Positions 1-64,000 of a DNA stretch of 64,000 nucleotides are shown here, in pieces. The stretch spans positions 1 to 64,000 of the IMG/VR virus record IMGVR_UViG_3300031787_000068; one strand, given 5' to 3'. The position numbers were made by a program, and so were the translations under genes. This DNA is from a virus. The notes below the pieces were generated by a model. The model saw only the letters and a program-made list of their open reading frames with translations. It did no database searches and was not told where the DNA came from. Each line of letters begins with the position of its first letter. Position 1 is the stretch's first letter.

Positions 1-2
1 AT

Positions 3-815
3 ATCAGAAATTACTTGAACACATTTACAGAGATCAAGAATGACGAGATTCCTAATCTAAGAGAACATGTAATGGGAGCTTTATTTACTTACCCTGCTCC
101 TGAATTTAATGATATTATACTTTCCATGCTATCTAATTCTGATAAATACAGGGAAACTGTACAGGAAATAATTGATGATGTAATCTCCCGGGTAAGAAAA
201 TTCCAGGCAGAAGAAGCTTTGCGTAAAAAACAAATCAACGGAATAGATAACGACGACAACTATAATCCACAGGAAAAAACTTCAGCCCCTGAAAATACAG
301 ATTATTCTACTTTAGATGCATCTCAATTAGGAGCTTTGCTAAAGACGATAGATTATTCTAGCCTTTCTAAAGAAGATCTAGAGAGTTTATTGGATGCTGC
401 TGTGAAATTCGAGTATTACGAAGAAGCTAGATCTATACATACCTACATAAAAGATCATCTAAAAGAATCTGAATTTGCAGACAGGGTTTGGGAAAAAATC
501 CACGAGCGTGGAGGGTATCCATCAAATCCCGATCTTTCTCGAGTTAATGAATCCGAATCTTTCAATGATCTATATAAAGGAACCTCTTTAACTATAGATG
601 TAATAGATGGAAGAACTAGGGAGAAAAAAGGAACTATAAAAACCAAAATAAATGAAATGGTTCTAGAAGGTAACTCTTATTTTCTGAAATGCTCAGGAGA
701 TGTAAATATAGTTTACGATAAAGACACGAAGGAATTTGTAGAAGGGTATAAACCCCAATACCTAGTTTATTCTGTAGATGAATCAAATTCACAAATCCTA
801 GATTTTTTAAAATAA
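3..815 (+). CDS. Hypothetical protein, 5'-truncated, with UVR (UvrB/UvrC)-like helical motif
   Basis: The frame is open from position 3, so the TTG at 15 is probably internal. LESLLDAAVKFEYYEEARSI resembles the UVR motif. Confidence 0.5.
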   Translation: MRNYLNTFTEIKNDEIPNLREHVMGALFTYPAPEFNDIILSMLSNSDKYRETVQEIIDDVISRVRKFQAEEALRKKQINGIDNDDNYNPQEKTSAPENTDYSTLDASQLGALLKTIDYSSLSKEDLESLLDAAVKFEYYEEARSIHTYIKDHLKESEFADRVWEKIHERGGYPSNPDLSRVNESESFNDLYKGTSLTIDVIDGRTREKKGTIKTKINEMVLEGNSYFLKCSGDVNIVYDKDTKEFVEGYKPQYLVYSVDESNSQILDFLK

Positions 816-839
816 TCCAAAAAAAAAGAAAAAAAGGAA

Positions 840-847
840 GATATATA
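840..847 (+). promoter_or_regulatory. Putative phage late promoter GATATATA
   Basis: The same octamer lies 5-30 nt upstream of at least 15 gene starts in the window; here it precedes ATG 878. Confidence 0.7.
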
Positions 848-877
848 AATTATAATTTTAAAAACTAAAAATAAAAT

Positions 878-2293
878 ATGAAAACAAGACCAGTATTTGA
901 AAACTTTAGTGATTTCGTTGCTAATCTTTATGAAATGGAATTGAGAAATCCCGGATCTATATCCACCTTAATGGAAGGAGAGATCTACGAAAAACTAAAA
1001 AATGGAAATAGCTTTAGTCTTCCTGATCTTTTGAAGCTTAAAGGAGGATTAGATAACGATTCTGTATTTGAAGAAGCAGTAAAAAATCTACAGGTTTCAG
1101 CTTATTCGGTTCCTGACGCAGCAAAAGAATTAAAAGAATTCTCTTCTGTTATTCGAGATTTGTCAACCGAAGAATGGATAGACCAAGAATCATTTGGTAT
1201 TTTCTCCATAGGAATAATTGATAAGATTGCGCCTTACGATTACGGGGATTCCGGAAGTGTGGAAGTTAAAGGAGCTCCTAGTCTTAAAGATTTCACCTCG
1301 ATAGAAAAAGGGGTTCAAACTATGACCTATTCCGAAATGCTAGCTTTAATAGCTGCATATAATGCTTCTATTTTCATGAAGAATTTAGAAATCCAGAAAG
1401 AAAATATAAAATCCGTAAAAACGGTAAAGAAAATTATTAAAGGGAAAGAAAAAGTCTATAATCAAATGCCTCTGGCAAATCCAAAAGATCAATTAGTTCT
1501 TACGGTAACAGAAGGAAATTCCCAAATAGTAGTAACTCCTCTTGGAGAGTTAAATCCCTCTTCTATAGTTACTCTAGGTACCCCTACCGGCTATGGAGCT
1601 GGATCTGTTTCCGATGCGTTTTTTACCCAATTTAAATACATATTTCCTATAATTAAGAAAGATGCTAATAGTAAGGAGCCTCTAAGTATAGAATCCAGAC
1701 AAAAGTTGGTTTCTCCGGATAAAACTAAGAATTATATGGGAGTAAAAGAATATCCGTTAAAAATTAAAGAGGACGGAAAAACCACATTTTATGTAACTAA
1801 TAAAGCAGAATTAACTGAAGCTGGTAAAGCTGCAGCAGCTTCTCTTTCGAGGATGTTTCTTAAAATAAATACAATCGTAGTAGACGGAAGTGCTGATAAA
1901 AGAGATGCCGGTTCTCCTTGGAAAGACAATCAAGAATTGGCAGGAGCAAGAAGAGATGAGATGGTAAAATATTTACAAGAATTAGCCAAAGATTCTAATT
2001 CTTCTCTTTCGGGAGCTTCTATTGAGCCAGGAGAAATAAAAGTACAGCCAAAAGAAGGAGAGGGATCGGAGGACGATAAAATGGCAGATTGGAGATCGGT
2101 TTCATTAAAAGTAACAGGTGAAATCTACGACGAAACTAAAAAATCTTTAGATGAACAAAAAACCGAATCCAAAGTTGTAACTTACACCGAGAAAAAAATG
2201 GCAAGACAATATACATTCGATAATTGTTTAATAGCCTATAGATACGATTATCCAGAATTATCAAGTGATAAAAAACAATTCGAAGATAAATAA
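878..2293 (+). CDS. OmpA-C-like (peptidoglycan-binding) domain protein, putative virion/head cargo, cassette 1
   Basis: C-terminal FYVTNKAELT...IVVDGSAD...NQELAGARRDEMVKYL...WRSVSLKV matches the OmpA_C pattern. No signal peptide. N-terminal MKTRPVFENFSDFV tag. Confidence 0.7.
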   Translation: MKTRPVFENFSDFVANLYEMELRNPGSISTLMEGEIYEKLKNGNSFSLPDLLKLKGGLDNDSVFEEAVKNLQVSAYSVPDAAKELKEFSSVIRDLSTEEWIDQESFGIFSIGIIDKIAPYDYGDSGSVEVKGAPSLKDFTSIEKGVQTMTYSEMLALIAAYNASIFMKNLEIQKENIKSVKTVKKIIKGKEKVYNQMPLANPKDQLVLTVTEGNSQIVVTPLGELNPSSIVTLGTPTGYGAGSVSDAFFTQFKYIFPIIKKDANSKEPLSIESRQKLVSPDKTKNYMGVKEYPLKIKEDGKTTFYVTNKAELTEAGKAAAASLSRMFLKINTIVVDGSADKRDAGSPWKDNQELAGARRDEMVKYLQELAKDSNSSLSGASIEPGEIKVQPKEGEGSEDDKMADWRSVSLKVTGEIYDETKKSLDEQKTESKVVTYTEKKMARQYTFDNCLIAYRYDYPELSSDKKQFEDK

Positions 2294-2310
2294 ATAATTC
2301 TAAAAAAATA

Positions 2311-2346
2311 AAAAAACCCTTAGATTCTTGAGTCTAAGGGTTTTTT
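2311..2346. terminator. Bidirectional intrinsic terminator
   Basis: aaaaaaCCCTTAGAT-tcttga-GTCTAAGGGtttttt hairpin with A/T tracts on both sides, between convergent genes. Confidence 0.85.
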
Positions 2347-2361
2347 ATTATATTTAAAAAT

Positions 2362-2826
2362 CTATTCGGAAACAAAAATTATTACTTTTAAATTCTCCCC
2401 TTCGATTTTGGTTCTTACATCAAATTCTTTAAAATCCTCGTTTTTAACCCCGTAATACCCGTGTTCTTTTAATAAATCCTTAAGAATAACAACGGATTCT
2501 CTTGCTACCTGATCGTCTGAAAAATAGTCCTTAGGGAAAATTATAGATGTAATTTCTGTTGGAAAATTCGAAGTCTCTTTTATTTGGGAAAGAGAAGGGT
2601 GACCGTTAGCATTTAAATAAGAATTAACTGTTTTCTCAAATTTTCCCGTTTTCTGGATATTTGGAAAATCGACAAGCAACAGAGATTTTGCTTTTTCTTC
2701 TATCTGGGATAAGCTATTTCTACTGTCGTATTCGATTATAAAATCAGAAGATTGGGATTCTTGAGAAAATAATTTTCCTCCGATTAACGATCCAGCTAAA
2801 AAGATGGATAAAACTAATTTTTTCAT
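2362..2826 (-). CDS. Secreted/periplasmic protein with signal peptide, cassette 1 partner
   Basis: MKKLVLSIFLAGSLIGGKLFSQ is a typical Sec signal peptide. Paralogue of 4343..4807 (both 154 aa; shared SNFP and GY motifs). Confidence 0.75.
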   Translation of the reverse strand: MKKLVLSIFLAGSLIGGKLFSQESQSSDFIIEYDSRNSLSQIEEKAKSLLLVDFPNIQKTGKFEKTVNSYLNANGHPSLSQIKETSNFPTEITSIIFPKDYFSDDQVARESVVILKDLLKEHGYYGVKNEDFKEFDVRTKIEGENLKVIIFVSE

Positions 2827-2897
2827 GGCTCTTAAATTAAATTAATAAATTATTTATAGATCAAATATAGGGATTTTCTTGTAGAAAAAAAATAAAA
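2819..2897. repeat. 79-bp perfect direct repeat, copy 1 (start codon, leader and promoter of partner gene)
   Basis: Identical to 4800..4878 by manual alignment. Confidence 0.95.
2862..2869 (-). promoter_or_regulatory. Bacteroidota housekeeping-sigma -7 element (TATATTTG = TAnnTTTG)
   Basis: Exact TAnnTTTG match about 35 nt upstream of ATG 2826. The -33 TTTG is not a perfect match. Confidence 0.6.
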
Positions 2898-2920
2898 TAT
2901 AAAAAAATAAAAGAAAGAAA

Positions 2921-2928
2921 GATATATA
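2921..2928 (+). promoter_or_regulatory. Putative late promoter GATATATA
   Basis: Upstream of ATG 2955. Confidence 0.7.
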
Positions 2929-2954
2929 ATTTAATTAATAATTTAAAATAAAAT

Positions 2955-4286
2955 ATGAAAACAAGACCGGTATTTGAAAGCTTTGGTGCTTTCGTAGATT
3001 TTTTAAACAATTCTGTTAATGAATCTGAGGTAAAAACTTACAAAGACCTCATAAGCAATCTCAATAATTTTTTAGATGCGGATGCAATTCAAGGATTTCA
3101 ATCGGCAAGAAAAGCTTTCGATAAAGCCCCAACATTCCAAAAACATCTTAAGAATTCCTTGGATATTCTAAGCGACAATTTAACTTATTTCGATGACGGT
3201 ATAGACTCTAGCATGGATGATAACCGATCCCCAGACTTAATGCAGATTTCGGAAAAGACTACCACAGAGATAAAGAAACATGTTTATGCACCTCTAATTA
3301 ATGGTAAGGTTAAGGTTGCCAACATTAATGGTAGTATTGCAAATTGCAATGCTGCGAATGAAATCTACGATAAAGAATGGATAGATATCAATGACCTTCT
3401 TACGAAAATGAATCTCGCTAATATTTACGAGGCAGACAATAAACCGTCTTCAAAAGAAGATAAAAGTGAAAAATGGGTTACTGTGGAAAAATCCAATAAA
3501 GTTGCTCAAAGCGGATCGGTAGGTATGCAGTATATTTCTTCTGTAGCTGCGGGAATTACGGTAGGAATGATGGAAAACGGTTTCGGAGATAAGATATTGC
3601 CTTCTTTTAGTTTTCCTTCGCTTAGTGCTGAAGATTCATCCAAAAATCCGGTAAAAAGGACCCTTATCCTATACGGAATAGGAGAAATAGGTTATGGCGC
3701 AGGAGGTACAATCGAAGATTATTTCATTAAAAAAGACTTCATAAAAGAAGTAATTCCAGGAGAAGTTACAGAATATGAGGCTAAAGTAGACGGAAGTGAT
3801 GGAATGTTCGATCAAAACGGAACCGTAATTAACCCTAAACAAAAAGATGCAATGGATAAAATGCTAACCGCAGCACTTGCTCCTTTGGCTGCCTCTCCCG
3901 AATCAATAACAATAGTAGGAGGAGCTTCTTATGAATCTAGCGGAGACAAAAAAGGACCGGATAGCGAGATTAATAAAAAATTGGTTGTGTCTAGAGCAAA
4001 TGCGGTTAAAAAGCATTTGGAAACACTTTATCCTGAGTTGGTGGGAAAAGTTAAGGTTGACGATAAAGACTTTAGTAAAATACAAAAAACAGACGATGCA
4101 AAGGAATACCCTAACTTTAGAAAAGTTTATTTAAAAGTAAGAGGAGTACTTCAAGGAGATAGTAAGGAGATAACAAGACCTATTGATCTTGTGGTAAATC
4201 AACCTATATTAGCAGATTCAGTGGAAATTATACAATATGCTATTTCTATTGAGTATTCTCTTCCCAAATTCAAAAAGCCCAAATAA
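2955..4286 (+). CDS. OmpA-C-like domain protein, putative virion/head cargo, cassette 2
   Basis: MFDQNGTVI...ITIVGGAS...NKKLVVSRANAVKKHL...NFRKVYLKV. The N-terminus MKTRPVFESFGAFV is nearly identical to that of 878..2293. Confidence 0.7.
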   Translation: MKTRPVFESFGAFVDFLNNSVNESEVKTYKDLISNLNNFLDADAIQGFQSARKAFDKAPTFQKHLKNSLDILSDNLTYFDDGIDSSMDDNRSPDLMQISEKTTTEIKKHVYAPLINGKVKVANINGSIANCNAANEIYDKEWIDINDLLTKMNLANIYEADNKPSSKEDKSEKWVTVEKSNKVAQSGSVGMQYISSVAAGITVGMMENGFGDKILPSFSFPSLSAEDSSKNPVKRTLILYGIGEIGYGAGGTIEDYFIKKDFIKEVIPGEVTEYEAKVDGSDGMFDQNGTVINPKQKDAMDKMLTAALAPLAASPESITIVGGASYESSGDKKGPDSEINKKLVVSRANAVKKHLETLYPELVGKVKVDDKDFSKIQKTDDAKEYPNFRKVYLKVRGVLQGDSKEITRPIDLVVNQPILADSVEIIQYAISIEYSLPKFKKPK

Positions 4287-4304
4287 AAATAAAAAATAAA
4301 AAAT

Positions 4305-4335
4305 AAAAAACTCCGAAATTAATTTCGGAGTTTTT
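4305..4335. terminator. Bidirectional intrinsic terminator
   Basis: aaaaaaCTCCGAAAT-ta-ATTTCGGAGttttt between convergent genes. Confidence 0.85.
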
Positions 4336-4342
4336 GTTTTAA

Positions 4343-4807
4343 TTAATTATAGGATTTTTTATCCGATGGGTATATGTAGGTCTCATCTAAAGCTACTACT
4401 AAGAATAATTTTCCATCTCTCTCTACGAATTTTGTAAAGTGACGGTCCGGGGTAATAGGGTATCCGGAAGACTTAATCCAATCTATTCTATTTTGAACTA
4501 TTTCTGTGATCATATCTACGGTAGGATCGTTATTAAAAGTAATTATCAAGTAGGTGTCCGGAAAATTTGAAGTAAATTTAGATTTTTCTCCTGTCATTTT
4601 TTGATTAATATAGTCATCAATTCTACTCTCGAATACCTTATATTCTTCTGATCCCGGATAATTTTTTAGGATAACATTCTCTATTCCTTCGATGATAGAA
4701 ATTCTTTTGGAATCCTCTATAGGGTATTTAATAGAATCATTAACTGATCCAAAAGATTTACCAATAGAAATCCCAACTAAACTTAAAACTAAAACTAACT
4801 TTTTCAT
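4343..4807 (-). CDS. Secreted/periplasmic protein with signal peptide, cassette 2 partner
   Basis: MKKLVLVLSLVGISIGKSFG signal peptide; paralogue of 2362..2826. Confidence 0.75.
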   Translation of the reverse strand: MKKLVLVLSLVGISIGKSFGSVNDSIKYPIEDSKRISIIEGIENVILKNYPGSEEYKVFESRIDDYINQKMTGEKSKFTSNFPDTYLIITFNNDPTVDMITEIVQNRIDWIKSSGYPITPDRHFTKFVERDGKLFLVVALDETYIYPSDKKSYN

Positions 4808-4878
4808 GGCTCTTAAATTAAATTAATAAATTATTTATAGATCAAATATAGGGATTTTCTTGTAGAAAAAAAATAAAA
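4800..4878. repeat. 79-bp perfect direct repeat, copy 2 (contains TATATTTG on the minus strand at 4843..4850)
   Basis: Identical to 2819..2897, offset 1981 bp. Confidence 0.95.
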
Positions 4879-4886
4879 AGTAAAAA

Positions 4887-4913
4887 GAAACTAAAAAAAA
4901 TAAAATTATATAA
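4887..4913 (+). promoter_or_regulatory. Putative middle promoter GAAAC-N17-TATAA
   Basis: A similar bipartite motif lies upstream of three other non-structural genes. Confidence 0.35.
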
Positions 4914-4919
4914 GAATTA

Positions 4920-6374
4920 ATGTCTAAAGTAAAAAAGAAAGAGTACGTTCCTAAAGTTGATACATCAACACTAAATGAAGATCAAAAGAAGGCTTTTGAT
5001 TCCCTTGTTGATTTTATAAGGGACCTAAATGACGATTCCATATACGTTCTTAAAGGGTGGGCCGGAACTGGAAAAACGTATACGATAAGTCTTCTTGTTA
5101 GATACGTTTTAGACGTCATACAGCCGACTCGTCTGTGGTACAAAGTTGGTGTTACCGGTCCAACTAATAAATCAGTACGCGTAATAAGAAAAGCAACTGG
5201 CATATCCAGCTCAAGGGTTCAGTTCCAAACTGTTCATAAAATATTAGGACTTTCAGAAAAGATCACTTCGGACGGACAACAGATATTTGTTAATGATGGA
5301 GATTTTAAACCCCAGATAAGAACTCTAAAGCTTCTTATTGTTGATGAGGTATCTATGCTTAATGATGATCTTTTTGAGGAACTTCTTAAATATAGGGATA
5401 AGACTAAGATCATTTTTATGGGAGATCCGGCTCAGATACCTCCAGTAGGAAGACCGGATTGTATTCCATTTAGGGATGAACTTCTAGATGGTTATAGGAT
5501 AAAAACCCTAAATCTCAGACAGATAATGAGACAGAAAGAGGGAAATCCTATAATAGAATCTTCAGTAAAAATAAGAAAGAATATTACAAATCCGGATTCA
5601 GGAATTTCTTCTAGTAATAAACTAAATCAGATTGGAGAAGGAATCGAATTCATAAATCTTAATTCCCCAGAATCCAGATCTTCTTTTAGAGCTATATTAG
5701 AAAAGTATTATAAAACAGATACCTTTTCTAAAGATTCCGAGTATTGCAAAGTTATAGGATGGAGAAATAAGACAATATCCTCTATGAACGATTTAGTTCG
5801 AAAAGTTATATACGGAGACGAAGCTCTTTCCTCTAAGATACTAATAGGAGAAAAACTTATAGCAAATTCTCCTATTTTAGAAAAGGACACAATAATATTT
5901 AATACAAATGATGAATTTTCGGTGGAATCTTTTGAAGTAGAATCTGAAGATTTAAGGTTTAAAGTATCAGATCATCCCGATGATGATCCTTATCCTATAA
6001 CATTAAAGCACTATGAAGCTTTAGTCTCCTATTTGGACGAAGATGACGATTTGGTAAAGAGAACTATTAGAATCCTACATGAAGACAGTGAAGGGGAATT
6101 TAAAAAACTTGCAAATATACTTAAATTAAGAGCTATAAATAAGAAGGGAAAGGATAAGAGTTGGATAGTCTATTATAATTTTTTAAGAAGATACGCAGAT
6201 GTTATGTACGGTTATTCAATAACTGCACACAAGGCGCAAGGAAGTACTTACGACACGGTATTTCTTTTAGAAGATGATATAGATGTTAATTGGAATATTG
6301 TAGAAAGAAATCGTATAAAATACACAGCTTATACGAGATCTAGTCGAAAACTCTATGTGATTAAAAGATTTTAA
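4920..6374 (+). CDS. dda: Dda/RecD-like SF1B DNA helicase
   Basis: Walker A GWAGTGKT, GPTNKS, TVHKIL, Walker B IVDEVSM, GDPAQIPPV, YSITAHKAQGSTY, YTAYTR. Confidence 0.9.
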   Translation: MSKVKKKEYVPKVDTSTLNEDQKKAFDSLVDFIRDLNDDSIYVLKGWAGTGKTYTISLLVRYVLDVIQPTRLWYKVGVTGPTNKSVRVIRKATGISSSRVQFQTVHKILGLSEKITSDGQQIFVNDGDFKPQIRTLKLLIVDEVSMLNDDLFEELLKYRDKTKIIFMGDPAQIPPVGRPDCIPFRDELLDGYRIKTLNLRQIMRQKEGNPIIESSVKIRKNITNPDSGISSSNKLNQIGEGIEFINLNSPESRSSFRAILEKYYKTDTFSKDSEYCKVIGWRNKTISSMNDLVRKVIYGDEALSSKILIGEKLIANSPILEKDTIIFNTNDEFSVESFEVESEDLRFKVSDHPDDDPYPITLKHYEALVSYLDEDDDLVKRTIRILHEDSEGEFKKLANILKLRAINKKGKDKSWIVYYNFLRRYADVMYGYSITAHKAQGSTYDTVFLLEDDIDVNWNIVERNRIKYTAYTRSSRKLYVIKRF

Positions 6375-6383
6375 TCAAAAAGA

Positions 6384-6391
6384 GATATATA
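6384..6391 (+). promoter_or_regulatory. Putative late promoter GATATATA
   Basis: Upstream of holin ATG 6421. Confidence 0.7.
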
Positions 6392-6420
6392 GAATGTATT
6401 AACCATAAAAAATAAATGAT

Positions 6421-6585
6421 ATGACAAGAGAACAAATTTTAGGAATTGCTAGACACGCACTAACGTTCATCGGGGGTATTCTAGTAACTAAAGGTCTTTT
6501 TGACGAATCTACTTGGGCAGAACTTTCTGGATCTGCTATCACTTTAGCTGGTCTTATTTGGTCGGTAATCGATAAAAAGAAGTAA
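6421..6585 (+). CDS. Small two-TM putative holin (Pam3-gp28-like); not in the ORF track
   Basis: Manual translation: MTREQILGIARHALTFIGGILVTKGLFDESTWAELSGSAITLAGLIWSVIDKKK (54 aa), with two hydrophobic helices and a basic tail. It has its own promoter and terminator. Confidence 0.75.
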   Translation: MTREQILGIARHALTFIGGILVTKGLFDESTWAELSGSAITLAGLIWSVIDKKK

Positions 6586-6592
6586 TTTTTAC

Positions 6593-6623
6593 AATCCCCC
6601 GTACAATCATTCGGGGGATTTTT
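6593..6623 (+). terminator. Intrinsic terminator
   Basis: AATCCCCCG-tacaatcatt-CGGGGGATTttt. Confidence 0.75.
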
Positions 6624-6638
6624 GTGATATATAGAAAT

Positions 6639-7286
6639 ATGATTTATTCTTTTTCTTTATTCGAATCTATTAAAAACGGATCAAATCCTCTGGATAAGGC
6701 AAGTCCAGATTTTGTTCCGCATGAAGAGTTTCATAAATATTCATGGGTAAAGCCTGAAGAATCTGAATGGTACTATTCGATAAAAAGATTGTCTCCTTTA
6801 GAAATTCCAAAATCTAGAAAATTTTACGACACTTTAGACGGACCTCTAAAAGAAGGGGTTCAGATTCTTCACAGAAAGGGAATACCAACAACACCTTCTT
6901 GTTCTGGACATTTTAACCCGGACTCTTTTTACAATAAAATATATAAATCTCTTTGTTCCGAAGAAAATCAAATAAGAGAAAAAGGAATATCTTTAAAGGA
7001 CCCGGAAACAAATAAATCCCACATTTATAAAGACCCTAATTATAGAATACCTTGGGACCAAAAATCTTTTCTTGAAATATCAAGGGAACACGGAAAAAAA
7101 GGGATAATTGGAATCGTAGATCCTTCCGGAGAAATACAAAGGTGTTTAATGGAATCCCCTGAAAGAGATTGCCAAATAACCAGGAATGGAAATCTGACTT
7201 TCTTTATAACCTCTCCGAAAGATAGAAAATCTTTAAATTCTTCTTGGGAATATTTTAATGATTCCATCAAAAATTTTTTAAGATAG
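6639..7286 (+). CDS. Hypothetical protein with TYW3-like TTxSCSGH motif
   Basis: LDGPLKEGVQILHRKGIPTTPSCSGH. ATG 6639 is preferred because GTG 6624 overlaps the GATATATA box at 6626..6633. Confidence 0.45.
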   Translation: MIYSFSLFESIKNGSNPLDKASPDFVPHEEFHKYSWVKPEESEWYYSIKRLSPLEIPKSRKFYDTLDGPLKEGVQILHRKGIPTTPSCSGHFNPDSFYNKIYKSLCSEENQIREKGISLKDPETNKSHIYKDPNYRIPWDQKSFLEISREHGKKGIIGIVDPSGEIQRCLMESPERDCQITRNGNLTFFITSPKDRKSLNSSWEYFNDSIKNFLR

Positions 7287-7294
7287 GATATATA
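7287..7294 (+). promoter_or_regulatory. Putative late promoter GATATATA
   Basis: Upstream of ATG 7321. Confidence 0.7.
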
Positions 7295-7320
7295 AAATGG
7301 AATTTAAAATTTAAAAAATT

Positions 7321-7929
7321 ATGTCATATACTAGAGAACAAATTGAAACTGCTGTAAAATCTAAAGGGTATAAATGGTTTGAAGATACTTCTAATAAAAC
7401 TTATGACGTTAATATCGTAGGAATTAGAAATACTTCTCCTTCTGTCTATAGAAAAGTAACTAATGTATTTGATGATCATTTAACTATATCATTTAAAGAC
7501 GAAAAAGGAGATTGGCAATTTTTTTGCTGGATGGCTACCTGCGATCCTGGAAAAAAAGGGGTTCAGCAATTTCACAATAGAAACGGAGTAGCCAGGTTAG
7601 TACCAGGACAGTACAGAGGGGTTTGGAAAGTGGATAAACACCAGGGGAAATATGATGCTCTTTGTCAAAGAAACGGAAATGTTACTGTATGGAGAGATGC
7701 CAATAGAGATTTAGTTTTTGAAGAAAATGTTACCGATACTGGAATGTTTGGTATTAACATACATAAAGCAGGTCAAGACTCTACATGGGTAGAAAATTGG
7801 TCAGAAGGTTGTCAGGTATTTAAGAGAGTAAAAGATTTCGATTCTTTTATGGCTATATGTAAAAAAGCTTCAAAAATTCACGGAAACAAATTTAGCTATA
7901 CTCTTCTAGAATCTACAGACATAAAATAG
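7321..7929 (+). CDS. YkuD/L,D-transpeptidase-like cysteine peptidase, candidate endolysin
   Basis: GINIHKAG...NWSEGCQV fits the HxX14-17(S/T)xGC catalytic motif. Late promoter, near the holin. Confidence 0.6.
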   Translation: MSYTREQIETAVKSKGYKWFEDTSNKTYDVNIVGIRNTSPSVYRKVTNVFDDHLTISFKDEKGDWQFFCWMATCDPGKKGVQQFHNRNGVARLVPGQYRGVWKVDKHQGKYDALCQRNGNVTVWRDANRDLVFEENVTDTGMFGINIHKAGQDSTWVENWSEGCQVFKRVKDFDSFMAICKKASKIHGNKFSYTLLESTDIK

Positions 7930-7930
7930 T

Positions 7931-9334
7931 ATGAGAAGAGTAAAAGACTATAGAACTTATCTTAATGAATCCTGGCTTACCGGAAGTGATGCTTCTAAGA
8001 TAATGACCAAAATCATTAAAGGCGAAAAAAGAAAAATAAAGCCAAAAGAAAAATCAGAGATAGATCCTGATTTATCGGATTCTGGGGTATCGATAAATAC
8101 CCAATGGGAGTACGATGAAGATTATAAGGGGTTTCTTGGATCAAGTCCTCTTTTCGGAGGAGAAGTTGTTCTAAGAGAATTGTCCGAAGAAGATATTGAT
8201 GTAGAGACTAAAGAATATGAAGTTATTTCAGGTCTCAATAAAGGAAAAAGAGGAAATTTTGAATGGAAAGATGAAGGAGGAACAAGATATCCGGTTTTTG
8301 ATAAACCCTATAATTCTTCTTTTACTTCCCTTTTGGGATATTCTGAAGAATTTTTAAAAACCTATAAGGATAATTATAGATGGAAAACTCCTATTCCTGA
8401 AATTCCTGGAGCCGAAATAGTCAAAAAAGGGGATAAAGGAGAATGCGAAATTCACTATAAAGACATTTATCAGCTATACGGAAAAATAAGAATTTATTAC
8501 GATTCGAATTCCGAAGATCCTTATTTAAGCTACGAGGTACTTGATGGTCCTAATTCAGGAAAAAGGGGATCGGGAGTAACTTTTATGCAGCCAGGACAGT
8601 TTAACAATTCCGGGGTTTTAAATGCTTTTTCTGATCAAAATAGTCCTAAATTTTTATCTTCAGAGGAATTTCCTTTCTATCCCGCTGATATATCTGATAA
8701 AGATTATTCGGGGTTTGTTTCTCGAAAAAATAGAAAATGGAAATCCTTAATTTCTACAACTGGAATGAGTACTGCACAATATATATATTTTAGTACTAAG
8801 GGAATAGATTCTATAGAAGCTCCTTCGGAAGAGGTATTTGAAAGCATGATAGAAAGCGTAGAGCCCTTAAATACTACTAATCAATTACCCCGTATTAAAG
8901 CAGACAGCAGAAGTGGAGGAGGAGGAATTGTAAATAAAAGCCAATATAAAAGTACGGATTTATTTAGTAGTGGTATTCCTGAAAAAACAACTTCCACCTT
9001 AGAAGATCTAAAAATAAAAGGAAATAAATGGCCAGGAGCTATATTACATTGTTTTCCGTTCCTTAATGACATAGCTCTTTATGCAGTTCCTTGTAAAAGA
9101 TCCGAAAACCCTAAACTTAATTTTAATAGCGATTTGGGAGTTTATGGAAATTTATATTTTAGCGGTAGATTTTTAGTAAATCCTAAAGAATGGAAAATAC
9201 TTAAAGGAGAATGGTATATAGATTATTCTACTAAATCAATTGGGATCATATACGCATTTGATGAACAGGGTAAATATGCAGACATTATTTATGACCCTGA
9301 AAGTAAATATCCAAATCATTATTCACTATTTTAA
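7931..9334 (+). CDS. Hypothetical protein, putative head cargo
   Basis: N-terminal tag MRRVKDYRTYLNES; internal repeat YEVISGLNKGKRG / YEVLDGPNSGKRG. Confidence 0.55.
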   Translation: MRRVKDYRTYLNESWLTGSDASKIMTKIIKGEKRKIKPKEKSEIDPDLSDSGVSINTQWEYDEDYKGFLGSSPLFGGEVVLRELSEEDIDVETKEYEVISGLNKGKRGNFEWKDEGGTRYPVFDKPYNSSFTSLLGYSEEFLKTYKDNYRWKTPIPEIPGAEIVKKGDKGECEIHYKDIYQLYGKIRIYYDSNSEDPYLSYEVLDGPNSGKRGSGVTFMQPGQFNNSGVLNAFSDQNSPKFLSSEEFPFYPADISDKDYSGFVSRKNRKWKSLISTTGMSTAQYIYFSTKGIDSIEAPSEEVFESMIESVEPLNTTNQLPRIKADSRSGGGGIVNKSQYKSTDLFSSGIPEKTTSTLEDLKIKGNKWPGAILHCFPFLNDIALYAVPCKRSENPKLNFNSDLGVYGNLYFSGRFLVNPKEWKILKGEWYIDYSTKSIGIIYAFDEQGKYADIIYDPESKYPNHYSLF

Positions 9335-9345
9335 AGTTTAAATTT

Positions 9346-10173
9346 ATGAAAAAAATAAAAATTTTTGAAGAATATACGAGTCAAAATTACGAAAAAGATC
9401 TTGTAGATTTTTTATATGAAAAAATTAAAAGTCATTCAGATTTTGGATATTATCCAATATATGAAGATGGGGAAGAAGAAGAACTACAAAGACCTCTTAC
9501 AAGAGGAGAAAGAGCTGCTTTAGCAAGAGATTATCAAATTATATCCGAGCCGCAGTTAGCAGCTTTGTACCTTAAGGCCTTAGGAAGAGCTGAAGGAGAA
9601 GATGGGGCATATTTGGTCATGATAGACGGGATAAGGGATTTTGGAGAAATTGATCCTAATACAAGAGCTTTTTCTATAACTAATCCAGCTCTAGCTGATG
9701 CTATAGGACTCGAGTCTACGAGTACAGTATATAGAACTGTAAGTAAATTTATCAATTTGATAGAGGGAGTAGGAGAAACTTCTTCTGAAGCATTGTACCC
9801 TAAGGTAATTAAAGCTTTCGAAAAATTTTCCACTATGAATCCGGTTCAAATATCAAATTTAGCTTCTGAATGCATTCAGGATTCTATGGAATATACTGTA
9901 AATAGGGACAAGGCAGAATTATCTAGAGATTCTTCTGCTAAAAAAAGAGAAGAAGCTTTAAAAAGAGCCGATTTAATAGGACAGAAAGTTTACACTCTAA
10001 CCAATCTTCTCAAAGAAAAACCTTTGTTTAAACTAGAAGGAAAAGCTCAAAGAGCAGCTATAAGAAAAATAGCAGCGGAAGAAGAAGAAACAGAAGAAAA
10101 AATTAAAGATTTCTACAGAAATTACTTAACATCTAGAAAAATTTTAAATTCTGCAACTTTTTATGATAAATAA
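9346..10173 (+). CDS. Putative head cargo protein with HTH-like motif
   Basis: Tag MKKIKIFEEY; ITNPALADAIGLESTSTVYRTVSKF resembles a helix-turn-helix. Confidence 0.5.
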   Translation: MKKIKIFEEYTSQNYEKDLVDFLYEKIKSHSDFGYYPIYEDGEEEELQRPLTRGERAALARDYQIISEPQLAALYLKALGRAEGEDGAYLVMIDGIRDFGEIDPNTRAFSITNPALADAIGLESTSTVYRTVSKFINLIEGVGETSSEALYPKVIKAFEKFSTMNPVQISNLASECIQDSMEYTVNRDKAELSRDSSAKKREEALKRADLIGQKVYTLTNLLKEKPLFKLEGKAQRAAIRKIAAEEEETEEKIKDFYRNYLTSRKILNSATFYDK

Positions 10174-10628
10174 AAATTTAAAGAGATAAAAGAAATAGAA
10201 TATAGAATCACTATAGAAAATAAAAATCTATAGTGATTTTTTATTTTATGGAGATATTTATTTCTTTTTAATATGGAAAGAGAATCTTTAAATATGTAAT
10301 TTCTGTCCTCATCCGTTACAAAGGGAGAATCATTCTGGAATTCCCCGACCCCATTTCTTTCTAATTCTTCTCCCATAAATATTTCTTCTACTATGCAATA
10401 CTCTAGCATTTCTAATTTTATTTTATTTTTTCTATAAGTCTCATAGGAGATAAAAATAGCAATAACCAATGATATAAAATAAGTTCCAAAAATAATCTCA
10501 ATCATCATAGAAAGAATTAAATTGGAAATCATGAAAATTAAAGGAGTTTTATTAGGAATTGGAATTACCCCGAAAATTCTCGTAACTTCTTTTAATGAAT
10601 TCAATTTTTGAATATAATAATTTTCCAT
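10161..10628 (-). CDS. Membrane protein (about 3 TM segments)
   Basis: Hydrophobic segments LIFMISNLILSMMIEIIFG, YFISLVIAIFIS and FLFSIVILYSISFISL. Confidence 0.65.
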   Translation of the reverse strand: MENYYIQKLNSLKEVTRIFGVIPIPNKTPLIFMISNLILSMMIEIIFGTYFISLVIAIFISYETYRKNKIKLEMLEYCIVEEIFMGEELERNGVGEFQNDSPFVTDEDRNYIFKDSLSILKRNKYLHKIKNHYRFLFSIVILYSISFISLNFYLS

Positions 10629-10699
10629 ATTTTTATTTTATAGTACAAATACATTAAATATATTCAGAAAATTATGCCGAAATGAAAAATATATAAGAT

Positions 10700-11092
10700 A
10701 TGGGGAAAATTATAAAACTCGGAAAGATAGAAGCTTATATGGATAATCCGGAGGATGTCATAAATATATATTGGGATTCTACAAAAGAAAAAATTGAAAA
10801 AAATTATGGAAAAGGGTGGAGACTTCCTACGATGGAAGAACTTCTTTATATAAGAAATTTATCACTAGAATTTGATATTTTTTCAGATTTTAATAAAGAA
10901 GATGATTATTGGACTTCCACGCCAGGAGAACCCGATTATATTCCAGATCGTAACGAATTCGGAGATGATCTTAGGTGGTTTTATCAGGTAAGAATGCCAA
11001 ATAATGAAAATGGTTCTAATGGTTCTTATCAAAGAGGATTTCTATGTCACGTAGCCTATTACGGAAATATACTTCCCGTTAGAGATATATAA
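10700..11092 (+). CDS. DUF1566/Lcl (C-type lectin-like fold) protein
   Basis: GKGWRLPTMEEL...YWTST...ILPVRD. Confidence 0.75.
   Translation: MGKIIKLGKIEAYMDNPEDVINIYWDSTKEKIEKNYGKGWRLPTMEELLYIRNLSLEFDIFSDFNKEDDYWTSTPGEPDYIPDRNEFGDDLRWFYQVRMPNNENGSNGSYQRGFLCHVAYYGNILPVRDI
11084..11091 (+). promoter_or_regulatory. Putative late promoter GATATATA
   Basis: Upstream of ATG 11105, overlapping the end of the previous gene. Confidence 0.65.
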
Positions 11093-11104
11093 AATAAATA
11101 TAAA

Positions 11105-11896
11105 ATGAAAAATCTTAAAAGATTTAACGAACTTATAGAAGAAGGATTTTTTGATTCCGAAGGGGTTTCATTGTTTGGATCTCTTTTAAGAAAAACACTA
11201 TCAAATTCAGTAAATACCGATAAAATAGAGAACGAAACAGAATTAAAAGGAGAAGAAGAACCTGGAGGTTCCCCATCAGATTCCCCTGTAGGAAAAGGAA
11301 TTTCTCTTGATTCTGATGCTTATTTATCTTCTGAAGATCAAGATTCATATGGATCCAAAATAGGAATATCCGATAAAGGAGAAGATGCAGATTTAGAACA
11401 GCCTTTTTCTGGACCCATTGGAAATATTTCCAATTCTGCTTACGCTAATTTAAATGTACCGACAAGGGGGATACCTGGAACTGGAAGGGGAAATCTAGGG
11501 TGTGCAGCTGCTGTTTCTTTGATATTTTATAGAGCTACAGGATATTCTCTTGCAGGAAATACCAAAATCTGTTTAGGAACAAAAACTATATATGATGAAT
11601 TAGATACTAGGAGTAGAGAATCTGGTTCTCCTTGGAAAAAAATATCGGACTGGAAAAATAATTATAAACCCGGGGATATTATAATAACAAGCAAAGGGTC
11701 TAGAGCAGGTCACGTAGGAGTAGTTGTTAATGATGGGAATATAATATCAAATTCTTCTAGAGGAATAATGGGAAATTCCAGCGGACAAATAGAATCTAAT
11801 TACACAATAAAATCCTGGGAGAGTATAGCTAAAAGAAATCCATCAGAAACCTGTATATTTAGGTATTTTGGACCTTATAAAACTAGCTGGTCGTAA
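11105..11896 (+). CDS. NlpC/P60-superfamily (papain-like) peptidoglycan peptidase/amidase, putative head cargo
   Basis: GNLGCAAAVS (Cys), KPGDIII, GHVGVV (His), ISNSS. N-terminal tag MKNLKRFNELIEE and an acidic linker. Confidence 0.7.
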   Translation: MKNLKRFNELIEEGFFDSEGVSLFGSLLRKTLSNSVNTDKIENETELKGEEEPGGSPSDSPVGKGISLDSDAYLSSEDQDSYGSKIGISDKGEDADLEQPFSGPIGNISNSAYANLNVPTRGIPGTGRGNLGCAAAVSLIFYRATGYSLAGNTKICLGTKTIYDELDTRSRESGSPWKKISDWKNNYKPGDIIITSKGSRAGHVGVVVNDGNIISNSSRGIMGNSSGQIESNYTIKSWESIAKRNPSETCIFRYFGPYKTSWS

Positions 11897-12273
11897 TGAA
11901 AAGATTTATAGCAGGAAGGGTAGAGGTTTGTATCGGATATGATTTCGAAGAGATGAATAAATATGATGCTATAAAAAAATGTGAAAAATTAGGCCCTGAA
12001 TGGAGATTACCTAATCTAAAAGAAATTAAATACCTTTGTCAAGATTTATGCTACGCAGGATCTTCCGATTTCTGGGAATCTACTTCTACTGTAGGAAATC
12101 TTATTACTAGAAGGGGATCTGGATTCAATGAACCGAGATACTGGGTTGGAGATGGGGTTGACGGGTATCTTTCTTATTTTTATGATTGCCAATTTTTTAA
12201 CGATAGAGCTATCTCTCGAAAAACTATGAGCCATTCGGCTGAATGTGTATTCTTAGCAGTTAGAGAAATATGA
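11896..12273 (+). CDS. DUF1566/Lcl protein
   Basis: AIKKCEKLGPEWRLPNLKEI...YWV...FLAVRE. Confidence 0.75.
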   Translation: MKRFIAGRVEVCIGYDFEEMNKYDAIKKCEKLGPEWRLPNLKEIKYLCQDLCYAGSSDFWESTSTVGNLITRRGSGFNEPRYWVGDGVDGYLSYFYDCQFFNDRAISRKTMSHSAECVFLAVREI

Positions 12274-12599
12274 TAATAATAGATCTAGGACATATAATAG
12301 CAGAAATTCCAGAATCCCGCCAAGAAGGAAAAGACGGAAGCTGGATTTATTTTAATAAATTGTCGGGGGAAGAAGATTTTAGACTTCCTACTTTAAAAGA
12401 ACTCGGATATCTATATTCATTAAAAGAAGATCTGAATTTAGAAATACCTAAAGATTGGTATTGGTCTTCGGAAATAAATCAAAGAATGGTATACGATACG
12501 TCAACTAAATATTATTTTTTCGATTTTAGAACTGGAGTTATCGATTGGGAATATTCTAATCAGGAAACTTGTGCTTTAATAAGAATCTACGATAAATAG
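12270..12599 (+). CDS. DUF1566/Lcl protein
   Basis: FRLPTLKEL...WYWSSE...YFFDF. Confidence 0.7.
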   Translation: MIIIDLGHIIAEIPESRQEGKDGSWIYFNKLSGEEDFRLPTLKELGYLYSLKEDLNLEIPKDWYWSSEINQRMVYDTSTKYYFFDFRTGVIDWEYSNQETCALIRIYDK

Positions 12600-12601
12600 A
12601 C

Positions 12602-12632
12602 AAAAAAACCAGAATCTTTTGGATCCTGGTTT
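12602..12632. terminator. Intrinsic terminator between convergent genes
   Basis: aaaaaaaCCAGAATC-tttt-GGATCCTGGttt; near-identical to 13741..13770. Confidence 0.7.
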
Positions 12633-12661
12633 AATTTTTCATTTAAAACTTTATTACTTTA

Positions 12662-13231
12662 CTAAGAAAGCTGAGTATCCTGGCTAAATAAGATAGTTAT
12701 AATTAATTTTCCTGAATCTTCTATAGAAGAAGAAGGAATGCATATCGAAAAATTAGGAACTTTTTCTTTAGGAGGAATCCCTGCTATTTCTTTGAATTTA
12801 TCAAAAACCCCGGTCTTTTTCTTAGAATACATATCTTTCAATTTAGCAGGTAAATCTTTAGGTATAGTATATTCGAAAGTTAAAATACCATTATTAATTT
12901 TTAGATTTCTAAAATCATCTTTCATTACGGCTTTAGTTAAATCTAGATTTAATCCTTTTAATTTAGATAAATTTATACTTCCAGAAAGAACTTCTCCTAT
13001 TTGATATCCTCCTTCGTCAGACAGACCTATTTCGATCTCATTGTCGTATACTAAAATTTCATCCGAAACTGAAACAGTTTCTCCGTCTTTATCTTTTACC
13101 GTACACCCTTTTGCAAAGTCCATTCTAGCTCCTCCTTTACCATCACCTATTATCTTTGTGATGTCTATAAATTTATCAAACTTAGCTTCTTCGTTGATAA
13201 ATTGTTCAAATAATTTGATGTGTTTTACCAT
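12662..13231 (-). CDS. Hypothetical protein, putative head cargo
   Basis: Tag MVKHIKLFEQFINEE; GATATATA on the minus strand at 13254..13261. Confidence 0.65.
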   Translation of the reverse strand: MVKHIKLFEQFINEEAKFDKFIDITKIIGDGKGGARMDFAKGCTVKDKDGETVSVSDEILVYDNEIEIGLSDEGGYQIGEVLSGSINLSKLKGLNLDLTKAVMKDDFRNLKINNGILTFEYTIPKDLPAKLKDMYSKKKTGVFDKFKEIAGIPPKEKVPNFSICIPSSSIEDSGKLIITILFSQDTQLS

Positions 13232-13263
13232 TTTTTTTAATTTTTATTTATCCTATATATCAC

Positions 13264-13302
13264 AAAAAAAATCAGAATTCTTAAATTCTGATTTTTTTTT
13301 TT
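13264..13302 (-). terminator. Intrinsic terminator
   Basis: aaaaaaaTCAGAATT-ctta-AATTCTGAtttttttttt. Confidence 0.75.
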
Positions 13303-13319
13303 AAATTTTTATTTATTAT

Positions 13320-13709
13320 TTATACCTGTGCGGGTTTTATCAAATCATACATAGCTGCACTCATAGGGAATTTTTTGTCGTTTTTGAAATAGGTTTTTCC
13401 CCAATAAAAAGCATAATAAATAACTTCTGAATTTTTAAGTATTCTATCTTTTCCGTTATCTTTAAATTTTATTGTTGAATTTTTTTTAAGAAATTCAGTG
13501 GCAGTGGAAACAGTTCTTTTATATTTAGGATTAGCTACATTCATTGATGCCATTAGTGCTGAATATTCTGACCATTTATTACATACATCAGACCAGGATG
13601 TATCCATCTGGGGTTTAGAAAAATCCATATCGAATAAAGATGATTCCTGAATTTCATTATACTCAGAGTTATTTCCTGAATATTCCTGAATAGATTTAAT
13701 ATTTTTCAT
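13320..13709 (-). CDS. Hypothetical protein, putative head cargo
   Basis: Tag MKNIKSIQEY...EIQES; GATATATA on the minus strand at 13732..13739. Confidence 0.6.
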   Translation of the reverse strand: MKNIKSIQEYSGNNSEYNEIQESSLFDMDFSKPQMDTSWSDVCNKWSEYSALMASMNVANPKYKRTVSTATEFLKKNSTIKFKDNGKDRILKNSEVIYYAFYWGKTYFKNDKKFPMSAAMYDLIKPAQV

Positions 13710-13740
13710 TTATAATTTTTTTAATTTATCTTATATATCA

Positions 13741-13770
13741 AAAAAAACCAGGATTTTTTGAATCCTGGTT
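13741..13770 (-). terminator. Intrinsic terminator downstream of the methyltransferase
   Basis: aaaaaaaCCAGGATT-tttt-gAATCCTGGtt. Confidence 0.75.
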
Positions 13771-13792
13771 TATCTATAATTTATTTAATCTA

Positions 13793-14800
13793 TTATTTTA
13801 ATTTCTTTCTTAAAATAACCCCTGCTTGATAGGAAGGAACCGGAACACCTGGATACATTTTAGGGTAAGTTCTCATGAATAGTGTTTCTGGAATATGTCT
13901 GTGCATATAAAGACCGTAATATTCCATATCTGGATTATTCTTAAGTACTTCATCCATAATCATAGAAGATAGTAAATAAGGTTTTTTATTCTGGATCATA
14001 TCCTTAATCAAGGTAACGAAGTATCCACCTGGCTTTAAAAATTCAATACCTTGAGTGTACATTCCATTAACAAGATCCCAATACTCACTTCCTTTAGTTA
14101 GTCCAATATTGTTAGGATGCTCATAATCGAAAGTCTTATCATTTATAGATCCATCCGGATTTTTAGCCATTCCTCTTTGTGGTGCATCTGAGGATTTCCC
14201 ACTGATTTTAGGGTATGGAGTACCATTAACGATTAGTGATAATTGTCCTCTTTTGATCCCTGCACTTTCTAAATTCTGAGTTGTGTTTCTAGCATCCCCT
14301 TGAATTAGTTTAGCTACGACATCAGTTCTTTCCGTTTGTGCTGCAATATTGTTATAAGCAATCTGGGGATACTCTAACTCAACTCCGATTGAATTTCTAC
14401 CGTTATTATATGATTCAACTAAAGTTGTTCCTGTGCCACATGTGGGGTCAAATACCCAATCACCCGGCTGAGTTAAATTGTGTACCGCCCATCTATATCC
14501 CTGCCAATGTCCTGGACACAAATGTTTGTCCTCTTGTCTAGGATAATATTTATATCTAGCAGATTGTGAATAATACTTATCCCTCTGTGTATCGTAGATT
14601 TCCCCTAGAAAATTTTGAGTGTAATCTGTTGTGTGGTAATCGGAAGGGAGCTCTTTTCTCACCAAAAGTTCTTCGGTCGGACTTATGTCATTTCTGTAAA
14701 CACTTTTGTCCTTAGGATCTTTTTTTACTTTTTCTTTAACCTCTTGAACTTCTTTTTTCTTGGTTTTGTCCTCGAAAGGAACCTGTTGCATTTCGATCAT
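13793..14800 (-). CDS. SAM-dependent methyltransferase of N4/N6 (amino-MTase/Trm11-like) type with atypical motif IV
   Basis: PGDWVFDPTCGTGTT (motif I), SIGVELE, IQGDAR, LIVNGTPY in place of (D/N/S)PPY, LKPGGY. Confidence 0.75.
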   Translation of the reverse strand: MIEMQQVPFEDKTKKKEVQEVKEKVKKDPKDKSVYRNDISPTEELLVRKELPSDYHTTDYTQNFLGEIYDTQRDKYYSQSARYKYYPRQEDKHLCPGHWQGYRWAVHNLTQPGDWVFDPTCGTGTTLVESYNNGRNSIGVELEYPQIAYNNIAAQTERTDVVAKLIQGDARNTTQNLESAGIKRGQLSLIVNGTPYPKISGKSSDAPQRGMAKNPDGSINDKTFDYEHPNNIGLTKGSEYWDLVNGMYTQGIEFLKPGGYFVTLIKDMIQNKKPYLLSSMIMDEVLKNNPDMEYYGLYMHRHIPETLFMRTYPKMYPGVPVPSYQAGVILRKKLK

Positions 14801-14829
14801 TTCTTAAAATTTAAATAATAATATGATTT

Positions 14830-14857
14830 TTATACATCTTTTATTTCTAAAAATTTC
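14830..14857 (-). promoter_or_regulatory. Putative middle promoter GAAAT-N18-TATAA
   Basis: The minus strand reads gaaat-ttttagaaataaaagatg-tataa upstream of ATG 14800. Confidence 0.4.
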
Positions 14858-14859
14858 GG

Positions 14860-14867
14860 GATATATA
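14860..14867 (+). promoter_or_regulatory. Putative late promoter GATATATA
   Basis: Upstream of ATG 14887. Confidence 0.7.
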
Positions 14868-14886
14868 GTAAAAATAAAAATTTTTA

Positions 14887-15960
14887 ATGAAAAATCTGGA
14901 AAAATTTTCAAATTGGGATTTAAACGAATCTTATTCTTCTTCTAGCTTTAAATGGGTATCTCCCCCTAAGAATATAACATTCCCCCAGAAATCGGCTATA
15001 GAGGGTAAGATGTCTATACACGGAATAGATCTTAAAGAAAATTTAAATTTTTCTTGCACCGGAAAAGCCTGGGAATCTCTAAAAAATAGAATGGCCAAAA
15101 GCAAAATACCTTTTAAAATAATAAATCCAGCTAAAGGATCTAATCAATTTATAAAATCTGGGGAAAAAATAATTTATTCGGACCAAAGGCCTTTGATATC
15201 TAAAAATATAGAAAATGAAAAAGTTTTAGGGTATTACCCTTCTTCTTATAAAGGAGAAGCTCTAGAAGAATCTTGGGTTGTTGGGGTTTGGGAAAACGAA
15301 TCAGGTAAAAAATATTTAAAGGAAATGTCCCTAAAAAATTTTTTAACTAGAAGTACTAAGGATATAATCAAGAAAGATTTTTTAGGAACTTCTTCGGTCA
15401 AGCTGGACGAATCTCTACAGGCTAAGATAAACAAAAAAGACTATTGGACCCTTATTACCATAATAGCTTGTGAAAATTACATAGATCAATCCCAAGGAAT
15501 GGCAGATGTTGCTCAGTCTATATACAATAGATACCACGTAAAAGGAAAACCTTACGGAAAAACAATAGCAGATATAATATTAACAAAAGGACAATATTCT
15601 CCTGTAACAAAGGGACTTAAAAAAGGAGCAGATTGGAAAAATATAACAGATAGGAATAAAGCTATAAATGTTTATATGAAAAGCATGGGAATGAATCTTG
15701 CTAATTCCACCAAAGCAATAGATCAAGCGGTAAAAGCCCAAGCTAACAAATCTCTTGTAGATAAAGCAAAATCCCACGTTAAGACGAGAACAGAATTTTT
15801 AGCTGATAAACCTAAGGGTTCTTCCGCTGCTAGCCCGGTAGAAAGAGATTCCAAAAACAAAAATAATTCTTTTTTCTGGAATTATGCGGGGAAAACTAAC
15901 TATTATTCTAAAAATGATTTTAAAGCAAGATCGATTCCTTCGGAAGTTAAAATTGCTTAA
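14887..15960 (+). CDS. SleB/Hydrolase_2-like cell wall hydrolase, putative head cargo
   Basis: LITIIACE (catalytic Glu)...GMADVAQSIYNR...YGKTIADIILTKGQYSPV; tag MKNLEKFSNWDLNES. Confidence 0.75.
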   Translation: MKNLEKFSNWDLNESYSSSSFKWVSPPKNITFPQKSAIEGKMSIHGIDLKENLNFSCTGKAWESLKNRMAKSKIPFKIINPAKGSNQFIKSGEKIIYSDQRPLISKNIENEKVLGYYPSSYKGEALEESWVVGVWENESGKKYLKEMSLKNFLTRSTKDIIKKDFLGTSSVKLDESLQAKINKKDYWTLITIIACENYIDQSQGMADVAQSIYNRYHVKGKPYGKTIADIILTKGQYSPVTKGLKKGADWKNITDRNKAINVYMKSMGMNLANSTKAIDQAVKAQANKSLVDKAKSHVKTRTEFLADKPKGSSAASPVERDSKNKNNSFFWNYAGKTNYYSKNDFKARSIPSEVKIA

Positions 15961-15982
15961 GATATATAAATAAAAAAAATCA

Positions 15983-16423
15983 ATGTCAAGGATATACGAT
16001 TACGGATCTTTTTCGAGTAATAAATCTAAATTTTCTGATACTAGAAATAAATTTGGGTATGAGATGTCTCTAGTTGACATAGATATAATAGGAAAGCCTA
16101 AAGAATTTAGAGATATAACCGAAGCTAAAGTTTTTATAGAATATTCAACTGAAATACTTTCCAATAAAAGAGGACTAGAAGGAGTTAATTTTTCCGTGGA
16201 TTCTATAGAATTGATTATGAAGATAGAGACTTCTACAGGAAAAGAAGATGAGATAGATTTTGATTTAATCCCAGGAAAAACTATAGACTACGGACAGGTG
16301 AAATATTCTGTTAATGATTTTCCTATACCTTCTTATCCAGAAAGAATAGAAATAAATATGAACGGATTTACGGATCCTTCTAGATTTGATGTAATGGTTT
16401 ATTTTGGAACTAATTACCCATGA
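15983..16423 (+). CDS. Hypothetical protein (late)
   Basis: 146-aa ORF; GATATATA at 15961..15968; tag-like MSRIYDYGSF. Confidence 0.6.
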   Translation: MSRIYDYGSFSSNKSKFSDTRNKFGYEMSLVDIDIIGKPKEFRDITEAKVFIEYSTEILSNKRGLEGVNFSVDSIELIMKIETSTGKEDEIDFDLIPGKTIDYGQVKYSVNDFPIPSYPERIEINMNGFTDPSRFDVMVYFGTNYP

Positions 16424-17382
16424 GAGAAATATTAAATTATGAAAATTTTAGTCCATTACACGAATCTAAAAAGTATGAAAATTTAAGATCCGTCACTAAG
16501 ACTTGGGGAGGAGATTATATTTTGGACGTGGTAGACTACCAAAAAAATGGAACTTCTCCTTTAAAGGGAAATCTTCTTGTAGCAAAAGACAGCGGAAAAG
16601 CTGTTGCCCTCACCTATCTTGATTCGGACGGAAGAGAAGCTAAATACCTATGGATTCCTTATTTTGGAGCATACATAAATAGAAATACAAGAGGAGGAAT
16701 AGGGTCCATCAAGATATCTCAATATAAAAATTGGTTGTCTCAGAACCAATCAAACCTAGAGGAATTTTTAGATGGATTTGAAGATTCCATAGAAAAAGAA
16801 AAAGGGGAAAAAGAAAAAACCGTAAGCTTACAAGCTCAAAGAGATTTAGACCTTATATTAGATATGTATGGAATAAATTCCAATATTAAAAAATTCGAAA
16901 AAGGAGATAGAGAAAATGAGTGGAGATCTGAATTGGAGAATGGATTTGTAGTTATAATAAAAAAGAGATCTGCGGAAGACCTAGTTGGGGAATTTAGGAT
17001 ATACCCCAAAAAAGATTCGGAAATCCCCTACATAGAAATAAACACGGAAAAAAACTCAGAAGGATTTAACTTTAGAAGACCGGGGGAAGACAGGATCGTA
17101 AGGAAAATATCAATGGTAGACCTTAAAAAAGACCCAGTTGCTAACTATCTATTCAAAAAAATATCGGGAATACAAGAATACGAAGATGAAAAATCCCTAT
17201 TGGAGTATTTTGAATCTATTATTAAATCGGAAGATACTAGTTATTATATGTCAGACGATCCTAGATCTTATAGCAGAGGAGAATCCCAAAGAAAAGAAAT
17301 AGATTTAGTCTCTAGTCTTCTGGAAGACTTTTTAACTTCCAAAAAAATAGAAGATATCTACACCAAAAATAGAAAAAAATAG
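16420..17382 (+). CDS. Hypothetical protein, putative head cargo
   Basis: Tag MREILNYENFSPLHES; ATGA overlap with the previous gene. Confidence 0.6.
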   Translation: MREILNYENFSPLHESKKYENLRSVTKTWGGDYILDVVDYQKNGTSPLKGNLLVAKDSGKAVALTYLDSDGREAKYLWIPYFGAYINRNTRGGIGSIKISQYKNWLSQNQSNLEEFLDGFEDSIEKEKGEKEKTVSLQAQRDLDLILDMYGINSNIKKFEKGDRENEWRSELENGFVVIIKKRSAEDLVGEFRIYPKKDSEIPYIEINTEKNSEGFNFRRPGEDRIVRKISMVDLKKDPVANYLFKKISGIQEYEDEKSLLEYFESIIKSEDTSYYMSDDPRSYSRGESQRKEIDLVSSLLEDFLTSKKIEDIYTKNRKK

Positions 17383-17409
17383 AAACTTTTCCCTTCTATT
17401 TTTCTATTA
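17382..17409 (+). promoter_or_regulatory. Putative middle promoter GAAAC-N18-TATTA
   Basis: Upstream of ATG 17416, which begins the run of genes containing the Nudix hydrolase. Confidence 0.35.
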
Positions 17410-17415
17410 TCTTAG

Positions 17416-17703
17416 ATGAAAATTGATGAATCTTTTGTCCTAAATAAAGGAGAAACCCTAATCTTAAAAAAGAAAGGCGGTTTTACATATTTAGAATTTA
17501 CTAGAAGGAACGAAAAACACCTCAATGACATTATAGAATTGGAATATAGAAATTCCAGGAGCAAGAAAAAAGATCCTTCGGTTTGGATAATAGAAAAAGA
17601 TTTTATTAATAGAATTTCTTATGAGATTAATTCATGCGGATTCGAATTCCATAAGATAGTTAAAGTAGAAAAACCAAATAAAAAGGATCAAAATGATTCA
17701 TGA
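17416..17703 (+). CDS. Hypothetical protein
   Basis: 95-aa ORF coupled to the next gene. Confidence 0.6.
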   Translation: MKIDESFVLNKGETLILKKKGGFTYLEFTRRNEKHLNDIIELEYRNSRSKKKDPSVWIIEKDFINRISYEINSCGFEFHKIVKVEKPNKKDQNDS

Positions 17704-18338
17704 TGAGAAAATTAATTTCTTTATTCAAAAATAAAAAAAAAGACCCAAAGATGGAAACTAAGGAGAAAAATTTAGACGATTTAAGATTAAAGTACCAGGG
17801 AATGATGTTTGAATGGATTAAAGGGGATTTATCGGGATCCACTAATCTATTCAAGGAAGTCAGACAGACCGGAGAAAATTTTTTCATAGAATTCATGGAA
17901 GGAGGTAGAATAAATGAGGATCTTGTGGAAGAATATACTCTTTTTTATCCGGCTCCTCAAATAAATACCAATCAAATTCAAGTGGCTCCTCAAAAATCCT
18001 CCACGGTAACTTCTATAGTTTATGGAGGACCTAATCAAAATCACAGCGACTTTGATTCTCCTATTTACAATCTCTTAAGGAAGCAGAAAAAAAATATGGT
18101 AGAGGTTTCAATTAAAATTGAATTAAATCTTCCTTCTAAAGAGCTCTATGGAGTTTTATCTTCTTCTTTTGAAGATGCTGAAAATGAAATTATAAAATTT
18201 GTAATTGACGGAGTAGATATAGAAGATATTAAAAAATCTCTTTCCGAGTCGATAAGAAGAAATTATTATTCCCCTAATACTTCCCCTGAAAAAAATTCCA
18301 TAAAAAAGATAAATAAGGAAAAAGATACTAATGAGTAA
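17700..18338 (+). CDS. Hypothetical protein
   Basis: 212-aa ORF overlapping its neighbours in an operon-like way. Confidence 0.65.
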   Translation: MMRKLISLFKNKKKDPKMETKEKNLDDLRLKYQGMMFEWIKGDLSGSTNLFKEVRQTGENFFIEFMEGGRINEDLVEEYTLFYPAPQINTNQIQVAPQKSSTVTSIVYGGPNQNHSDFDSPIYNLLRKQKKNMVEVSIKIELNLPSKELYGVLSSSFEDAENEIIKFVIDGVDIEDIKKSLSESIRRNYYSPNTSPEKNSIKKINKEKDTNE

Positions 18339-18915
18339 CGAAGAAAAAATACTATACAGTTCCGAAAGGTTCGATTTGGTAGATTTGGGGGAAAATACCG
18401 GGATAAGAACCAAATTGGATTCCGTTTTAATTCTTCCTTTTACCTCCGACGATAGAGGAATACCCCTTATGTTAGGAGTATTAAACGAAAGAAATTTATT
18501 TAGAAGTGGAGGGTATGCTTTATCCGTGATATCAGGGAGTCCAGAAGACGAGGATCCCAATATTCTTTCAACAGCCCAAAGAGAACTTCTGGAAGAGACT
18601 GGATTCGATGTACAAGACGAGGAAAGATGGTATTTTATCGGAACATTAACAGGTAGTAAATTTGTAGATTCTGTTCACCCTTGCTTTGCTGTTGACGTCA
18701 CTGGAATAGATCCCGGAGAACCTAAGACCGATGGGTCCGAACAGGAAAAACTTTCAAAATTTACATTAATCCCCGCTAATGATATTATATCTATAGAAGA
18801 TCCTTTTATTTCTGCTTTGTTTCTTAGAATTTTTAAATATGTAGTTGGAATAGACATATATAATAGGGAGGATTCTATATTTTCCAAAAAGAAAGAAATA
18901 AACACTGAAATTTAA
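18331..18915 (+). CDS. Nudix hydrolase
   Basis: Nudix box GSPEDEDPNILSTAQRELLEETG. Confidence 0.85.
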   Translation: MSNEEKILYSSERFDLVDLGENTGIRTKLDSVLILPFTSDDRGIPLMLGVLNERNLFRSGGYALSVISGSPEDEDPNILSTAQRELLEETGFDVQDEERWYFIGTLTGSKFVDSVHPCFAVDVTGIDPGEPKTDGSEQEKLSKFTLIPANDIISIEDPFISALFLRIFKYVVGIDIYNREDSIFSKKKEINTEI

Positions 18916-18919
18916 TAAA

Positions 18920-19213
18920 ATGAATAGAGCACAAAGAAGAAGAATGCTTAAAGATGCAGGTTTGTTGGGAAAACAAGCAGAGAAAAAAGGAATAAAAATA
19001 GATAAAAGAGAATTGAACTCCCTTATAAAATCAGGGGAAGATAAAAGAAGATCAGATCTCCAAAATATAAAAAATAAAAATATATTAGAAGGAAAAGGAG
19101 AAAAGAATACTTCAGAGGAGTATATCCAATTTGTTACTTATCCTACCGATTCTTACAGCGGGTTATCTGAATTTTTAACAAATCCCGACTGGGAGGACAC
19201 AGGAAACGATTAA
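18920..19213 (+). CDS. Small basic hypothetical protein
   Basis: MNRAQRRR start, a pattern common in phage small proteins. Confidence 0.6.
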   Translation: MNRAQRRRMLKDAGLLGKQAEKKGIKIDKRELNSLIKSGEDKRRSDLQNIKNKNILEGKGEKNTSEEYIQFVTYPTDSYSGLSEFLTNPDWEDTGND

Positions 19214-19557
19214 TGGAAGCTATCATGTCGGAAACTAAAAGCTTGGTTTTTTATATTTCTAAATATACCCCAAAAGAATCCAAGAAAAGAATAGAAGATC
19301 CCTTAGACCTTTATATAGTAGACATTTCAAAAATAATAAAAGATTTAGGGTACGATACTAAAAATTTATCTCTACAATCTGAATTTATACTAAATTATTC
19401 AATTCACAAAAAAATTATTCATGGAATATATAATAGTAAATGCGAGGGTATTCTCATTTGCTACAGGGGTAATTCTCCAGATTTTGTGGATAATTTAATT
19501 TCATTTATCGAAGAATTACAAGAACCAATAGAATACTCCTTCAATTTTATAAATTAA
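19213..19557 (+). CDS. Hypothetical protein
   Basis: 114-aa ORF; TAATG coupling. Confidence 0.55.
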   Translation: MEAIMSETKSLVFYISKYTPKESKKRIEDPLDLYIVDISKIIKDLGYDTKNLSLQSEFILNYSIHKKIIHGIYNSKCEGILICYRGNSPDFVDNLISFIEELQEPIEYSFNFIN

Positions 19558-19569
19558 AATTAGAGGTTT

Positions 19570-21477
19570 ATGTATTACTATGATGTAAATGATCCAACTA
19601 CTTCGACCAACGGTGGGCAGGTCCTTGCAGGAACACCTATTCAGGAGCAGGCTTTAAATTCTAATGCATCTTCCATAGTAAAAAGATATAGTAATATAGG
19701 GGGGGATAATCCAGCAAAATCGGAACATCCTCTTCCCAGAAGTCTCTTCTACGACGGAGCAAAATTAGATCCGGATTCGAAACAGGCAGAAAAGTATGGA
19801 CTTTTTATGTTCTATTCTTTTGGTGGAGGACAAAATAATTTTTTGGACCAATATTATCTATCGGAAAGATCTGAATATAATAGATTAATATCTACCCCGG
19901 CTTCTAAGAATCCAACGGCATTTCAACTTGTAAAAGACACATCTCAATATAGCCCTCTTCTTCTTTCTACTGGAAATAGCACTACCGAGGGAAGTCCTAT
20001 AAAAGGAGGTTTACATGCACCCTACTACTGGAAAGACTTTATATATTGTAAATATTACGGAACAATACCAAATAACAGGCTGATAACTTTAAGGAGATTT
20101 AGTTCTCCAGTATTAGATAATTTCTCCCTTCCCCCTGGCTTAAAAACTCCCGAAAATCAAAAATTGGGAGTTGGTATGCCGGTTGCTCAAGCAGTTACAT
20201 GGTTTGGGGGAAATAGCGGAAATAGATTATCAGATCTTATCGGGTTTTCAACAGGATTAGCGTGGGGTACCGAGAATATTAACGAGGAGAGGATTCAACA
20301 AGCTTTTGGTGACGGTCTACTAAATTCAACCGCATTTAAAACTCTAACGAGTTTAACTACAGCTTTTTCCGCGACTAATACAGGGAATGAATCCGACGAA
20401 GATTTTACTATTGGAGCAGAAGCTATAGCAACTTCTCTAAGCGCTGCTGGAGACGATCTAACAAAAAGTAGATATTTTAGAGCATTCTATGACGCTATAA
20501 AAGAGGACTCTGATGGAAGATTCGGAATTCTTTCGGAAAGAATTTGGGTTCCTGTAGATGTGATAAAAAATACATCATATAGAACTTTTGGACTTGAATT
20601 TACGTGGACTGATTTGGTTCTTAAATTTACTTACGATTTAACTTCGGCAGGAGAAGTTAATACTAAAGCTGCTATGTTTGATATATTGGGAAATCTACTC
20701 TCTATAGGAACAAATTATGGTAATTTTTTAGCTCCTTATATAAGATACGATTCGAAATATTCTGCTTTAACCTTTCCTGGAGGAGACGATGGTGCTAGAG
20801 ATTTTAATACAGATCCTGCAAAATTCATTTCGGATAATTTAAGTAAACTATTGGTATCTGACAATTCTTCTTCTAGAACAATAGGGGGGAGTGAAATTAA
20901 TAAAAGTGAACTTGAAGATTTTAAGACACAGCTACAAGAGCTATCCAAGCAGTTTAAAGAGGGAACAGTTACTTTCGAAGAAGGAGGACTTTTTGATAGG
21001 ATTATAAAGGGAATAAAATCTGGACTAGGAAAACAGGCCGCCGAAGATTGGCAAGCCCCTTTATCTCTTTATACCGGAGCTGCAATAGGGGAATGGCACG
21101 TTGTTTTGGGAAATCCATACAATCCTATCGCAATGATAGGGAATTTGATTTGTACTGATGTTAGTATAGATTTTGGGGATTCCTTAGGACCCGACGATTT
21201 CCCGAATACTTTAGAAGCATCTATTACCCTTCAACACGCAAGACCAAGAGAAAGAGGAGAAATAGAAAGCATATTTAATCAGGGAGATGGGCGTCTTTAC
21301 CAAAATGTTAAATCTACTACAGCAAATGCACAAACTTACAACGCCACAGTAGATCTTGCAGGCCAGGTATTTACCCAGAGAAGTGTAAACTCGTTCTTCT
21401 CTCCAGAAAATGGTGGAGTCGCTGGAAGTGGGTCTCCTACCACATTCGGTGATATTGAGCTAGGAGAAAGAGAATAA
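19570..21477 (+). CDS. Putative tail-tube-fold baseplate protein (gp48/gp54-like)
   Basis: C-terminal WHVVLGNP...GNLICTDVSIDF...DDFPNTLEASITL pattern of tube-fold proteins; immediately upstream of gp53- and gp27-like genes. Confidence 0.45.
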   Translation: MYYYDVNDPTTSTNGGQVLAGTPIQEQALNSNASSIVKRYSNIGGDNPAKSEHPLPRSLFYDGAKLDPDSKQAEKYGLFMFYSFGGGQNNFLDQYYLSERSEYNRLISTPASKNPTAFQLVKDTSQYSPLLLSTGNSTTEGSPIKGGLHAPYYWKDFIYCKYYGTIPNNRLITLRRFSSPVLDNFSLPPGLKTPENQKLGVGMPVAQAVTWFGGNSGNRLSDLIGFSTGLAWGTENINEERIQQAFGDGLLNSTAFKTLTSLTTAFSATNTGNESDEDFTIGAEAIATSLSAAGDDLTKSRYFRAFYDAIKEDSDGRFGILSERIWVPVDVIKNTSYRTFGLEFTWTDLVLKFTYDLTSAGEVNTKAAMFDILGNLLSIGTNYGNFLAPYIRYDSKYSALTFPGGDDGARDFNTDPAKFISDNLSKLLVSDNSSSRTIGGSEINKSELEDFKTQLQELSKQFKEGTVTFEEGGLFDRIIKGIKSGLGKQAAEDWQAPLSLYTGAAIGEWHVVLGNPYNPIAMIGNLICTDVSIDFGDSLGPDDFPNTLEASITLQHARPRERGEIESIFNQGDGRLYQNVKSTTANAQTYNATVDLAGQVFTQRSVNSFFSPENGGVAGSGSPTTFGDIELGERE

Positions 21478-21487
21478 AAATAAAATT

Positions 21488-22072
21488 ATGTTAAATATAG
21501 ACACACTATCAGTAAATAAAAGGATTTTCAATCCCAACCCCGAAGATCAATCAAATTCTTTTGGAATATGGGATTTGACTCAATCCTCTGTAAATTACGA
21601 GATAAATAAATTGAATGCCAGAAAATTCTATAAAGTTACCTCTGATCTAGTTATGAGGCCCGATCTCATATCTCTCTATAATATAGGGGATCCTGAGTAT
21701 TGCGGATCTCTAATGAAAATAAATGGAATTTCTAATCCTTTTTCCATAGATGAAGGGAGAATACTAATTATACTATCTAGGGATGTAATAAAAAAGACGT
21801 ACGAAATAAAAACCAAGGAATTATCTCAGTCATCAAATTCCTCTAGTAGCAATTCTTTGGACAATCTCAAGAAAGCTCAGGAAGATAAAATATTTAAAGT
21901 TAGCGAGGGGAGAAAAAATTTCCTTGAGAAATCAATTAAAAATAAACCCGTTGCTGTACTTCCTCCTAACGTTTCTCAGCCGGGAGATCGTAAATTCTCT
22001 AGAAAAGGATCGGTATTTACTTTTGCCCCGGATTCCGGAAGAGGAGGATTTAATAAACCTACAAAGAAATAA
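21488..22072 (+). CDS. Baseplate wedge gp53-like (LysM-like) protein
   Basis: YKV...MRPDLISLYNIGD...LMKINGISNPFSIDEG. Confidence 0.7.
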   Translation: MLNIDTLSVNKRIFNPNPEDQSNSFGIWDLTQSSVNYEINKLNARKFYKVTSDLVMRPDLISLYNIGDPEYCGSLMKINGISNPFSIDEGRILIILSRDVIKKTYEIKTKELSQSSNSSSSNSLDNLKKAQEDKIFKVSEGRKNFLEKSIKNKPVAVLPPNVSQPGDRKFSRKGSVFTFAPDSGRGGFNKPTKK

Positions 22073-22073
22073 T

Positions 22074-23585
22074 GTGAGGGAAATTAAGATAAATCAGATA
22101 TCATTAAATGATATAAAACTGGATCAGCAGTTTCTTATAGTAGATGGAAACGATCCGTCGAATCCAAATTATAATGCAGGAGAAAGAACGGGGGTTGAAA
22201 AACCATTTATAAGCATAAACGGATATCCCTTTAGTGAATATTTAACTTCTTTCAATTTAGATTTAACGGGGTTTATCCCCGTTTTATCCTTTTCTTTTTA
22301 TTCTGGTAATTCCACTTTTATATCGGTAAATTACCCTAAAGACGGAGATGTTGTTTCTCTTTATATTTCTTCCCCGGAAGGATACTATAATCCAATAAGG
22401 ATGGATTTTAATATACTCTCAGTAAAAAGCAATGTTTCTAGTAAATATTCTCAATCGGGGAGTGCCCCCGATCCCGAAGGATCTCAATTTAGATTTTATG
22501 TAACCTCAGAAGCTAAAATACCCTCTTTGTATACTCCGGTAATAAAATCTTTCAGAAATAAAAATTCTTATGAGACTTTATTGGAAATTTCTCAGGATTT
22601 AGACCTTGGATTTTCGACCAATGAAACTTCAACAGAAGATACAATGACGTGGATTTGCCCTAATTATTCCTATTATGATTTTATACAGGAGGTCTGTCTA
22701 AGAGCTTATAAAGATGACGATTCGAGTTTTTTTGATTGTTGGATAGATCCTTATTACAATTTAAATTTCGTTAATCTCGGGTCCCAGTTTGGGTATAGCG
22801 GAATCGTAAAAGAAGAAATAGTTTATGCAGTAGGTTATTATTCTAATTCAAACTATAAACCAAACGTAAAAATAAACGGAAGCGCAAAACCAGAAATAAA
22901 AAGAGCTTACTTAATATTAAGAAATAAATTAGACCCGGGGGTTTATCCTTTTGGTATAAATGGGTATACATTAGTTTCTAATTCCGGGACAAATGTAAAT
23001 AAAACCGGATATGTGGTTAATATAGGATTTTACGATGAAAACCTGGAAGAAGAAAAGCCAGAAAATAAATACATAAACTATGACATTGAATCTTTAACTA
23101 GCAAGGAACTTATTAAGGGTCAAATACTTCAAAAAGGGAGAAATGATGATGAGTATAAAAGAGAAAAAAGGAGAGAATGGCTGGGGATTCTTAATCGAAA
23201 GGACGAAAGCGGAGGGGTTCATATCAACTATTTACATTCTAAATACCAAAATCTAATAAATTACAACGACTGTACTAAATTTTCCCTTAAAGTAGAATTG
23301 GATGGGTACTTTGCTGGATTTTATAGGGGACAAGTAGTTCCTGTTCATATAGAGGTTGGAAAATCTAATTTAAGGTCTCAAAACGTAGGAAATACCCCAG
23401 GGAATGAAAAAAACACTACCCAGGAATTTAAAACTGATATTTTCCTTTCCGGGAACTATGTTGTGATGGGAATTGAAATTTCATGGTCTTCTGGATTTAG
23501 ACAGATACTCCATCTATGTAAAAGAGATTGGGTAGTTAATAGAGCAGGAGGTCTTCCGAAATCTTTCCCTTTTGTTTTAGAATAA
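22074..23585 (+). CDS. Putative baseplate hub (gp27-like)
   Basis: Position after the gp53-like gene; C-terminal GFYRGQVVPV...LSGNYVVMGI...QILHLCKR. In-frame GTG 22074 follows the upstream stop, whereas the ORF-track start 21924 overlaps the previous gene by about 150 nt. Confidence 0.55.
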   Translation: MREIKINQISLNDIKLDQQFLIVDGNDPSNPNYNAGERTGVEKPFISINGYPFSEYLTSFNLDLTGFIPVLSFSFYSGNSTFISVNYPKDGDVVSLYISSPEGYYNPIRMDFNILSVKSNVSSKYSQSGSAPDPEGSQFRFYVTSEAKIPSLYTPVIKSFRNKNSYETLLEISQDLDLGFSTNETSTEDTMTWICPNYSYYDFIQEVCLRAYKDDDSSFFDCWIDPYYNLNFVNLGSQFGYSGIVKEEIVYAVGYYSNSNYKPNVKINGSAKPEIKRAYLILRNKLDPGVYPFGINGYTLVSNSGTNVNKTGYVVNIGFYDENLEEEKPENKYINYDIESLTSKELIKGQILQKGRNDDEYKREKRREWLGILNRKDESGGVHINYLHSKYQNLINYNDCTKFSLKVELDGYFAGFYRGQVVPVHIEVGKSNLRSQNVGNTPGNEKNTTQEFKTDIFLSGNYVVMGIEISWSSGFRQILHLCKRDWVVNRAGGLPKSFPFVLE

Positions 23586-23616
23586 ATATCATTTCGGATA
23601 AATAGAATAAAAAGAT

Positions 23617-26115
23617 ATGAGTTTCGGATTTTCAGGAGCTACGGATAGAAATAGGTATAGGTTTCTAAGCGGCTTTAAACTTAATGATCAAGGGAAAAAC
23701 GAGGATCCAACATATCTTGGGTTTTCGGTAGATTTTGATTTTGGGGTTTTGGATATAGATTTAGAATATGGAACCCCAATAAGTCCTCTTTTTAGGGATT
23801 CGAATTATGAAAACCCCACCGGAAGAAACCTATTCGGACAGCTACAATATATTGGAAGAAGCGATCCTAGTGTTCTTTTTTATTGTGCCCAAGGCTATTT
23901 AAACGAGAGAGAAAAAAGAGTAGGTCAGGGATTCCCGGAGGGAGGAGGAAAAAGATCCCAGATGCTTAAACAATTTAAAATCCTTTTAAGGGACATAACT
24001 AGAAATCAGCCTTGGTTTTTTCAATCTATAGATGGACTAGATTCTTTATATAAAGTTGCTAGACCAGGATTTCAAACGGAAACACTGGAAAGCGACTTTA
24101 ATCCATCCAGAGCTGCAACCATAACCATCAATACATTAGAATCCCTAAATCTTAGAATTACTGCTTTAGCAGATCTCTATAATCATGCCACCTTCGATTT
24201 CATAAATATGAGGGAAACTATTCCTCGAAATCTTAGAAGATTTCGAATGTATATTTATGTTACCGATTTGAGAAATTTCTTTAAGACCAATAGGCTTATT
24301 AATTCGTCTACTACTCTTTCCACTATAAATAATTTTTCAAATCTTTTAGGATCAGGTATAAATCCCGGGAATAGCTTATCCGGGGGAACCCTAGATAGTA
24401 CAGGGGATTTTCCGGACGATACAGGAGCACAGGGAGGAGTTGTCGGAAATGTTCTTGGCGATATAGCAAGATCCGAAGGAGTTACCAATCAACAAGACCA
24501 ATCTGGAATAAAACCGGTAATACTTTTGGAATGCAGTAATTGCGAATTTGATTTTACTGATACCTCTCCAATAGGTAATAGTATAAATGCAGGAACCGAT
24601 TCCGGAGATCAACTAGGACAGAGTTTTAAAATCCACGTAGGTAGAGTTAGAATAAGAAGTCAATACCCTAATATAAGGCTCGACAAAAATCCTCTAATAA
24701 TTTCTGACGATGTATTCACAAATAAAAGCTCACTTCAAAAATATGAAGGAGATCCTTCCGGAAGAACTCTATTTGGGGTAGACTTAGGAGGATCGGATTT
24801 AGCAGAACAGGGAGCAAGTGTTCTTAATAATTTTATAGGAAATACTGTAAATGATCTTTATGATAGAGGAGTTCAGCTAGTATCAGATGCTCTTAGTGGG
24901 GCTGATCAATTGTTATTAGGAAATATATATTCTTTTAATCCTTCTCAGATAACAGGATTTTTATCTGGAAATACCTCCAATCTAAGTCTTAATACTATTA
25001 GAGATTTTGCTAATCAAAGTTCTCAAGTTGATTTAGTTTCTTCTTTTGAAAACGGATTACCAAACCCTCAAACTACGGGACAAGGAGGCCCTCCTCAAAA
25101 TACATATCCTCCTGGTATTTTAACGAATTTAGATCTCTATAGTAAAGTTCCGGGCCAGGATTTAGGGGTTACCCCTCCCGGATCCCCTACAATAGGAAGG
25201 GTTTACCCTCAATTAAAGCCAGAAGACGTTTATAACGGAGTTCCTGGCGGAGATTTAGGTGTTCCCCAAAGAGTTTACAAAGATCCTGAGGGAGATGTAT
25301 ATGGAAATGTTCCGGGAAGTGATCTCGGTCCTCCCCAGAGACTTTATCTTTCACCGGACGAAGGGGATAGATATCCTGAAGTTCCTGGAAAAGATTTAGG
25401 AGTTCCCCAAAGAGTTTATCCCTCCCCCGGGGGAAATTTAGATTCTTATCCTGACGTTCCGGGAAAAGATCTTGGTGTTCCCGAAAGAATATACCCAACC
25501 GTGACGGAAGATTTTTATCCTGATGTTCCGGGAAGAGATCTAGGAGTTCCTAACAGACTATACCCAGAAGTAAAAGACGATGTTTACCCAGAAGTTCCAG
25601 GAAGAGATCTAGGAGTTCCTAATAGGCTATACCCAGAAGTAAAAGACGATGTTTACAAAGAGGTTCCGGGAAGAGATCTAGGGGTTCCGGAAAGATCATA
25701 CCCTATCGTTAAAGACGATGTTTATAAAGAAGTTCCCGGAAAAGACCTAGGAGTTCCAGGAAGAAGATATGATGGAGTTAATCAAAACGTTTATCAAAAT
25801 TCTCCTAATGTATCCAATCAATTAAATCCTCAGCCTAGAATATATGAAGATGAGCCAGCAAAAAATCCAGGAATCCTAGGAGATGTTTATTTGAATCAGA
25901 TCGAAAACCCTAGTGAATTTAAAACCAAACCTTCCCCGGTTTATCCTAGAGAAGAAACTAAATACTTTAGAGGAAATCTAGGAGATCTATATCCTCCAAC
26001 AAGAGAAGATTTTAATCCGGACGAACCTGGGGATTTAGGAAACTTAAAACCTAAAGATTCGTATAATATAAGTCTCGGAGGTAAAAATCCGGATCCTACT
26101 AAATTTAATTCTTAA
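23617..26115 (+). CDS. Virion structural protein: tube-like N-terminal region plus 23-aa Pro-rich tandem repeats
   Basis: EDPTYLGF, PWFFQSIDGL, LESLNLRI, RFRMYIYVTDLR in the baseplate cluster; repeat block in the C-terminal half; GATAAATA variant at 23597..23604. Confidence 0.55.
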   Translation: MSFGFSGATDRNRYRFLSGFKLNDQGKNEDPTYLGFSVDFDFGVLDIDLEYGTPISPLFRDSNYENPTGRNLFGQLQYIGRSDPSVLFYCAQGYLNEREKRVGQGFPEGGGKRSQMLKQFKILLRDITRNQPWFFQSIDGLDSLYKVARPGFQTETLESDFNPSRAATITINTLESLNLRITALADLYNHATFDFINMRETIPRNLRRFRMYIYVTDLRNFFKTNRLINSSTTLSTINNFSNLLGSGINPGNSLSGGTLDSTGDFPDDTGAQGGVVGNVLGDIARSEGVTNQQDQSGIKPVILLECSNCEFDFTDTSPIGNSINAGTDSGDQLGQSFKIHVGRVRIRSQYPNIRLDKNPLIISDDVFTNKSSLQKYEGDPSGRTLFGVDLGGSDLAEQGASVLNNFIGNTVNDLYDRGVQLVSDALSGADQLLLGNIYSFNPSQITGFLSGNTSNLSLNTIRDFANQSSQVDLVSSFENGLPNPQTTGQGGPPQNTYPPGILTNLDLYSKVPGQDLGVTPPGSPTIGRVYPQLKPEDVYNGVPGGDLGVPQRVYKDPEGDVYGNVPGSDLGPPQRLYLSPDEGDRYPEVPGKDLGVPQRVYPSPGGNLDSYPDVPGKDLGVPERIYPTVTEDFYPDVPGRDLGVPNRLYPEVKDDVYPEVPGRDLGVPNRLYPEVKDDVYKEVPGRDLGVPERSYPIVKDDVYKEVPGKDLGVPGRRYDGVNQNVYQNSPNVSNQLNPQPRIYEDEPAKNPGILGDVYLNQIENPSEFKTKPSPVYPREETKYFRGNLGDLYPPTREDFNPDEPGDLGNLKPKDSYNISLGGKNPDPTKFNS
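25132..25785 (+). repeat. Nine in-frame tandem repeats of about 69 bp / 23 aa (DvYxxVPGxDLGVPxRxYp)
   Basis: For example DFYPDVPGRDLGVPNRLYPEVKD / DVYPEVPGRDLGVPNRLYPEVKD / DVYKEVPGRDLGVPERSYPIVKD. Confidence 0.9.
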
Positions 26116-26783
26116 TGCCGTCTAATAAATCTTATCTAGGAGTAATAGTTGATATAGCAGACCCTTTAAAACAGGGTAGAGCTAGGGTTAGAGTTTTTGG
26201 TATATTTGACGATATACCAGTTGAAGATCTACCTTGGGCAGAGCCAGGAACTGCATGTGAATATTTCGGTGGAGGTGGAGGTGGAGGAGCTGTAAGTGTT
26301 CCTAGAGTAGGTGCTGTAGTATATTGTTCTTTTGAAGGTGAAAATTATTATAAATTGTATTTCGATACAATAAAGGAATTTTGTCCTGAACTTGTAGATG
26401 AAATGAATGAAGAAAATTCTTATGAGGGATTTCATTCCATAATATATGATACAGAAGCTCAGCCTGGACCTTTAAAATTATTTTATAGCCGAAAAAAAGG
26501 TCTAGTTTTTGAGTTGGGGGAAGCTAAAGTTCAATTGGATACCCAAAACGGAGGAAAATTGAGAGTTGTCCTAAAGATGGGAGAAGACGAAATAAGAATG
26601 GAAAACAATAAAGTTATCGTAAATTCCTTAAATATAGAATTGGGGGAGGGAGCAGTTCAATCTGTAATACTTGGTGATCTATTTAAAACTATATACGATA
26701 CCCATACCCATGCGGGAGCAGGATCTCCTCCTGTCGTTCCTCTCCCCACTTCAGTATTAAGTAAAACCTCTAAAACTAAGTAA
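26115..26783 (+). CDS. Baseplate central spike, gp5/gpV-like OB-fold, without a lysozyme domain
   Basis: YLGVIVDIADPLKQGRARVRVFG...LPWA...VPRVGAVVYCSF; C-terminal HTH (His-x-His) metal-binding tip motif. Confidence 0.85.
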   Translation: MPSNKSYLGVIVDIADPLKQGRARVRVFGIFDDIPVEDLPWAEPGTACEYFGGGGGGGAVSVPRVGAVVYCSFEGENYYKLYFDTIKEFCPELVDEMNEENSYEGFHSIIYDTEAQPGPLKLFYSRKKGLVFELGEAKVQLDTQNGGKLRVVLKMGEDEIRMENNKVIVNSLNIELGEGAVQSVILGDLFKTIYDTHTHAGAGSPPVVPLPTSVLSKTSKTK

Positions 26784-26786
26784 CCT

Positions 26787-27428
26787 ATGTCTTTAAAAGC
26801 TCAAACTGAAATATTAAGCAAATTGGGAAATCTCGGAGAATCTATTCCAGGATTAAGTCCTGGACCTATAATTGATAAGCTAGCCAAGGAAAGTGAAGAG
26901 ATTAAAACCATTACAGATTCTATAGATACCGAAGTAGAAGAAGAGATTGAAAGAGCAAAAAGATCGGAAGATAAAACAAAATCGGAAGAGGAAAGAAAAG
27001 CGGAAAGGGATCAAAAAATAAAAGAATCCAGAAAAAAAGCAGATGCCCAAAAAAAGAAAATAATAGATTCGTTTAAAAAAAATATAAAAGGCATAGTCGA
27101 AGAAAAAATAACTGTAATAAAACAAAATTATAAAGTATTTAAAGATTCTATAGATTCTATACCCCCTGATGTTACAGCTCTAATAAGTAACATCGCTCTT
27201 CCCCCTGCAATAACAGCTCCTCCTGGTGCTCCTAATCCCCTTTATGCTATAAATCTAGCAAAGCAAGGGAAAAATACTTTAGGTAGAACTTTAAATGCTG
27301 CCATAGTTGCTTTTACCGAAGTACTAAAAGCTGCCAATGCAATAAAATTTGAGATCCCCCAATTTATATTGTCTCTTTTTGAGAAAATATCCATTGTAAA
27401 TAATGTTATCTCTTCTATACCTATATAA
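26787..27428 (+). CDS. Hypothetical coiled-coil protein next to the spike
   Basis: Charged helical N-terminal half, PPAITAPPGAPNP turn, amphipathic C-terminus. Confidence 0.6.
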   Translation: MSLKAQTEILSKLGNLGESIPGLSPGPIIDKLAKESEEIKTITDSIDTEVEEEIERAKRSEDKTKSEEERKAERDQKIKESRKKADAQKKKIIDSFKKNIKGIVEEKITVIKQNYKVFKDSIDSIPPDVTALISNIALPPAITAPPGAPNPLYAINLAKQGKNTLGRTLNAAIVAFTEVLKAANAIKFEIPQFILSLFEKISIVNNVISSIPI

Positions 27429-27451
27429 TTCTCTTTATTGTTTTTTGTAGA

Positions 27452-27459
27452 GATATATA
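27452..27459 (+). promoter_or_regulatory. Putative late promoter GATATATA
   Basis: Upstream of amidoligase ATG 27467. Confidence 0.65.
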
Positions 27460-27466
27460 TAGATAA

Positions 27467-28870
27467 ATGAGCGAAAGAAATCACATAGATAAACTTAATG
27501 CACTTTCTTCTTCTGTTATAGGATTCGAATTTGAATTTTATACTAATATGCTGAAGGGGGAAGCTGCTGAATCTATAGGGAAGGAGATAAAAAAGAAAGT
27601 TCAGGTATCTGAGAAATACCATTCTGAATTAAAAGTCACTTCATCTCTTTTTAAATTGGAACCCGATTACTCGGGGGGTAATAAAATGGTAGAGCTTATA
27701 ACTGGACCTATGGAATATTCGGAAGCTATTCCGGTTATGATAAAAATTCTAAACTGGATAGAAAAAAATGGGTGGACCGATGATAGGTGTGCATTTCAAT
27801 TTTCTCTTAGTTTCGATAAATTTAGAAGAGAGATAAAAGATAGGATAGAAAATCTAGATAAGCTTAAATTTATATTAGGTCTTGATGAAAATTTTATTTA
27901 TTCTAAATTCGGAAATAGATCGAATAATGTTTATGCAAATACGGTTAAAAGGGTAGTTCCCGTTAACAGATTTTCTATGCTTGAAAATATAACTAGCATA
28001 GACCCTAGACTATTTAAAGTTCCTGATGAAAAATATTACGGGGTAAACTTTACTAAGCTAAAAGATGGATATCTAGAATTTAGATATCTTGGAAATAGGG
28101 ATTATCAGAAAAAAATTAAAGAGATAAGAGAGGTTGTAGATTATGTCATTTTGTATCTTTATGATATCCTAAGTCATAGGACTAACGGATACACAAAAGA
28201 AGATTTAGCAAAATTAAAAGAAATGATGAAGGAATATAGCAAAGTCGTTAGATGCTATAGTAATCCGGAATTATTTTTTATGAATTTCCCTGACTTCCAC
28301 ATATTCGTAGATCTAAAAGGCCTTGATGAAAATATAAAAACTTATTTTCCGATGATAAAAGATAAAATATTTGAGCTTGTCGTCGATGGAAATGTTAGAT
28401 CTTGCTATTTTAATTATGACACGACAAACGGAAGATATCAGGTAAAAGAAGCAAGAATAAGGGATTTTATGAAAATTAAGGATATGGATTTAATATCCTG
28501 TGATATAAAAGGAGGAGCTTTAGAAAATTGTAATCTTTTTACTTGTGACATAAAAAAATCCAGAATAGAGAATTGCAATGTGGCAAACGGATGTAAAATA
28601 ATATCATCTAAAGTTAACGATAGCGTGGTAGAATTTTCAAACGAGCTTAAAAATTGTTTTGTTGACTGCAAAGGAAAAAACATTAACGGTAAGATGGAAG
28701 GAGGGGTTTTTAGAGCTGGGAATATAGGGGAATACGCTGAAATAAGTAAGGATACCGTGAAAGTTAAAGGATTCAACGAACTTAGAGATGAGAGATTCGT
28801 AACGGATACAAGACTAAAAGATTTGAATTTCGATTACAAAAAACCAAAATTTGGAAATATAAACTACTAG
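27467..28870 (+). CDS. Amidoligase_2 (COOH-NH2 ligase, glutamine-synthetase-like fold) family protein with C-terminal beta-helix-like repeats
   Basis: IGFEFEF, LEPDYSGG, VELITGP, KYYGVNF, YLEFRYLG; C-terminal xxNC/xSC pentapeptide-like repeats. Confidence 0.7.
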   Translation: MSERNHIDKLNALSSSVIGFEFEFYTNMLKGEAAESIGKEIKKKVQVSEKYHSELKVTSSLFKLEPDYSGGNKMVELITGPMEYSEAIPVMIKILNWIEKNGWTDDRCAFQFSLSFDKFRREIKDRIENLDKLKFILGLDENFIYSKFGNRSNNVYANTVKRVVPVNRFSMLENITSIDPRLFKVPDEKYYGVNFTKLKDGYLEFRYLGNRDYQKKIKEIREVVDYVILYLYDILSHRTNGYTKEDLAKLKEMMKEYSKVVRCYSNPELFFMNFPDFHIFVDLKGLDENIKTYFPMIKDKIFELVVDGNVRSCYFNYDTTNGRYQVKEARIRDFMKIKDMDLISCDIKGGALENCNLFTCDIKKSRIENCNVANGCKIISSKVNDSVVEFSNELKNCFVDCKGKNINGKMEGGVFRAGNIGEYAEISKDTVKVKGFNELRDERFVTDTRLKDLNFDYKKPKFGNINY

Positions 28871-28873
28871 AAA

Positions 28874-29668
28874 ATGACATTAGACGAATTAATACAAGAA
28901 ATAGAAGATGCTATATCTTTTAGTTGCTCTCTCCCTTATAATCTTAATAGACAGGAGACCGAAAGAATCATAAAAAGAGCTCGAGCTTGGTTTTATGACA
29001 ATTACCAATATGCGGTAGAAGAAAGGATAATGGTTCTAGCAAATCAGCTATTCAATCATCCCGAATTTAGAAAAACCAGACAACTAAAGCTTCCTGATTC
29101 TATAGTAACTGTATTTGACGTTAGAGAAGTTGGGGGTGCTGGGATCTCTGGGAATCCCGACAGGGATTTTAGTGATTCTAAACTTTTAGGTTCTGAATTA
29201 TTGCTTTCCCCTTTTATCGGAGACAATCTTGTATATAGAACCGTCATGTACTCTTACTTCGACCTAGCAAAAGCTTATTTATTACCTACCTATGCTTTCA
29301 AATGGAATAAAAATAGTAAATTTTTAACTATATTAGGTAGAGATCCAGGGAGAAGCGGAAAAGGAGGAGGATCCCAGCAGGCTCAGCTAGCCCAGGGATT
29401 TGGGTCCGGAGGAACCGATGTGGCAGTAAGGTGCTTTGTTGCTATAAATGATGAATATCTTTACGATGATGAATTATTTGTTAGGTATTGTATCGGAAAA
29501 TGTAAAGTAGCATTGGGAACTATGCTAGGAGTATTTTCTTATACTCTTCCGGGAGGAGTCCAAGTCAATTCAGCGGATATAAAATCAAATGGAGAAGCGG
29601 AGATACAAGAAGTAATGGAAATGATAAACGGAGAAAATACGGCTTCTTATTTCTTACAGTGGTCTTAA
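28874..29668 (+). CDS. Neck/head-tail connector protein (T4 gp13-like)
   Basis: C-terminal FVRYCIGKCK...TLPGGVQVN...EAEIQEVME signature. Confidence 0.7.
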   Translation: MTLDELIQEIEDAISFSCSLPYNLNRQETERIIKRARAWFYDNYQYAVEERIMVLANQLFNHPEFRKTRQLKLPDSIVTVFDVREVGGAGISGNPDRDFSDSKLLGSELLLSPFIGDNLVYRTVMYSYFDLAKAYLLPTYAFKWNKNSKFLTILGRDPGRSGKGGGSQQAQLAQGFGSGGTDVAVRCFVAINDEYLYDDELFVRYCIGKCKVALGTMLGVFSYTLPGGVQVNSADIKSNGEAEIQEVMEMINGENTASYFLQWS

Positions 29669-29726
29669 TCTAAAAAAAGAATATTTTTTAGATTTTTTTT
29701 CTAGGATATATAAAAAAATAAAATGT

Positions 29727-30101
29727 ATGCTTAGAGAAATCTATAATAGAGATCCGGAAGATCCAAATTACAAAGAAAATCAATTAGAGGTAACCGATCC
29801 ACTCGAAGCTTGTCTGGGGAAAATTAAAATGCTTTTTTTCACTAGAAAGGGAGAGGTTTTAGGGGATCCTAGCTTTGGATTAGATCTTGAAGAATACATA
29901 TATGATTTGAATTTAACGGAAGCAGCTATGAAAAAACAAATACAGAATAATATAGAAGCATATATACCAGAATTTGAATCCCTGGGAGGAACCTATGAAC
30001 TTAAATTTTATTTGGGGACTAATAGAGATATTGCTACTTTAGATTTTAGGTTTAATTCCAATTCCGGATTAAGTCCTCTTGTTACACTATTAATTAGTTA
30101 A
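29727..30101 (+). CDS. Baseplate wedge gp25-like protein
   Basis: IKMLFFTRKGEVLGDPSFGLDLEEYIY...IEAYIP; GATATATA at 29705..29712. Confidence 0.85.
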   Translation: MLREIYNRDPEDPNYKENQLEVTDPLEACLGKIKMLFFTRKGEVLGDPSFGLDLEEYIYDLNLTEAAMKKQIQNNIEAYIPEFESLGGTYELKFYLGTNRDIATLDFRFNSNSGLSPLVTLLIS

Positions 30102-30103
30102 AA

Positions 30104-31828
30104 ATGAATATTTATAAAAAGAATAACATATTAATATCCGGTCTATTATCTAGTACCTATTCTTTCATAACAAAGACTTATTCTCAAAGCAGAAATCTAT
30201 TTACTGTTGCTTCTGCATGGGGACAGATTACTTTCGTTTTTCAAAATATTTCTCAACTTATTCTTTATTTCATAGAGGATTCGATAACTGAATTAAATAT
30301 AGAACAAGCTACCAGAGATTATTCGATAAGGAGTCTTGCAAGAATATCGGGGTATGATCCTAAAAGAACAAATGCTTCTCAGGGAGAAGTCATTGTTACC
30401 TGGAATGCTTCCAATACTCAAGCAGGAGGAGGATCTATAATAATACCAAGAAATACCCAAATTAGAAATCAACAAAACGGACAAACCTACACTTTGATTC
30501 TTTCCTCCGATAGAATAACCATTCCCCTCTCATCTCAATCCCAGCCTCAGGTTTTTAAAGTGGTTCAAGGAACATTCGATTCTACTACTTTTACTTCTAC
30601 GGGTTCTCCCCTATTAAGTTTTAATATCCCGGTTATAAACGGGCAGTATATAGATCAATTTTACGTGGACGTGTATGTTAACGAGGAAAAATGGAGAAAA
30701 TATGATTCTCTCTATGATATACCTTTAAACGGAAAGGGATACATAATAAAAAGCGGAATAGCTAGCGGGGTGGACGTTTATTTTGGTAATTCTTTTTTCG
30801 GAAGAATCCCTCAAGGAGGATCTAGAATTAGGGTAGAATATCTTTCAAATATAGGAATAAAAGGAAATGTTTATTCTTCACAAAATAACCCTTTAACTTG
30901 GAAATTTTCTACAGAAGGAACTGATTTATACGGAGCATCTGCGGATTTAAATTTATACCTAAATATCACAAATTCTTTGGACCCGGATTTTGGAACAGAT
31001 CCCGACCCGACATCATTAATTAGAGTAGTTGCTCCTAAAACTAGTAGATCTTTTGTATTTGCAAATGCAGAAAGCTACGAAATCTTTTTAAATAAATTGG
31101 GAATATTTTCTCAAATACAGGCTTATTCCACGTTCGAAGATGAAAATTTGGACGACGATAACGTTATTTACATTTATCTGGTTCCTGATATAACATTAAA
31201 TATAGCTTCTAATCAGGACTATTTTAGTGTTCCTATCCAAAACTTTATTCTTACTGGGGATCAAAAAAATAGAATATTAAATTTAATAGAGGATTCAGGA
31301 TCTATGATAGCTACTACTGTGGTTCAAATAGTAGATCCGATTATTAAAAAATTCATTTTAAACATAACCATAAGTACTTTTCAGGGATTTGATCCCAATA
31401 CCATTAAACAACAGATAAGAAACAAGATATCAGATTACATGTTAAATCTAAAAAGAAGGGATAAGATACCTAGATCTGACATGATTGCAATAGTAGAATC
31501 CGTTTCTGGGGTAGACTCCGTTTTTGTTGAATTTATATCTCAGGAGGATCAAGAAGCTTTAATAGCACTTCAGAATACTGGGGGATCTGGACAGACCGTG
31601 AATTATCAATCAAGCTCCATAGACACTTTTGGTGATATTATAATAGGAATGAATCAACTAGTTCTTCTTAGAGGGGGGTGGACAGATTTGGAAGGAAATA
31701 ATTATACAATTAGCCCGGTAACCGGAAGTCTAGGACCGATAAATATAACTATCCAAGGAGCTCCGGTTCCTGTTAATTTCAACAATCAATTGAATTCTAC
31801 AACTAGACAATCTATAATAAATAAATAA
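30104..31828 (+). CDS. Baseplate wedge gp6 / baseplate J-like protein
   Basis: NIEQATRDYSIRSLARISGYDP, VYFGNSFFGRIP...IRVEYL; follows the gp25-like gene. Confidence 0.85.
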   Translation: MNIYKKNNILISGLLSSTYSFITKTYSQSRNLFTVASAWGQITFVFQNISQLILYFIEDSITELNIEQATRDYSIRSLARISGYDPKRTNASQGEVIVTWNASNTQAGGGSIIIPRNTQIRNQQNGQTYTLILSSDRITIPLSSQSQPQVFKVVQGTFDSTTFTSTGSPLLSFNIPVINGQYIDQFYVDVYVNEEKWRKYDSLYDIPLNGKGYIIKSGIASGVDVYFGNSFFGRIPQGGSRIRVEYLSNIGIKGNVYSSQNNPLTWKFSTEGTDLYGASADLNLYLNITNSLDPDFGTDPDPTSLIRVVAPKTSRSFVFANAESYEIFLNKLGIFSQIQAYSTFEDENLDDDNVIYIYLVPDITLNIASNQDYFSVPIQNFILTGDQKNRILNLIEDSGSMIATTVVQIVDPIIKKFILNITISTFQGFDPNTIKQQIRNKISDYMLNLKRRDKIPRSDMIAIVESVSGVDSVFVEFISQEDQEALIALQNTGGSGQTVNYQSSSIDTFGDIIIGMNQLVLLRGGWTDLEGNNYTISPVTGSLGPINITIQGAPVPVNFNNQLNSTTRQSIINK

Positions 31829-31829
31829 G

Positions 31830-32372
31830 ATGGAAGACAAGAATCAAAAATTTTCTCCATTTTTTCCAGGGGATGAGCTGAAAGTAAGTTATACTCCATT
31901 TGGGGCTAAATATAAGACTACTAACACAACTTTTTACGATTCTAAAGACCAATACGAAACGATCCAACTCGCAGAAGAAAGATCTATAAATATAGGTTGC
32001 TCTGGGTATAGATCTTCAGTAATAAATTCAAATGGGGATCTTAGATTTTTTCCTTGTTCTAGTTCTTCGGATTATTTGGAAATAATGAAAGGAATGATTC
32101 CTGTCGAAGAGGAAAGAAAATATTATGATTTCGATCAGAGAAATAATATATTCGATGTGATGTATAGTACTAATGACACCGCTTATTCGGGGTTTGATTA
32201 TAAAGATAAAATATTAAAGAAGACTTTGTCCAAGGTTATATTTAAAGACCCGGTTAAATCTAATATTTTATCTTATTTTGAAAGAGGGTTTTTTGCTTTA
32301 GTTGAAACCACTAAACAGATAAAAAATTATTTTAATTATACAGTACCCAAGAATAATAGGAGGGTTTTTTAG
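31830..32372 (+). CDS. Baseplate-associated hypothetical protein with DUF3721-like Cys motif
   Basis: LAEERSINIGCSGY...FFPCSS. Confidence 0.45.
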   Translation: MEDKNQKFSPFFPGDELKVSYTPFGAKYKTTNTTFYDSKDQYETIQLAEERSINIGCSGYRSSVINSNGDLRFFPCSSSSDYLEIMKGMIPVEEERKYYDFDQRNNIFDVMYSTNDTAYSGFDYKDKILKKTLSKVIFKDPVKSNILSYFERGFFALVETTKQIKNYFNYTVPKNNRRVF

Positions 32373-32374
32373 AT

Positions 32375-35300
32375 ATGGCAGATTTAAAACTTAGATTTTT
32401 TAATAAACAGGGAAATCCTTTAAATTTCGATTATATAGGTCCTACCGGTCCTAGCGATCTGGATTCTAATTTTTTATATAAAACTAATACAACTTCTTCG
32501 AACGAGGGAGATGTTATTTTCCAGCAGTCCGGACCAAATTATACCTTCCAGTTCAACCCAAAAGATTCTAATTTTTTCGACATAACCTCCCTATCAAATC
32601 AGATAGATTATTCTATAGACAGAGGATCTGAAATTTATTTAGAAGGAAGAGTTATCGGGGGAAGCCAGTTTAAAGGAAAAATATTATCTTGTGTTGTAAC
32701 CCCAACTAATGTAACAATAACCATTCCCGTAAATAATTTTATAGGTCAAAATATAATAGCATTAAGCAAAATTATATCTTTTAAAATCTCTTATAAAAAT
32801 CTTCCAGGGGGATATTTTTTCGGGAATATCTATTTCGATCCAGTTTCTTCTGGACTTTACGAAAACGAACAAATCTTTATCTCTCAACAAATATTAGGCC
32901 CTTCCGGGCAAACCGAATACAGTTACCCAAGAACTTTAGCGACTGGATCTACCGGAGGAAAATGGAGAACTAGATGGTACAATAATTCATATGGAAATAT
33001 TGATGTAACGGAGATAATTTTTACGTATAAAATATTAGAGGATCTCCCGGGCGGAGAAGGTAATCCTTTAATAGTTTCCTATCCCAATATAGTTTATACG
33101 GATATAATAGCATCTTCTACCGATTACTATTCTAATGGATCTTTAGTTTGTCCATCTTTTGGTCCTTCAGAATCTAAAGCACTTTCCGTAAATGTAGCTT
33201 TAAATGGACCGGAAGAATCGGAAGAAGTTTACGAGAGAAAACTTATAATAGAAGACATAAGTGCTGGACCTACCGGAAATAATGTTTCTAAAATTTTAGA
33301 GGTTAATTTTTACGGACAAATAGTAGGAGAGGACGAAAGATTAAAAGTTTTAGCTAATAACTTAGGAAGATCTTTTGATCTTGAGGATTCTATAATTCTA
33401 AGGAATCACGATCCTAAAGAGCCTCTTCCTAATTACGAAGAAATAAACGAAAAAAGAAAAGAATTACTTATTGCCGGGGAAGAAATATTTCCTTATCTTG
33501 GTAGTTATAAAGGACTAGTAAATGCCCTAAAATTTTTCGGGTATCAAGATTTAAGAATAAAAGAATACTGGCTGAATCTGGATTTTAGCCAAGCTGAGGG
33601 ATTAATTCCTCCGCAGTTAAAGAATAAACAAGTCTTAGATGAAATAAAATCCCAAAGACTGAAATCAGGAACCCAATCTTATTCGATACAAGATGTACTT
33701 GATAATCCAAATTCTGGAAAATATAGATTGGAGCAGACTTATGGGCCGGATTCAGAAGGAAATTATGTTCTTGACGTTTCTTCTCAAAACACACTAGTTC
33801 CTACTAATGCCTATAAGAAGACCTCATTATTTGGACTTTATTATGATATAAATAAAGTAACCGGAGAAATAGACGAATTCGGATATCCGGTAGTAGTTGA
33901 TGCATTTCAATTTACTCAAGAAGAAGTTCTCATAAAGCTTTTTGGACTAAAAAATATACTAAAAAGAGATTATCTTCCTTTAAATGCAAGAATAGTAGAT
34001 ATAACAGGAGAAGGAATTTATTTTTCTGTTTATAGAAATAAATTTTGGTTCGATCTGGTAGAAAGAAGAGAAATAAAACCAGGATCTAGATTTGATTTTA
34101 GGATAAACCCAGATCTAGCTTATATAGAAGATCTAAGGAATTTTAATATAAGACCTCAGTCTCTTCCTTTACAAACCCCAAGTTTATATTACGATACTTA
34201 CAATATATCAGTGGATGTATTAGGAGGAACCGGTAGCAGCGTTTATTTTACAGGATTCCCAGACTTAGGAGTAACAGGTCCTTCAGGACCTAATTTTCCA
34301 TTAAATGTTGTTTCTGGTAAATCATATAATTTTAATACCTCTACGGAGGGATTTACTTTTTACATAACCGAATCCCCTTCTTTTACCCAGCAAGATCCGA
34401 TAGGACTCACTGGAAATGGAGCTACCTCGGGATCTTCTGGAATTTCTTGGTATGTTAATCCCCAACAAACAGGGCCTTTATATTACTATTTTTCTGAAAA
34501 TTTAAATATAAATGGGATAATAAATGTTTCCCCTTCTAATTTATCGGATTTAGGTAACTCCATAAACCCTCTGGATTTTCAACAGAATTATAGCTCTTCT
34601 CAGAATGAAAGTCTAATAAATTCTATAAATGAATTCTACGATCTAAAGCAACAAGGAAAAATACAACTTCTTGGGGACGGGAGATACGATCCCCCTTCTT
34701 ATCAAGATCCTTCTACAAATACCCCATATAAAGTTCCAATAGGTACTCCTTTAGTTCTAGAATTAGAAATTGATAGATGGACTTGGGACGAAATGAATTT
34801 TTTATGGAGCTCAATAAATCTTCCTTCTTTTAAAATTGGAGATTCCGTTTCAATTAAGCCTAAGATTGCTTCTCTGACCGCAGGAATAACTGGGGGATCT
34901 ATTTCATCCGTAACTATAAATTTTGCAGGTCTTGGGTATTCTTCGGTACCTAATATATCTATAACTGGAGGGGGAGGAGCTGGAGCTGGATTGATCGCAG
35001 TAATTTCAGGAACAGAAATAACTTCGATTACTATAGTATCTGGAGGATCTGGATACACGTCTAGTCCTACTTTAACAATAGATTCTCCTTCAGGAGATTC
35101 GGGAACTGTGGTTGGTGTTAACTATTCAAACGGAACCTATGATGTTTTGCTTTCTTCTACGGGATTAGTCCATAACTTCGAAGGATTTGAAATATCTTCT
35201 AGCTCCCAATCTTACAATCTAATGACCTGGAGAAATATAGATTTTTCTAATGATGTTGAAATAGAATGGGTAATAAATAAGGATTCTACCCAAGATGGAT

Positions 35301-36805
35301 CCCCTTATAATTTTGAATTTAGGGGATCTATAGTAGATTTTAATAAGCTTGCCCACTTTATCCCTTTTACGGGAGATTTTAATGTAACCTGCAACATATA
35401 CGACGGATTTAACAATAAATCTACCAGGATAAAAAATAAGAATTTAACTGTTCAACCAAAGAGAATAAAACTGGAATCCTGGGCTAATGAGGAAGCAAGC
35501 TCTTGGACTAGATATAGAGAAGTAGAGCATTATATTTGGGATAGAGTTTTTAGGTCTTGGGATAATTATCAATCTATATGGGAATTTCCTGCAGAGGGAG
35601 AAAGCGAATCTAAGATGAAAAATCTTATTCCCCAGGAAATATTAGATTTCGCATTTTACGGGAATAAGTCAGAGGAGGGACAGGATGTTTACGTTAAAGT
35701 TAAAACAGATCCTATAGGAGCTACCGGAGAGATAAGATTGGCCCAGTCTTTTTTAAATGTGAGCGAGATATATTCTTTAGAAGTAACTCCTACTCAATAT
35801 GGATATGTTAGGGTATCTTTCTCTTCTCCTCACGGCCTAAGTACGGGAGATTACATCTATATTTCTAATACGATACCGGAGCTAGAAGGAAGTTGGTCCA
35901 TAACCGTTCTTTCCTCTACTGAAATTAGAATAAGTACCGTTTTGGAGATTGGATGGACCGGAGTTATATCTTCAGTTTCTCCTAACCGATTAAATGTGGA
36001 TTCTTCTTTATACCCTTCTCAGCAGATAACAGGGAGCGGATTTGTTTCAGTTAATGTCGGAGGAGTTACTATAGGATCTACAATAGCAGGACAATCCCTT
36101 TATAACACAACAAATTATTTGGTTTCCTCTATAAATAACTTAACCACGTATCCGGATTATTTTGCAACCTGTTTAGACCCAACTACCAATCCAACCAAAA
36201 TAATTATACATGCTTCCGACGATCTCGGAAGTACTCAGAATGGGGTTCCAGTAGTAGTTTCGACCTCTGGGCTTCTCTCTACGACTTATTACGATACTCA
36301 ATTAGGAAATGGACTCAGTCCAACTGAAACCTATGAATTCTGGAGTGAATCCAGTGAAAAATATCCCAATGAGAATCTAAAATTCTGGGGAACTAAAAGA
36401 CTAAATTGGGATATATTCTATAACAATAGTTGGGAAGATGGATATGCACATTCGTGGTTAGATTTTGAATTCAATAACGATTGGCTTGGAGGATTTGAAT
36501 TACATAATTTAAGTATAGGAGATTTGATTTCCGTGAGTTCAGGAATATTAAGTCCACCGGACACTAAAAATTATAATTCTTACGTCTATAGTTTAGGATT
36601 CTACGGGATAACGGGATCTACTATACAGGAGATATCCAATGAGCTAAATGGGAACTCAAATTCTCATATAGGAAATTATGATTATAGGCCAATACCTAGC
36701 GATACTGGTTCTTTTAATAGTGATTCTCCTCCGATTAATATAGGAATAAATAGTTTTACCGCTCCTATTTCTCCTTATCCTTCTCCCCCTTCTGTTCCAG
36801 TGTAA
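32375..36805 (+). CDS. Large baseplate wedge protein (gp7-like) with inserted accessory domains
   Basis: YLGSYKGLVNALKFFGYQDLRIKEYW (gp7/tail-I-like), GxGYxxxP wedge repeats, PHGLSTGDYIYI (FCCH-like), cupredoxin-like segment. Confidence 0.65.
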   Translation: MADLKLRFFNKQGNPLNFDYIGPTGPSDLDSNFLYKTNTTSSNEGDVIFQQSGPNYTFQFNPKDSNFFDITSLSNQIDYSIDRGSEIYLEGRVIGGSQFKGKILSCVVTPTNVTITIPVNNFIGQNIIALSKIISFKISYKNLPGGYFFGNIYFDPVSSGLYENEQIFISQQILGPSGQTEYSYPRTLATGSTGGKWRTRWYNNSYGNIDVTEIIFTYKILEDLPGGEGNPLIVSYPNIVYTDIIASSTDYYSNGSLVCPSFGPSESKALSVNVALNGPEESEEVYERKLIIEDISAGPTGNNVSKILEVNFYGQIVGEDERLKVLANNLGRSFDLEDSIILRNHDPKEPLPNYEEINEKRKELLIAGEEIFPYLGSYKGLVNALKFFGYQDLRIKEYWLNLDFSQAEGLIPPQLKNKQVLDEIKSQRLKSGTQSYSIQDVLDNPNSGKYRLEQTYGPDSEGNYVLDVSSQNTLVPTNAYKKTSLFGLYYDINKVTGEIDEFGYPVVVDAFQFTQEEVLIKLFGLKNILKRDYLPLNARIVDITGEGIYFSVYRNKFWFDLVERREIKPGSRFDFRINPDLAYIEDLRNFNIRPQSLPLQTPSLYYDTYNISVDVLGGTGSSVYFTGFPDLGVTGPSGPNFPLNVVSGKSYNFNTSTEGFTFYITESPSFTQQDPIGLTGNGATSGSSGISWYVNPQQTGPLYYYFSENLNINGIINVSPSNLSDLGNSINPLDFQQNYSSSQNESLINSINEFYDLKQQGKIQLLGDGRYDPPSYQDPSTNTPYKVPIGTPLVLELEIDRWTWDEMNFLWSSINLPSFKIGDSVSIKPKIASLTAGITGGSISSVTINFAGLGYSSVPNISITGGGGAGAGLIAVISGTEITSITIVSGGSGYTSSPTLTIDSPSGDSGTVVGVNYSNGTYDVLLSSTGLVHNFEGFEISSSSQSYNLMTWRNIDFSNDVEIEWVINKDSTQDGSPYNFEFRGSIVDFNKLAHFIPFTGDFNVTCNIYDGFNNKSTRIKNKNLTVQPKRIKLESWANEEASSWTRYREVEHYIWDRVFRSWDNYQSIWEFPAEGESESKMKNLIPQEILDFAFYGNKSEEGQDVYVKVKTDPIGATGEIRLAQSFLNVSEIYSLEVTPTQYGYVRVSFSSPHGLSTGDYIYISNTIPELEGSWSITVLSSTEIRISTVLEIGWTGVISSVSPNRLNVDSSLYPSQQITGSGFVSVNVGGVTIGSTIAGQSLYNTTNYLVSSINNLTTYPDYFATCLDPTTNPTKIIIHASDDLGSTQNGVPVVVSTSGLLSTTYYDTQLGNGLSPTETYEFWSESSEKYPNENLKFWGTKRLNWDIFYNNSWEDGYAHSWLDFEFNNDWLGGFELHNLSIGDLISVSSGILSPPDTKNYNSYVYSLGFYGITGSTIQEISNELNGNSNSHIGNYDYRPIPSDTGSFNSDSPPINIGINSFTAPISPYPSPPSVPV

Positions 36806-36856
36806 TGAGAGATTATACCTTTTTATAAAAGAAATATATAGTTAAAAAAAAGATTA

Positions 36857-39800
36857 ATGCCCGGAACCAGTATTTACATAAATCAAATAGATTTGGATCC
36901 CAATTCTTTCGTTTGGGCAACCGGACAAGATTTGAGAAAATTTAACGGAAGCACTTGGGAATATTACGATAGTACAAATTCATCAGTTCCCAGTGGATCC
37001 CCTTATTATCTTGACACTAGATCTATATCCATAGACGATTCAGGATTAGCTTGGTGCGGAATAGCTCAGGGCCCAACGGCTTCTTACGATTCCCCTTGTG
37101 TTTTTAATATTTCTGTTGAAGATGTTTCGGTAGGAGAAAAATGGAATTTTTCTGATCTTGGAACTTTTAATGTTCCCCAAGAAGTTTCTTTGATATATTC
37201 ATCTCCTTACGGGAACGAGGTTTTGGCATTTTTGTCCCCCTTAAATGGAATAGGAACTACTGGTGCAACCGCATATACCAGAATAAATGGAGTAACTGGG
37301 GGAAGATTATTTTTCTATGATAAGAATATAGAAAAATGGAATGAAACTCTTCCTAGCTATAGATGGCCTCATATATATGAGATTAAATCAAAAGGGTATA
37401 AAGGAAAAGAATATAAATATTTTTTAGGAACCTCCCAGGGAATGTGGATAATACCACCCGGAAAATTAAGCACTCTTTCTCTCGATGGAGGGGGAGAAAT
37501 AGTTTATCAAGCTAAAGTTTATAATACTAGTACCAGTGGAATAATATCTAATGAGGTATATTCTTTGGATTTTGATGAAAATGGAAACTTGTGGATAGGA
37601 ACAGATCAGGGGATATCTTTTTTTGATGGGAACAAATTCTGGAATTACGATACCTCTGGACCTGTTACTTATATAAAATCTAGAGAAAATGGACACATCT
37701 TCTATTCTATAGGGGATGGAGAACTTTCCCAGGGAACTGGTCTTTGGCATTTTAATGGAACTACTCACACTAATCTAAATTCTTCTAATTCGGATCTTCC
37801 CAATGACAATATATTGAACATAGATTTAGTAGAAAACGGGACTAAGCAATCTAATTTAACCCTTTATGAAAACTCTCTTTGGATACTGTGTCTAAATGAG
37901 ATTTCTTCTTTTGCTTACGATTTGCCCCATGTCTATGCTTCTTCTAAAAATGAAGGAGCTACAGGGTGGAATTTTACTTATAGAGTTCCTATTGCAGGAA
38001 CTGGCCCAACGGGGGCTCCTCCTATACCTAAAGTTAATAAATATACTTGGGCCTACCCAGAATGGCAAACATACGAAACCGAATTTGTGGCTTCAAAACT
38101 TCCTGGAACGGATCCTAGAAATCTTTTTCTTACTGTTCCCATTAAAGACATAGCGGACGGAAAGGCAGGAGAGCAATATTATTGGAGTAATTCCCCAATA
38201 GCTAGTTATGATGAAAAAGTATTAGAGGAAAAAATAGGTCTTTCTCTATGGGATTCTCCAGTAGGAGTAGGAGGGTCTGGAGGAGATGTAAAAATTACTT
38301 GCTCTACCTCGATAGAAACAGATTTAGGAATTAAATACTTCGTCGGAGGGTATATTACCGGGGAGACCCAGGCATTTTTTGGATATTATAACGACTCAAG
38401 TTTAGCATACGTAAGTAATCTAAATCCTACTATAGGAGGATCAGGAGGAACAGCAGGATCTTCTAGCTATTACGGAGAAATGGGATTTGTTGTTTGCTAC
38501 GATTATTTGGGATCTGTTGAAAGTATACTTCCCTTTAGAGGATATAAAACTAGAGTGGATTCTTTAGATCCTAGCCCAGATAACAATTCAGTTTCAGTTT
38601 CTGGAACTTATTCTTGGTTCATAGAATCTGGACCTTGGGTATACCATTCTTGGGAAGGAGCAAATTCTTTTTCAGGAAATGGGGTTACCGGAGCTCCTTA
38701 TGGTGCAACTAATATAAATTATCCGGGATTGACAGCCGGAGACTACAATTGGATATACGATCCTTTATCTACTTCATCGGGAATTTTCTCGGGATCTTGG
38801 ACTTATAATCCAATGGCTACCTCTACGATTTCTTCTGGAGAATTTGATTTTTCTTACAACGGATCTGGATACAATTTAGAAGATATAAATGGGGTTTATA
38901 TCGCTTTTTTAGATGATACCTCTTTTGATTGGACTTCCGTAATGGAAAATCTAGTAACTTCAAATTCCGTAGGAATATCTTTAGCTCCTTCTACGATATA
39001 CACCATAACTTTTATAATATCGGTTAGCTCCGGTCTTTTTGTGGGTCTTAGCTATCAATCCGGAACTTCAGGTCCTATTCCTTTTTCGGGGGGAGCTAGT
39101 ATAACTTTTGATTTCTATGAATGGAACAATCAGGCTTATCCTTTAGTTAAAAATATAGGGTCTTTCCCAGGAACTCCGGAAGCAAATTCATATGGAGCTT
39201 TCTGCGCAGAGATCCACAGAGAAATAGGTGATAAATTTTCTTTTACCGGTATAACTGGTGATTATAACTGGGGGTTAAATTCTTCATACAGAGTTAAGAA
39301 ATTTAGAAATTTCCCAGTCAAAAATTTAAATACTCTTTCTGGAAATAATTACGTTCCTCTTACTTCAATTCAAAGAACGAACTACCATACCCATCTACTA
39401 GTACAGTCCAATCTTTCTGGTAATCTTGCAGATCTTTCAACTTTAAAAAATGAGTGGACTAGAACAAATGACAATTCTTCGGTTGATAATTATTTATCCG
39501 ATCCTGCATACACTGGTCTTCTTTCCTATGTGAAAATAAATAATTTAGACTATTCACTTCAGAGTAATTACAACTCAAATACTCCTGGATCTACTGGGGG
39601 GTGGCTTAGAGTTGGATCTGAAATAAACTCTTTAGATCTTGGGGAATCTGTTGTTATAACAGGATCAGCAACAGGGGGATTTTATTTTTCTGGAAATTAC
39701 CTTACCCCAACAGGATCTTCAAATTCTCCTTTCTACATTTCTATAACTTCTAATCCGGTAGGATCTACGGGATTTTATTTAGATTCTTTTGGTCTAACTG

Positions 39801-40918
39801 GAAATAAAATAGATGTAACTAAGGACGAATCATGTTATTATATAACAACTGTAGTGGGATCGTCAGGATCTTATTTTGGGAAAAATTTTGTAGCAGAACC
39901 GGATAAAACTTATTTCTTAACTTCTAAATTAACAGAACAGACGGTATGTAAAGGAATTTTCTATCCTTCAATTACAGGGTCTCATCCTTCTCTAGATCTA
40001 AAAACGACTTTAAGACTTCCTAACGAGCAATTTGTAGTTCATTATGAGGATTATGATGATCTATATACGGTAAAAGTACTTAAAACTGACGAGGATTCTA
40101 GAATAAATGACATGATTACGGTCTCTGGTTTTAATGGGGATCTTTCTCTTAGTACCGATTCTGATTCTAATATATTATTTTCTGGGTTCAATTCTTTAGG
40201 TCTAACTGGATCTGCTTATGTTAATTTCGGATATGTTAATGTTGGGTATATTGTCAATGAAATACCAGAAACTTTTATAGATTTTGATTACATAGATATA
40301 GGTTATTTTGTAAATTCAGCAAGCGGATTTGTTTATTTACTTAAACAATATAAACCTAATCTAGGGATAAACGAAGGAGAAATAATATCTAGACCGGGAT
40401 CGGATCCTTGGGTTTGGAGCGATTCTCACGTAAAAGGAGAAGGATCTTTTGAAGTTCCTCTTATGTCTACTCTTATATTTAATAATTACGCATCGGAAAT
40501 ATACGGAAAAAATACCAACAAATGGATTCTTTCAAATTCTTCTACCGGGGAAGAGATTTTGAATATAAAATATTCTCCTTATTTTATTTATACTTTTACG
40601 GAGGAGGGAGAATATACCATCTATAATGAGGTTTTGGATTCTGAAGGAAACGTTTATGCCACTACAGGAAATGGATTTATAAAAGTCATAGACCATAAAA
40701 AGATGAGAATTCCGGGAAGAAAATCCGGACCTATAGATTCTGTTAATTATGGAGCAGAGGAACCACAAAGCGGAATATCTTATCAGGGACAAAAGCTGAG
40801 AAAAGATATCGAAAAACAGCAAATGGAAATAGAGAGAAAAAACAAAACTAAATTTACTCCTGCTATATCTATACCGGATAATCCTGATTCTACTTATAAA
40901 AGAGTAATATTAGAATAG
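36857..40918 (+). CDS. Large virion protein with Reg_prop-like beta-propeller and C-terminal PKD/Ig-like domain
   Basis: YNTSTSGIISNEVYSLDFDENGNLWIGTDQGISFFDG, NSSNSDLPNDNI; YTFTEEGEYTIYNEVLDSEGN; AATATATA at 36833..36840. Confidence 0.65.
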   Translation: MPGTSIYINQIDLDPNSFVWATGQDLRKFNGSTWEYYDSTNSSVPSGSPYYLDTRSISIDDSGLAWCGIAQGPTASYDSPCVFNISVEDVSVGEKWNFSDLGTFNVPQEVSLIYSSPYGNEVLAFLSPLNGIGTTGATAYTRINGVTGGRLFFYDKNIEKWNETLPSYRWPHIYEIKSKGYKGKEYKYFLGTSQGMWIIPPGKLSTLSLDGGGEIVYQAKVYNTSTSGIISNEVYSLDFDENGNLWIGTDQGISFFDGNKFWNYDTSGPVTYIKSRENGHIFYSIGDGELSQGTGLWHFNGTTHTNLNSSNSDLPNDNILNIDLVENGTKQSNLTLYENSLWILCLNEISSFAYDLPHVYASSKNEGATGWNFTYRVPIAGTGPTGAPPIPKVNKYTWAYPEWQTYETEFVASKLPGTDPRNLFLTVPIKDIADGKAGEQYYWSNSPIASYDEKVLEEKIGLSLWDSPVGVGGSGGDVKITCSTSIETDLGIKYFVGGYITGETQAFFGYYNDSSLAYVSNLNPTIGGSGGTAGSSSYYGEMGFVVCYDYLGSVESILPFRGYKTRVDSLDPSPDNNSVSVSGTYSWFIESGPWVYHSWEGANSFSGNGVTGAPYGATNINYPGLTAGDYNWIYDPLSTSSGIFSGSWTYNPMATSTISSGEFDFSYNGSGYNLEDINGVYIAFLDDTSFDWTSVMENLVTSNSVGISLAPSTIYTITFIISVSSGLFVGLSYQSGTSGPIPFSGGASITFDFYEWNNQAYPLVKNIGSFPGTPEANSYGAFCAEIHREIGDKFSFTGITGDYNWGLNSSYRVKKFRNFPVKNLNTLSGNNYVPLTSIQRTNYHTHLLVQSNLSGNLADLSTLKNEWTRTNDNSSVDNYLSDPAYTGLLSYVKINNLDYSLQSNYNSNTPGSTGGWLRVGSEINSLDLGESVVITGSATGGFYFSGNYLTPTGSSNSPFYISITSNPVGSTGFYLDSFGLTGNKIDVTKDESCYYITTVVGSSGSYFGKNFVAEPDKTYFLTSKLTEQTVCKGIFYPSITGSHPSLDLKTTLRLPNEQFVVHYEDYDDLYTVKVLKTDEDSRINDMITVSGFNGDLSLSTDSDSNILFSGFNSLGLTGSAYVNFGYVNVGYIVNEIPETFIDFDYIDIGYFVNSASGFVYLLKQYKPNLGINEGEIISRPGSDPWVWSDSHVKGEGSFEVPLMSTLIFNNYASEIYGKNTNKWILSNSSTGEEILNIKYSPYFIYTFTEEGEYTIYNEVLDSEGNVYATTGNGFIKVIDHKKMRIPGRKSGPIDSVNYGAEEPQSGISYQGQKLRKDIEKQQMEIERKNKTKFTPAISIPDNPDSTYKRVILE

Positions 40919-41013
40919 TGAAATTTTATCTCTATTTTTTACTAGAATAAATAACCAATTTCGATTTTTAACTATTTAAAAAAACGATATATAAAAATAA
41001 AAAAACAAAAAAA

Positions 41014-41925
41014 ATGGCTTCAACTGTAAACATTACTGAAATTTTAGGTTCCGATTCTATATCGGGATCTAGGGTTACTATTAATTCTAATTTTTTAATA
41101 CTTCAAAACTGGATAAATGGATATGTTCAGGTATTTGGAGTCGATACTACTAATGGGATATTAGATTTAACTTCATCGTCTACCGGAAAAGTTATGGCAA
41201 AAATAGGAAGATTTGACTCCCTTTCTTTGCCAGCATCAGGAACAGCTCTTACTTCTTTTGATTCTATTGGAGGAGGATCTCTAGTATCTCTTTCATCTAC
41301 AAATGTTACAGTTTCCGGAGCATTAACTGCTACAGGAACAATAACTTTTGGAACTGGATCTATTTTCATTGCCGGTGGAACTTCTAGCTTTAATTCATCT
41401 TTAAGTGCAAATGCATCTCTTTATCTGGGACCACAGGGACATGTCATAAGTCAGAATACTACAGTTGCTACCGGTTTAACAGCAGGAACCGCATTCCCTT
41501 CTACCGCTTTAGGAGGAGGTGGTTATCAAACTACCACATCTGCTTCTCCTTATGCTATAACCGGATTAGAGGATGTTATATTTGCAGATTGTGGTCCTAC
41601 GGGATTCTATTTAAAAGTAGTAGATGGTCTTTCTCCTGCGGGGGGAACCCTACCAAATATACCCCAAGGAACCAGAGTTACGATAGTGAATACGAATCCT
41701 GCAACGGGATACATTTGGACAGGACTTACCGGATCTACCACTTATTATACAGGGTTTAATACAGATTCTTCTTACGGGGGGTATTCTTCTTTAGGAATTC
41801 AAATTCCACAAAATAAAGCATATCGATCTTCAATTACTCTTCAATGGGAGCCTAGAATTGGACAGGGACAAGCCACCATGAATGGATCTTGGGTAGTTAT
41901 AGGATCTAGTAATGTAACAGTTTAA
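41014..41925 (+). CDS. Virion fibre/adaptor protein, G/S/T-rich
   Basis: N-terminal EILGSDSISGSRVTINSNF anchor resembles the DS...NxNF of the collagen fibres; GATATATA at 40986..40993. Confidence 0.55.
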   Translation: MASTVNITEILGSDSISGSRVTINSNFLILQNWINGYVQVFGVDTTNGILDLTSSSTGKVMAKIGRFDSLSLPASGTALTSFDSIGGGSLVSLSSTNVTVSGALTATGTITFGTGSIFIAGGTSSFNSSLSANASLYLGPQGHVISQNTTVATGLTAGTAFPSTALGGGGYQTTTSASPYAITGLEDVIFADCGPTGFYLKVVDGLSPAGGTLPNIPQGTRVTIVNTNPATGYIWTGLTGSTTYYTGFNTDSSYGGYSSLGIQIPQNKAYRSSITLQWEPRIGQGQATMNGSWVVIGSSNVTV

Positions 41926-41938
41926 TATTTTTTAGGAA

Positions 41939-44140
41939 ATGGCAAAAACCCCTTTTATTAGACCGCTACAAATTCAGGGAGGTACTTTTTATACTTTTAG
42001 CTCTGCTGCTGAAGATTTATCTTTTACTTTTAATAATCCCACTAATAAATTTTCATTTTCTAAATTTGCCTTATTAAATATACCCAATTTCGATACTAGT
42101 TCTTCGGAAGCCAATTATGTTAGATTGAATGGTCCGGATGGAGCTTTTATAGACTGGGCAAATAACACTCAAAAGATAATAACAGGAAATTCTAACATAG
42201 ATTTTTCTCAGAGTTTTCAAAGCTACTGTTTAAATCTAGAATCCACCATAACAGGAGATGATAATTATAATAGAGGATTAAAACAAAATGTATCGGAAAG
42301 AGTATTCTTTAAATGGCTTAAAGAAATAGGAGCTATTAGATTTCGTCCTGCTAATTCTAGCGAAGTCTCTCCTGCTTTGGACCAAAATACAGTTACTACT
42401 AGCCCCCAGGGATTACCACAAACGCAGAAAAGATATGTTGAAGGAGATCAAACTCCAGGAACTACGGGATCTTATGGAATGACAGGACCTACCTATAGTA
42501 GAGTTGTTCAGTATGTTGGATCTATAGACATATCAAATTCAGTAAGTAATAATACAAATGCCTATACGGAAATTTATCTCTATGTTCCTACTGATGCAGG
42601 AAATACCCCTACTGTGCTATTTAAAAACGTAGTAGACCAAAATTATCTTCCTGATTTTTCTTTAACAAATAGCCCAGTAGATCCTCTTAATGCGGAATAT
42701 CTTTATGGGAGAAACTACACCGAAAATAACCCTAGCGGGCTAACCAATCTTGCTATATACGATCTCGAGACAAAAAATGTCCCTTCAGCATCTTATATAG
42801 ATACTGCAATTCCCCCTGTAACTATACCAAATAACTGGTATGATAATAGGGGATTAAATAACAGCTATTTAACCGACTCTTCTTTTACAGATCCATCCAA
42901 TTACATATTAACTAAAACGGATAATTCCAATACTCTTACCTATATCAGAAGTAAATTGGATTCTATAGGAATAGATTTTGATCCAGATTCATATAAAGCA
43001 ATCCTAGATGATACTTCGATATCTACTATAGATGAATATAATTCCACTCCAGCTTCTACGGACTTCGAATTTAATGCAGCTTTAGTTTATTATGACGTTT
43101 TCGATCCTTCAGATCCTACACAAAGAGCAACTAATTTATATGGGGTTTTATTCTTGGATGATGTAAATTCTTCCTCGGGAGACATATTTATTCCTAGAAC
43201 ACAAAAAATAAAGCCTAATCCTATTAGCAGACTGAATGGTAATTCATTTGCGCTTAAGGTAAATTTAAAATTAGATTCTGATGTAGATCAAGTTGGAGTA
43301 GAACAATCTATAAATGACTATTCTCCTTTTTCTTTATTGATGTTTATGGATGCGATGAATGTTCTTCAAGATTCTAGCGCAACTCTTAACAGATCAGCTT
43401 CTCAATTTATAGATTTATCTAATAGAGTAACTAATCTGGAAAATCTTGCATTGACTACAGAAACCTCTATAAATTTTAGCACGAGGATAGCAGCTATAGA
43501 ACAATCTCTTGCAGCTAATCAAGCTTTATTTAATAATACCCAATCTATACTTAATCTTATAAATCAGAATTACGATTTAACTCGGTCAATTATCAATAAC
43601 GAAACAAGTGTTGAGGTATCCTATAACTTAAATACTATAAATCAAGGACTAGGAATAAATGTAGATAGATCCGTAGAAAATCTAGTAACAATAAACAATA
43701 CTAGCCAGGATTTTAATATAGGTGAAAATAAAGGATATGGAATTTTAACCCAAACGGGACAAAACGTAATAGAGCTATTAAATTTCTCAAATTATTTTAA
43801 ACATATTAATAACGGGATAGAAATAAATCTTACCGGTGATATGACTATTAGAATAGATGATACTAAGGTAAAATGGAAAAATGGACAGAGATTTAGAATC
43901 TCATTTGGAGATAAAATTTACCCTCAATCTTCTATAATAACCATTGTAACAGATTCTCAGGGATTATATCCCTTAAGTTCTCCCTCGGGAGGAATTTATT
44001 CTACTACGATAGTAGTTTTAGACGATTCTGTTTTTCTGGAATGGGGAAATAAACCAGTATTTGATATAGTTTGCATAGACGACCAGAATTTAATATTCCA
44101 GGTAGATGCGATAGGAAAAAGTTTGACAGATAATCAATAA
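41939..44140 (+). CDS. Virion structural protein
   Basis: 733 aa, N/S/T-rich with a coiled-coil segment, in the morphogenesis cluster. Confidence 0.55.
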   Translation: MAKTPFIRPLQIQGGTFYTFSSAAEDLSFTFNNPTNKFSFSKFALLNIPNFDTSSSEANYVRLNGPDGAFIDWANNTQKIITGNSNIDFSQSFQSYCLNLESTITGDDNYNRGLKQNVSERVFFKWLKEIGAIRFRPANSSEVSPALDQNTVTTSPQGLPQTQKRYVEGDQTPGTTGSYGMTGPTYSRVVQYVGSIDISNSVSNNTNAYTEIYLYVPTDAGNTPTVLFKNVVDQNYLPDFSLTNSPVDPLNAEYLYGRNYTENNPSGLTNLAIYDLETKNVPSASYIDTAIPPVTIPNNWYDNRGLNNSYLTDSSFTDPSNYILTKTDNSNTLTYIRSKLDSIGIDFDPDSYKAILDDTSISTIDEYNSTPASTDFEFNAALVYYDVFDPSDPTQRATNLYGVLFLDDVNSSSGDIFIPRTQKIKPNPISRLNGNSFALKVNLKLDSDVDQVGVEQSINDYSPFSLLMFMDAMNVLQDSSATLNRSASQFIDLSNRVTNLENLALTTETSINFSTRIAAIEQSLAANQALFNNTQSILNLINQNYDLTRSIINNETSVEVSYNLNTINQGLGINVDRSVENLVTINNTSQDFNIGENKGYGILTQTGQNVIELLNFSNYFKHINNGIEINLTGDMTIRIDDTKVKWKNGQRFRISFGDKIYPQSSIITIVTDSQGLYPLSSPSGGIYSTTIVVLDDSVFLEWGNKPVFDIVCIDDQNLIFQVDAIGKSLTDNQ

Positions 44141-44143
44141 AAA

Positions 44144-47100
44144 ATGGCAGGTACAAATAATAGTATAAGTTCTTTAATAGCTCAGTTTCTTAGACTACAA
44201 TCTAATGCTTTAGAAATAATAAACGGTTTAAATGAAGTAGCTACTTCTACAAATGAATCGGTTACTATACAGATATTAGATGAAAATGGATTACCGAATA
44301 CCGTAAATGTACCTTCTTATGGGTATATGAGTGGAGAGATACTAAGACTAAATAACAATGTTAAATCTTTAGCGGGTTTAGGAGATGGAACGGCTACTGT
44401 TAGAAATTCAGACGGAACATATTCCCAAGTATATAGAAGCAAATCTATAAAAGAGCCTTCTAGAGTTACTGATCTTCAGGTTCCCAGTTCTTTTAAAGTT
44501 AAAGACAATTGGTTTTTCGAGAGTTTTCTAAGTCCCCTTCTTTATGTTAGTATAGACGTAACGGGGAAAATCCCAGAAAATTCTGATAGAATAGTCATTA
44601 AGAGAATTATAGCAAACACCGAAACAGAAGATCAAAAAAACTTTTTTGATTTAAATCTAAAAGGCAAAAATGATATAAGCCATGATGGATTTATTTCTTC
44701 CTTAGAGTCATATGGAATTTCATATTTTACCGATGAAGATATAGTGGATCTCCCACTTAAAACAATAAGATATGTAGGAAATTTTGGGGTTTTAAATTTT
44801 ATAGATGATACTGTAAATCAGAGAGATTCCCAGGGAAATTCCTTTCAAGTAACAGTTAGAAATTATAAATTAACCTCTTTAAATTATACCGATACCTCAA
44901 GTACAGTTACCAACGGAGAAACTCTAAAAAATGGAGACACTTTATCAACTCCGGACGGAACAAAGTACAAAATAACTTCTGTTAATATTTCGGATTCTAC
45001 AGTTCAGCTAGAAAGAGTTTCTGGATTCCAACCTGTTTTATTGGGAAGTAATTCTCTTTCAATCGCACTTGCGGATTTTTCTAATAGATTTGCAGACGTT
45101 AATATAGGAAACGATGAAAGACAAGGAATATTTTTTAAATCTATAGATGATGATTTTAATATAGTTGCAGCTAACTGGTCAACAGGAGTTACTTTTTGGT
45201 CTAGCGAATTAGAAACAGTAAATACCGACGGGAATCTAGTTAACCTTTCCACTTATTATAAAGATAGTGTTTCGGACTTCGGAAAACTTTTTATAGGGCT
45301 TGCTAAAGAAAATACGGTTACTGCATTAGAAGGATTAATTCCTAATGTCCCTACTGTTACCGAGGATTCTTTCAAAGTGGTTCAAATAAATAAACAGATA
45401 ACGGATTCAACTTCAGTAAAAAACATAGATGAAAAATTAAAACTTAAGGTCTCCGTAAAAAGCGAAATAGATTCTATAGATCAAGCTCTACAGCAAAATA
45501 AGCTACAAATAAGTAATCTTAACTCCGGAAAAGCTTCAGGAAAAGGATCTGCATTTTCTACATTTACAGATCAAAAATCTTCTCTAGAGAATAATGTCAA
45601 ATCTTTAACCGAGGAGAGATCTAAGAAATCGGAACTTTATGCTTCTTTGGTCAGCGAAGTTTCTACCCTAACTAAAGATGTCCCTCAGCTTTTAGAAAAA
45701 CCTAAATACAGGATTAGAGGATTTTGGCCAATACCGGACCCTAAAGTAAATGGTACTACGAAACAAGAGGTTATTCAATTTATAGTAAGATATAGATACC
45801 TTTCCGATTCAGGATCCTCCCAGCCATCAGATCAAATAGAATATACTGATAAAGACGGTCTTAAGAAAAATGCAGCTTTTTCCAATTGGGTAGAATACAA
45901 AACTCCAGAAAGAAAAAAAGTTTATGATTCTACCAGAGGAATATACGTTTGGGCTAATGAAGATCCTTCTAATGCAAATTCGGTAAATGTAAATCAATTA
46001 GATATTCCTATAACAAAAGGAGAAAAAGTGGAAATACAGATAGCTTCCATTTCTGAAGCTGGGTGGCCTCAAAATCCTCTAACTTCGGATTTCTCCCCTT
46101 CTGTTATTATATCTTTTCCGGATAATCTTAATGTAAATGGAGCTTCCGATACTTTGATAAAAAATAACGAAGATTCTGCAGTAGTTAAAGTACAGCAGAC
46201 GTTAAATTCCCAGGGTCTTCCCCAGCATTTATCTGAACAGTTTACTGATGGATCGGTAACTTATTTCCATAATTCTTCTAATATAGCAAGTGGATTCTAT
46301 ACGTCTTCGGGTTCTGTGATAAGCCTATTTGATAAAATATCGGAGCTACAAAATCAGATAGAGATATTAAAAGCTCAAATTACTAATACTAAAGGTATTC
46401 TTGAAATTTATATTGTTGATCCTACAAACCAGAAAATTAAAATAACTAGAGGATCTTTAGTTAGTCTAAATTCAGATTTTTACGATAGAATATTCAGTAA
46501 TCCTTTGACTTTAGACGCAGGAAAAATAGCTTCTACGACTTACAATATACAACTTCTAAACACACAAACAACCGCAGTAGAATTAGTTTCTATAATTCCA
46601 GGAGGACTTGGCCTTAAAGCACCTAATGTTATTTCGGCAAGTTCCCCGGTAGGATATAACGAAAATCTGAGATATGGCCAATGTCCTATATCAATAAGCT
46701 CTTTACAAATTTCTGAGGTAGAAGATAATACTTTCTTTAGACAGGTATCACCTTTTGCTTCTTCTAGCTCGTATTCCCAATTCATATACCCTAGATTTAA
46801 AAACGTAGGATTAAATGAGATACTTTATTGTGCGGTAGATAATAACATTTCTACTAATACTCCAACTGGGGATATCCCAGCAGCTCCAACAGTTTCTGGA
46901 GCGTTTACTGATAATTACAGTCCGACATATGACTATTCTGGAAGTTTACAAACTAATTTTAGCGCATCAGGAACTTACCCTCAGAATGGAACAGTATTAA
47001 TACCTTATGATCCGGGGAATACTCCAGTAGATGCAAGGGGGGGAACTGCTTCCGGAGTATGGAATGGAACCTTTTCCGGAATTACGGGGGGTACACCTAA

Positions 47101-47749
47101 CGGGGGAGGAAGAATTTCGGAATTTTCTATTTCTACTTCCCACCCTTATTTAGAAAGTGTAGGAGGATCTTTTAGTTACACCACATATTCCGAATTAGTT
47201 AAACCATATTCTTCGGATACTAAAGTTTATCCTCCTTTTAGGCACACCCAAACTTTCTGGGGAGATACATCTCTTTCAGATTCTAAAATGCAACAAGGAT
47301 ATAGAGATCCTATAACTTTTGCTTCCGGGCCTACGGCAGACAGAGAAGATAGAATGTATGCGGATAAATTAGGATTTTCGGTAAACGATGAATATCTAAT
47401 AGGAAAATATTCTTGTGGGGCTTATCTTTTCTTGAGCCCGGTAGATTCTGCTTTCTTACAGGTTCCTGGAAGAAGCGCTTTATCTACGGTTTTTCTTGAT
47501 AGCGGAGAAGTTAATGCTATAAATATCCCTTTAATTTTTCAATTTAGAGCAGTTGATAAATTAGGATATATCGGAGGATTTAGAAAATCCGGAAATATTT
47601 CTAATATAACATATACAAAGAAGATAGGAATAGATATCCAAACTAAAAACGAAGACGTTTTTTCTTTTGATGTCCAGGTTACAGGTTCGTATAAAAATGA
47701 AACTCTAGTAGCTCCTAATTTCGATAGTGCAACTGTTAGTAGATCTTAA
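44144..47749 (+). CDS. Large virion structural protein
   Basis: 1201 aa with coiled coils and beta-rich domains, in the morphogenesis cluster. Confidence 0.55.
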   Translation: MAGTNNSISSLIAQFLRLQSNALEIINGLNEVATSTNESVTIQILDENGLPNTVNVPSYGYMSGEILRLNNNVKSLAGLGDGTATVRNSDGTYSQVYRSKSIKEPSRVTDLQVPSSFKVKDNWFFESFLSPLLYVSIDVTGKIPENSDRIVIKRIIANTETEDQKNFFDLNLKGKNDISHDGFISSLESYGISYFTDEDIVDLPLKTIRYVGNFGVLNFIDDTVNQRDSQGNSFQVTVRNYKLTSLNYTDTSSTVTNGETLKNGDTLSTPDGTKYKITSVNISDSTVQLERVSGFQPVLLGSNSLSIALADFSNRFADVNIGNDERQGIFFKSIDDDFNIVAANWSTGVTFWSSELETVNTDGNLVNLSTYYKDSVSDFGKLFIGLAKENTVTALEGLIPNVPTVTEDSFKVVQINKQITDSTSVKNIDEKLKLKVSVKSEIDSIDQALQQNKLQISNLNSGKASGKGSAFSTFTDQKSSLENNVKSLTEERSKKSELYASLVSEVSTLTKDVPQLLEKPKYRIRGFWPIPDPKVNGTTKQEVIQFIVRYRYLSDSGSSQPSDQIEYTDKDGLKKNAAFSNWVEYKTPERKKVYDSTRGIYVWANEDPSNANSVNVNQLDIPITKGEKVEIQIASISEAGWPQNPLTSDFSPSVIISFPDNLNVNGASDTLIKNNEDSAVVKVQQTLNSQGLPQHLSEQFTDGSVTYFHNSSNIASGFYTSSGSVISLFDKISELQNQIEILKAQITNTKGILEIYIVDPTNQKIKITRGSLVSLNSDFYDRIFSNPLTLDAGKIASTTYNIQLLNTQTTAVELVSIIPGGLGLKAPNVISASSPVGYNENLRYGQCPISISSLQISEVEDNTFFRQVSPFASSSSYSQFIYPRFKNVGLNEILYCAVDNNISTNTPTGDIPAAPTVSGAFTDNYSPTYDYSGSLQTNFSASGTYPQNGTVLIPYDPGNTPVDARGGTASGVWNGTFSGITGGTPNGGGRISEFSISTSHPYLESVGGSFSYTTYSELVKPYSSDTKVYPPFRHTQTFWGDTSLSDSKMQQGYRDPITFASGPTADREDRMYADKLGFSVNDEYLIGKYSCGAYLFLSPVDSAFLQVPGRSALSTVFLDSGEVNAINIPLIFQFRAVDKLGYIGGFRKSGNISNITYTKKIGIDIQTKNEDVFSFDVQVTGSYKNETLVAPNFDSATVSRS

Positions 47750-47759
47750 TAAAATATAA

Positions 47760-50700
47760 ATGGCGGAACCAAAATTATTCGATTATAATTCTTCTTTTTC
47801 TGTCCTGAGGACTAATCCCGCTATAACGGGAAATTTAAAGATAACGGTAGATTCTAAAGGCGGGGTTTCTTTTAATTCTTTTTCTGCTAATACCCCTCTT
47901 AGCTCTAAAAAATTTAAAAAATTCAATATAACAGGGAAAAATCCCTTTAACGTAGACGTTTATAATTTTTTTGAGCAAGGGCAAACCCCGATAGAATCTA
48001 TATTTCAGGTAGCAAAAAAAACAAACGGAGAAACTAATACTGCTACTAAATATTCTGGACAATATGATTTTTTTTATGGAAGTGGAGCATCCCTTTTCAT
48101 AGATCCAAATTACCCAGAATCTTTTAGTTATCTTTCCCCTTTATGGATTAAAGATGAACTCCCGGATTTTTTCGTTATATTTAAAGTTCCTGGACCTCTT
48201 AGTTATTCTTATACCGAAAATGTAACTTCTATAAATTCTGGTATTTTCTATAAAGTCATAGCTGATTACGATAGTTCTTACATAGACCCGGAAACTAATC
48301 TTCCCAACTATAAAATAAGATACGGGAAAGATCCTTTAGGGAATGATATCTTTTATTATGACGGATCTATATTTCAAGGTAATATTTCTTACAATTCCTA
48401 TGATTCCATATTAGGATCTGGGAAAGTCGTCGTGTTTGATGAACTTTACAATTTATCCAATGTTGATAATGTAGAAAACACTTTTAAAAGTAAAATATTA
48501 CCTAATGCTACGTCTATTAAAACTTTTGATCTAAGAGAAAATACGACAATAGGAAGCTACATAAGATCGATAATAAATAATCCAAATTTTTCAAAATCCC
48601 CTATAGACATAAATTGGTCTCCTAATGGGTATTCTTACTGGAACGGCGTAGACATAAAAAATGGGGTTTTTGGGTCTAAAGGAGAGATACTGTATAACTA
48701 TTTTAGATCTTCCGAATCTGATTCTCTAATAGATTTTGAAAATTATATAACTTCAGGATTTTCTAGAAATGGAATTATATGTCCAAATCTACTTAATTTA
48801 GAATTTCTTTTCGATGATGACGACTCCGATTTATATACCATAAATAGGTATTTTGGGATGTATGTTTCTAGAAATGATATATCATCTTTAAGAAGTAACG
48901 GAAAGTTTTTTTATGAATTTAAAGATCTTGAAGGGAATGATAATTTACCTAAGCCTTCAAGGGACAATTTAGGGTATTATTACAACACGAAAAATAATCT
49001 TTTATCCGCAACTTCAGGAATTAGATTTTTCTATGAAAACTCTTCTGGATTTTCTCCGGGTTCTAACGATGTAAATATATCGGACGAGTATAAACTTTTT
49101 TATCTTACCGATAAAAATGAAAATTTTTATAGCTTAAAAAGATCGGAGAATTATGATCCTAATGATTCTTCATCCCCTAATTTTTTTGGTCCCTATGATT
49201 ATACTACTATGTCTTTTGGGGGAACTGGATCTACCGGAGCAACTTCTGGTAGTTTATCCCTTCATGATACGAAAATAGATCTTTTAGATTTTACTGGGGT
49301 GGGGAGAAAAATAGCTACTATAAAGGGATCTAAGACGGAAGACCCAGGAAGATCTTACATAGATATAGAATTCTTAAAAGCTTACGATCTTCCTTTTACC
49401 CTTACTTTTAAAATATTTTGGCCTAATGGATCTCAGAAAGAAGGATCCAGAAAATACGATATAGTGGAATCTAAAGATTTATCCTCTATATTTCCTTGGC
49501 TAGAGGGAGCTTATTATTCTTCTGGGGATTCTTATTACTTTAATGCCTTACTAGGTTCGGTTAGCGACATTTCCGGGGCCTTTGCTAATGTTCTAGATGA
49601 AATGAATCCTATAAGTTGGGATACGGGATCTAATGAAGGCTATACGATAATCCGAAGCAAAAATACCGGGGTATATGGAAATTCTTCTTTATTCGTAAGT
49701 GTTTTTGATGATTATGTTAATTTCAAATTATCGTACAAAAAAGAGTGGAACAATACGGAAGCTTATTCTTCCGGAGATGTTGTTTTATATTTAGATCGAT
49801 ATTATCAAGCAAATTCTCCTATATCTTCTCCGCCTTTGGGGAATTTTAATTCTTCCCCAAATAATTCTTCTTCTTGGGACCCATACTATACTTTTTCTTC
49901 TAGCGGATATCTAAAAATAAAAGGGGTAGATCCTTCTTCAAGTAATCAAAACTTTAATTTTACCGGAGGAACCAAAACTAAAAACAATAGGTTAGTTTTT
50001 TCTAATGAGTATTCGGAACAGGTTCGGGTAGGGGATTTTATAAAGACTTTAACCGGGTTTAATGAGATAAAAGAAGTAACTAGATATGTAGAATCTCCTG
50101 AGATAGATCCCAACAGTAAAAAAGTAATCTCTTTTAAAGATTTTTTAAGTAAGCTTGTTGTAGAATTTGAAGATGATTATGCTAGAGTTGATTTAGGATC
50201 TGATGAGTCTTTTAATACTTATTCTACTCCGGACCTTAAAGTAGGGGTTTTTACTTTTTTTGATACAAAAGAATTTGATTTTGATTTTTTCTCCTCCGAT
50301 TATTCATATAATCCTTTTCCGGAGACTTATCGATATTATCAAATACAACCCGGGAGAGAAGGTGTTATAGAAGATGGAATTTACTATTTTGTAAAACAGG
50401 GTCAAATCATTTACAATTCGGTTTCTTATAGCAGTGGAGATATTTTTACTGGGGTTTCTGGAGCAAGCTCCTATACGGAAACAAACCCAAACCCAAATTT
50501 TCCGGTAGTAGTTTTTCCTTCCCAATACTCAAATGTTTCTTATGATGGATCTACCTCTTATAGTAATATAGGGTATGAGCCTAACTTAGATTCGTTCAAT
50601 GGGTTTCTAGGAATACAAAAATTAAACCCGGGAACACCCAATTCAACGGATACAAAAACCCAAATATTTTCTTTTGGTAAGCTAGATTTAGAATATGACT

Positions 50701-53270
50701 ATTTACAGGAAAATTATAACCCTAGACTTTCTAATTTCTCTAGAATAGTTCCTTTTGTTAATAAATGGGCTTATTCATCTGGAACCGATGGAAGAGGAAA
50801 TGCTTATAGGTTAAATTCTACCCCTGCATTTTCTCCTACAAATTTTTCCCCTTCTGTTGATAGGAATAGAAGAGATTCTAAGTATTTAACACATGAATGG
50901 TTTTTACTAGAATCTATTCCTTACAAATTTCCTATCGAATATATGGGGGATCAAAATAGCTATCTCCCCGAAAAAATAGATTTAAATAAATGTAAAAATG
51001 CGGATCCAAATTCTGTAGATTCCCTTTATCTTCCTTCTTACTTTACTGTGGATCCTTCTGATTACCCAATAGATTTTAGAGACCTTAAAAATTACACCAA
51101 AGAGCTATTTACCCCTTTGGTTTATAATCCAGCAAATCAATACTATGAAACTGTTTTTAGAGGGGTTAAAATAACAATAAAAAAAAGATCGGATATTTCT
51201 GGGAACGATCCCGAGGATACTAACAGATATGTTCCAGCATATAAAGGATTTGAAGACTATAGATTCTCTGCTATACTTAGAGCTATACCCGAGGATTCTT
51301 CTATTATACAGCCTCCTATTAAATATGAAATTATAGAGAATTCAACCCAGAAATTTATATTATTTATTTGCGATGTTGTAATTAAAGACCAAAAATCTCT
51401 TCCGATAGGGTATACCGGAGGTACCGGATCTACTCCAGGATTAGATTATACTTTACTTTATACACTTTCGGATAAAGAAAAATTAACTTTTCCTTTAACT
51501 ATCGGTGAAGGATTTAATTCTATAGACGATATAAAATTAAGTGTTGCTTTAGATCTTTCTCTTTCGTCCGGAAGTTCAGTAAATACAGTAGATCCTACCG
51601 GATTCATATATTCAGTTCCAAACCCTGATTATAATACGGATTTAAGAGAAGAAATAACAAGAGTTTTTTCCAGAAATACATCAGGAGCTACTTCGGGACC
51701 TTCCCCGACCGGTCCTCTAAGTTTTTATGCCCCTAGTATATCTACGGGTCTTAATTATCCTTGGCCTGTTGGTGTAAATTCAGATTCTATAGAATTTGGA
51801 AGGGTAACTACGACCCCCAATTACACTTTTAATATACCTTATTCATTCTTAAGCCCGGCAACTGTTCCAGTTGGTCCTTCTTCGATATATAAAAATCAAC
51901 CAGTTTTCCAGGTAGAAGGAGGAAATAATTACTATGACGGAATAATGAATAGATTATCTGTCGGCTACATATTTGAAGAATTACAGAAAAAATCCCAATA
52001 TATTAAATATAAAACATATTCTTGGGACCCTTTAACTTCTTCTACAGTAGAGACCACAGATTCTTTCGAAATAATTTTCCAGAGACCCGATTTGGTTCTA
52101 AAACCAGAAGGATCTTTTCCTGTAGCTATTTATGATGGTCCAAAAACTTTAGGATCTAACCAGCCTACTGGATATATTTTTGATTCCGACGATAACCCAA
52201 ATTTAGCTTCTAGTTTAACAAGGCACTCTGGTAAATATGATCCTATATTTAGAAAGATAATACATTTCGACAGAGATAAAAACGACACGATAACAGGAGA
52301 TACTTCTATAGATCTTTCTTTTAGAAACTGTAATTTCTCCCCTTCTAAATATTATTTTGGTATATCTAGAAATCTTTGTTTTACTAAAGTAGATTTAGGG
52401 TCCAATATACTTTCAAATAGCTCTTCTCTTCCGCAGGGAAGTGTTTATCCCCTAGTGGGACAAACCCCTATATCCATAAAAGATTTTAATGTTTTTTCTT
52501 CTTCTTGGGACCCTGGATACTATGAAAGATTTACACTACCTGAAACTTCTATTAAAGTTGCGGGAACAAGATCGATGGAAGAGTATAAAACATTCATGGG
52601 ATCTAAGATAATGAAAACTCCTTTCGAATTATACGTAAATAATTATACTGTTCTTCAGATTTCTAAGAATTCCGGTGACAATTCAGTAAATTCTATAAAT
52701 CAGAAAATATCTTCTTACATAAAAGAAATACAGGAAATAAATAAAAATAATAGCGGAACTGGTATAGGGATAGGTGGGACATACCTTTCTGGGATAGATC
52801 TTTCTTCTCTTAATCAGGATCTATTTCCGGGGGTAGAGGTTTTTTATCAGTATTTTCCGGATTCGAGCAGAGTTTTCGGGATAATGAGATTGGATAGAAT
52901 TTTAAGAAGATATCTCTTAAATTCGGGAATAAAAAATGTTTTTTTAGATAATATAATATCTGAATTTGGAGTAGGGGATCCTAATTCCATAAATGACGAT
53001 ATAAACACATATATAGATCTAAATATTTCCCCTGCTTACGAAGGGGGTAATTTCAACCTTTATGTAAAAAAAGTAGCGGCTAAAACAATATCCACCGAAA
53101 ATTTAGTAGTAGGGGATATTAGTTCTTATAACAGAGCAACGTCCGGGTATTCTATAAATAATAATTATACATTGACAAAAATAAATAATTTAGTTTATAA
53201 TTTTACTTTCGATATGGAAAGAAACTTTAATTATTCATTATCCTTTTCGATACCAATTATTAAAATTTAA
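47760..53270 (+). CDS. Very large virion structural protein with CBM5/12-like module
   Basis: 1836 aa; EWNNTEAYSSGDVVLYLDRYYQAN...WDPY resembles a ChtBD3/CBM5-12 module. Confidence 0.55.
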   Translation: MAEPKLFDYNSSFSVLRTNPAITGNLKITVDSKGGVSFNSFSANTPLSSKKFKKFNITGKNPFNVDVYNFFEQGQTPIESIFQVAKKTNGETNTATKYSGQYDFFYGSGASLFIDPNYPESFSYLSPLWIKDELPDFFVIFKVPGPLSYSYTENVTSINSGIFYKVIADYDSSYIDPETNLPNYKIRYGKDPLGNDIFYYDGSIFQGNISYNSYDSILGSGKVVVFDELYNLSNVDNVENTFKSKILPNATSIKTFDLRENTTIGSYIRSIINNPNFSKSPIDINWSPNGYSYWNGVDIKNGVFGSKGEILYNYFRSSESDSLIDFENYITSGFSRNGIICPNLLNLEFLFDDDDSDLYTINRYFGMYVSRNDISSLRSNGKFFYEFKDLEGNDNLPKPSRDNLGYYYNTKNNLLSATSGIRFFYENSSGFSPGSNDVNISDEYKLFYLTDKNENFYSLKRSENYDPNDSSSPNFFGPYDYTTMSFGGTGSTGATSGSLSLHDTKIDLLDFTGVGRKIATIKGSKTEDPGRSYIDIEFLKAYDLPFTLTFKIFWPNGSQKEGSRKYDIVESKDLSSIFPWLEGAYYSSGDSYYFNALLGSVSDISGAFANVLDEMNPISWDTGSNEGYTIIRSKNTGVYGNSSLFVSVFDDYVNFKLSYKKEWNNTEAYSSGDVVLYLDRYYQANSPISSPPLGNFNSSPNNSSSWDPYYTFSSSGYLKIKGVDPSSSNQNFNFTGGTKTKNNRLVFSNEYSEQVRVGDFIKTLTGFNEIKEVTRYVESPEIDPNSKKVISFKDFLSKLVVEFEDDYARVDLGSDESFNTYSTPDLKVGVFTFFDTKEFDFDFFSSDYSYNPFPETYRYYQIQPGREGVIEDGIYYFVKQGQIIYNSVSYSSGDIFTGVSGASSYTETNPNPNFPVVVFPSQYSNVSYDGSTSYSNIGYEPNLDSFNGFLGIQKLNPGTPNSTDTKTQIFSFGKLDLEYDYLQENYNPRLSNFSRIVPFVNKWAYSSGTDGRGNAYRLNSTPAFSPTNFSPSVDRNRRDSKYLTHEWFLLESIPYKFPIEYMGDQNSYLPEKIDLNKCKNADPNSVDSLYLPSYFTVDPSDYPIDFRDLKNYTKELFTPLVYNPANQYYETVFRGVKITIKKRSDISGNDPEDTNRYVPAYKGFEDYRFSAILRAIPEDSSIIQPPIKYEIIENSTQKFILFICDVVIKDQKSLPIGYTGGTGSTPGLDYTLLYTLSDKEKLTFPLTIGEGFNSIDDIKLSVALDLSLSSGSSVNTVDPTGFIYSVPNPDYNTDLREEITRVFSRNTSGATSGPSPTGPLSFYAPSISTGLNYPWPVGVNSDSIEFGRVTTTPNYTFNIPYSFLSPATVPVGPSSIYKNQPVFQVEGGNNYYDGIMNRLSVGYIFEELQKKSQYIKYKTYSWDPLTSSTVETTDSFEIIFQRPDLVLKPEGSFPVAIYDGPKTLGSNQPTGYIFDSDDNPNLASSLTRHSGKYDPIFRKIIHFDRDKNDTITGDTSIDLSFRNCNFSPSKYYFGISRNLCFTKVDLGSNILSNSSSLPQGSVYPLVGQTPISIKDFNVFSSSWDPGYYERFTLPETSIKVAGTRSMEEYKTFMGSKIMKTPFELYVNNYTVLQISKNSGDNSVNSINQKISSYIKEIQEINKNNSGTGIGIGGTYLSGIDLSSLNQDLFPGVEVFYQYFPDSSRVFGIMRLDRILRRYLLNSGIKNVFLDNIISEFGVGDPNSINDDINTYIDLNISPAYEGGNFNLYVKKVAAKTISTENLVVGDISSYNRATSGYSINNNYTLTKINNLVYNFTFDMERNFNYSLSFSIPIIKI

Positions 53271-53272
53271 AT

Positions 53273-54856
53273 ATGCCAATCACAAATATACAAGGTCTTA
53301 ATTATTCCGATAGTCAAAATGAATTAGTAAATAAGCTAAATAGTAATTTTGATGAACTTATAGAACTCCACGGGGGGATTCAAGGAAATCTTGGACCCAC
53401 TGGAGGAGATGGCTCTATCGGGCTTGCCGGGATAAACGGGAAACCCGGTATTACTGGGCCCAGAGGAACCAGATGGTTTGTGAGATCCTCCCAGCCAGGG
53501 GGGACCGGAAATTATTCAGTAGAAGGAGATTACTGGGTAGAGATTTCTACCTCTAAAATTTATATTTTTACGGATACCGGATGGGTGGATACGGGGTATC
53601 AATTAGATTCTTCAAATTCTTTATTTAGAGATGTTTCGTATACATCTTCAGGGGGATCCTCAGGAAATGCTATAACTGAAAATCAAAATTCTCCTTCCCT
53701 CTATACTTTTGTTGTTGAGGATCAAACCCCGGAAAATTCTTCTTTGGTAAATAGAAATCTTTCTAAATTCCTTCTTTCTACCGATACTTCTTTGAATGAT
53801 GGTGCTCTTTTAGAATTTTCTAAGAGCGAATTGGAGGATGGAAGTATATCTGATTATTCCTCTCACCCTATAATATCTTGGGGAAATTTTGATCCTTCTA
53901 ATCTCGATTTAAATCTGGAAGTTCCAGAAGGAAAATTTTATACTGGAGCTAGCGGGGGAATGAGTATAAAAGCTTCTGATATATCCATAGAATCCTACAC
54001 CGGGATAACTTTTGAAAGCTTGGCAAATGTATTTGCTACGGGGGGAATTAATTTAACTTCTGTTAGTGCTCTAATATCTTCTTCAAATTTAACTAACTCG
54101 TTGACTTTAACTTCAGTAAAAAGATGTTTAAGTTTAACCCCGACACTAACTTCTCCTTCTCCTAGCATATCTGTTAATTCTACTTCCTCGGGAGGAGGAA
54201 CAGGAGCATTAAAAACAACTAGAACAGCAGATAATTATGATGACCTTTCTAATTCCGTATATAATGTACTTTTGGCATGTGATGGGCCAGGGGGATCAGA
54301 TGATCGTCAATTTTATATAAACACAAAAGGAAAAGTAAAAACCAAAAAAATAGACGGAGGAGTTACTTATCCATTTTCTGGATTTGGAGCAACTTCTTCG
54401 TCGGGAACTGATGTTATATGCTGGTATCTCGTAGCTAGAACTTCTTCCCCTACATTTCCGTTATCCACACCGAAGCCATTTGCTCTTAATAACGGAAATG
54501 TAGCTGTGATAAATCCCTACACTACTGCACCAACTACTTTTAGCTCTTTTTGTGGTATAGGAATATATTCTTTTACTGACTATACTTGGGGAAGAGCAGG
54601 TGGTTTACAAAATGGGGAATCTCTAAGATTCAGCGCTTACTGCAGTCAAAACCCAGGAGGAGCTTCCCAATTTAGAGGATTTAGATACATCGGATACGGA
54701 AGAAATTCTTCAACGATGACAACCGTAGCTGAACTTCCTTTCTATGCTGCATCTGTGGATTTCATAATATCCAGAGGGGCAACGGGATCTTTAACTAGCG
54801 TAAGCTATCTTGCCTATGGATCTTCTGGGGGAAGTGGAGGATCTTTTTATTTCTGA
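53273..54856 (+). CDS. Collagen-like tail fibre paralogue A
   Basis: DSQNELVNKLNSNF followed by 10 GXY triplets (53375..53464), RGTRWF and GDYW. Confidence 0.75.
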   Translation: MPITNIQGLNYSDSQNELVNKLNSNFDELIELHGGIQGNLGPTGGDGSIGLAGINGKPGITGPRGTRWFVRSSQPGGTGNYSVEGDYWVEISTSKIYIFTDTGWVDTGYQLDSSNSLFRDVSYTSSGGSSGNAITENQNSPSLYTFVVEDQTPENSSLVNRNLSKFLLSTDTSLNDGALLEFSKSELEDGSISDYSSHPIISWGNFDPSNLDLNLEVPEGKFYTGASGGMSIKASDISIESYTGITFESLANVFATGGINLTSVSALISSSNLTNSLTLTSVKRCLSLTPTLTSPSPSISVNSTSSGGGTGALKTTRTADNYDDLSNSVYNVLLACDGPGGSDDRQFYINTKGKVKTKKIDGGVTYPFSGFGATSSSGTDVICWYLVARTSSPTFPLSTPKPFALNNGNVAVINPYTTAPTTFSSFCGIGIYSFTDYTWGRAGGLQNGESLRFSAYCSQNPGGASQFRGFRYIGYGRNSSTMTTVAELPFYAASVDFIISRGATGSLTSVSYLAYGSSGGSGGSFYF

Positions 54857-54871
54857 TATATAGATTAATAG

Positions 54872-56503
54872 ATGAAAGAACTTAAATTATTATTATTAGA
54901 AAAGGGGGATTCCCAAAAGAATTTGGTGGATAAGTCCAATTTCAATTTTAGCCAGATACTTTCTTTTGAAGGAGGTCCTTACGGAAAGATAGGGCCTGAG
55001 GGAAAAACAGGGGTCCCTGGATCTGAAGGGCCTACCGGATCTTTTGGTCCTCAAGGAAAAAGAGGAAATACCTGGGAAGTTTCAATAACCCAACCATTAA
55101 ATCCTTCTAATGGTGATTATTGGCTGAATCCTTTAAGTAATAATGAAGTAAAAGTCTATAATTCCTCTACAGGAAATTGGGATTTTTATTCCATTAATAT
55201 TAGTGGACTTGACTTATTTAGGGAATTTGGCCCTCTTCAAACCGGGTCTGGGCCCTCTCCTAAAAATGGATATTTTATATCCTTGCCTTTTCCTGAATTA
55301 ACGACTTTTGTGATTAGTGATTCCTATCTTTCGGATGGATCCCCGACAGCAAATCCACAATATTCAAAAATGGTGATTTCTACAGATTCACAAATTCCAA
55401 ATAGAAGAATAATGGAATTTACTAAAGGACCTTATCACGGAACTCTTTTTAGTCAAGAAACCCCTTATTTTTCATGGTCTTCTGGACCTACTTCTTCCGT
55501 TGGAAATTATGCTTTGGATTTCATTTCTCCAAAATCTTTGGATTTTGATCTAGGGGGAGATTTTAAATTGAAATCTACATCTTCTTCGATCTCATTAAAA
55601 TCTGGACCTTTCATTTCTGGGTATGGAATCAATAAATACATAACAGGAACCTATTCTTCTTCTGCCAACGGTAATTTAGTTATAAATGTGAATTCTGGTT
55701 TAGGAAGTCTTTTGTTTTCGGGGAAAAATATTTCTTATACTACTCCGGCATCGTCTACTATAGTAGCAAATTTAAATCTGAGATCTTCGAATATCCTTTT
55801 TAGTTCCGGAGCTTCTCTTATACTAACTTCTCAGAATCCTAATCTAGGAAATCTTTATTATAAGATGGATGTAGCATCCCCTCTGAATAGTAGTAGATCT
55901 GCTTCTACACTATTCAAAGCAACCGACTCCGGCGGAGAAATAAATATTCTTGAAATCTCAGGAAAAGGTGATTTTAAAATTGATAAGGCGGTTTATCCAT
56001 TGCATCCTTTAACGAATCCCACGAGGGTAATACTCCCTCCTTTTTCGCCAGATCCCGGATGGGCGGTTACCCATTTTTTTCCTTCGGTTTCCCCAGCTTT
56101 TACGACTGTCGGGTTTAATGCTTCCCGAGGGGTTGATTACTATTTAGTTCCTTCGACTTCGATTTCCGGAGAAATACTTGTTATTTACACTCCTTCTACA
56201 GGAGAAGGGTGGTTAGATTTAATCGATAATAACGAATATATGAATTTTAGAGTCCATAGCTCTAATCCCAATAAAGGATTTAATGCGATAGGAATTTATG
56301 ACGGAACTTTAATTTATGATTATGTTTCTTCTAGCTTTTCCGATTATTGCACTTCTGTTGAATTCACAATAATAAATATAAGTCAAACTTCTTCGGGAAC
56401 AGGTCCTTCTGACAGATGGTTCAAGGTACTTTACCAACTATGGGGAGGATCTTTATCTACTCCCATCTGCAGAGAAATATATGTCCCTGGATCTACACCT
56501 TAA
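54872..56503 (+). CDS. Collagen-like tail fibre paralogue B
   Basis: DSQKNLVDKSNFNF followed by 10 GXY triplets (54974..55063), RGNTW and GDYW; GATATATA at 54855..54862. Confidence 0.75.
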   Translation: MKELKLLLLEKGDSQKNLVDKSNFNFSQILSFEGGPYGKIGPEGKTGVPGSEGPTGSFGPQGKRGNTWEVSITQPLNPSNGDYWLNPLSNNEVKVYNSSTGNWDFYSINISGLDLFREFGPLQTGSGPSPKNGYFISLPFPELTTFVISDSYLSDGSPTANPQYSKMVISTDSQIPNRRIMEFTKGPYHGTLFSQETPYFSWSSGPTSSVGNYALDFISPKSLDFDLGGDFKLKSTSSSISLKSGPFISGYGINKYITGTYSSSANGNLVINVNSGLGSLLFSGKNISYTTPASSTIVANLNLRSSNILFSSGASLILTSQNPNLGNLYYKMDVASPLNSSRSASTLFKATDSGGEINILEISGKGDFKIDKAVYPLHPLTNPTRVILPPFSPDPGWAVTHFFPSVSPAFTTVGFNASRGVDYYLVPSTSISGEILVIYTPSTGEGWLDLIDNNEYMNFRVHSSNPNKGFNAIGIYDGTLIYDYVSSSFSDYCTSVEFTIINISQTSSGTGPSDRWFKVLYQLWGGSLSTPICREIYVPGSTP

Positions 56504-56511
56504 AAAAATAT

Positions 56512-58194
56512 ATGCACTTTAATACTAAATATATTAATCTAGGAGACTCCGAAAAGGAGATAAAAGATAAAATTAATTATAATTTTAATCAAATACTTTC
56601 TTTTGCAGTAGGCCACGAGGGACTTCCAGGTCCTAAAGGGGCAAATGGAATACCGGGACCTTCTGGAAAAATCGGATTATCGGGAAGTACGGGCGATAGA
56701 GCTTCTGAATGGTATAGAGGAATTACATTTCCTTCTTCGCCGCAGGAATTTGATTTATGGATAAACGATTCCTCTGAATTAGGGGACGTCTACGAAAGAG
56801 GTGCTACTTCTTGGGGATATACCGGTCTTTCTCTATTTAAATCAGATTTCTTTGAGGTTTATTCGGGAATAATAGGTCCTTTAGGTTTAACTAATAAATC
56901 TGCAATAGGAATAAAATCGACATATACTCCGAATCAGACTTCTTTGGTTATAAGCGATTCTTATTTTTCCAGTCTGGACGTAAACCCAAATAATTCTAAA
57001 GTTCTTATAGCTACAGAGGATCAGACAACAAATCCTATTTTTTCTTTCAATAAATCCAATGGTAATTCCTTAGAATACCCCTCTTTTTATTGGAAAAACT
57101 TGGGAACTTCATCAGATCTTATTTTTAAATCCCCAGGAGGACTATCTATCTTTTCTCTCCGGGAGGCTGAGATCTCCTCTAATGATCTTTTTCTAGGGGG
57201 AGGTGTTTTAATTTCGGGGGACTCCTTTCATTCTTCGGTTACTGTGGGAAATATTAATCTAATAGGGGGAGGATCTCAAATGAGACTTTTCACGGACCCG
57301 TTAGTAAATTCAGTTATTATAGATTCTTCGTATTTTAAAATCAATACTAATGAAATATTCAGCGCTAATAGATTTGAAATCTCTAGCAATAATTCAGTAC
57401 CGGGATCTTATGTTCTATCTTCTGTTCCTATCGGATCTCCTACCGATAAATATTTTGGCGGGATTAGTGTAAAAGCCTCTTCTCTAAGAATTTTTGATTT
57501 TGGTGGAACGGGGGGATCTATTTTATATGGAAGACCATTAAATTCTGTTACCTCTGGGGATCACAAACAGGTAGTATTCGGAGAGACCGGGGGAGTTCCT
57601 GCGGGAGCTACTTCTGGTCCTTATTCGTATCACGTGAAAGGGTTAACAAATAGTTTTTTTACCCCTTACAGCTTAAATTCAAGTTTTTTTCCCGAAGCCT
57701 CCAAAAACTCTATTTTTAGCTTTCTTCCTTCTACTATCAGCAATATTTTAAATATAACATCTCCTTCGAATTGGAATTCAAATCTACTAGTTCTAACGGT
57801 AGACACTTCATTAACTCCGATGAGTGGTGATGCTTACATATACATTCCTTCCACAACAAATACTTCTTTGGAACCGGTTTTTTACCAGGGGGAAGCAACT
57901 GAATTTAGGGTATATTTAAACGAAAAGGCTAATTTCCCATCAAGAAAGATTAGAGGAATAATCTACGATTACACTGTAAGATACACACAATTTTTTACGG
58001 GTAATGTTGTTACCGAAGTAAGAAAGGTTTTTTTGAACCTCCCGTCTCCTTGCTCTTATGTAGATCTTTTTTGGGCTTGGGCCGGAAGTGCAACCAACCC
58101 AAACGGAAGAATATTCTGGAAAACCTGTGATGGGTCATCAGGAATTCTAGATATGACTAATATTTATACGGTATCTAGTAATCCTTTCCCTTAA
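56512..58194 (+). CDS. Collagen-like tail fibre paralogue C
   Basis: Start re-called to ATG 56512 by alignment with the paralogues; DSEKEIKDKINYNF followed by 10 GXY triplets (56611..56700) and RASEW. Confidence 0.75.
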   Translation: MHFNTKYINLGDSEKEIKDKINYNFNQILSFAVGHEGLPGPKGANGIPGPSGKIGLSGSTGDRASEWYRGITFPSSPQEFDLWINDSSELGDVYERGATSWGYTGLSLFKSDFFEVYSGIIGPLGLTNKSAIGIKSTYTPNQTSLVISDSYFSSLDVNPNNSKVLIATEDQTTNPIFSFNKSNGNSLEYPSFYWKNLGTSSDLIFKSPGGLSIFSLREAEISSNDLFLGGGVLISGDSFHSSVTVGNINLIGGGSQMRLFTDPLVNSVIIDSSYFKINTNEIFSANRFEISSNNSVPGSYVLSSVPIGSPTDKYFGGISVKASSLRIFDFGGTGGSILYGRPLNSVTSGDHKQVVFGETGGVPAGATSGPYSYHVKGLTNSFFTPYSLNSSFFPEASKNSIFSFLPSTISNILNITSPSNWNSNLLVLTVDTSLTPMSGDAYIYIPSTTNTSLEPVFYQGEATEFRVYLNEKANFPSRKIRGIIYDYTVRYTQFFTGNVVTEVRKVFLNLPSPCSYVDLFWAWAGSATNPNGRIFWKTCDGSSGILDMTNIYTVSSNPFP

Positions 58195-58272
58195 AAATTA
58201 ATTATTTTAGGAGAAAAAAATATATAGTTAAATGAAATAGATTACGAATCCTTTAATATAAAACTAAAAATT

Positions 58273-58530
58273 ATGAAAAAACTAAATAATAAAGAAAGGA
58301 ATGAAATACTAAATCTATCTAAAAGATTTATAGATATACATTCTCAAATAGTTAAAGTAGAAAAAGAGATTCAATTTTTAGAAACCCAATCTTCTAATCT
58401 CCTATCAGATTTAGAATTTTGCAGAGAAATCGAAAGAGAATTCTGTAAAAAAATGTCTAAAAAATACGGAGAAGGAGAATTAGACCCTTTATCAATGACA
58501 TGGAAAATCAAGACGGAAAAAGTAAAATAA
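58273..58530 (+). CDS. Small coiled-coil protein
   Basis: Heptad pattern ending KYGEGELDP; AATATATA at 58219..58226. Confidence 0.6.
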   Translation: MKKLNNKERNEILNLSKRFIDIHSQIVKVEKEIQFLETQSSNLLSDLEFCREIEREFCKKMSKKYGEGELDPLSMTWKIKTEKVK

Positions 58531-59369
58531 AAAAAATTAGCGAAACTTTAGAATCTATATCTAAAATAGTTTCAAATAGACTAGTTCTTATAGGGATAAT
58601 AATTCTTCTTATATTCTTATCTATAAGACAATGCGAAAGAGCTGTTTCTGCAGAAGCAGATTCTAAAAGACAGCATAATAATTATCTAGCCATGCAAGAT
58701 TCTGTGAGGATAATAAAAAAAGAAAAAGATCATCTAATAGTCGAGAAATCTGCTATGGAGATGAAAGTTTCTGAACTTACCGAAGAACAAAAAGAGCTAA
58801 TAAGAAAATTAGGACTTAAAGGGAATGGAAAAGGGGGGACTCCTTCAGTTGTAACCGATGTTGAAATTATATATGTTGATAGATTTGTAAATGTTCCCAC
58901 GAAAGTGGAAAAGGATAAAGACGGAAAAGAATCCATAACTTTTACACATTCTCCGGAAATGAAAGGAAATAATAGCCTAACTATATCTGGAAAAATTCCT
59001 TACAGCTTCGACATAGTAAAAAGCGATAAAGAAGATCTTGTATTTACAAGATTGAATGCAGGAAAAGCCCAGTTAGACATAAAACAAAATATAGAAATAA
59101 CTACCGGAATTTATAGGGATCCAGATACCAAAAGATTAATGACGAGAGTATCTACGGAATATCCCGGAATAGAATTTAAAGACGTCAACTCTTTTACTAT
59201 ATTGGACACGAAAGAAAATAGGGATGCTTTAAAGGCATCTAGAAAACCATATGGAATAGGGGTTAATTTCGGAATAGGATTAGCAGCAAATCAAAAGGGA
59301 ATAGGGCCAGGTGTTTATCTAGGAATCGGAATCCAATACTCGCCTAAATTTTTACAATTCGGAAAATAG
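58500..59369 (+). CDS. Membrane-anchored spanin-like protein
   Basis: N-terminal TM (LVLIGIIILLIFLSIRQC), coiled coil, C-terminal amphipathic beta-hairpin YGIGVNFGIG...GVYLGIGIQYS. Confidence 0.55.
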   Translation: MENQDGKSKIKKISETLESISKIVSNRLVLIGIIILLIFLSIRQCERAVSAEADSKRQHNNYLAMQDSVRIIKKEKDHLIVEKSAMEMKVSELTEEQKELIRKLGLKGNGKGGTPSVVTDVEIIYVDRFVNVPTKVEKDKDGKESITFTHSPEMKGNNSLTISGKIPYSFDIVKSDKEDLVFTRLNAGKAQLDIKQNIEITTGIYRDPDTKRLMTRVSTEYPGIEFKDVNSFTILDTKENRDALKASRKPYGIGVNFGIGLAANQKGIGPGVYLGIGIQYSPKFLQFGK

Positions 59370-59371
59370 AT

Positions 59372-61777
59372 ATGTCTTTTAGTTATACTCCTAAATTTTT
59401 TCAGCTTACCTCTTATCTATTGATGGAATATAGGTATGCAGATAGTCCAAACCCAGAAATTTATTTTACCAATTCGGGTCCTACAACCGTGGGATATGAT
59501 AAATTGGTAAATGGTTTTATGGAAAACTCCATACAGATATTAAATCCAGATGTGGATTCTTCTATAACCAATAATACTCTATCTAATAGCGTAGTTAAAA
59601 TTTCAGAATCATCTTATGTGACACTAGATCCTAATCTTCCGGTTCCATTTAATGATTTTTCCGATGAATTGACAAATACCCAAAATTTACCTGTAGTTTT
59701 TCCTCAGAATCTCCCTGTAGTTTATGATAGTGTAAGGTATCATATAAGAGCAGGATATAATTTAAATAATATAGATGGTATTATTGCAACTATAGAATTT
59801 CCCGACCAAAACGGTAAATATGTAACCATGTCTCAGGTCCTAATAAGAAAAGGAACTAACCAAGAATATGAATTTAGTCCTAGTCCCATTTCCATAGGAT
59901 CTGCTATATATGATAAGTATTTAGAGATTAAGATCCCTAATCTTAAATCGATGAACGATGAGTATCTTTCAGCTTCTGATTTTTCTAAGCCTGATACTCT
60001 AGCAGCATTGATAAGTCAAAGTGGTAAAGGATTTATATATGGTGCACCATTAAGAATTTCTTTAAATGAGGTCCAAAGTATAACAACATACACCGGAAAT
60101 TACGAGAAATATAACACTGCAAGACTTTCTACCCTTTCTCTTGAACAGGAAGATCCTTTTTCTAATATAGGAGCCATAATAAAAGAATCGGACCAGGGAC
60201 AATTTTTTGAATATTTCGCAACCGATAACGAAGGATTTATTGAAGATTTCATATTATTCCAAAACTCTATAGGGAATAGTTATTTCATTTCACACCAAAT
60301 ACAAGTCGTCGAACAGATAGGAGCTTCTTTTATAGAGACGTCTAGATTTGAAAGTATACAAACCACTGCTTATGATGTCCCTAATTATTATCGACCAATA
60401 GTTAAGAATGCCGGGGTCGCTGCGAGTTTTAGTCTTAGGTATACCATGTCTTTAGTTAATAATAAGGATCAATCCAGGGTAATAAGAGTAGGAACCTATA
60501 CTTCTACAAATCCTTCCCAGTGGGGAACTAATATAACTCCTATCCAGCTTTCTAATTTTCCCCAGGTTCAAAAAATTTACAATAAGATATACGGACAGGT
60601 GTCTTCTTCTTCGGGCCAAAGAAAAATATCCCCTGTAAAAATACTAGAAAGAACAAAGTATATCAATAGTATACTCCAACAAAATTATGTAACTACAGTT
60701 TTCAATAATATTTCCATACCCAACGAGAGTATTTCTACAACGGGGAGCACTTCCGTAGAAGCTATAGGAACTGGTAAATTGACCATAGAAGTTTCTCCTT
60801 TTGATAATTTGTACAAATTTAAATTCATAAAAACTGGATCTGACGGATCCCCAATTGATATAGATCTAACTTCCTTTGGAATTATTAGAATATCTTTTAT
60901 TGCCGAAAAAGGAGAAAAGTTAAATATAAAATCTTTTTCGGATAATACAATCGCAAATCCAGGAAAAGGAGAGATTTTATTTAAGATAGATGAATCTAAT
61001 GCCTCTAAAGTATTAAGCTTTAAAGATAGAAGATTCTTTATAACTTCCGGAACTGAAGATCCGGATCCTTCTAAATCTTTGAATCCGGAGAAATCTATCC
61101 GGGAATCCGCAAAGAGACCGATCGAGCCTTTAGTTTCTCTGAAGAAAGGAATAAAAGGAAGAATATTGGATAGAGCTAATGCAATCAATGCCGCAAAATC
61201 TATATCCGACCCAGCTAAAACTTTTCAGGCAAACGTTATATACTGGGGATACTGGAAGCCTGCAGGAGAAAAAGATGTAGTGGAGTTACCTCCAACTTCC
61301 TCTTCTTCCGCTATAGGCCTAGAAGGATTGCCTGTTATAAAGAGGCCAATAAACCCTCCTGCTAAATCCCCAGCAAAACCTTCTGTTAATACGCTGAAAC
61401 CTGCTTCTAGCTTTGATGTTTCTTCTGCACTCGGAACCACCGGATCGAATCAGTCCCAGGGCGATATTCTATCTTCTTTAACCGGAACAGCTTTAGATAA
61501 TTCTATAATCACAGGAATAAAGAATATATTTAGCCAAAATTCAACGGGATCTATTTCTACCTCACAGCAAGGATTTGGATTTAATTTTGCTTCTCCGACA
61601 AGTAATTTCACGGATCTAAATATTATAGTTGACCAACTTGTAGATTTATATTCTAAATACCCTCAGACCACGAAGAATAAATTTTTAGGTTTATATAGTA
61701 ATGCTACAAATAATATTAATGGATATAGTATTTTAGATATATCTACTATAAAAAATAGACTTACAATTCAAATATAA
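59372..61777 (+). CDS. Putative virion structural protein with low-complexity C-terminal extension
   Basis: 801 aa, beta-rich N-terminal part, P/S-rich tail. Confidence 0.5.
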   Translation: MSFSYTPKFFQLTSYLLMEYRYADSPNPEIYFTNSGPTTVGYDKLVNGFMENSIQILNPDVDSSITNNTLSNSVVKISESSYVTLDPNLPVPFNDFSDELTNTQNLPVVFPQNLPVVYDSVRYHIRAGYNLNNIDGIIATIEFPDQNGKYVTMSQVLIRKGTNQEYEFSPSPISIGSAIYDKYLEIKIPNLKSMNDEYLSASDFSKPDTLAALISQSGKGFIYGAPLRISLNEVQSITTYTGNYEKYNTARLSTLSLEQEDPFSNIGAIIKESDQGQFFEYFATDNEGFIEDFILFQNSIGNSYFISHQIQVVEQIGASFIETSRFESIQTTAYDVPNYYRPIVKNAGVAASFSLRYTMSLVNNKDQSRVIRVGTYTSTNPSQWGTNITPIQLSNFPQVQKIYNKIYGQVSSSSGQRKISPVKILERTKYINSILQQNYVTTVFNNISIPNESISTTGSTSVEAIGTGKLTIEVSPFDNLYKFKFIKTGSDGSPIDIDLTSFGIIRISFIAEKGEKLNIKSFSDNTIANPGKGEILFKIDESNASKVLSFKDRRFFITSGTEDPDPSKSLNPEKSIRESAKRPIEPLVSLKKGIKGRILDRANAINAAKSISDPAKTFQANVIYWGYWKPAGEKDVVELPPTSSSSAIGLEGLPVIKRPINPPAKSPAKPSVNTLKPASSFDVSSALGTTGSNQSQGDILSSLTGTALDNSIITGIKNIFSQNSTGSISTSQQGFGFNFASPTSNFTDLNIIVDQLVDLYSKYPQTTKNKFLGLYSNATNNINGYSILDISTIKNRLTIQI

Positions 61778-61780
61778 TAA

Positions 61781-62326
61781 ATGATTTTAAATCCTAGAGG
61801 TAATAGCTTTTATTTTAACTTCCCAAGGGGATTTTTTCCTGAGAGGGTAACAGAAAAATATTTGCCTTATATAAAAAAACAGCCTATCCCTTTTGATACG
61901 GTAGAACAGTATATAAATAGTACGATACAGTCTATTTCTTTTCCTACTTTATCTTTAGATTCTGTTGAGCAGGTAAGAAAACTAGGAAAAAAGATAGCTT
62001 ATAAAGGATCTAATCCTGTACAGGACCTTTTTACGAAGGAATTTAGCATTACCATGAAAATGACAGATGGGTTTATGAGCTATTGGATAATGCTAGATAC
62101 AATATTAGATTTTATAAATTTTGCAAATCCCGAGGTTTTTCTCATGAACTTGCCTTTAAGGATAATGGATAGTCAAGGGGATATTGTTGCTTCGGTTGTT
62201 TTTCAAGAGGTTTTATTTACTTCTTTTGCAGAAATAGAACTAAATTATACTTCAAACAATCCTCAATTTTCTGCATTCTCTGTTGGCTTTAAATGTAATT
62301 ATCTGGATATAAAAATGGAGATATGA
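61781..62326 (+). CDS. Putative tail-tube-fold protein
   Basis: IQSISFPTL, FSITMKM, LRIMD...VVFQEVLFTSFAEIELNY...FSVGFKCN tube-like pattern. Confidence 0.5.
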   Translation: MILNPRGNSFYFNFPRGFFPERVTEKYLPYIKKQPIPFDTVEQYINSTIQSISFPTLSLDSVEQVRKLGKKIAYKGSNPVQDLFTKEFSITMKMTDGFMSYWIMLDTILDFINFANPEVFLMNLPLRIMDSQGDIVASVVFQEVLFTSFAEIELNYTSNNPQFSAFSVGFKCNYLDIKMEI

Positions 62327-62703
62327 CGGAAGAAGAATTAAAATCATTTAAAAGTTTATTGGACATCAGAAAATATCCCTATGAAGAAGAGGGAGAGATT
62401 TTAATAATTACTGGACATTCAAATGTGGATTTACAAGATATTAATTATATCCCAAAAAATGTTTGCTTCTCTAATGAAGGATTTGTTCATCTGGAAAAAT
62501 TAATTCTCCCGGAAAACACAGTATTTAGAAATGAGGGAAACATATATTTAAATGATTTAATAGGACTTTCTAAAGGGGTTAGATTTGAAAATTACAATTA
62601 TTTTCTATATGCTAACGATTTTTTCTTTTTAACAAAAGTAACTATCCCTGAGATTTCTCCTCAAAGGATAATTAATTGCTACATCAAACAAATATACGGA
62701 TAA
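62323..62703 (+). CDS. Hypothetical protein with LRR-like repeats
   Basis: IPKNVCFSNEGFVHL / LPENTVFRNEGNIYL / LSKGVRFEN. Confidence 0.55.
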   Translation: MTEEELKSFKSLLDIRKYPYEEEGEILIITGHSNVDLQDINYIPKNVCFSNEGFVHLEKLILPENTVFRNEGNIYLNDLIGLSKGVRFENYNYFLYANDFFFLTKVTIPEISPQRIINCYIKQIYG

Positions 62704-62745
62704 AAATATTTTAAAAAAAGATATATAAACTAAAAAATAATAATT

Positions 62746-62982
62746 ATGAGAACTTTTACGGAATTAAAGGAAATTAATGAAATGAAGTACGGTCAATCAC
62801 TTTATAGTGAAAAAGACCAGATGAAGAATGCTCTGATAGCTGCTTGTGGTAACGATCAAAGAGTATTGAATGATCTAGTAGATTGTCTTTCTGATCAACA
62901 AATGAAATCCTGTTTTGATAAACTATCCAAAGAATACGGATATACAGGAAGCGTAGGACAAAGCGAACCAGCTGATTTATAA
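62746..62982 (+). CDS. Small putative head cargo protein
   Basis: Tag MRTFTELKEINE; GATATATA at 62720..62727. Confidence 0.6.
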   Translation: MRTFTELKEINEMKYGQSLYSEKDQMKNALIAACGNDQRVLNDLVDCLSDQQMKSCFDKLSKEYGYTGSVGQSEPADL

Positions 62983-62990
62983 TAATTTTT

Positions 62991-63647
62991 ATGAATTTAG
63001 TCGGGATAGATTTCTCGATCAATTCTCCTTCTTTTTGTTGTCTCAAAGACGATAAGTATGTATGGGGATCTTTGACGAGATCGGATAGAACAGAAGAATC
63101 TCTTAAAAAGAATTCTAAAAAACCATTCGCAATTCTTAGCGATGTGGAGGATTTAAGATTTATTTTTTTGGATAAAAAAGAACTCCCTTCGGAATATTCC
63201 GAAAGGGAAAGAATAAAAATAGAATATTTTTTAGAAATAGTTGATAATCTATGGGATGCAATTTCTAATGAAATGGGAGACGAACCATTTAAAGTAGCTA
63301 TGGAAGGACTTAGCTTTTCTTCTAATGGTAATTCTCTTGTTGATATAGCAATGGCTACTGCTCTACTAAGAGAAAGAATCATCAATTCTATAGGAGTGGA
63401 AAATTTTCATGTTTTTTCTCCCACATCAATTAAAAAGTTTGCGGTAAAAGGAAATGCCAAAAAGGATGAACTTTACCATGCTTTGGTTGATTTAAAAGAG
63501 GAGGGAACTAATATGAATGAATTGACCCAGATACTGGAGGAAAATAAGGGAGAATGGATTACCCCGAAGAAAGTAGTTAATAAGCCAGTGGATGATATAG
63601 TAGATGCAACTTGGATTCTTTTATTTTTAAAAAATAATTTAAAATGA
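62991..63647 (+). CDS. RuvC-like Holliday junction resolvase
   Basis: VGIDFSINSP, VAMEGLSF, SPTSIKKFAVKGNAKKDEL, DDIVDA catalytic acidic residues. Confidence 0.8.
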   Translation: MNLVGIDFSINSPSFCCLKDDKYVWGSLTRSDRTEESLKKNSKKPFAILSDVEDLRFIFLDKKELPSEYSERERIKIEYFLEIVDNLWDAISNEMGDEPFKVAMEGLSFSSNGNSLVDIAMATALLRERIINSIGVENFHVFSPTSIKKFAVKGNAKKDELYHALVDLKEEGTNMNELTQILEENKGEWITPKKVVNKPVDDIVDATWILLFLKNNLK

Positions 63648-63650
63648 TCG

Positions 63651-63678
63651 GAAATATTTCTCCGATTTTAGTGTATAA
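63651..63678 (+). promoter_or_regulatory. Putative middle promoter GAAAT-N18-TATAA, overlapping the hairpin ATCGGA-N8-TCCGAT
   Basis: Upstream of SSB ATG 63713; same spacing and TGTATAA as the methyltransferase promoter. Confidence 0.4.
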
Positions 63679-63712
63679 TTTGTGTTAATTTAAAATTTAA
63701 AAAAAAGTAATT

Positions 63713-64000
63713 ATGGAAAATTTGGACATTTTTAATTTGAGTGCAGATTCTTTAGTAACTAAAGTAAATGCAAAAACAGAAAAGGATTTGGAATTTTATA
63801 AGCCTTATCCTGAAAACGGAAAAGATGGAGTTTATAAGTCTTTAATCCGTTTCGTACCTAATCCGGTAGATCCGGCTAAATCTAAAATCCACAAATATTA
63901 TGTTTATTTGAATGATCCAGTTTCTGGAGAATCATTTCCGGTAGACTGCCCTTCAACTGTGGGTAAAAAATCAATCGTAAAAGATCTTTTCTGGAAACTT
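63713..64000 (+). CDS. Single-stranded DNA-binding protein (T4 gp32-like), 3'-truncated; not in the ORF track
   Basis: Manual translation MENLDIFNL...FYKPYPENGKDGVYKSLIRFVPN...DCPSTVGKKS fits the gp32 pattern (KDG..A.IRF.P, CP.T.G). Confidence 0.75.
   Translation, partial: MENLDIFNLSADSLVTKVNAKTEKDLEFYKPYPENGKDGVYKSLIRFVPNPVDPAKSKIHKYYVYLNDPVSGESFPVDCPSTVGKKSIVKDLFWKL

Follow-up and report, generated by a model that had tools for sequence, protein, structure and literature searches.

What do the two products of a phage gene pair do to each other when one is a large protein with a wall-binding-type fold, the other a small secreted protein, and the pair is carried twice in tandem? The question arises from the first 5 kb of the window analysed here, a 64,000-nt stretch (positions 1 to 64,000 of IMG/VR record IMGVR_UViG_3300031787_000068) from an uncultured T4-related jumbo myovirus of fresh water (a lake) with Bacteroidota-type signals, of which the DNA is a 28%-complete fragment. 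A sequence-only reading had proposed that the large protein (L) is packaged and delivered to the periplasm and that the small one (S) meets it there. We examined this proposal by comparison with related phages, fold comparison and complex prediction.

Two cassettes framed by conserved joints

The unit of about 2 kb occurs twice in tandem, with a repeat spacing of 1981–2077 nt, and its ORFs, motifs, terminators and repeats all proved to be as first described. In both units a GATATATA motif precedes L, which is followed by a bidirectional terminator and, on the minus strand behind TATATTTG, by S, a signal-peptide protein of 154 amino acids (aa). The first late-type promoter motif GATATATA (840–847, plus strand) lies 38 nt before the start of L1 (471 aa; 878–2293, plus strand); a bidirectional intrinsic terminator (2311–2346) that forms a hairpin on both strands (folding z −5.2 and −5.5) stands between L1 and S1 (2362–2826, minus strand); and TATATTTG, a TAnnTTTG element of the Bacteroidota −7 type (2862–2869, minus strand), is located 43 nt before the S1 start. 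In the second unit, GATATATA (2921–2928, plus strand) lies 34 nt before L2 (443 aa; 2955–4286, plus strand), followed by the L2/S2 terminator (4306–4335; hairpin on both strands, folding z −5.9 and −5.4), the type-2 S2 (4343–4807, minus strand) and its TATATTTG (4843–4850, minus strand), again 43 nt before the start.

The encoded proteins are, as the sequence-only reading had it, recognizable but diverged paralogues. By BLASTP, L1 and L2 are alike over their first 14 residues, of which 11 are identical, and at a GYGAG patch, and they can also be aligned across the OmpA-like part, the N-domain of L2 being diverged; S1 and S2 are 33% identical (E 2e-9). At the DNA level, likeness between the units is confined to three joints. 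Joint J0 (809–918, plus strand) comprises an A-rich spacer, the L1 promoter motif, the 5′ untranslated region and the L1 leader codons; it is 79% identical to 2886–2995 and 85% identical to 9643–9755 of the related contig L002, and its conservation extends to joint J1 and to the joints in related phages. J1 (2792–2995) spans the S1 signal-peptide codons, the S promoter region, the L2 promoter and the L2 leader codons. Its 2792–2953 part is 80% identical to 4773–4934, which is joint J2 (S2 signal-peptide codons, S promoter and then the upstream region of a Dda-like helicase gene), and J1 as a whole is 86% identical to L002 9556–9754, where the adjoining gene bodies are unalignable. J1 is therefore a probable recombination site for cassette exchange.

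Cassettes are exchanged whole, and L and S co-vary

In phages that are otherwise nearly identical, this slot is occupied by unrelated cassettes, with only the joints of about 190 bp conserved. Relative to L002, for example, the flanks are 86–91% identical but the cassette bodies cannot be aligned and only the joints match, and another relative (L009) has a single cassette in this slot. Whole L+S cassettes are thus exchanged by recombination at the conserved joints, so that each phage holds one or two types.

The sequence-only reading had named co-occurrence and co-phylogeny in related genomes as a check. Each of the 12 related contigs in which the flanks could be read has the convergent pair (16 of 16 pairs), and searches that started from L, from S or from the neutral helicase met no orphan of either protein there. 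Between pairs, the types of L and S vary together (Mantel r 0.86, p 1e-4, 10 pairs). Among these contigs are jumbo phages with a helicase only 64–68% identical, and even there type-2 L accompanies type-2 S. Together, these observations support L and S as a conserved, co-varying unit. Co-variation of neighbouring genes can arise through linkage alone, and S is an orphan family of just 28 representative clusters, as would be expected if the S genes were independent early morons that hitch-hike beside L on shared joints with no functional link to it. Such hitch-hiking is extremely improbable, given that in distant genomes the pair persists at another genomic position with diverged joints, that orphans are absent from the 12 contigs and that L and S are predicted to bind.

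L carries an OmpA-like fold

The L1 model consists of an alpha/beta N-domain (residues ~45–250), long beta arms (252–294 and 432–454) and an OmpA-like domain (~285–416). Over residues 287–415, fold comparison with VIA gave Z 10.2 and an r.m.s.d. of 2.6 Å for 115 residues aligned to 4b62, and the best 32 rows for L1 were all OmpA-like domains. Foldseek returned 3td5_A (E 9.8e-4, TM by target 0.67), and the L family profile matched 6u83 (E 5.4e-8) and 3td3 (E 0.002) in the PDB. Single sequences scored 16.5 and 17.0 bits against Pfam PF00691, below its gathering cut-off of 27.2, and only 5 of 23 L members matched at E ≤0.1; the OmpA-C domain assigned from sequence is nevertheless clear by profile and by fold, and L carries an OmpA-like fold.

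As for peptidoglycan binding through this domain, also part of the original proposal, the canonical Asp is kept in one type of L alone. The GSAD...N..L...R signature, in which D340 and R358 correspond to the 3td3 Asp and Arg, is found only in type-1 L, that is, in L1 and its L003 homologue; L2 and all other types have GGAS for GSAD, hence Ser for the canonical Asp, and the Arg is invariant. The N-domain has a single invariant residue (N162), and across 23 L proteins, which range from 420 to 490 aa in the family, no family besides OmpA recurred consistently. The term effector/immunity was not borne out in its toxin sense: a search of L for toxic or enzymatic domains found none. L also has no hydrophobic segment (maximum KD19 ≤1.36), and an export signal was not found.

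Leader and promoters of the pair

L1 begins with a leader (MKTRPVFENF...LYE19) that resembles the capsid-targeting sequence of T4, MKTYQEFIAE. This string occurs in PMC8442874, and the cleavage motif of the T4 prohead protease gp21 is L/I-X-E (PMC9026906). L leaders have FE[NS]F followed by LYE at positions 17–19, and distant L homologues have FADFLIE. The leader is common to many otherwise unrelated proteins of the phage: at least 13 ORFs carry sequences of the kind FNQFINE, FQEFLNE or YRTYLNE. A leader pattern set post hoc fitted the N termini of 16 ORFs out of 72 (about 13 of these matches being convincing), compared with 0.7% of internal windows. A gp21-type prohead protease (PF03420) scored above cut-off in all five related records searched, of which four have a completeness of 85% or more; no such gene is present in the present 28%-complete fragment or in the 36%-complete near relative G001. 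From the leader we infer that L may be taken up by the prohead and trimmed, to be ejected when the phage infects.

The GATATATA motif has 19 copies in the 76.9-kb record, 17 of them within 52 nt upstream of a same-strand ORF, and is kept before every L gene, including those of distant relatives. Because the genes that it precedes include baseplate and fibre genes, L is of late type, in agreement with its first description. The same motif also stands at an endolysin-like gene (7321) and a 54-aa membrane protein gene (6421) just downstream, which would suit L as a lysis accessory that is not virion cargo but stays cytoplasmic until holin lesions form, and then joins S in the periplasm, the sole meeting place of the two; their complex would tether or disrupt wall and outer membrane in a spanin-like third step. 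We regard this role as decidedly unlikely: membrane anchors and lipoboxes are absent from both proteins, the L leader is one that many unrelated proteins have, and essential lysis genes are not normally polymorphic swapped cassettes, nor are they duplicated with unrelated bodies.

The host-type TAnnTTTG promoter that had been noted at S is kept even in distant relatives. Early transcription of S can only be inferred from it, because TAnnTTTG is not enriched over the window as a whole (77 observed, 68 expected) and a perfect T4-late-like TATAAATA lies at −32 of both S genes.

S and its predicted binding to L

S1 has a signal peptide (residues ~1–22) followed by a 130-aa alpha-beta-alpha domain that is weakly CAP-like. 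By inspection the S signal peptide shows the typical n-h-c organization and has no lipobox Cys. CAP domains are the top structural rows for S, although weakly (Foldseek E 0.02–0.09, TM 0.38–0.41; VIA Z 6.8–5.5), and Pfam CAP (PF00188) matched none of 27 S members at E ≤0.1. S2 is related to S1 and to the partners in distant jumbo phages, and between type-3 S and types 1 and 2 sequence homology is undetectable beyond the signal peptide. Natural secreted S–S fusions exist (P0033 joins type 3 to type 2), which fits a benefit of holding several specificities.

Modelling of the cognate pair, part of another check named at the outset, predicted that L1 and S1 bind each other, with ipSAE values of 0.84, 0.85 and 0.60 and 0.00 for the best of three controls. 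Of 80 solved complexes 58 reach the mark applied, as do 2 of 110 mismatched pairs; these counts are only roughly valid here, as own alignments were used. Between runs at least 67% of contacts agreed, and the partner pLDDT was at least 66. In the predicted interface, S clamps the beta arms of L together with helix 1 of its OmpA-like domain by beta-strand augmentation. The peptidoglycan-binding residues D340 and R358 lie outside it, so a block of wall binding by S is absent from the model.

Such direct binding bears on an alternative in which S covers a component of the host envelope to which L binds as well, the shared host target producing the co-variation. T5 offers a precedent: its llp gene adjoins that of the receptor-binding protein. 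The exclusion lipoprotein Llp targets the receptor of that protein (bioRxiv 10.1101/2022.06.28.497910, PMC9586334). The precedent and the co-variation of L and S favour this logic, but S is not a lipoprotein and L–S contact itself is predicted, with all controls at 0.00, which leaves it very unlikely.

The position of the interface also suits a switch within the primary infection, in which L would anchor or open the wall entry site and S, minutes later, would bind the same L and seal or dismantle the site, with no role in exclusion. Anatomy, compartments and predicted binding would be the same, and S grips the beta arms, possibly used for L oligomerization or attachment, rather than the wall-binding pocket. 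A housekeeping switch, however, leaves unexplained the hypervariability between near-identical phages, the presence of one or two cassettes and the mixed-type S–S fusions, and we consider it unlikely.

A proposed role in recognition between phages

Our best reading, held tentatively and at somewhat less than an even chance, is that L is head cargo ejected at infection, to be bound by S in the periplasm; superinfection exclusion or self-protection would result. Late L would enter the prohead by means of its leader. Its place of action is taken to be the periplasm on account of the peptidoglycan-binding-type OmpA-like fold and the beta arms, even though it lacks an export signal; T4 internal proteins enter the cytoplasm with the DNA, not the periplasm, which counts against such delivery. 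S, made convergently from a host-type promoter and exported by its Sec signal peptide, would in the infected cell capture L from later-arriving phages of the same cassette type, or from the cell's own infecting particle, and so block or switch off the role of L in entry.

A more far-reaching form, which we think possible but rather doubtful, is a polymorphic lock-and-key recognition between phages: a head-packaged, wall-binding L would be ejected into the periplasm and read by the matching secreted receptor of the resident phage, and joint shuffling would create the types that decide which kin are excluded or sensed. Sensing could also take another course, with S reading the L that an excluded kin phage dumps in the periplasm and imposing a type-specific lysis delay. 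T4 lysis inhibition is likewise a response to superinfection (bioRxiv 10.1101/2025.11.12.688109), and specific predicted binding and a polymorphism that fits kin discrimination agree with the idea; S, however, is soluble with no visible holin link, no holin/antiholin partner was identified here, and this highly improbable course is one of pure inference.

Were capture of ejected L by S to hold, the pair would be a third mechanistic example beside the two exclusion proteins of T4 that bind virion-delivered proteins, and the first to be polymorphic, carried on a cassette and linked to the gene of its target. It would offer a way into kin discrimination and competition in the uncultured jumbo phages that abound in fresh water, and would mean that T4-style capsid targeting can deliver envelope-acting proteins, not just cytoplasmic ones. 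The small size of the pair and the high model confidence in the predicted binding make the proposal directly testable, even without the host.

Comparison with known systems

In fold, L resembles the peptidoglycan anchors OmpA, MotB, Pal and TagL, and by alignment the Asp/Arg of L1 is the pair that binds diaminopimelate in the Acinetobacter baumannii OmpA-like domain. Unlike these anchors, L is phage-encoded, has no signal peptide, membrane anchor or lipobox and, in most types, carries Ser for the Asp. In its N terminus, L resembles the internal proteins of T4 and the T-even phages (IPI, IPII, IPIII and Alt), which have a short [YF]xxF[IL]xE leader followed by an L/I-x-E site (PMC9026906, PMC3012670); there too the leader stands on otherwise unrelated proteins under late promoters, and the locus is highly variable between close relatives. 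L differs in being a protein of 420–490 aa with an OmpA-like fold, not small and basic, and in having a secreted-partner gene beside each copy, whereas the known internal proteins work in the cytoplasm against host restriction.

With polymorphic toxin/immunity systems, L and S share adjacency, co-variation, conserved ends with swapped bodies, several types per genome and immunity-like fusions. No toxin domain was recognized in L, however, and unlike toxin/immunity pairs L and S cannot meet in the producing cell, because S is exported and L is not.

The T4 exclusion proteins come closest in proposed function. Imm is an inner-membrane protein. It binds the tape measure protein (bioRxiv 10.64898/2026.03.06.709160), so that the target of exclusion is a protein brought into the envelope by the incoming virion; S, by comparison, is a soluble secreted protein, and L is not a tape measure. 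The T4 sp gene and gene 5 are not known to be linked in the manner of L and S, which are convergent neighbours, occur in duplicate and are exchanged as polymorphic cassettes. Spackle (gp61.3), the sp product, binds the gp5 tail lysozyme (PMC7677548, PMC7650644), and here the proposed likeness is that in the periplasm a small exported phage protein binds a protein that is delivered by the virion and directed at peptidoglycan, and thereby blocks later infections. The likeness is functional only, sequence relation being absent: neither PHROGs nor Pfam assigned L or S to a Spackle or gp5-lysozyme family, and the gp5-like hub of the present phage is a separate 222-aa gene. L further differs from gp5, a baseplate spike, in having a wall-binding fold with no recognized lytic domain and in seemingly being head cargo by its leader. 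Against this background, L and S look like an undescribed system of an injected protein plus its periplasmic neutralizer.

Two tandem L/S cassettes in a T4-related jumbo phage

The sequence-only reading had described two tandem units, each pairing a large protein with a leader and an OmpA-like domain (L) with a convergent small signal-peptide protein (S), and all four open reading frames (ORFs) were borne out on re-reading: L1 (878-2293, plus strand, 471 aa) faces S1 (2362-2826, minus strand, 154 aa), and L2 (2955-4286, plus strand, 443 aa) faces S2 (4343-4807, minus strand, 154 aa). The repeat spacing of these cassettes is 1981-2077 nt, and their DNA likeness is limited to the joints, the conserved stretches of ~190 bp between cassettes (79-80%), the gene bodies being unlike. 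The paralogues are indeed strongly diverged: S1 and S2 are 33% identical, and BLASTP matches L1 with L2 over their initial 14 residues and at a GYGAG patch, to which the family alignment adds the OmpA-like part. The bidirectional terminator that had been claimed is present in both units, a perfect one parting each L from its S. A further convergent pair, with overlapping ends, is formed by 9346-10170 (plus strand; a leader-tagged product of 275 aa) and 10164-10628 (minus strand; 155 aa), the latter with no signal peptide evident at its N-terminus.

The phage is a T4-related jumbo myovirus, because the window encodes T4-type proteins (a Dda-like helicase, a gp6-type baseplate wedge protein and, at 26115-26780, a gp5-type baseplate hub OB-domain without the lysozyme part) and the relatives reached via the helicase, which lie on contigs of 190-480 kb, have a prohead protease of the T4 gp21 type (PF03420 scored above the cut-off in 5 of 5 searched). 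The gp5-like hub has 222 aa and matches the N-terminal OB part of T4 gp5 only. CheckV puts the completeness of the 76.9 kb record at 28%; the G+C content of the window is ~33%, and DNA runs containing the stretch are labelled mostly as freshwater or "fungus" metagenomes. The GenBank phage collection gave no match at the DNA or protein level, viral_contigs gave none with the family protein P0003 as sole query, and 185,579 prokaryote species genomes held no L relative.

L is a candidate head-packaged protein with an OmpA-like domain

The leader of L, MKTRPVFE[NS]F, belongs to an N-terminal motif found genome-wide. The corresponding regular expression, built post hoc, matched 16 of 72 ORF N-termini versus 0.7% of internal windows, about 13 of the 16 being convincing (typical forms are FNQFINE, FQEFLNE and YRTYLNE). 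Leader-tagged ORFs lie at 7931, 9346, 11105, 13231(-), 13709(-), 14887 and 16420 in the window and at 69216, 72171, 72887, 73972 and 74663 in the record, and their number suggests a large set of putative head-packaged cargo proteins. At least 13 otherwise unrelated ORFs begin with a leader of the form [FY]xx[FYW][IL]NE, like that of T4. The T4 capsid-targeting sequence is MKTYQEFIAE, to which the L leader is close. This string occurs in PMC8442874; its residues 4 and 7 serve targeting and residues 8 and 10 cleavage, and gp21 cuts after L/I-X-E (PMC9026906). In L, FE[NS]F is followed by LYE at residues 17-19, and distant L homologues carry FADFLIE. Because the leader resembles the T4 sequence and is followed by the LYE site, it is reasonable to infer that L is packaged into the head, and we lean towards L being virion cargo.

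The claimed OmpA-C domain stood at the level of the family profile and of the L1 model, although single L sequences missed the Pfam OmpA gathering score. A 23-member L profile retrieved the solved OmpA-like domains 6u83 (E 5.4e-8) and 3td3 (E 0.002). In the AlphaFold model of L1 (mean pLDDT 74), residues 287-415 superpose on the domains of T6SS TagL, MotB, OmpA and Pal (best VIA Z 10.2, rmsd 2.6 A over 115 residues); the top 32 VIA rows are OmpA-like domains without exception, and Foldseek gave a TM by target of up to 0.67. L1 D340 and R358 align with the diaminopimelate-binding Asp/Arg pair of the A. baumannii domain; the Arg is invariant, and GGAS replaces GSAD in L2 and in every L sequence class (type) except type 1. 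Long beta arms (252-294 and 432-454) flank the domain. Residues 45-250 form a confident alpha/beta domain in the same model, for which no match was found, ESM Atlas having given nothing usable. No L protein examined has a hydrophobic segment, and therefore none would be exported on its own.

Promoter elements of L and S

The record has 19 copies of the motif GATATATA, and for 17 of them an ORF on the same strand starts no more than 52 nt downstream; the copies in the window are at 840, 2921, 6384, 6626, 7287, 11084, 13254(-), 13732(-), 14860, 15961, 27452, 29705, 40986, 51884, 54855 and 62720. Behind it stand baseplate and fibre genes (27467, 29727, 41014, 54872), several leader-tagged genes and an endolysin-like gene (7321-7926). 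It precedes every L gene, including those of distant relatives (helicase 64-68% identical), and its distribution fits a late promoter element of this phage group.

The TAnnTTTG promoter proposed for the small-protein genes was found, as TATATTTG, about 43 nt upstream of each S start. A TAnnTTTG element also precedes S at two distant loci, L018 and L019, despite differing surroundings; we take it to be the Bacteroidota sigma-A -7 element. Between TATATTTG and each S start, at a distance of 32 nt from the latter, the minus strand carries a perfect match to the T4 late-promoter consensus, TATAAATA (2850-2857 and 4831-4838), which is kept before S within the clade and not in distant relatives. We can only infer early timing of S from TAnnTTTG, because this element is not enriched across the whole window and TATAAATA sits at -32. 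Exact contigs covering parts of L1 and L2 (819-1880, 3430-3817) are present in three metatranscriptome libraries from fresh water, each from a different study; although the libraries were made from RNA, DNA carry-over is possible, and these contigs form no basis for timing. No S1 or S2 contig occurs in those three libraries, where coverage is partial and gaps prove nothing.

S is a small, secreted-type protein family

As had been read, S starts with a signal peptide; it is of Sec type, lacks a lipobox and precedes a domain of ~130 aa, modelled with pLDDT above 85 over about residues 40-154. Its best structural matches, all weak, are CAP/SCP/PR-1 domains (Foldseek E 0.02-0.09; VIA Z 6.8-5.5), and no S member matches Pfam CAP. 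S makes a tiny family: 28 representative clusters out of 1.84 billion. BLAST connects types 1 and 2; for type-3 S no relation to them was detected beyond the signal peptide, the only part that hhalign aligned, and this type may have diverged too far or have no kinship with the others. The mixed S profile A2 failed to retrieve partners that three jumbo phages (G002, G003 and G006) do carry, and a negative S profile search therefore says little. Two metagenomic proteins from outside the window, P0033 and P0051, are natural single-chain S-S fusions in which two S domains of unlike type share one signal peptide; in the secreted chain of P0033, type-3 S comes first and mature type-2 S after it.

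L and S occur as pairs and co-vary

Loci were gathered from three sides, through L, S and the neighbouring helicase. The co-occurrence foreseen for related phages was found: 16 convergent pairs lie in 12 contigs, with no partnerless L or S wherever flanks were readable. Within the window's clade, the slot between a conserved leader-tagged gene of 560-600 aa and the helicase holds one cassette (locus L009) or two; G002, G003 and G006 carry a single pair at another genome position, and no L was found in the related genomes G004 and G005. Between L002, the locus of a near relative, and the window, flanks are 86-91% identical and the match within the locus is limited to the joints (79-86%). Each joint takes in the promoters of both S and L as well as the codons for the S signal peptide and for the L leader. 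Because the joints match while the cassette interiors do not, L and S units are exchanged whole, probably by recombination at the joints.

Co-divergence, also anticipated, appeared as a correlation of L and S identities (Mantel r 0.86, p 1e-4; 10 pairs, leaders and signal peptides removed), in a set where the pairing of P0018/P0025 and P0019/P0026 rests on equally long source contigs; part of it could come from linkage alone. Type-2 L keeps type-2 S over large distances. Were L and S without a functional link, linkage would have to carry this pattern, and the lack of partnerless copies would have to be set beside it; masking of a shared target would make the two co-vary for another reason.

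Direct contact is what complex prediction proposes. For L1 22-471 with S1 23-154, the one pair modelled, with own alignments, ipSAE was 0.84, 0.85 and 0.60, against 0.00 for the best of three controls; 58 of 80 solved complexes reach the ipSAE mark, as do 2 of 110 mismatched pairs. Contact agreement between runs was at least 67% and partner pLDDT at least 66. S strand 91-98 is predicted to pair with L 434-438, with further contacts at L 266-302 and helix 315-326, and the wall-binding residues of L lie outside the predicted interface. Within type 1, the predicted interface and the remaining residues do not differ in conservation (p about 0.09). From these models, we consider it likely that L and S bind each other.

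With S periplasmic and L not exported, the two could therefore meet only through virion-delivered L or through holin lesions at lysis. The second route would suit a lysis accessory. The first would suit superinfection sensing, and the predicted contact would also serve a self-directed switch. We prefer a reading in which L, ejected as virion cargo, would be met by the periplasmic binder S. The grounds for this preference, taken together, are the leader and late-type promoter of L, the hypervariability of the cassettes, their number (one or two) and the S-S fusions. That S thereby neutralises ejected L, or acts in exclusion, is a possibility that we advance tentatively. Our literature search, in agreement with the sequence-only reading, found no published description of the L/S pairing. 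Precedents for such a reading come from T4, where Spackle binds gp5 (PMC7677548, PMC7650644) and the tape measure protein is bound by Imm (bioRxiv 10.64898/2026.03.06.709160).
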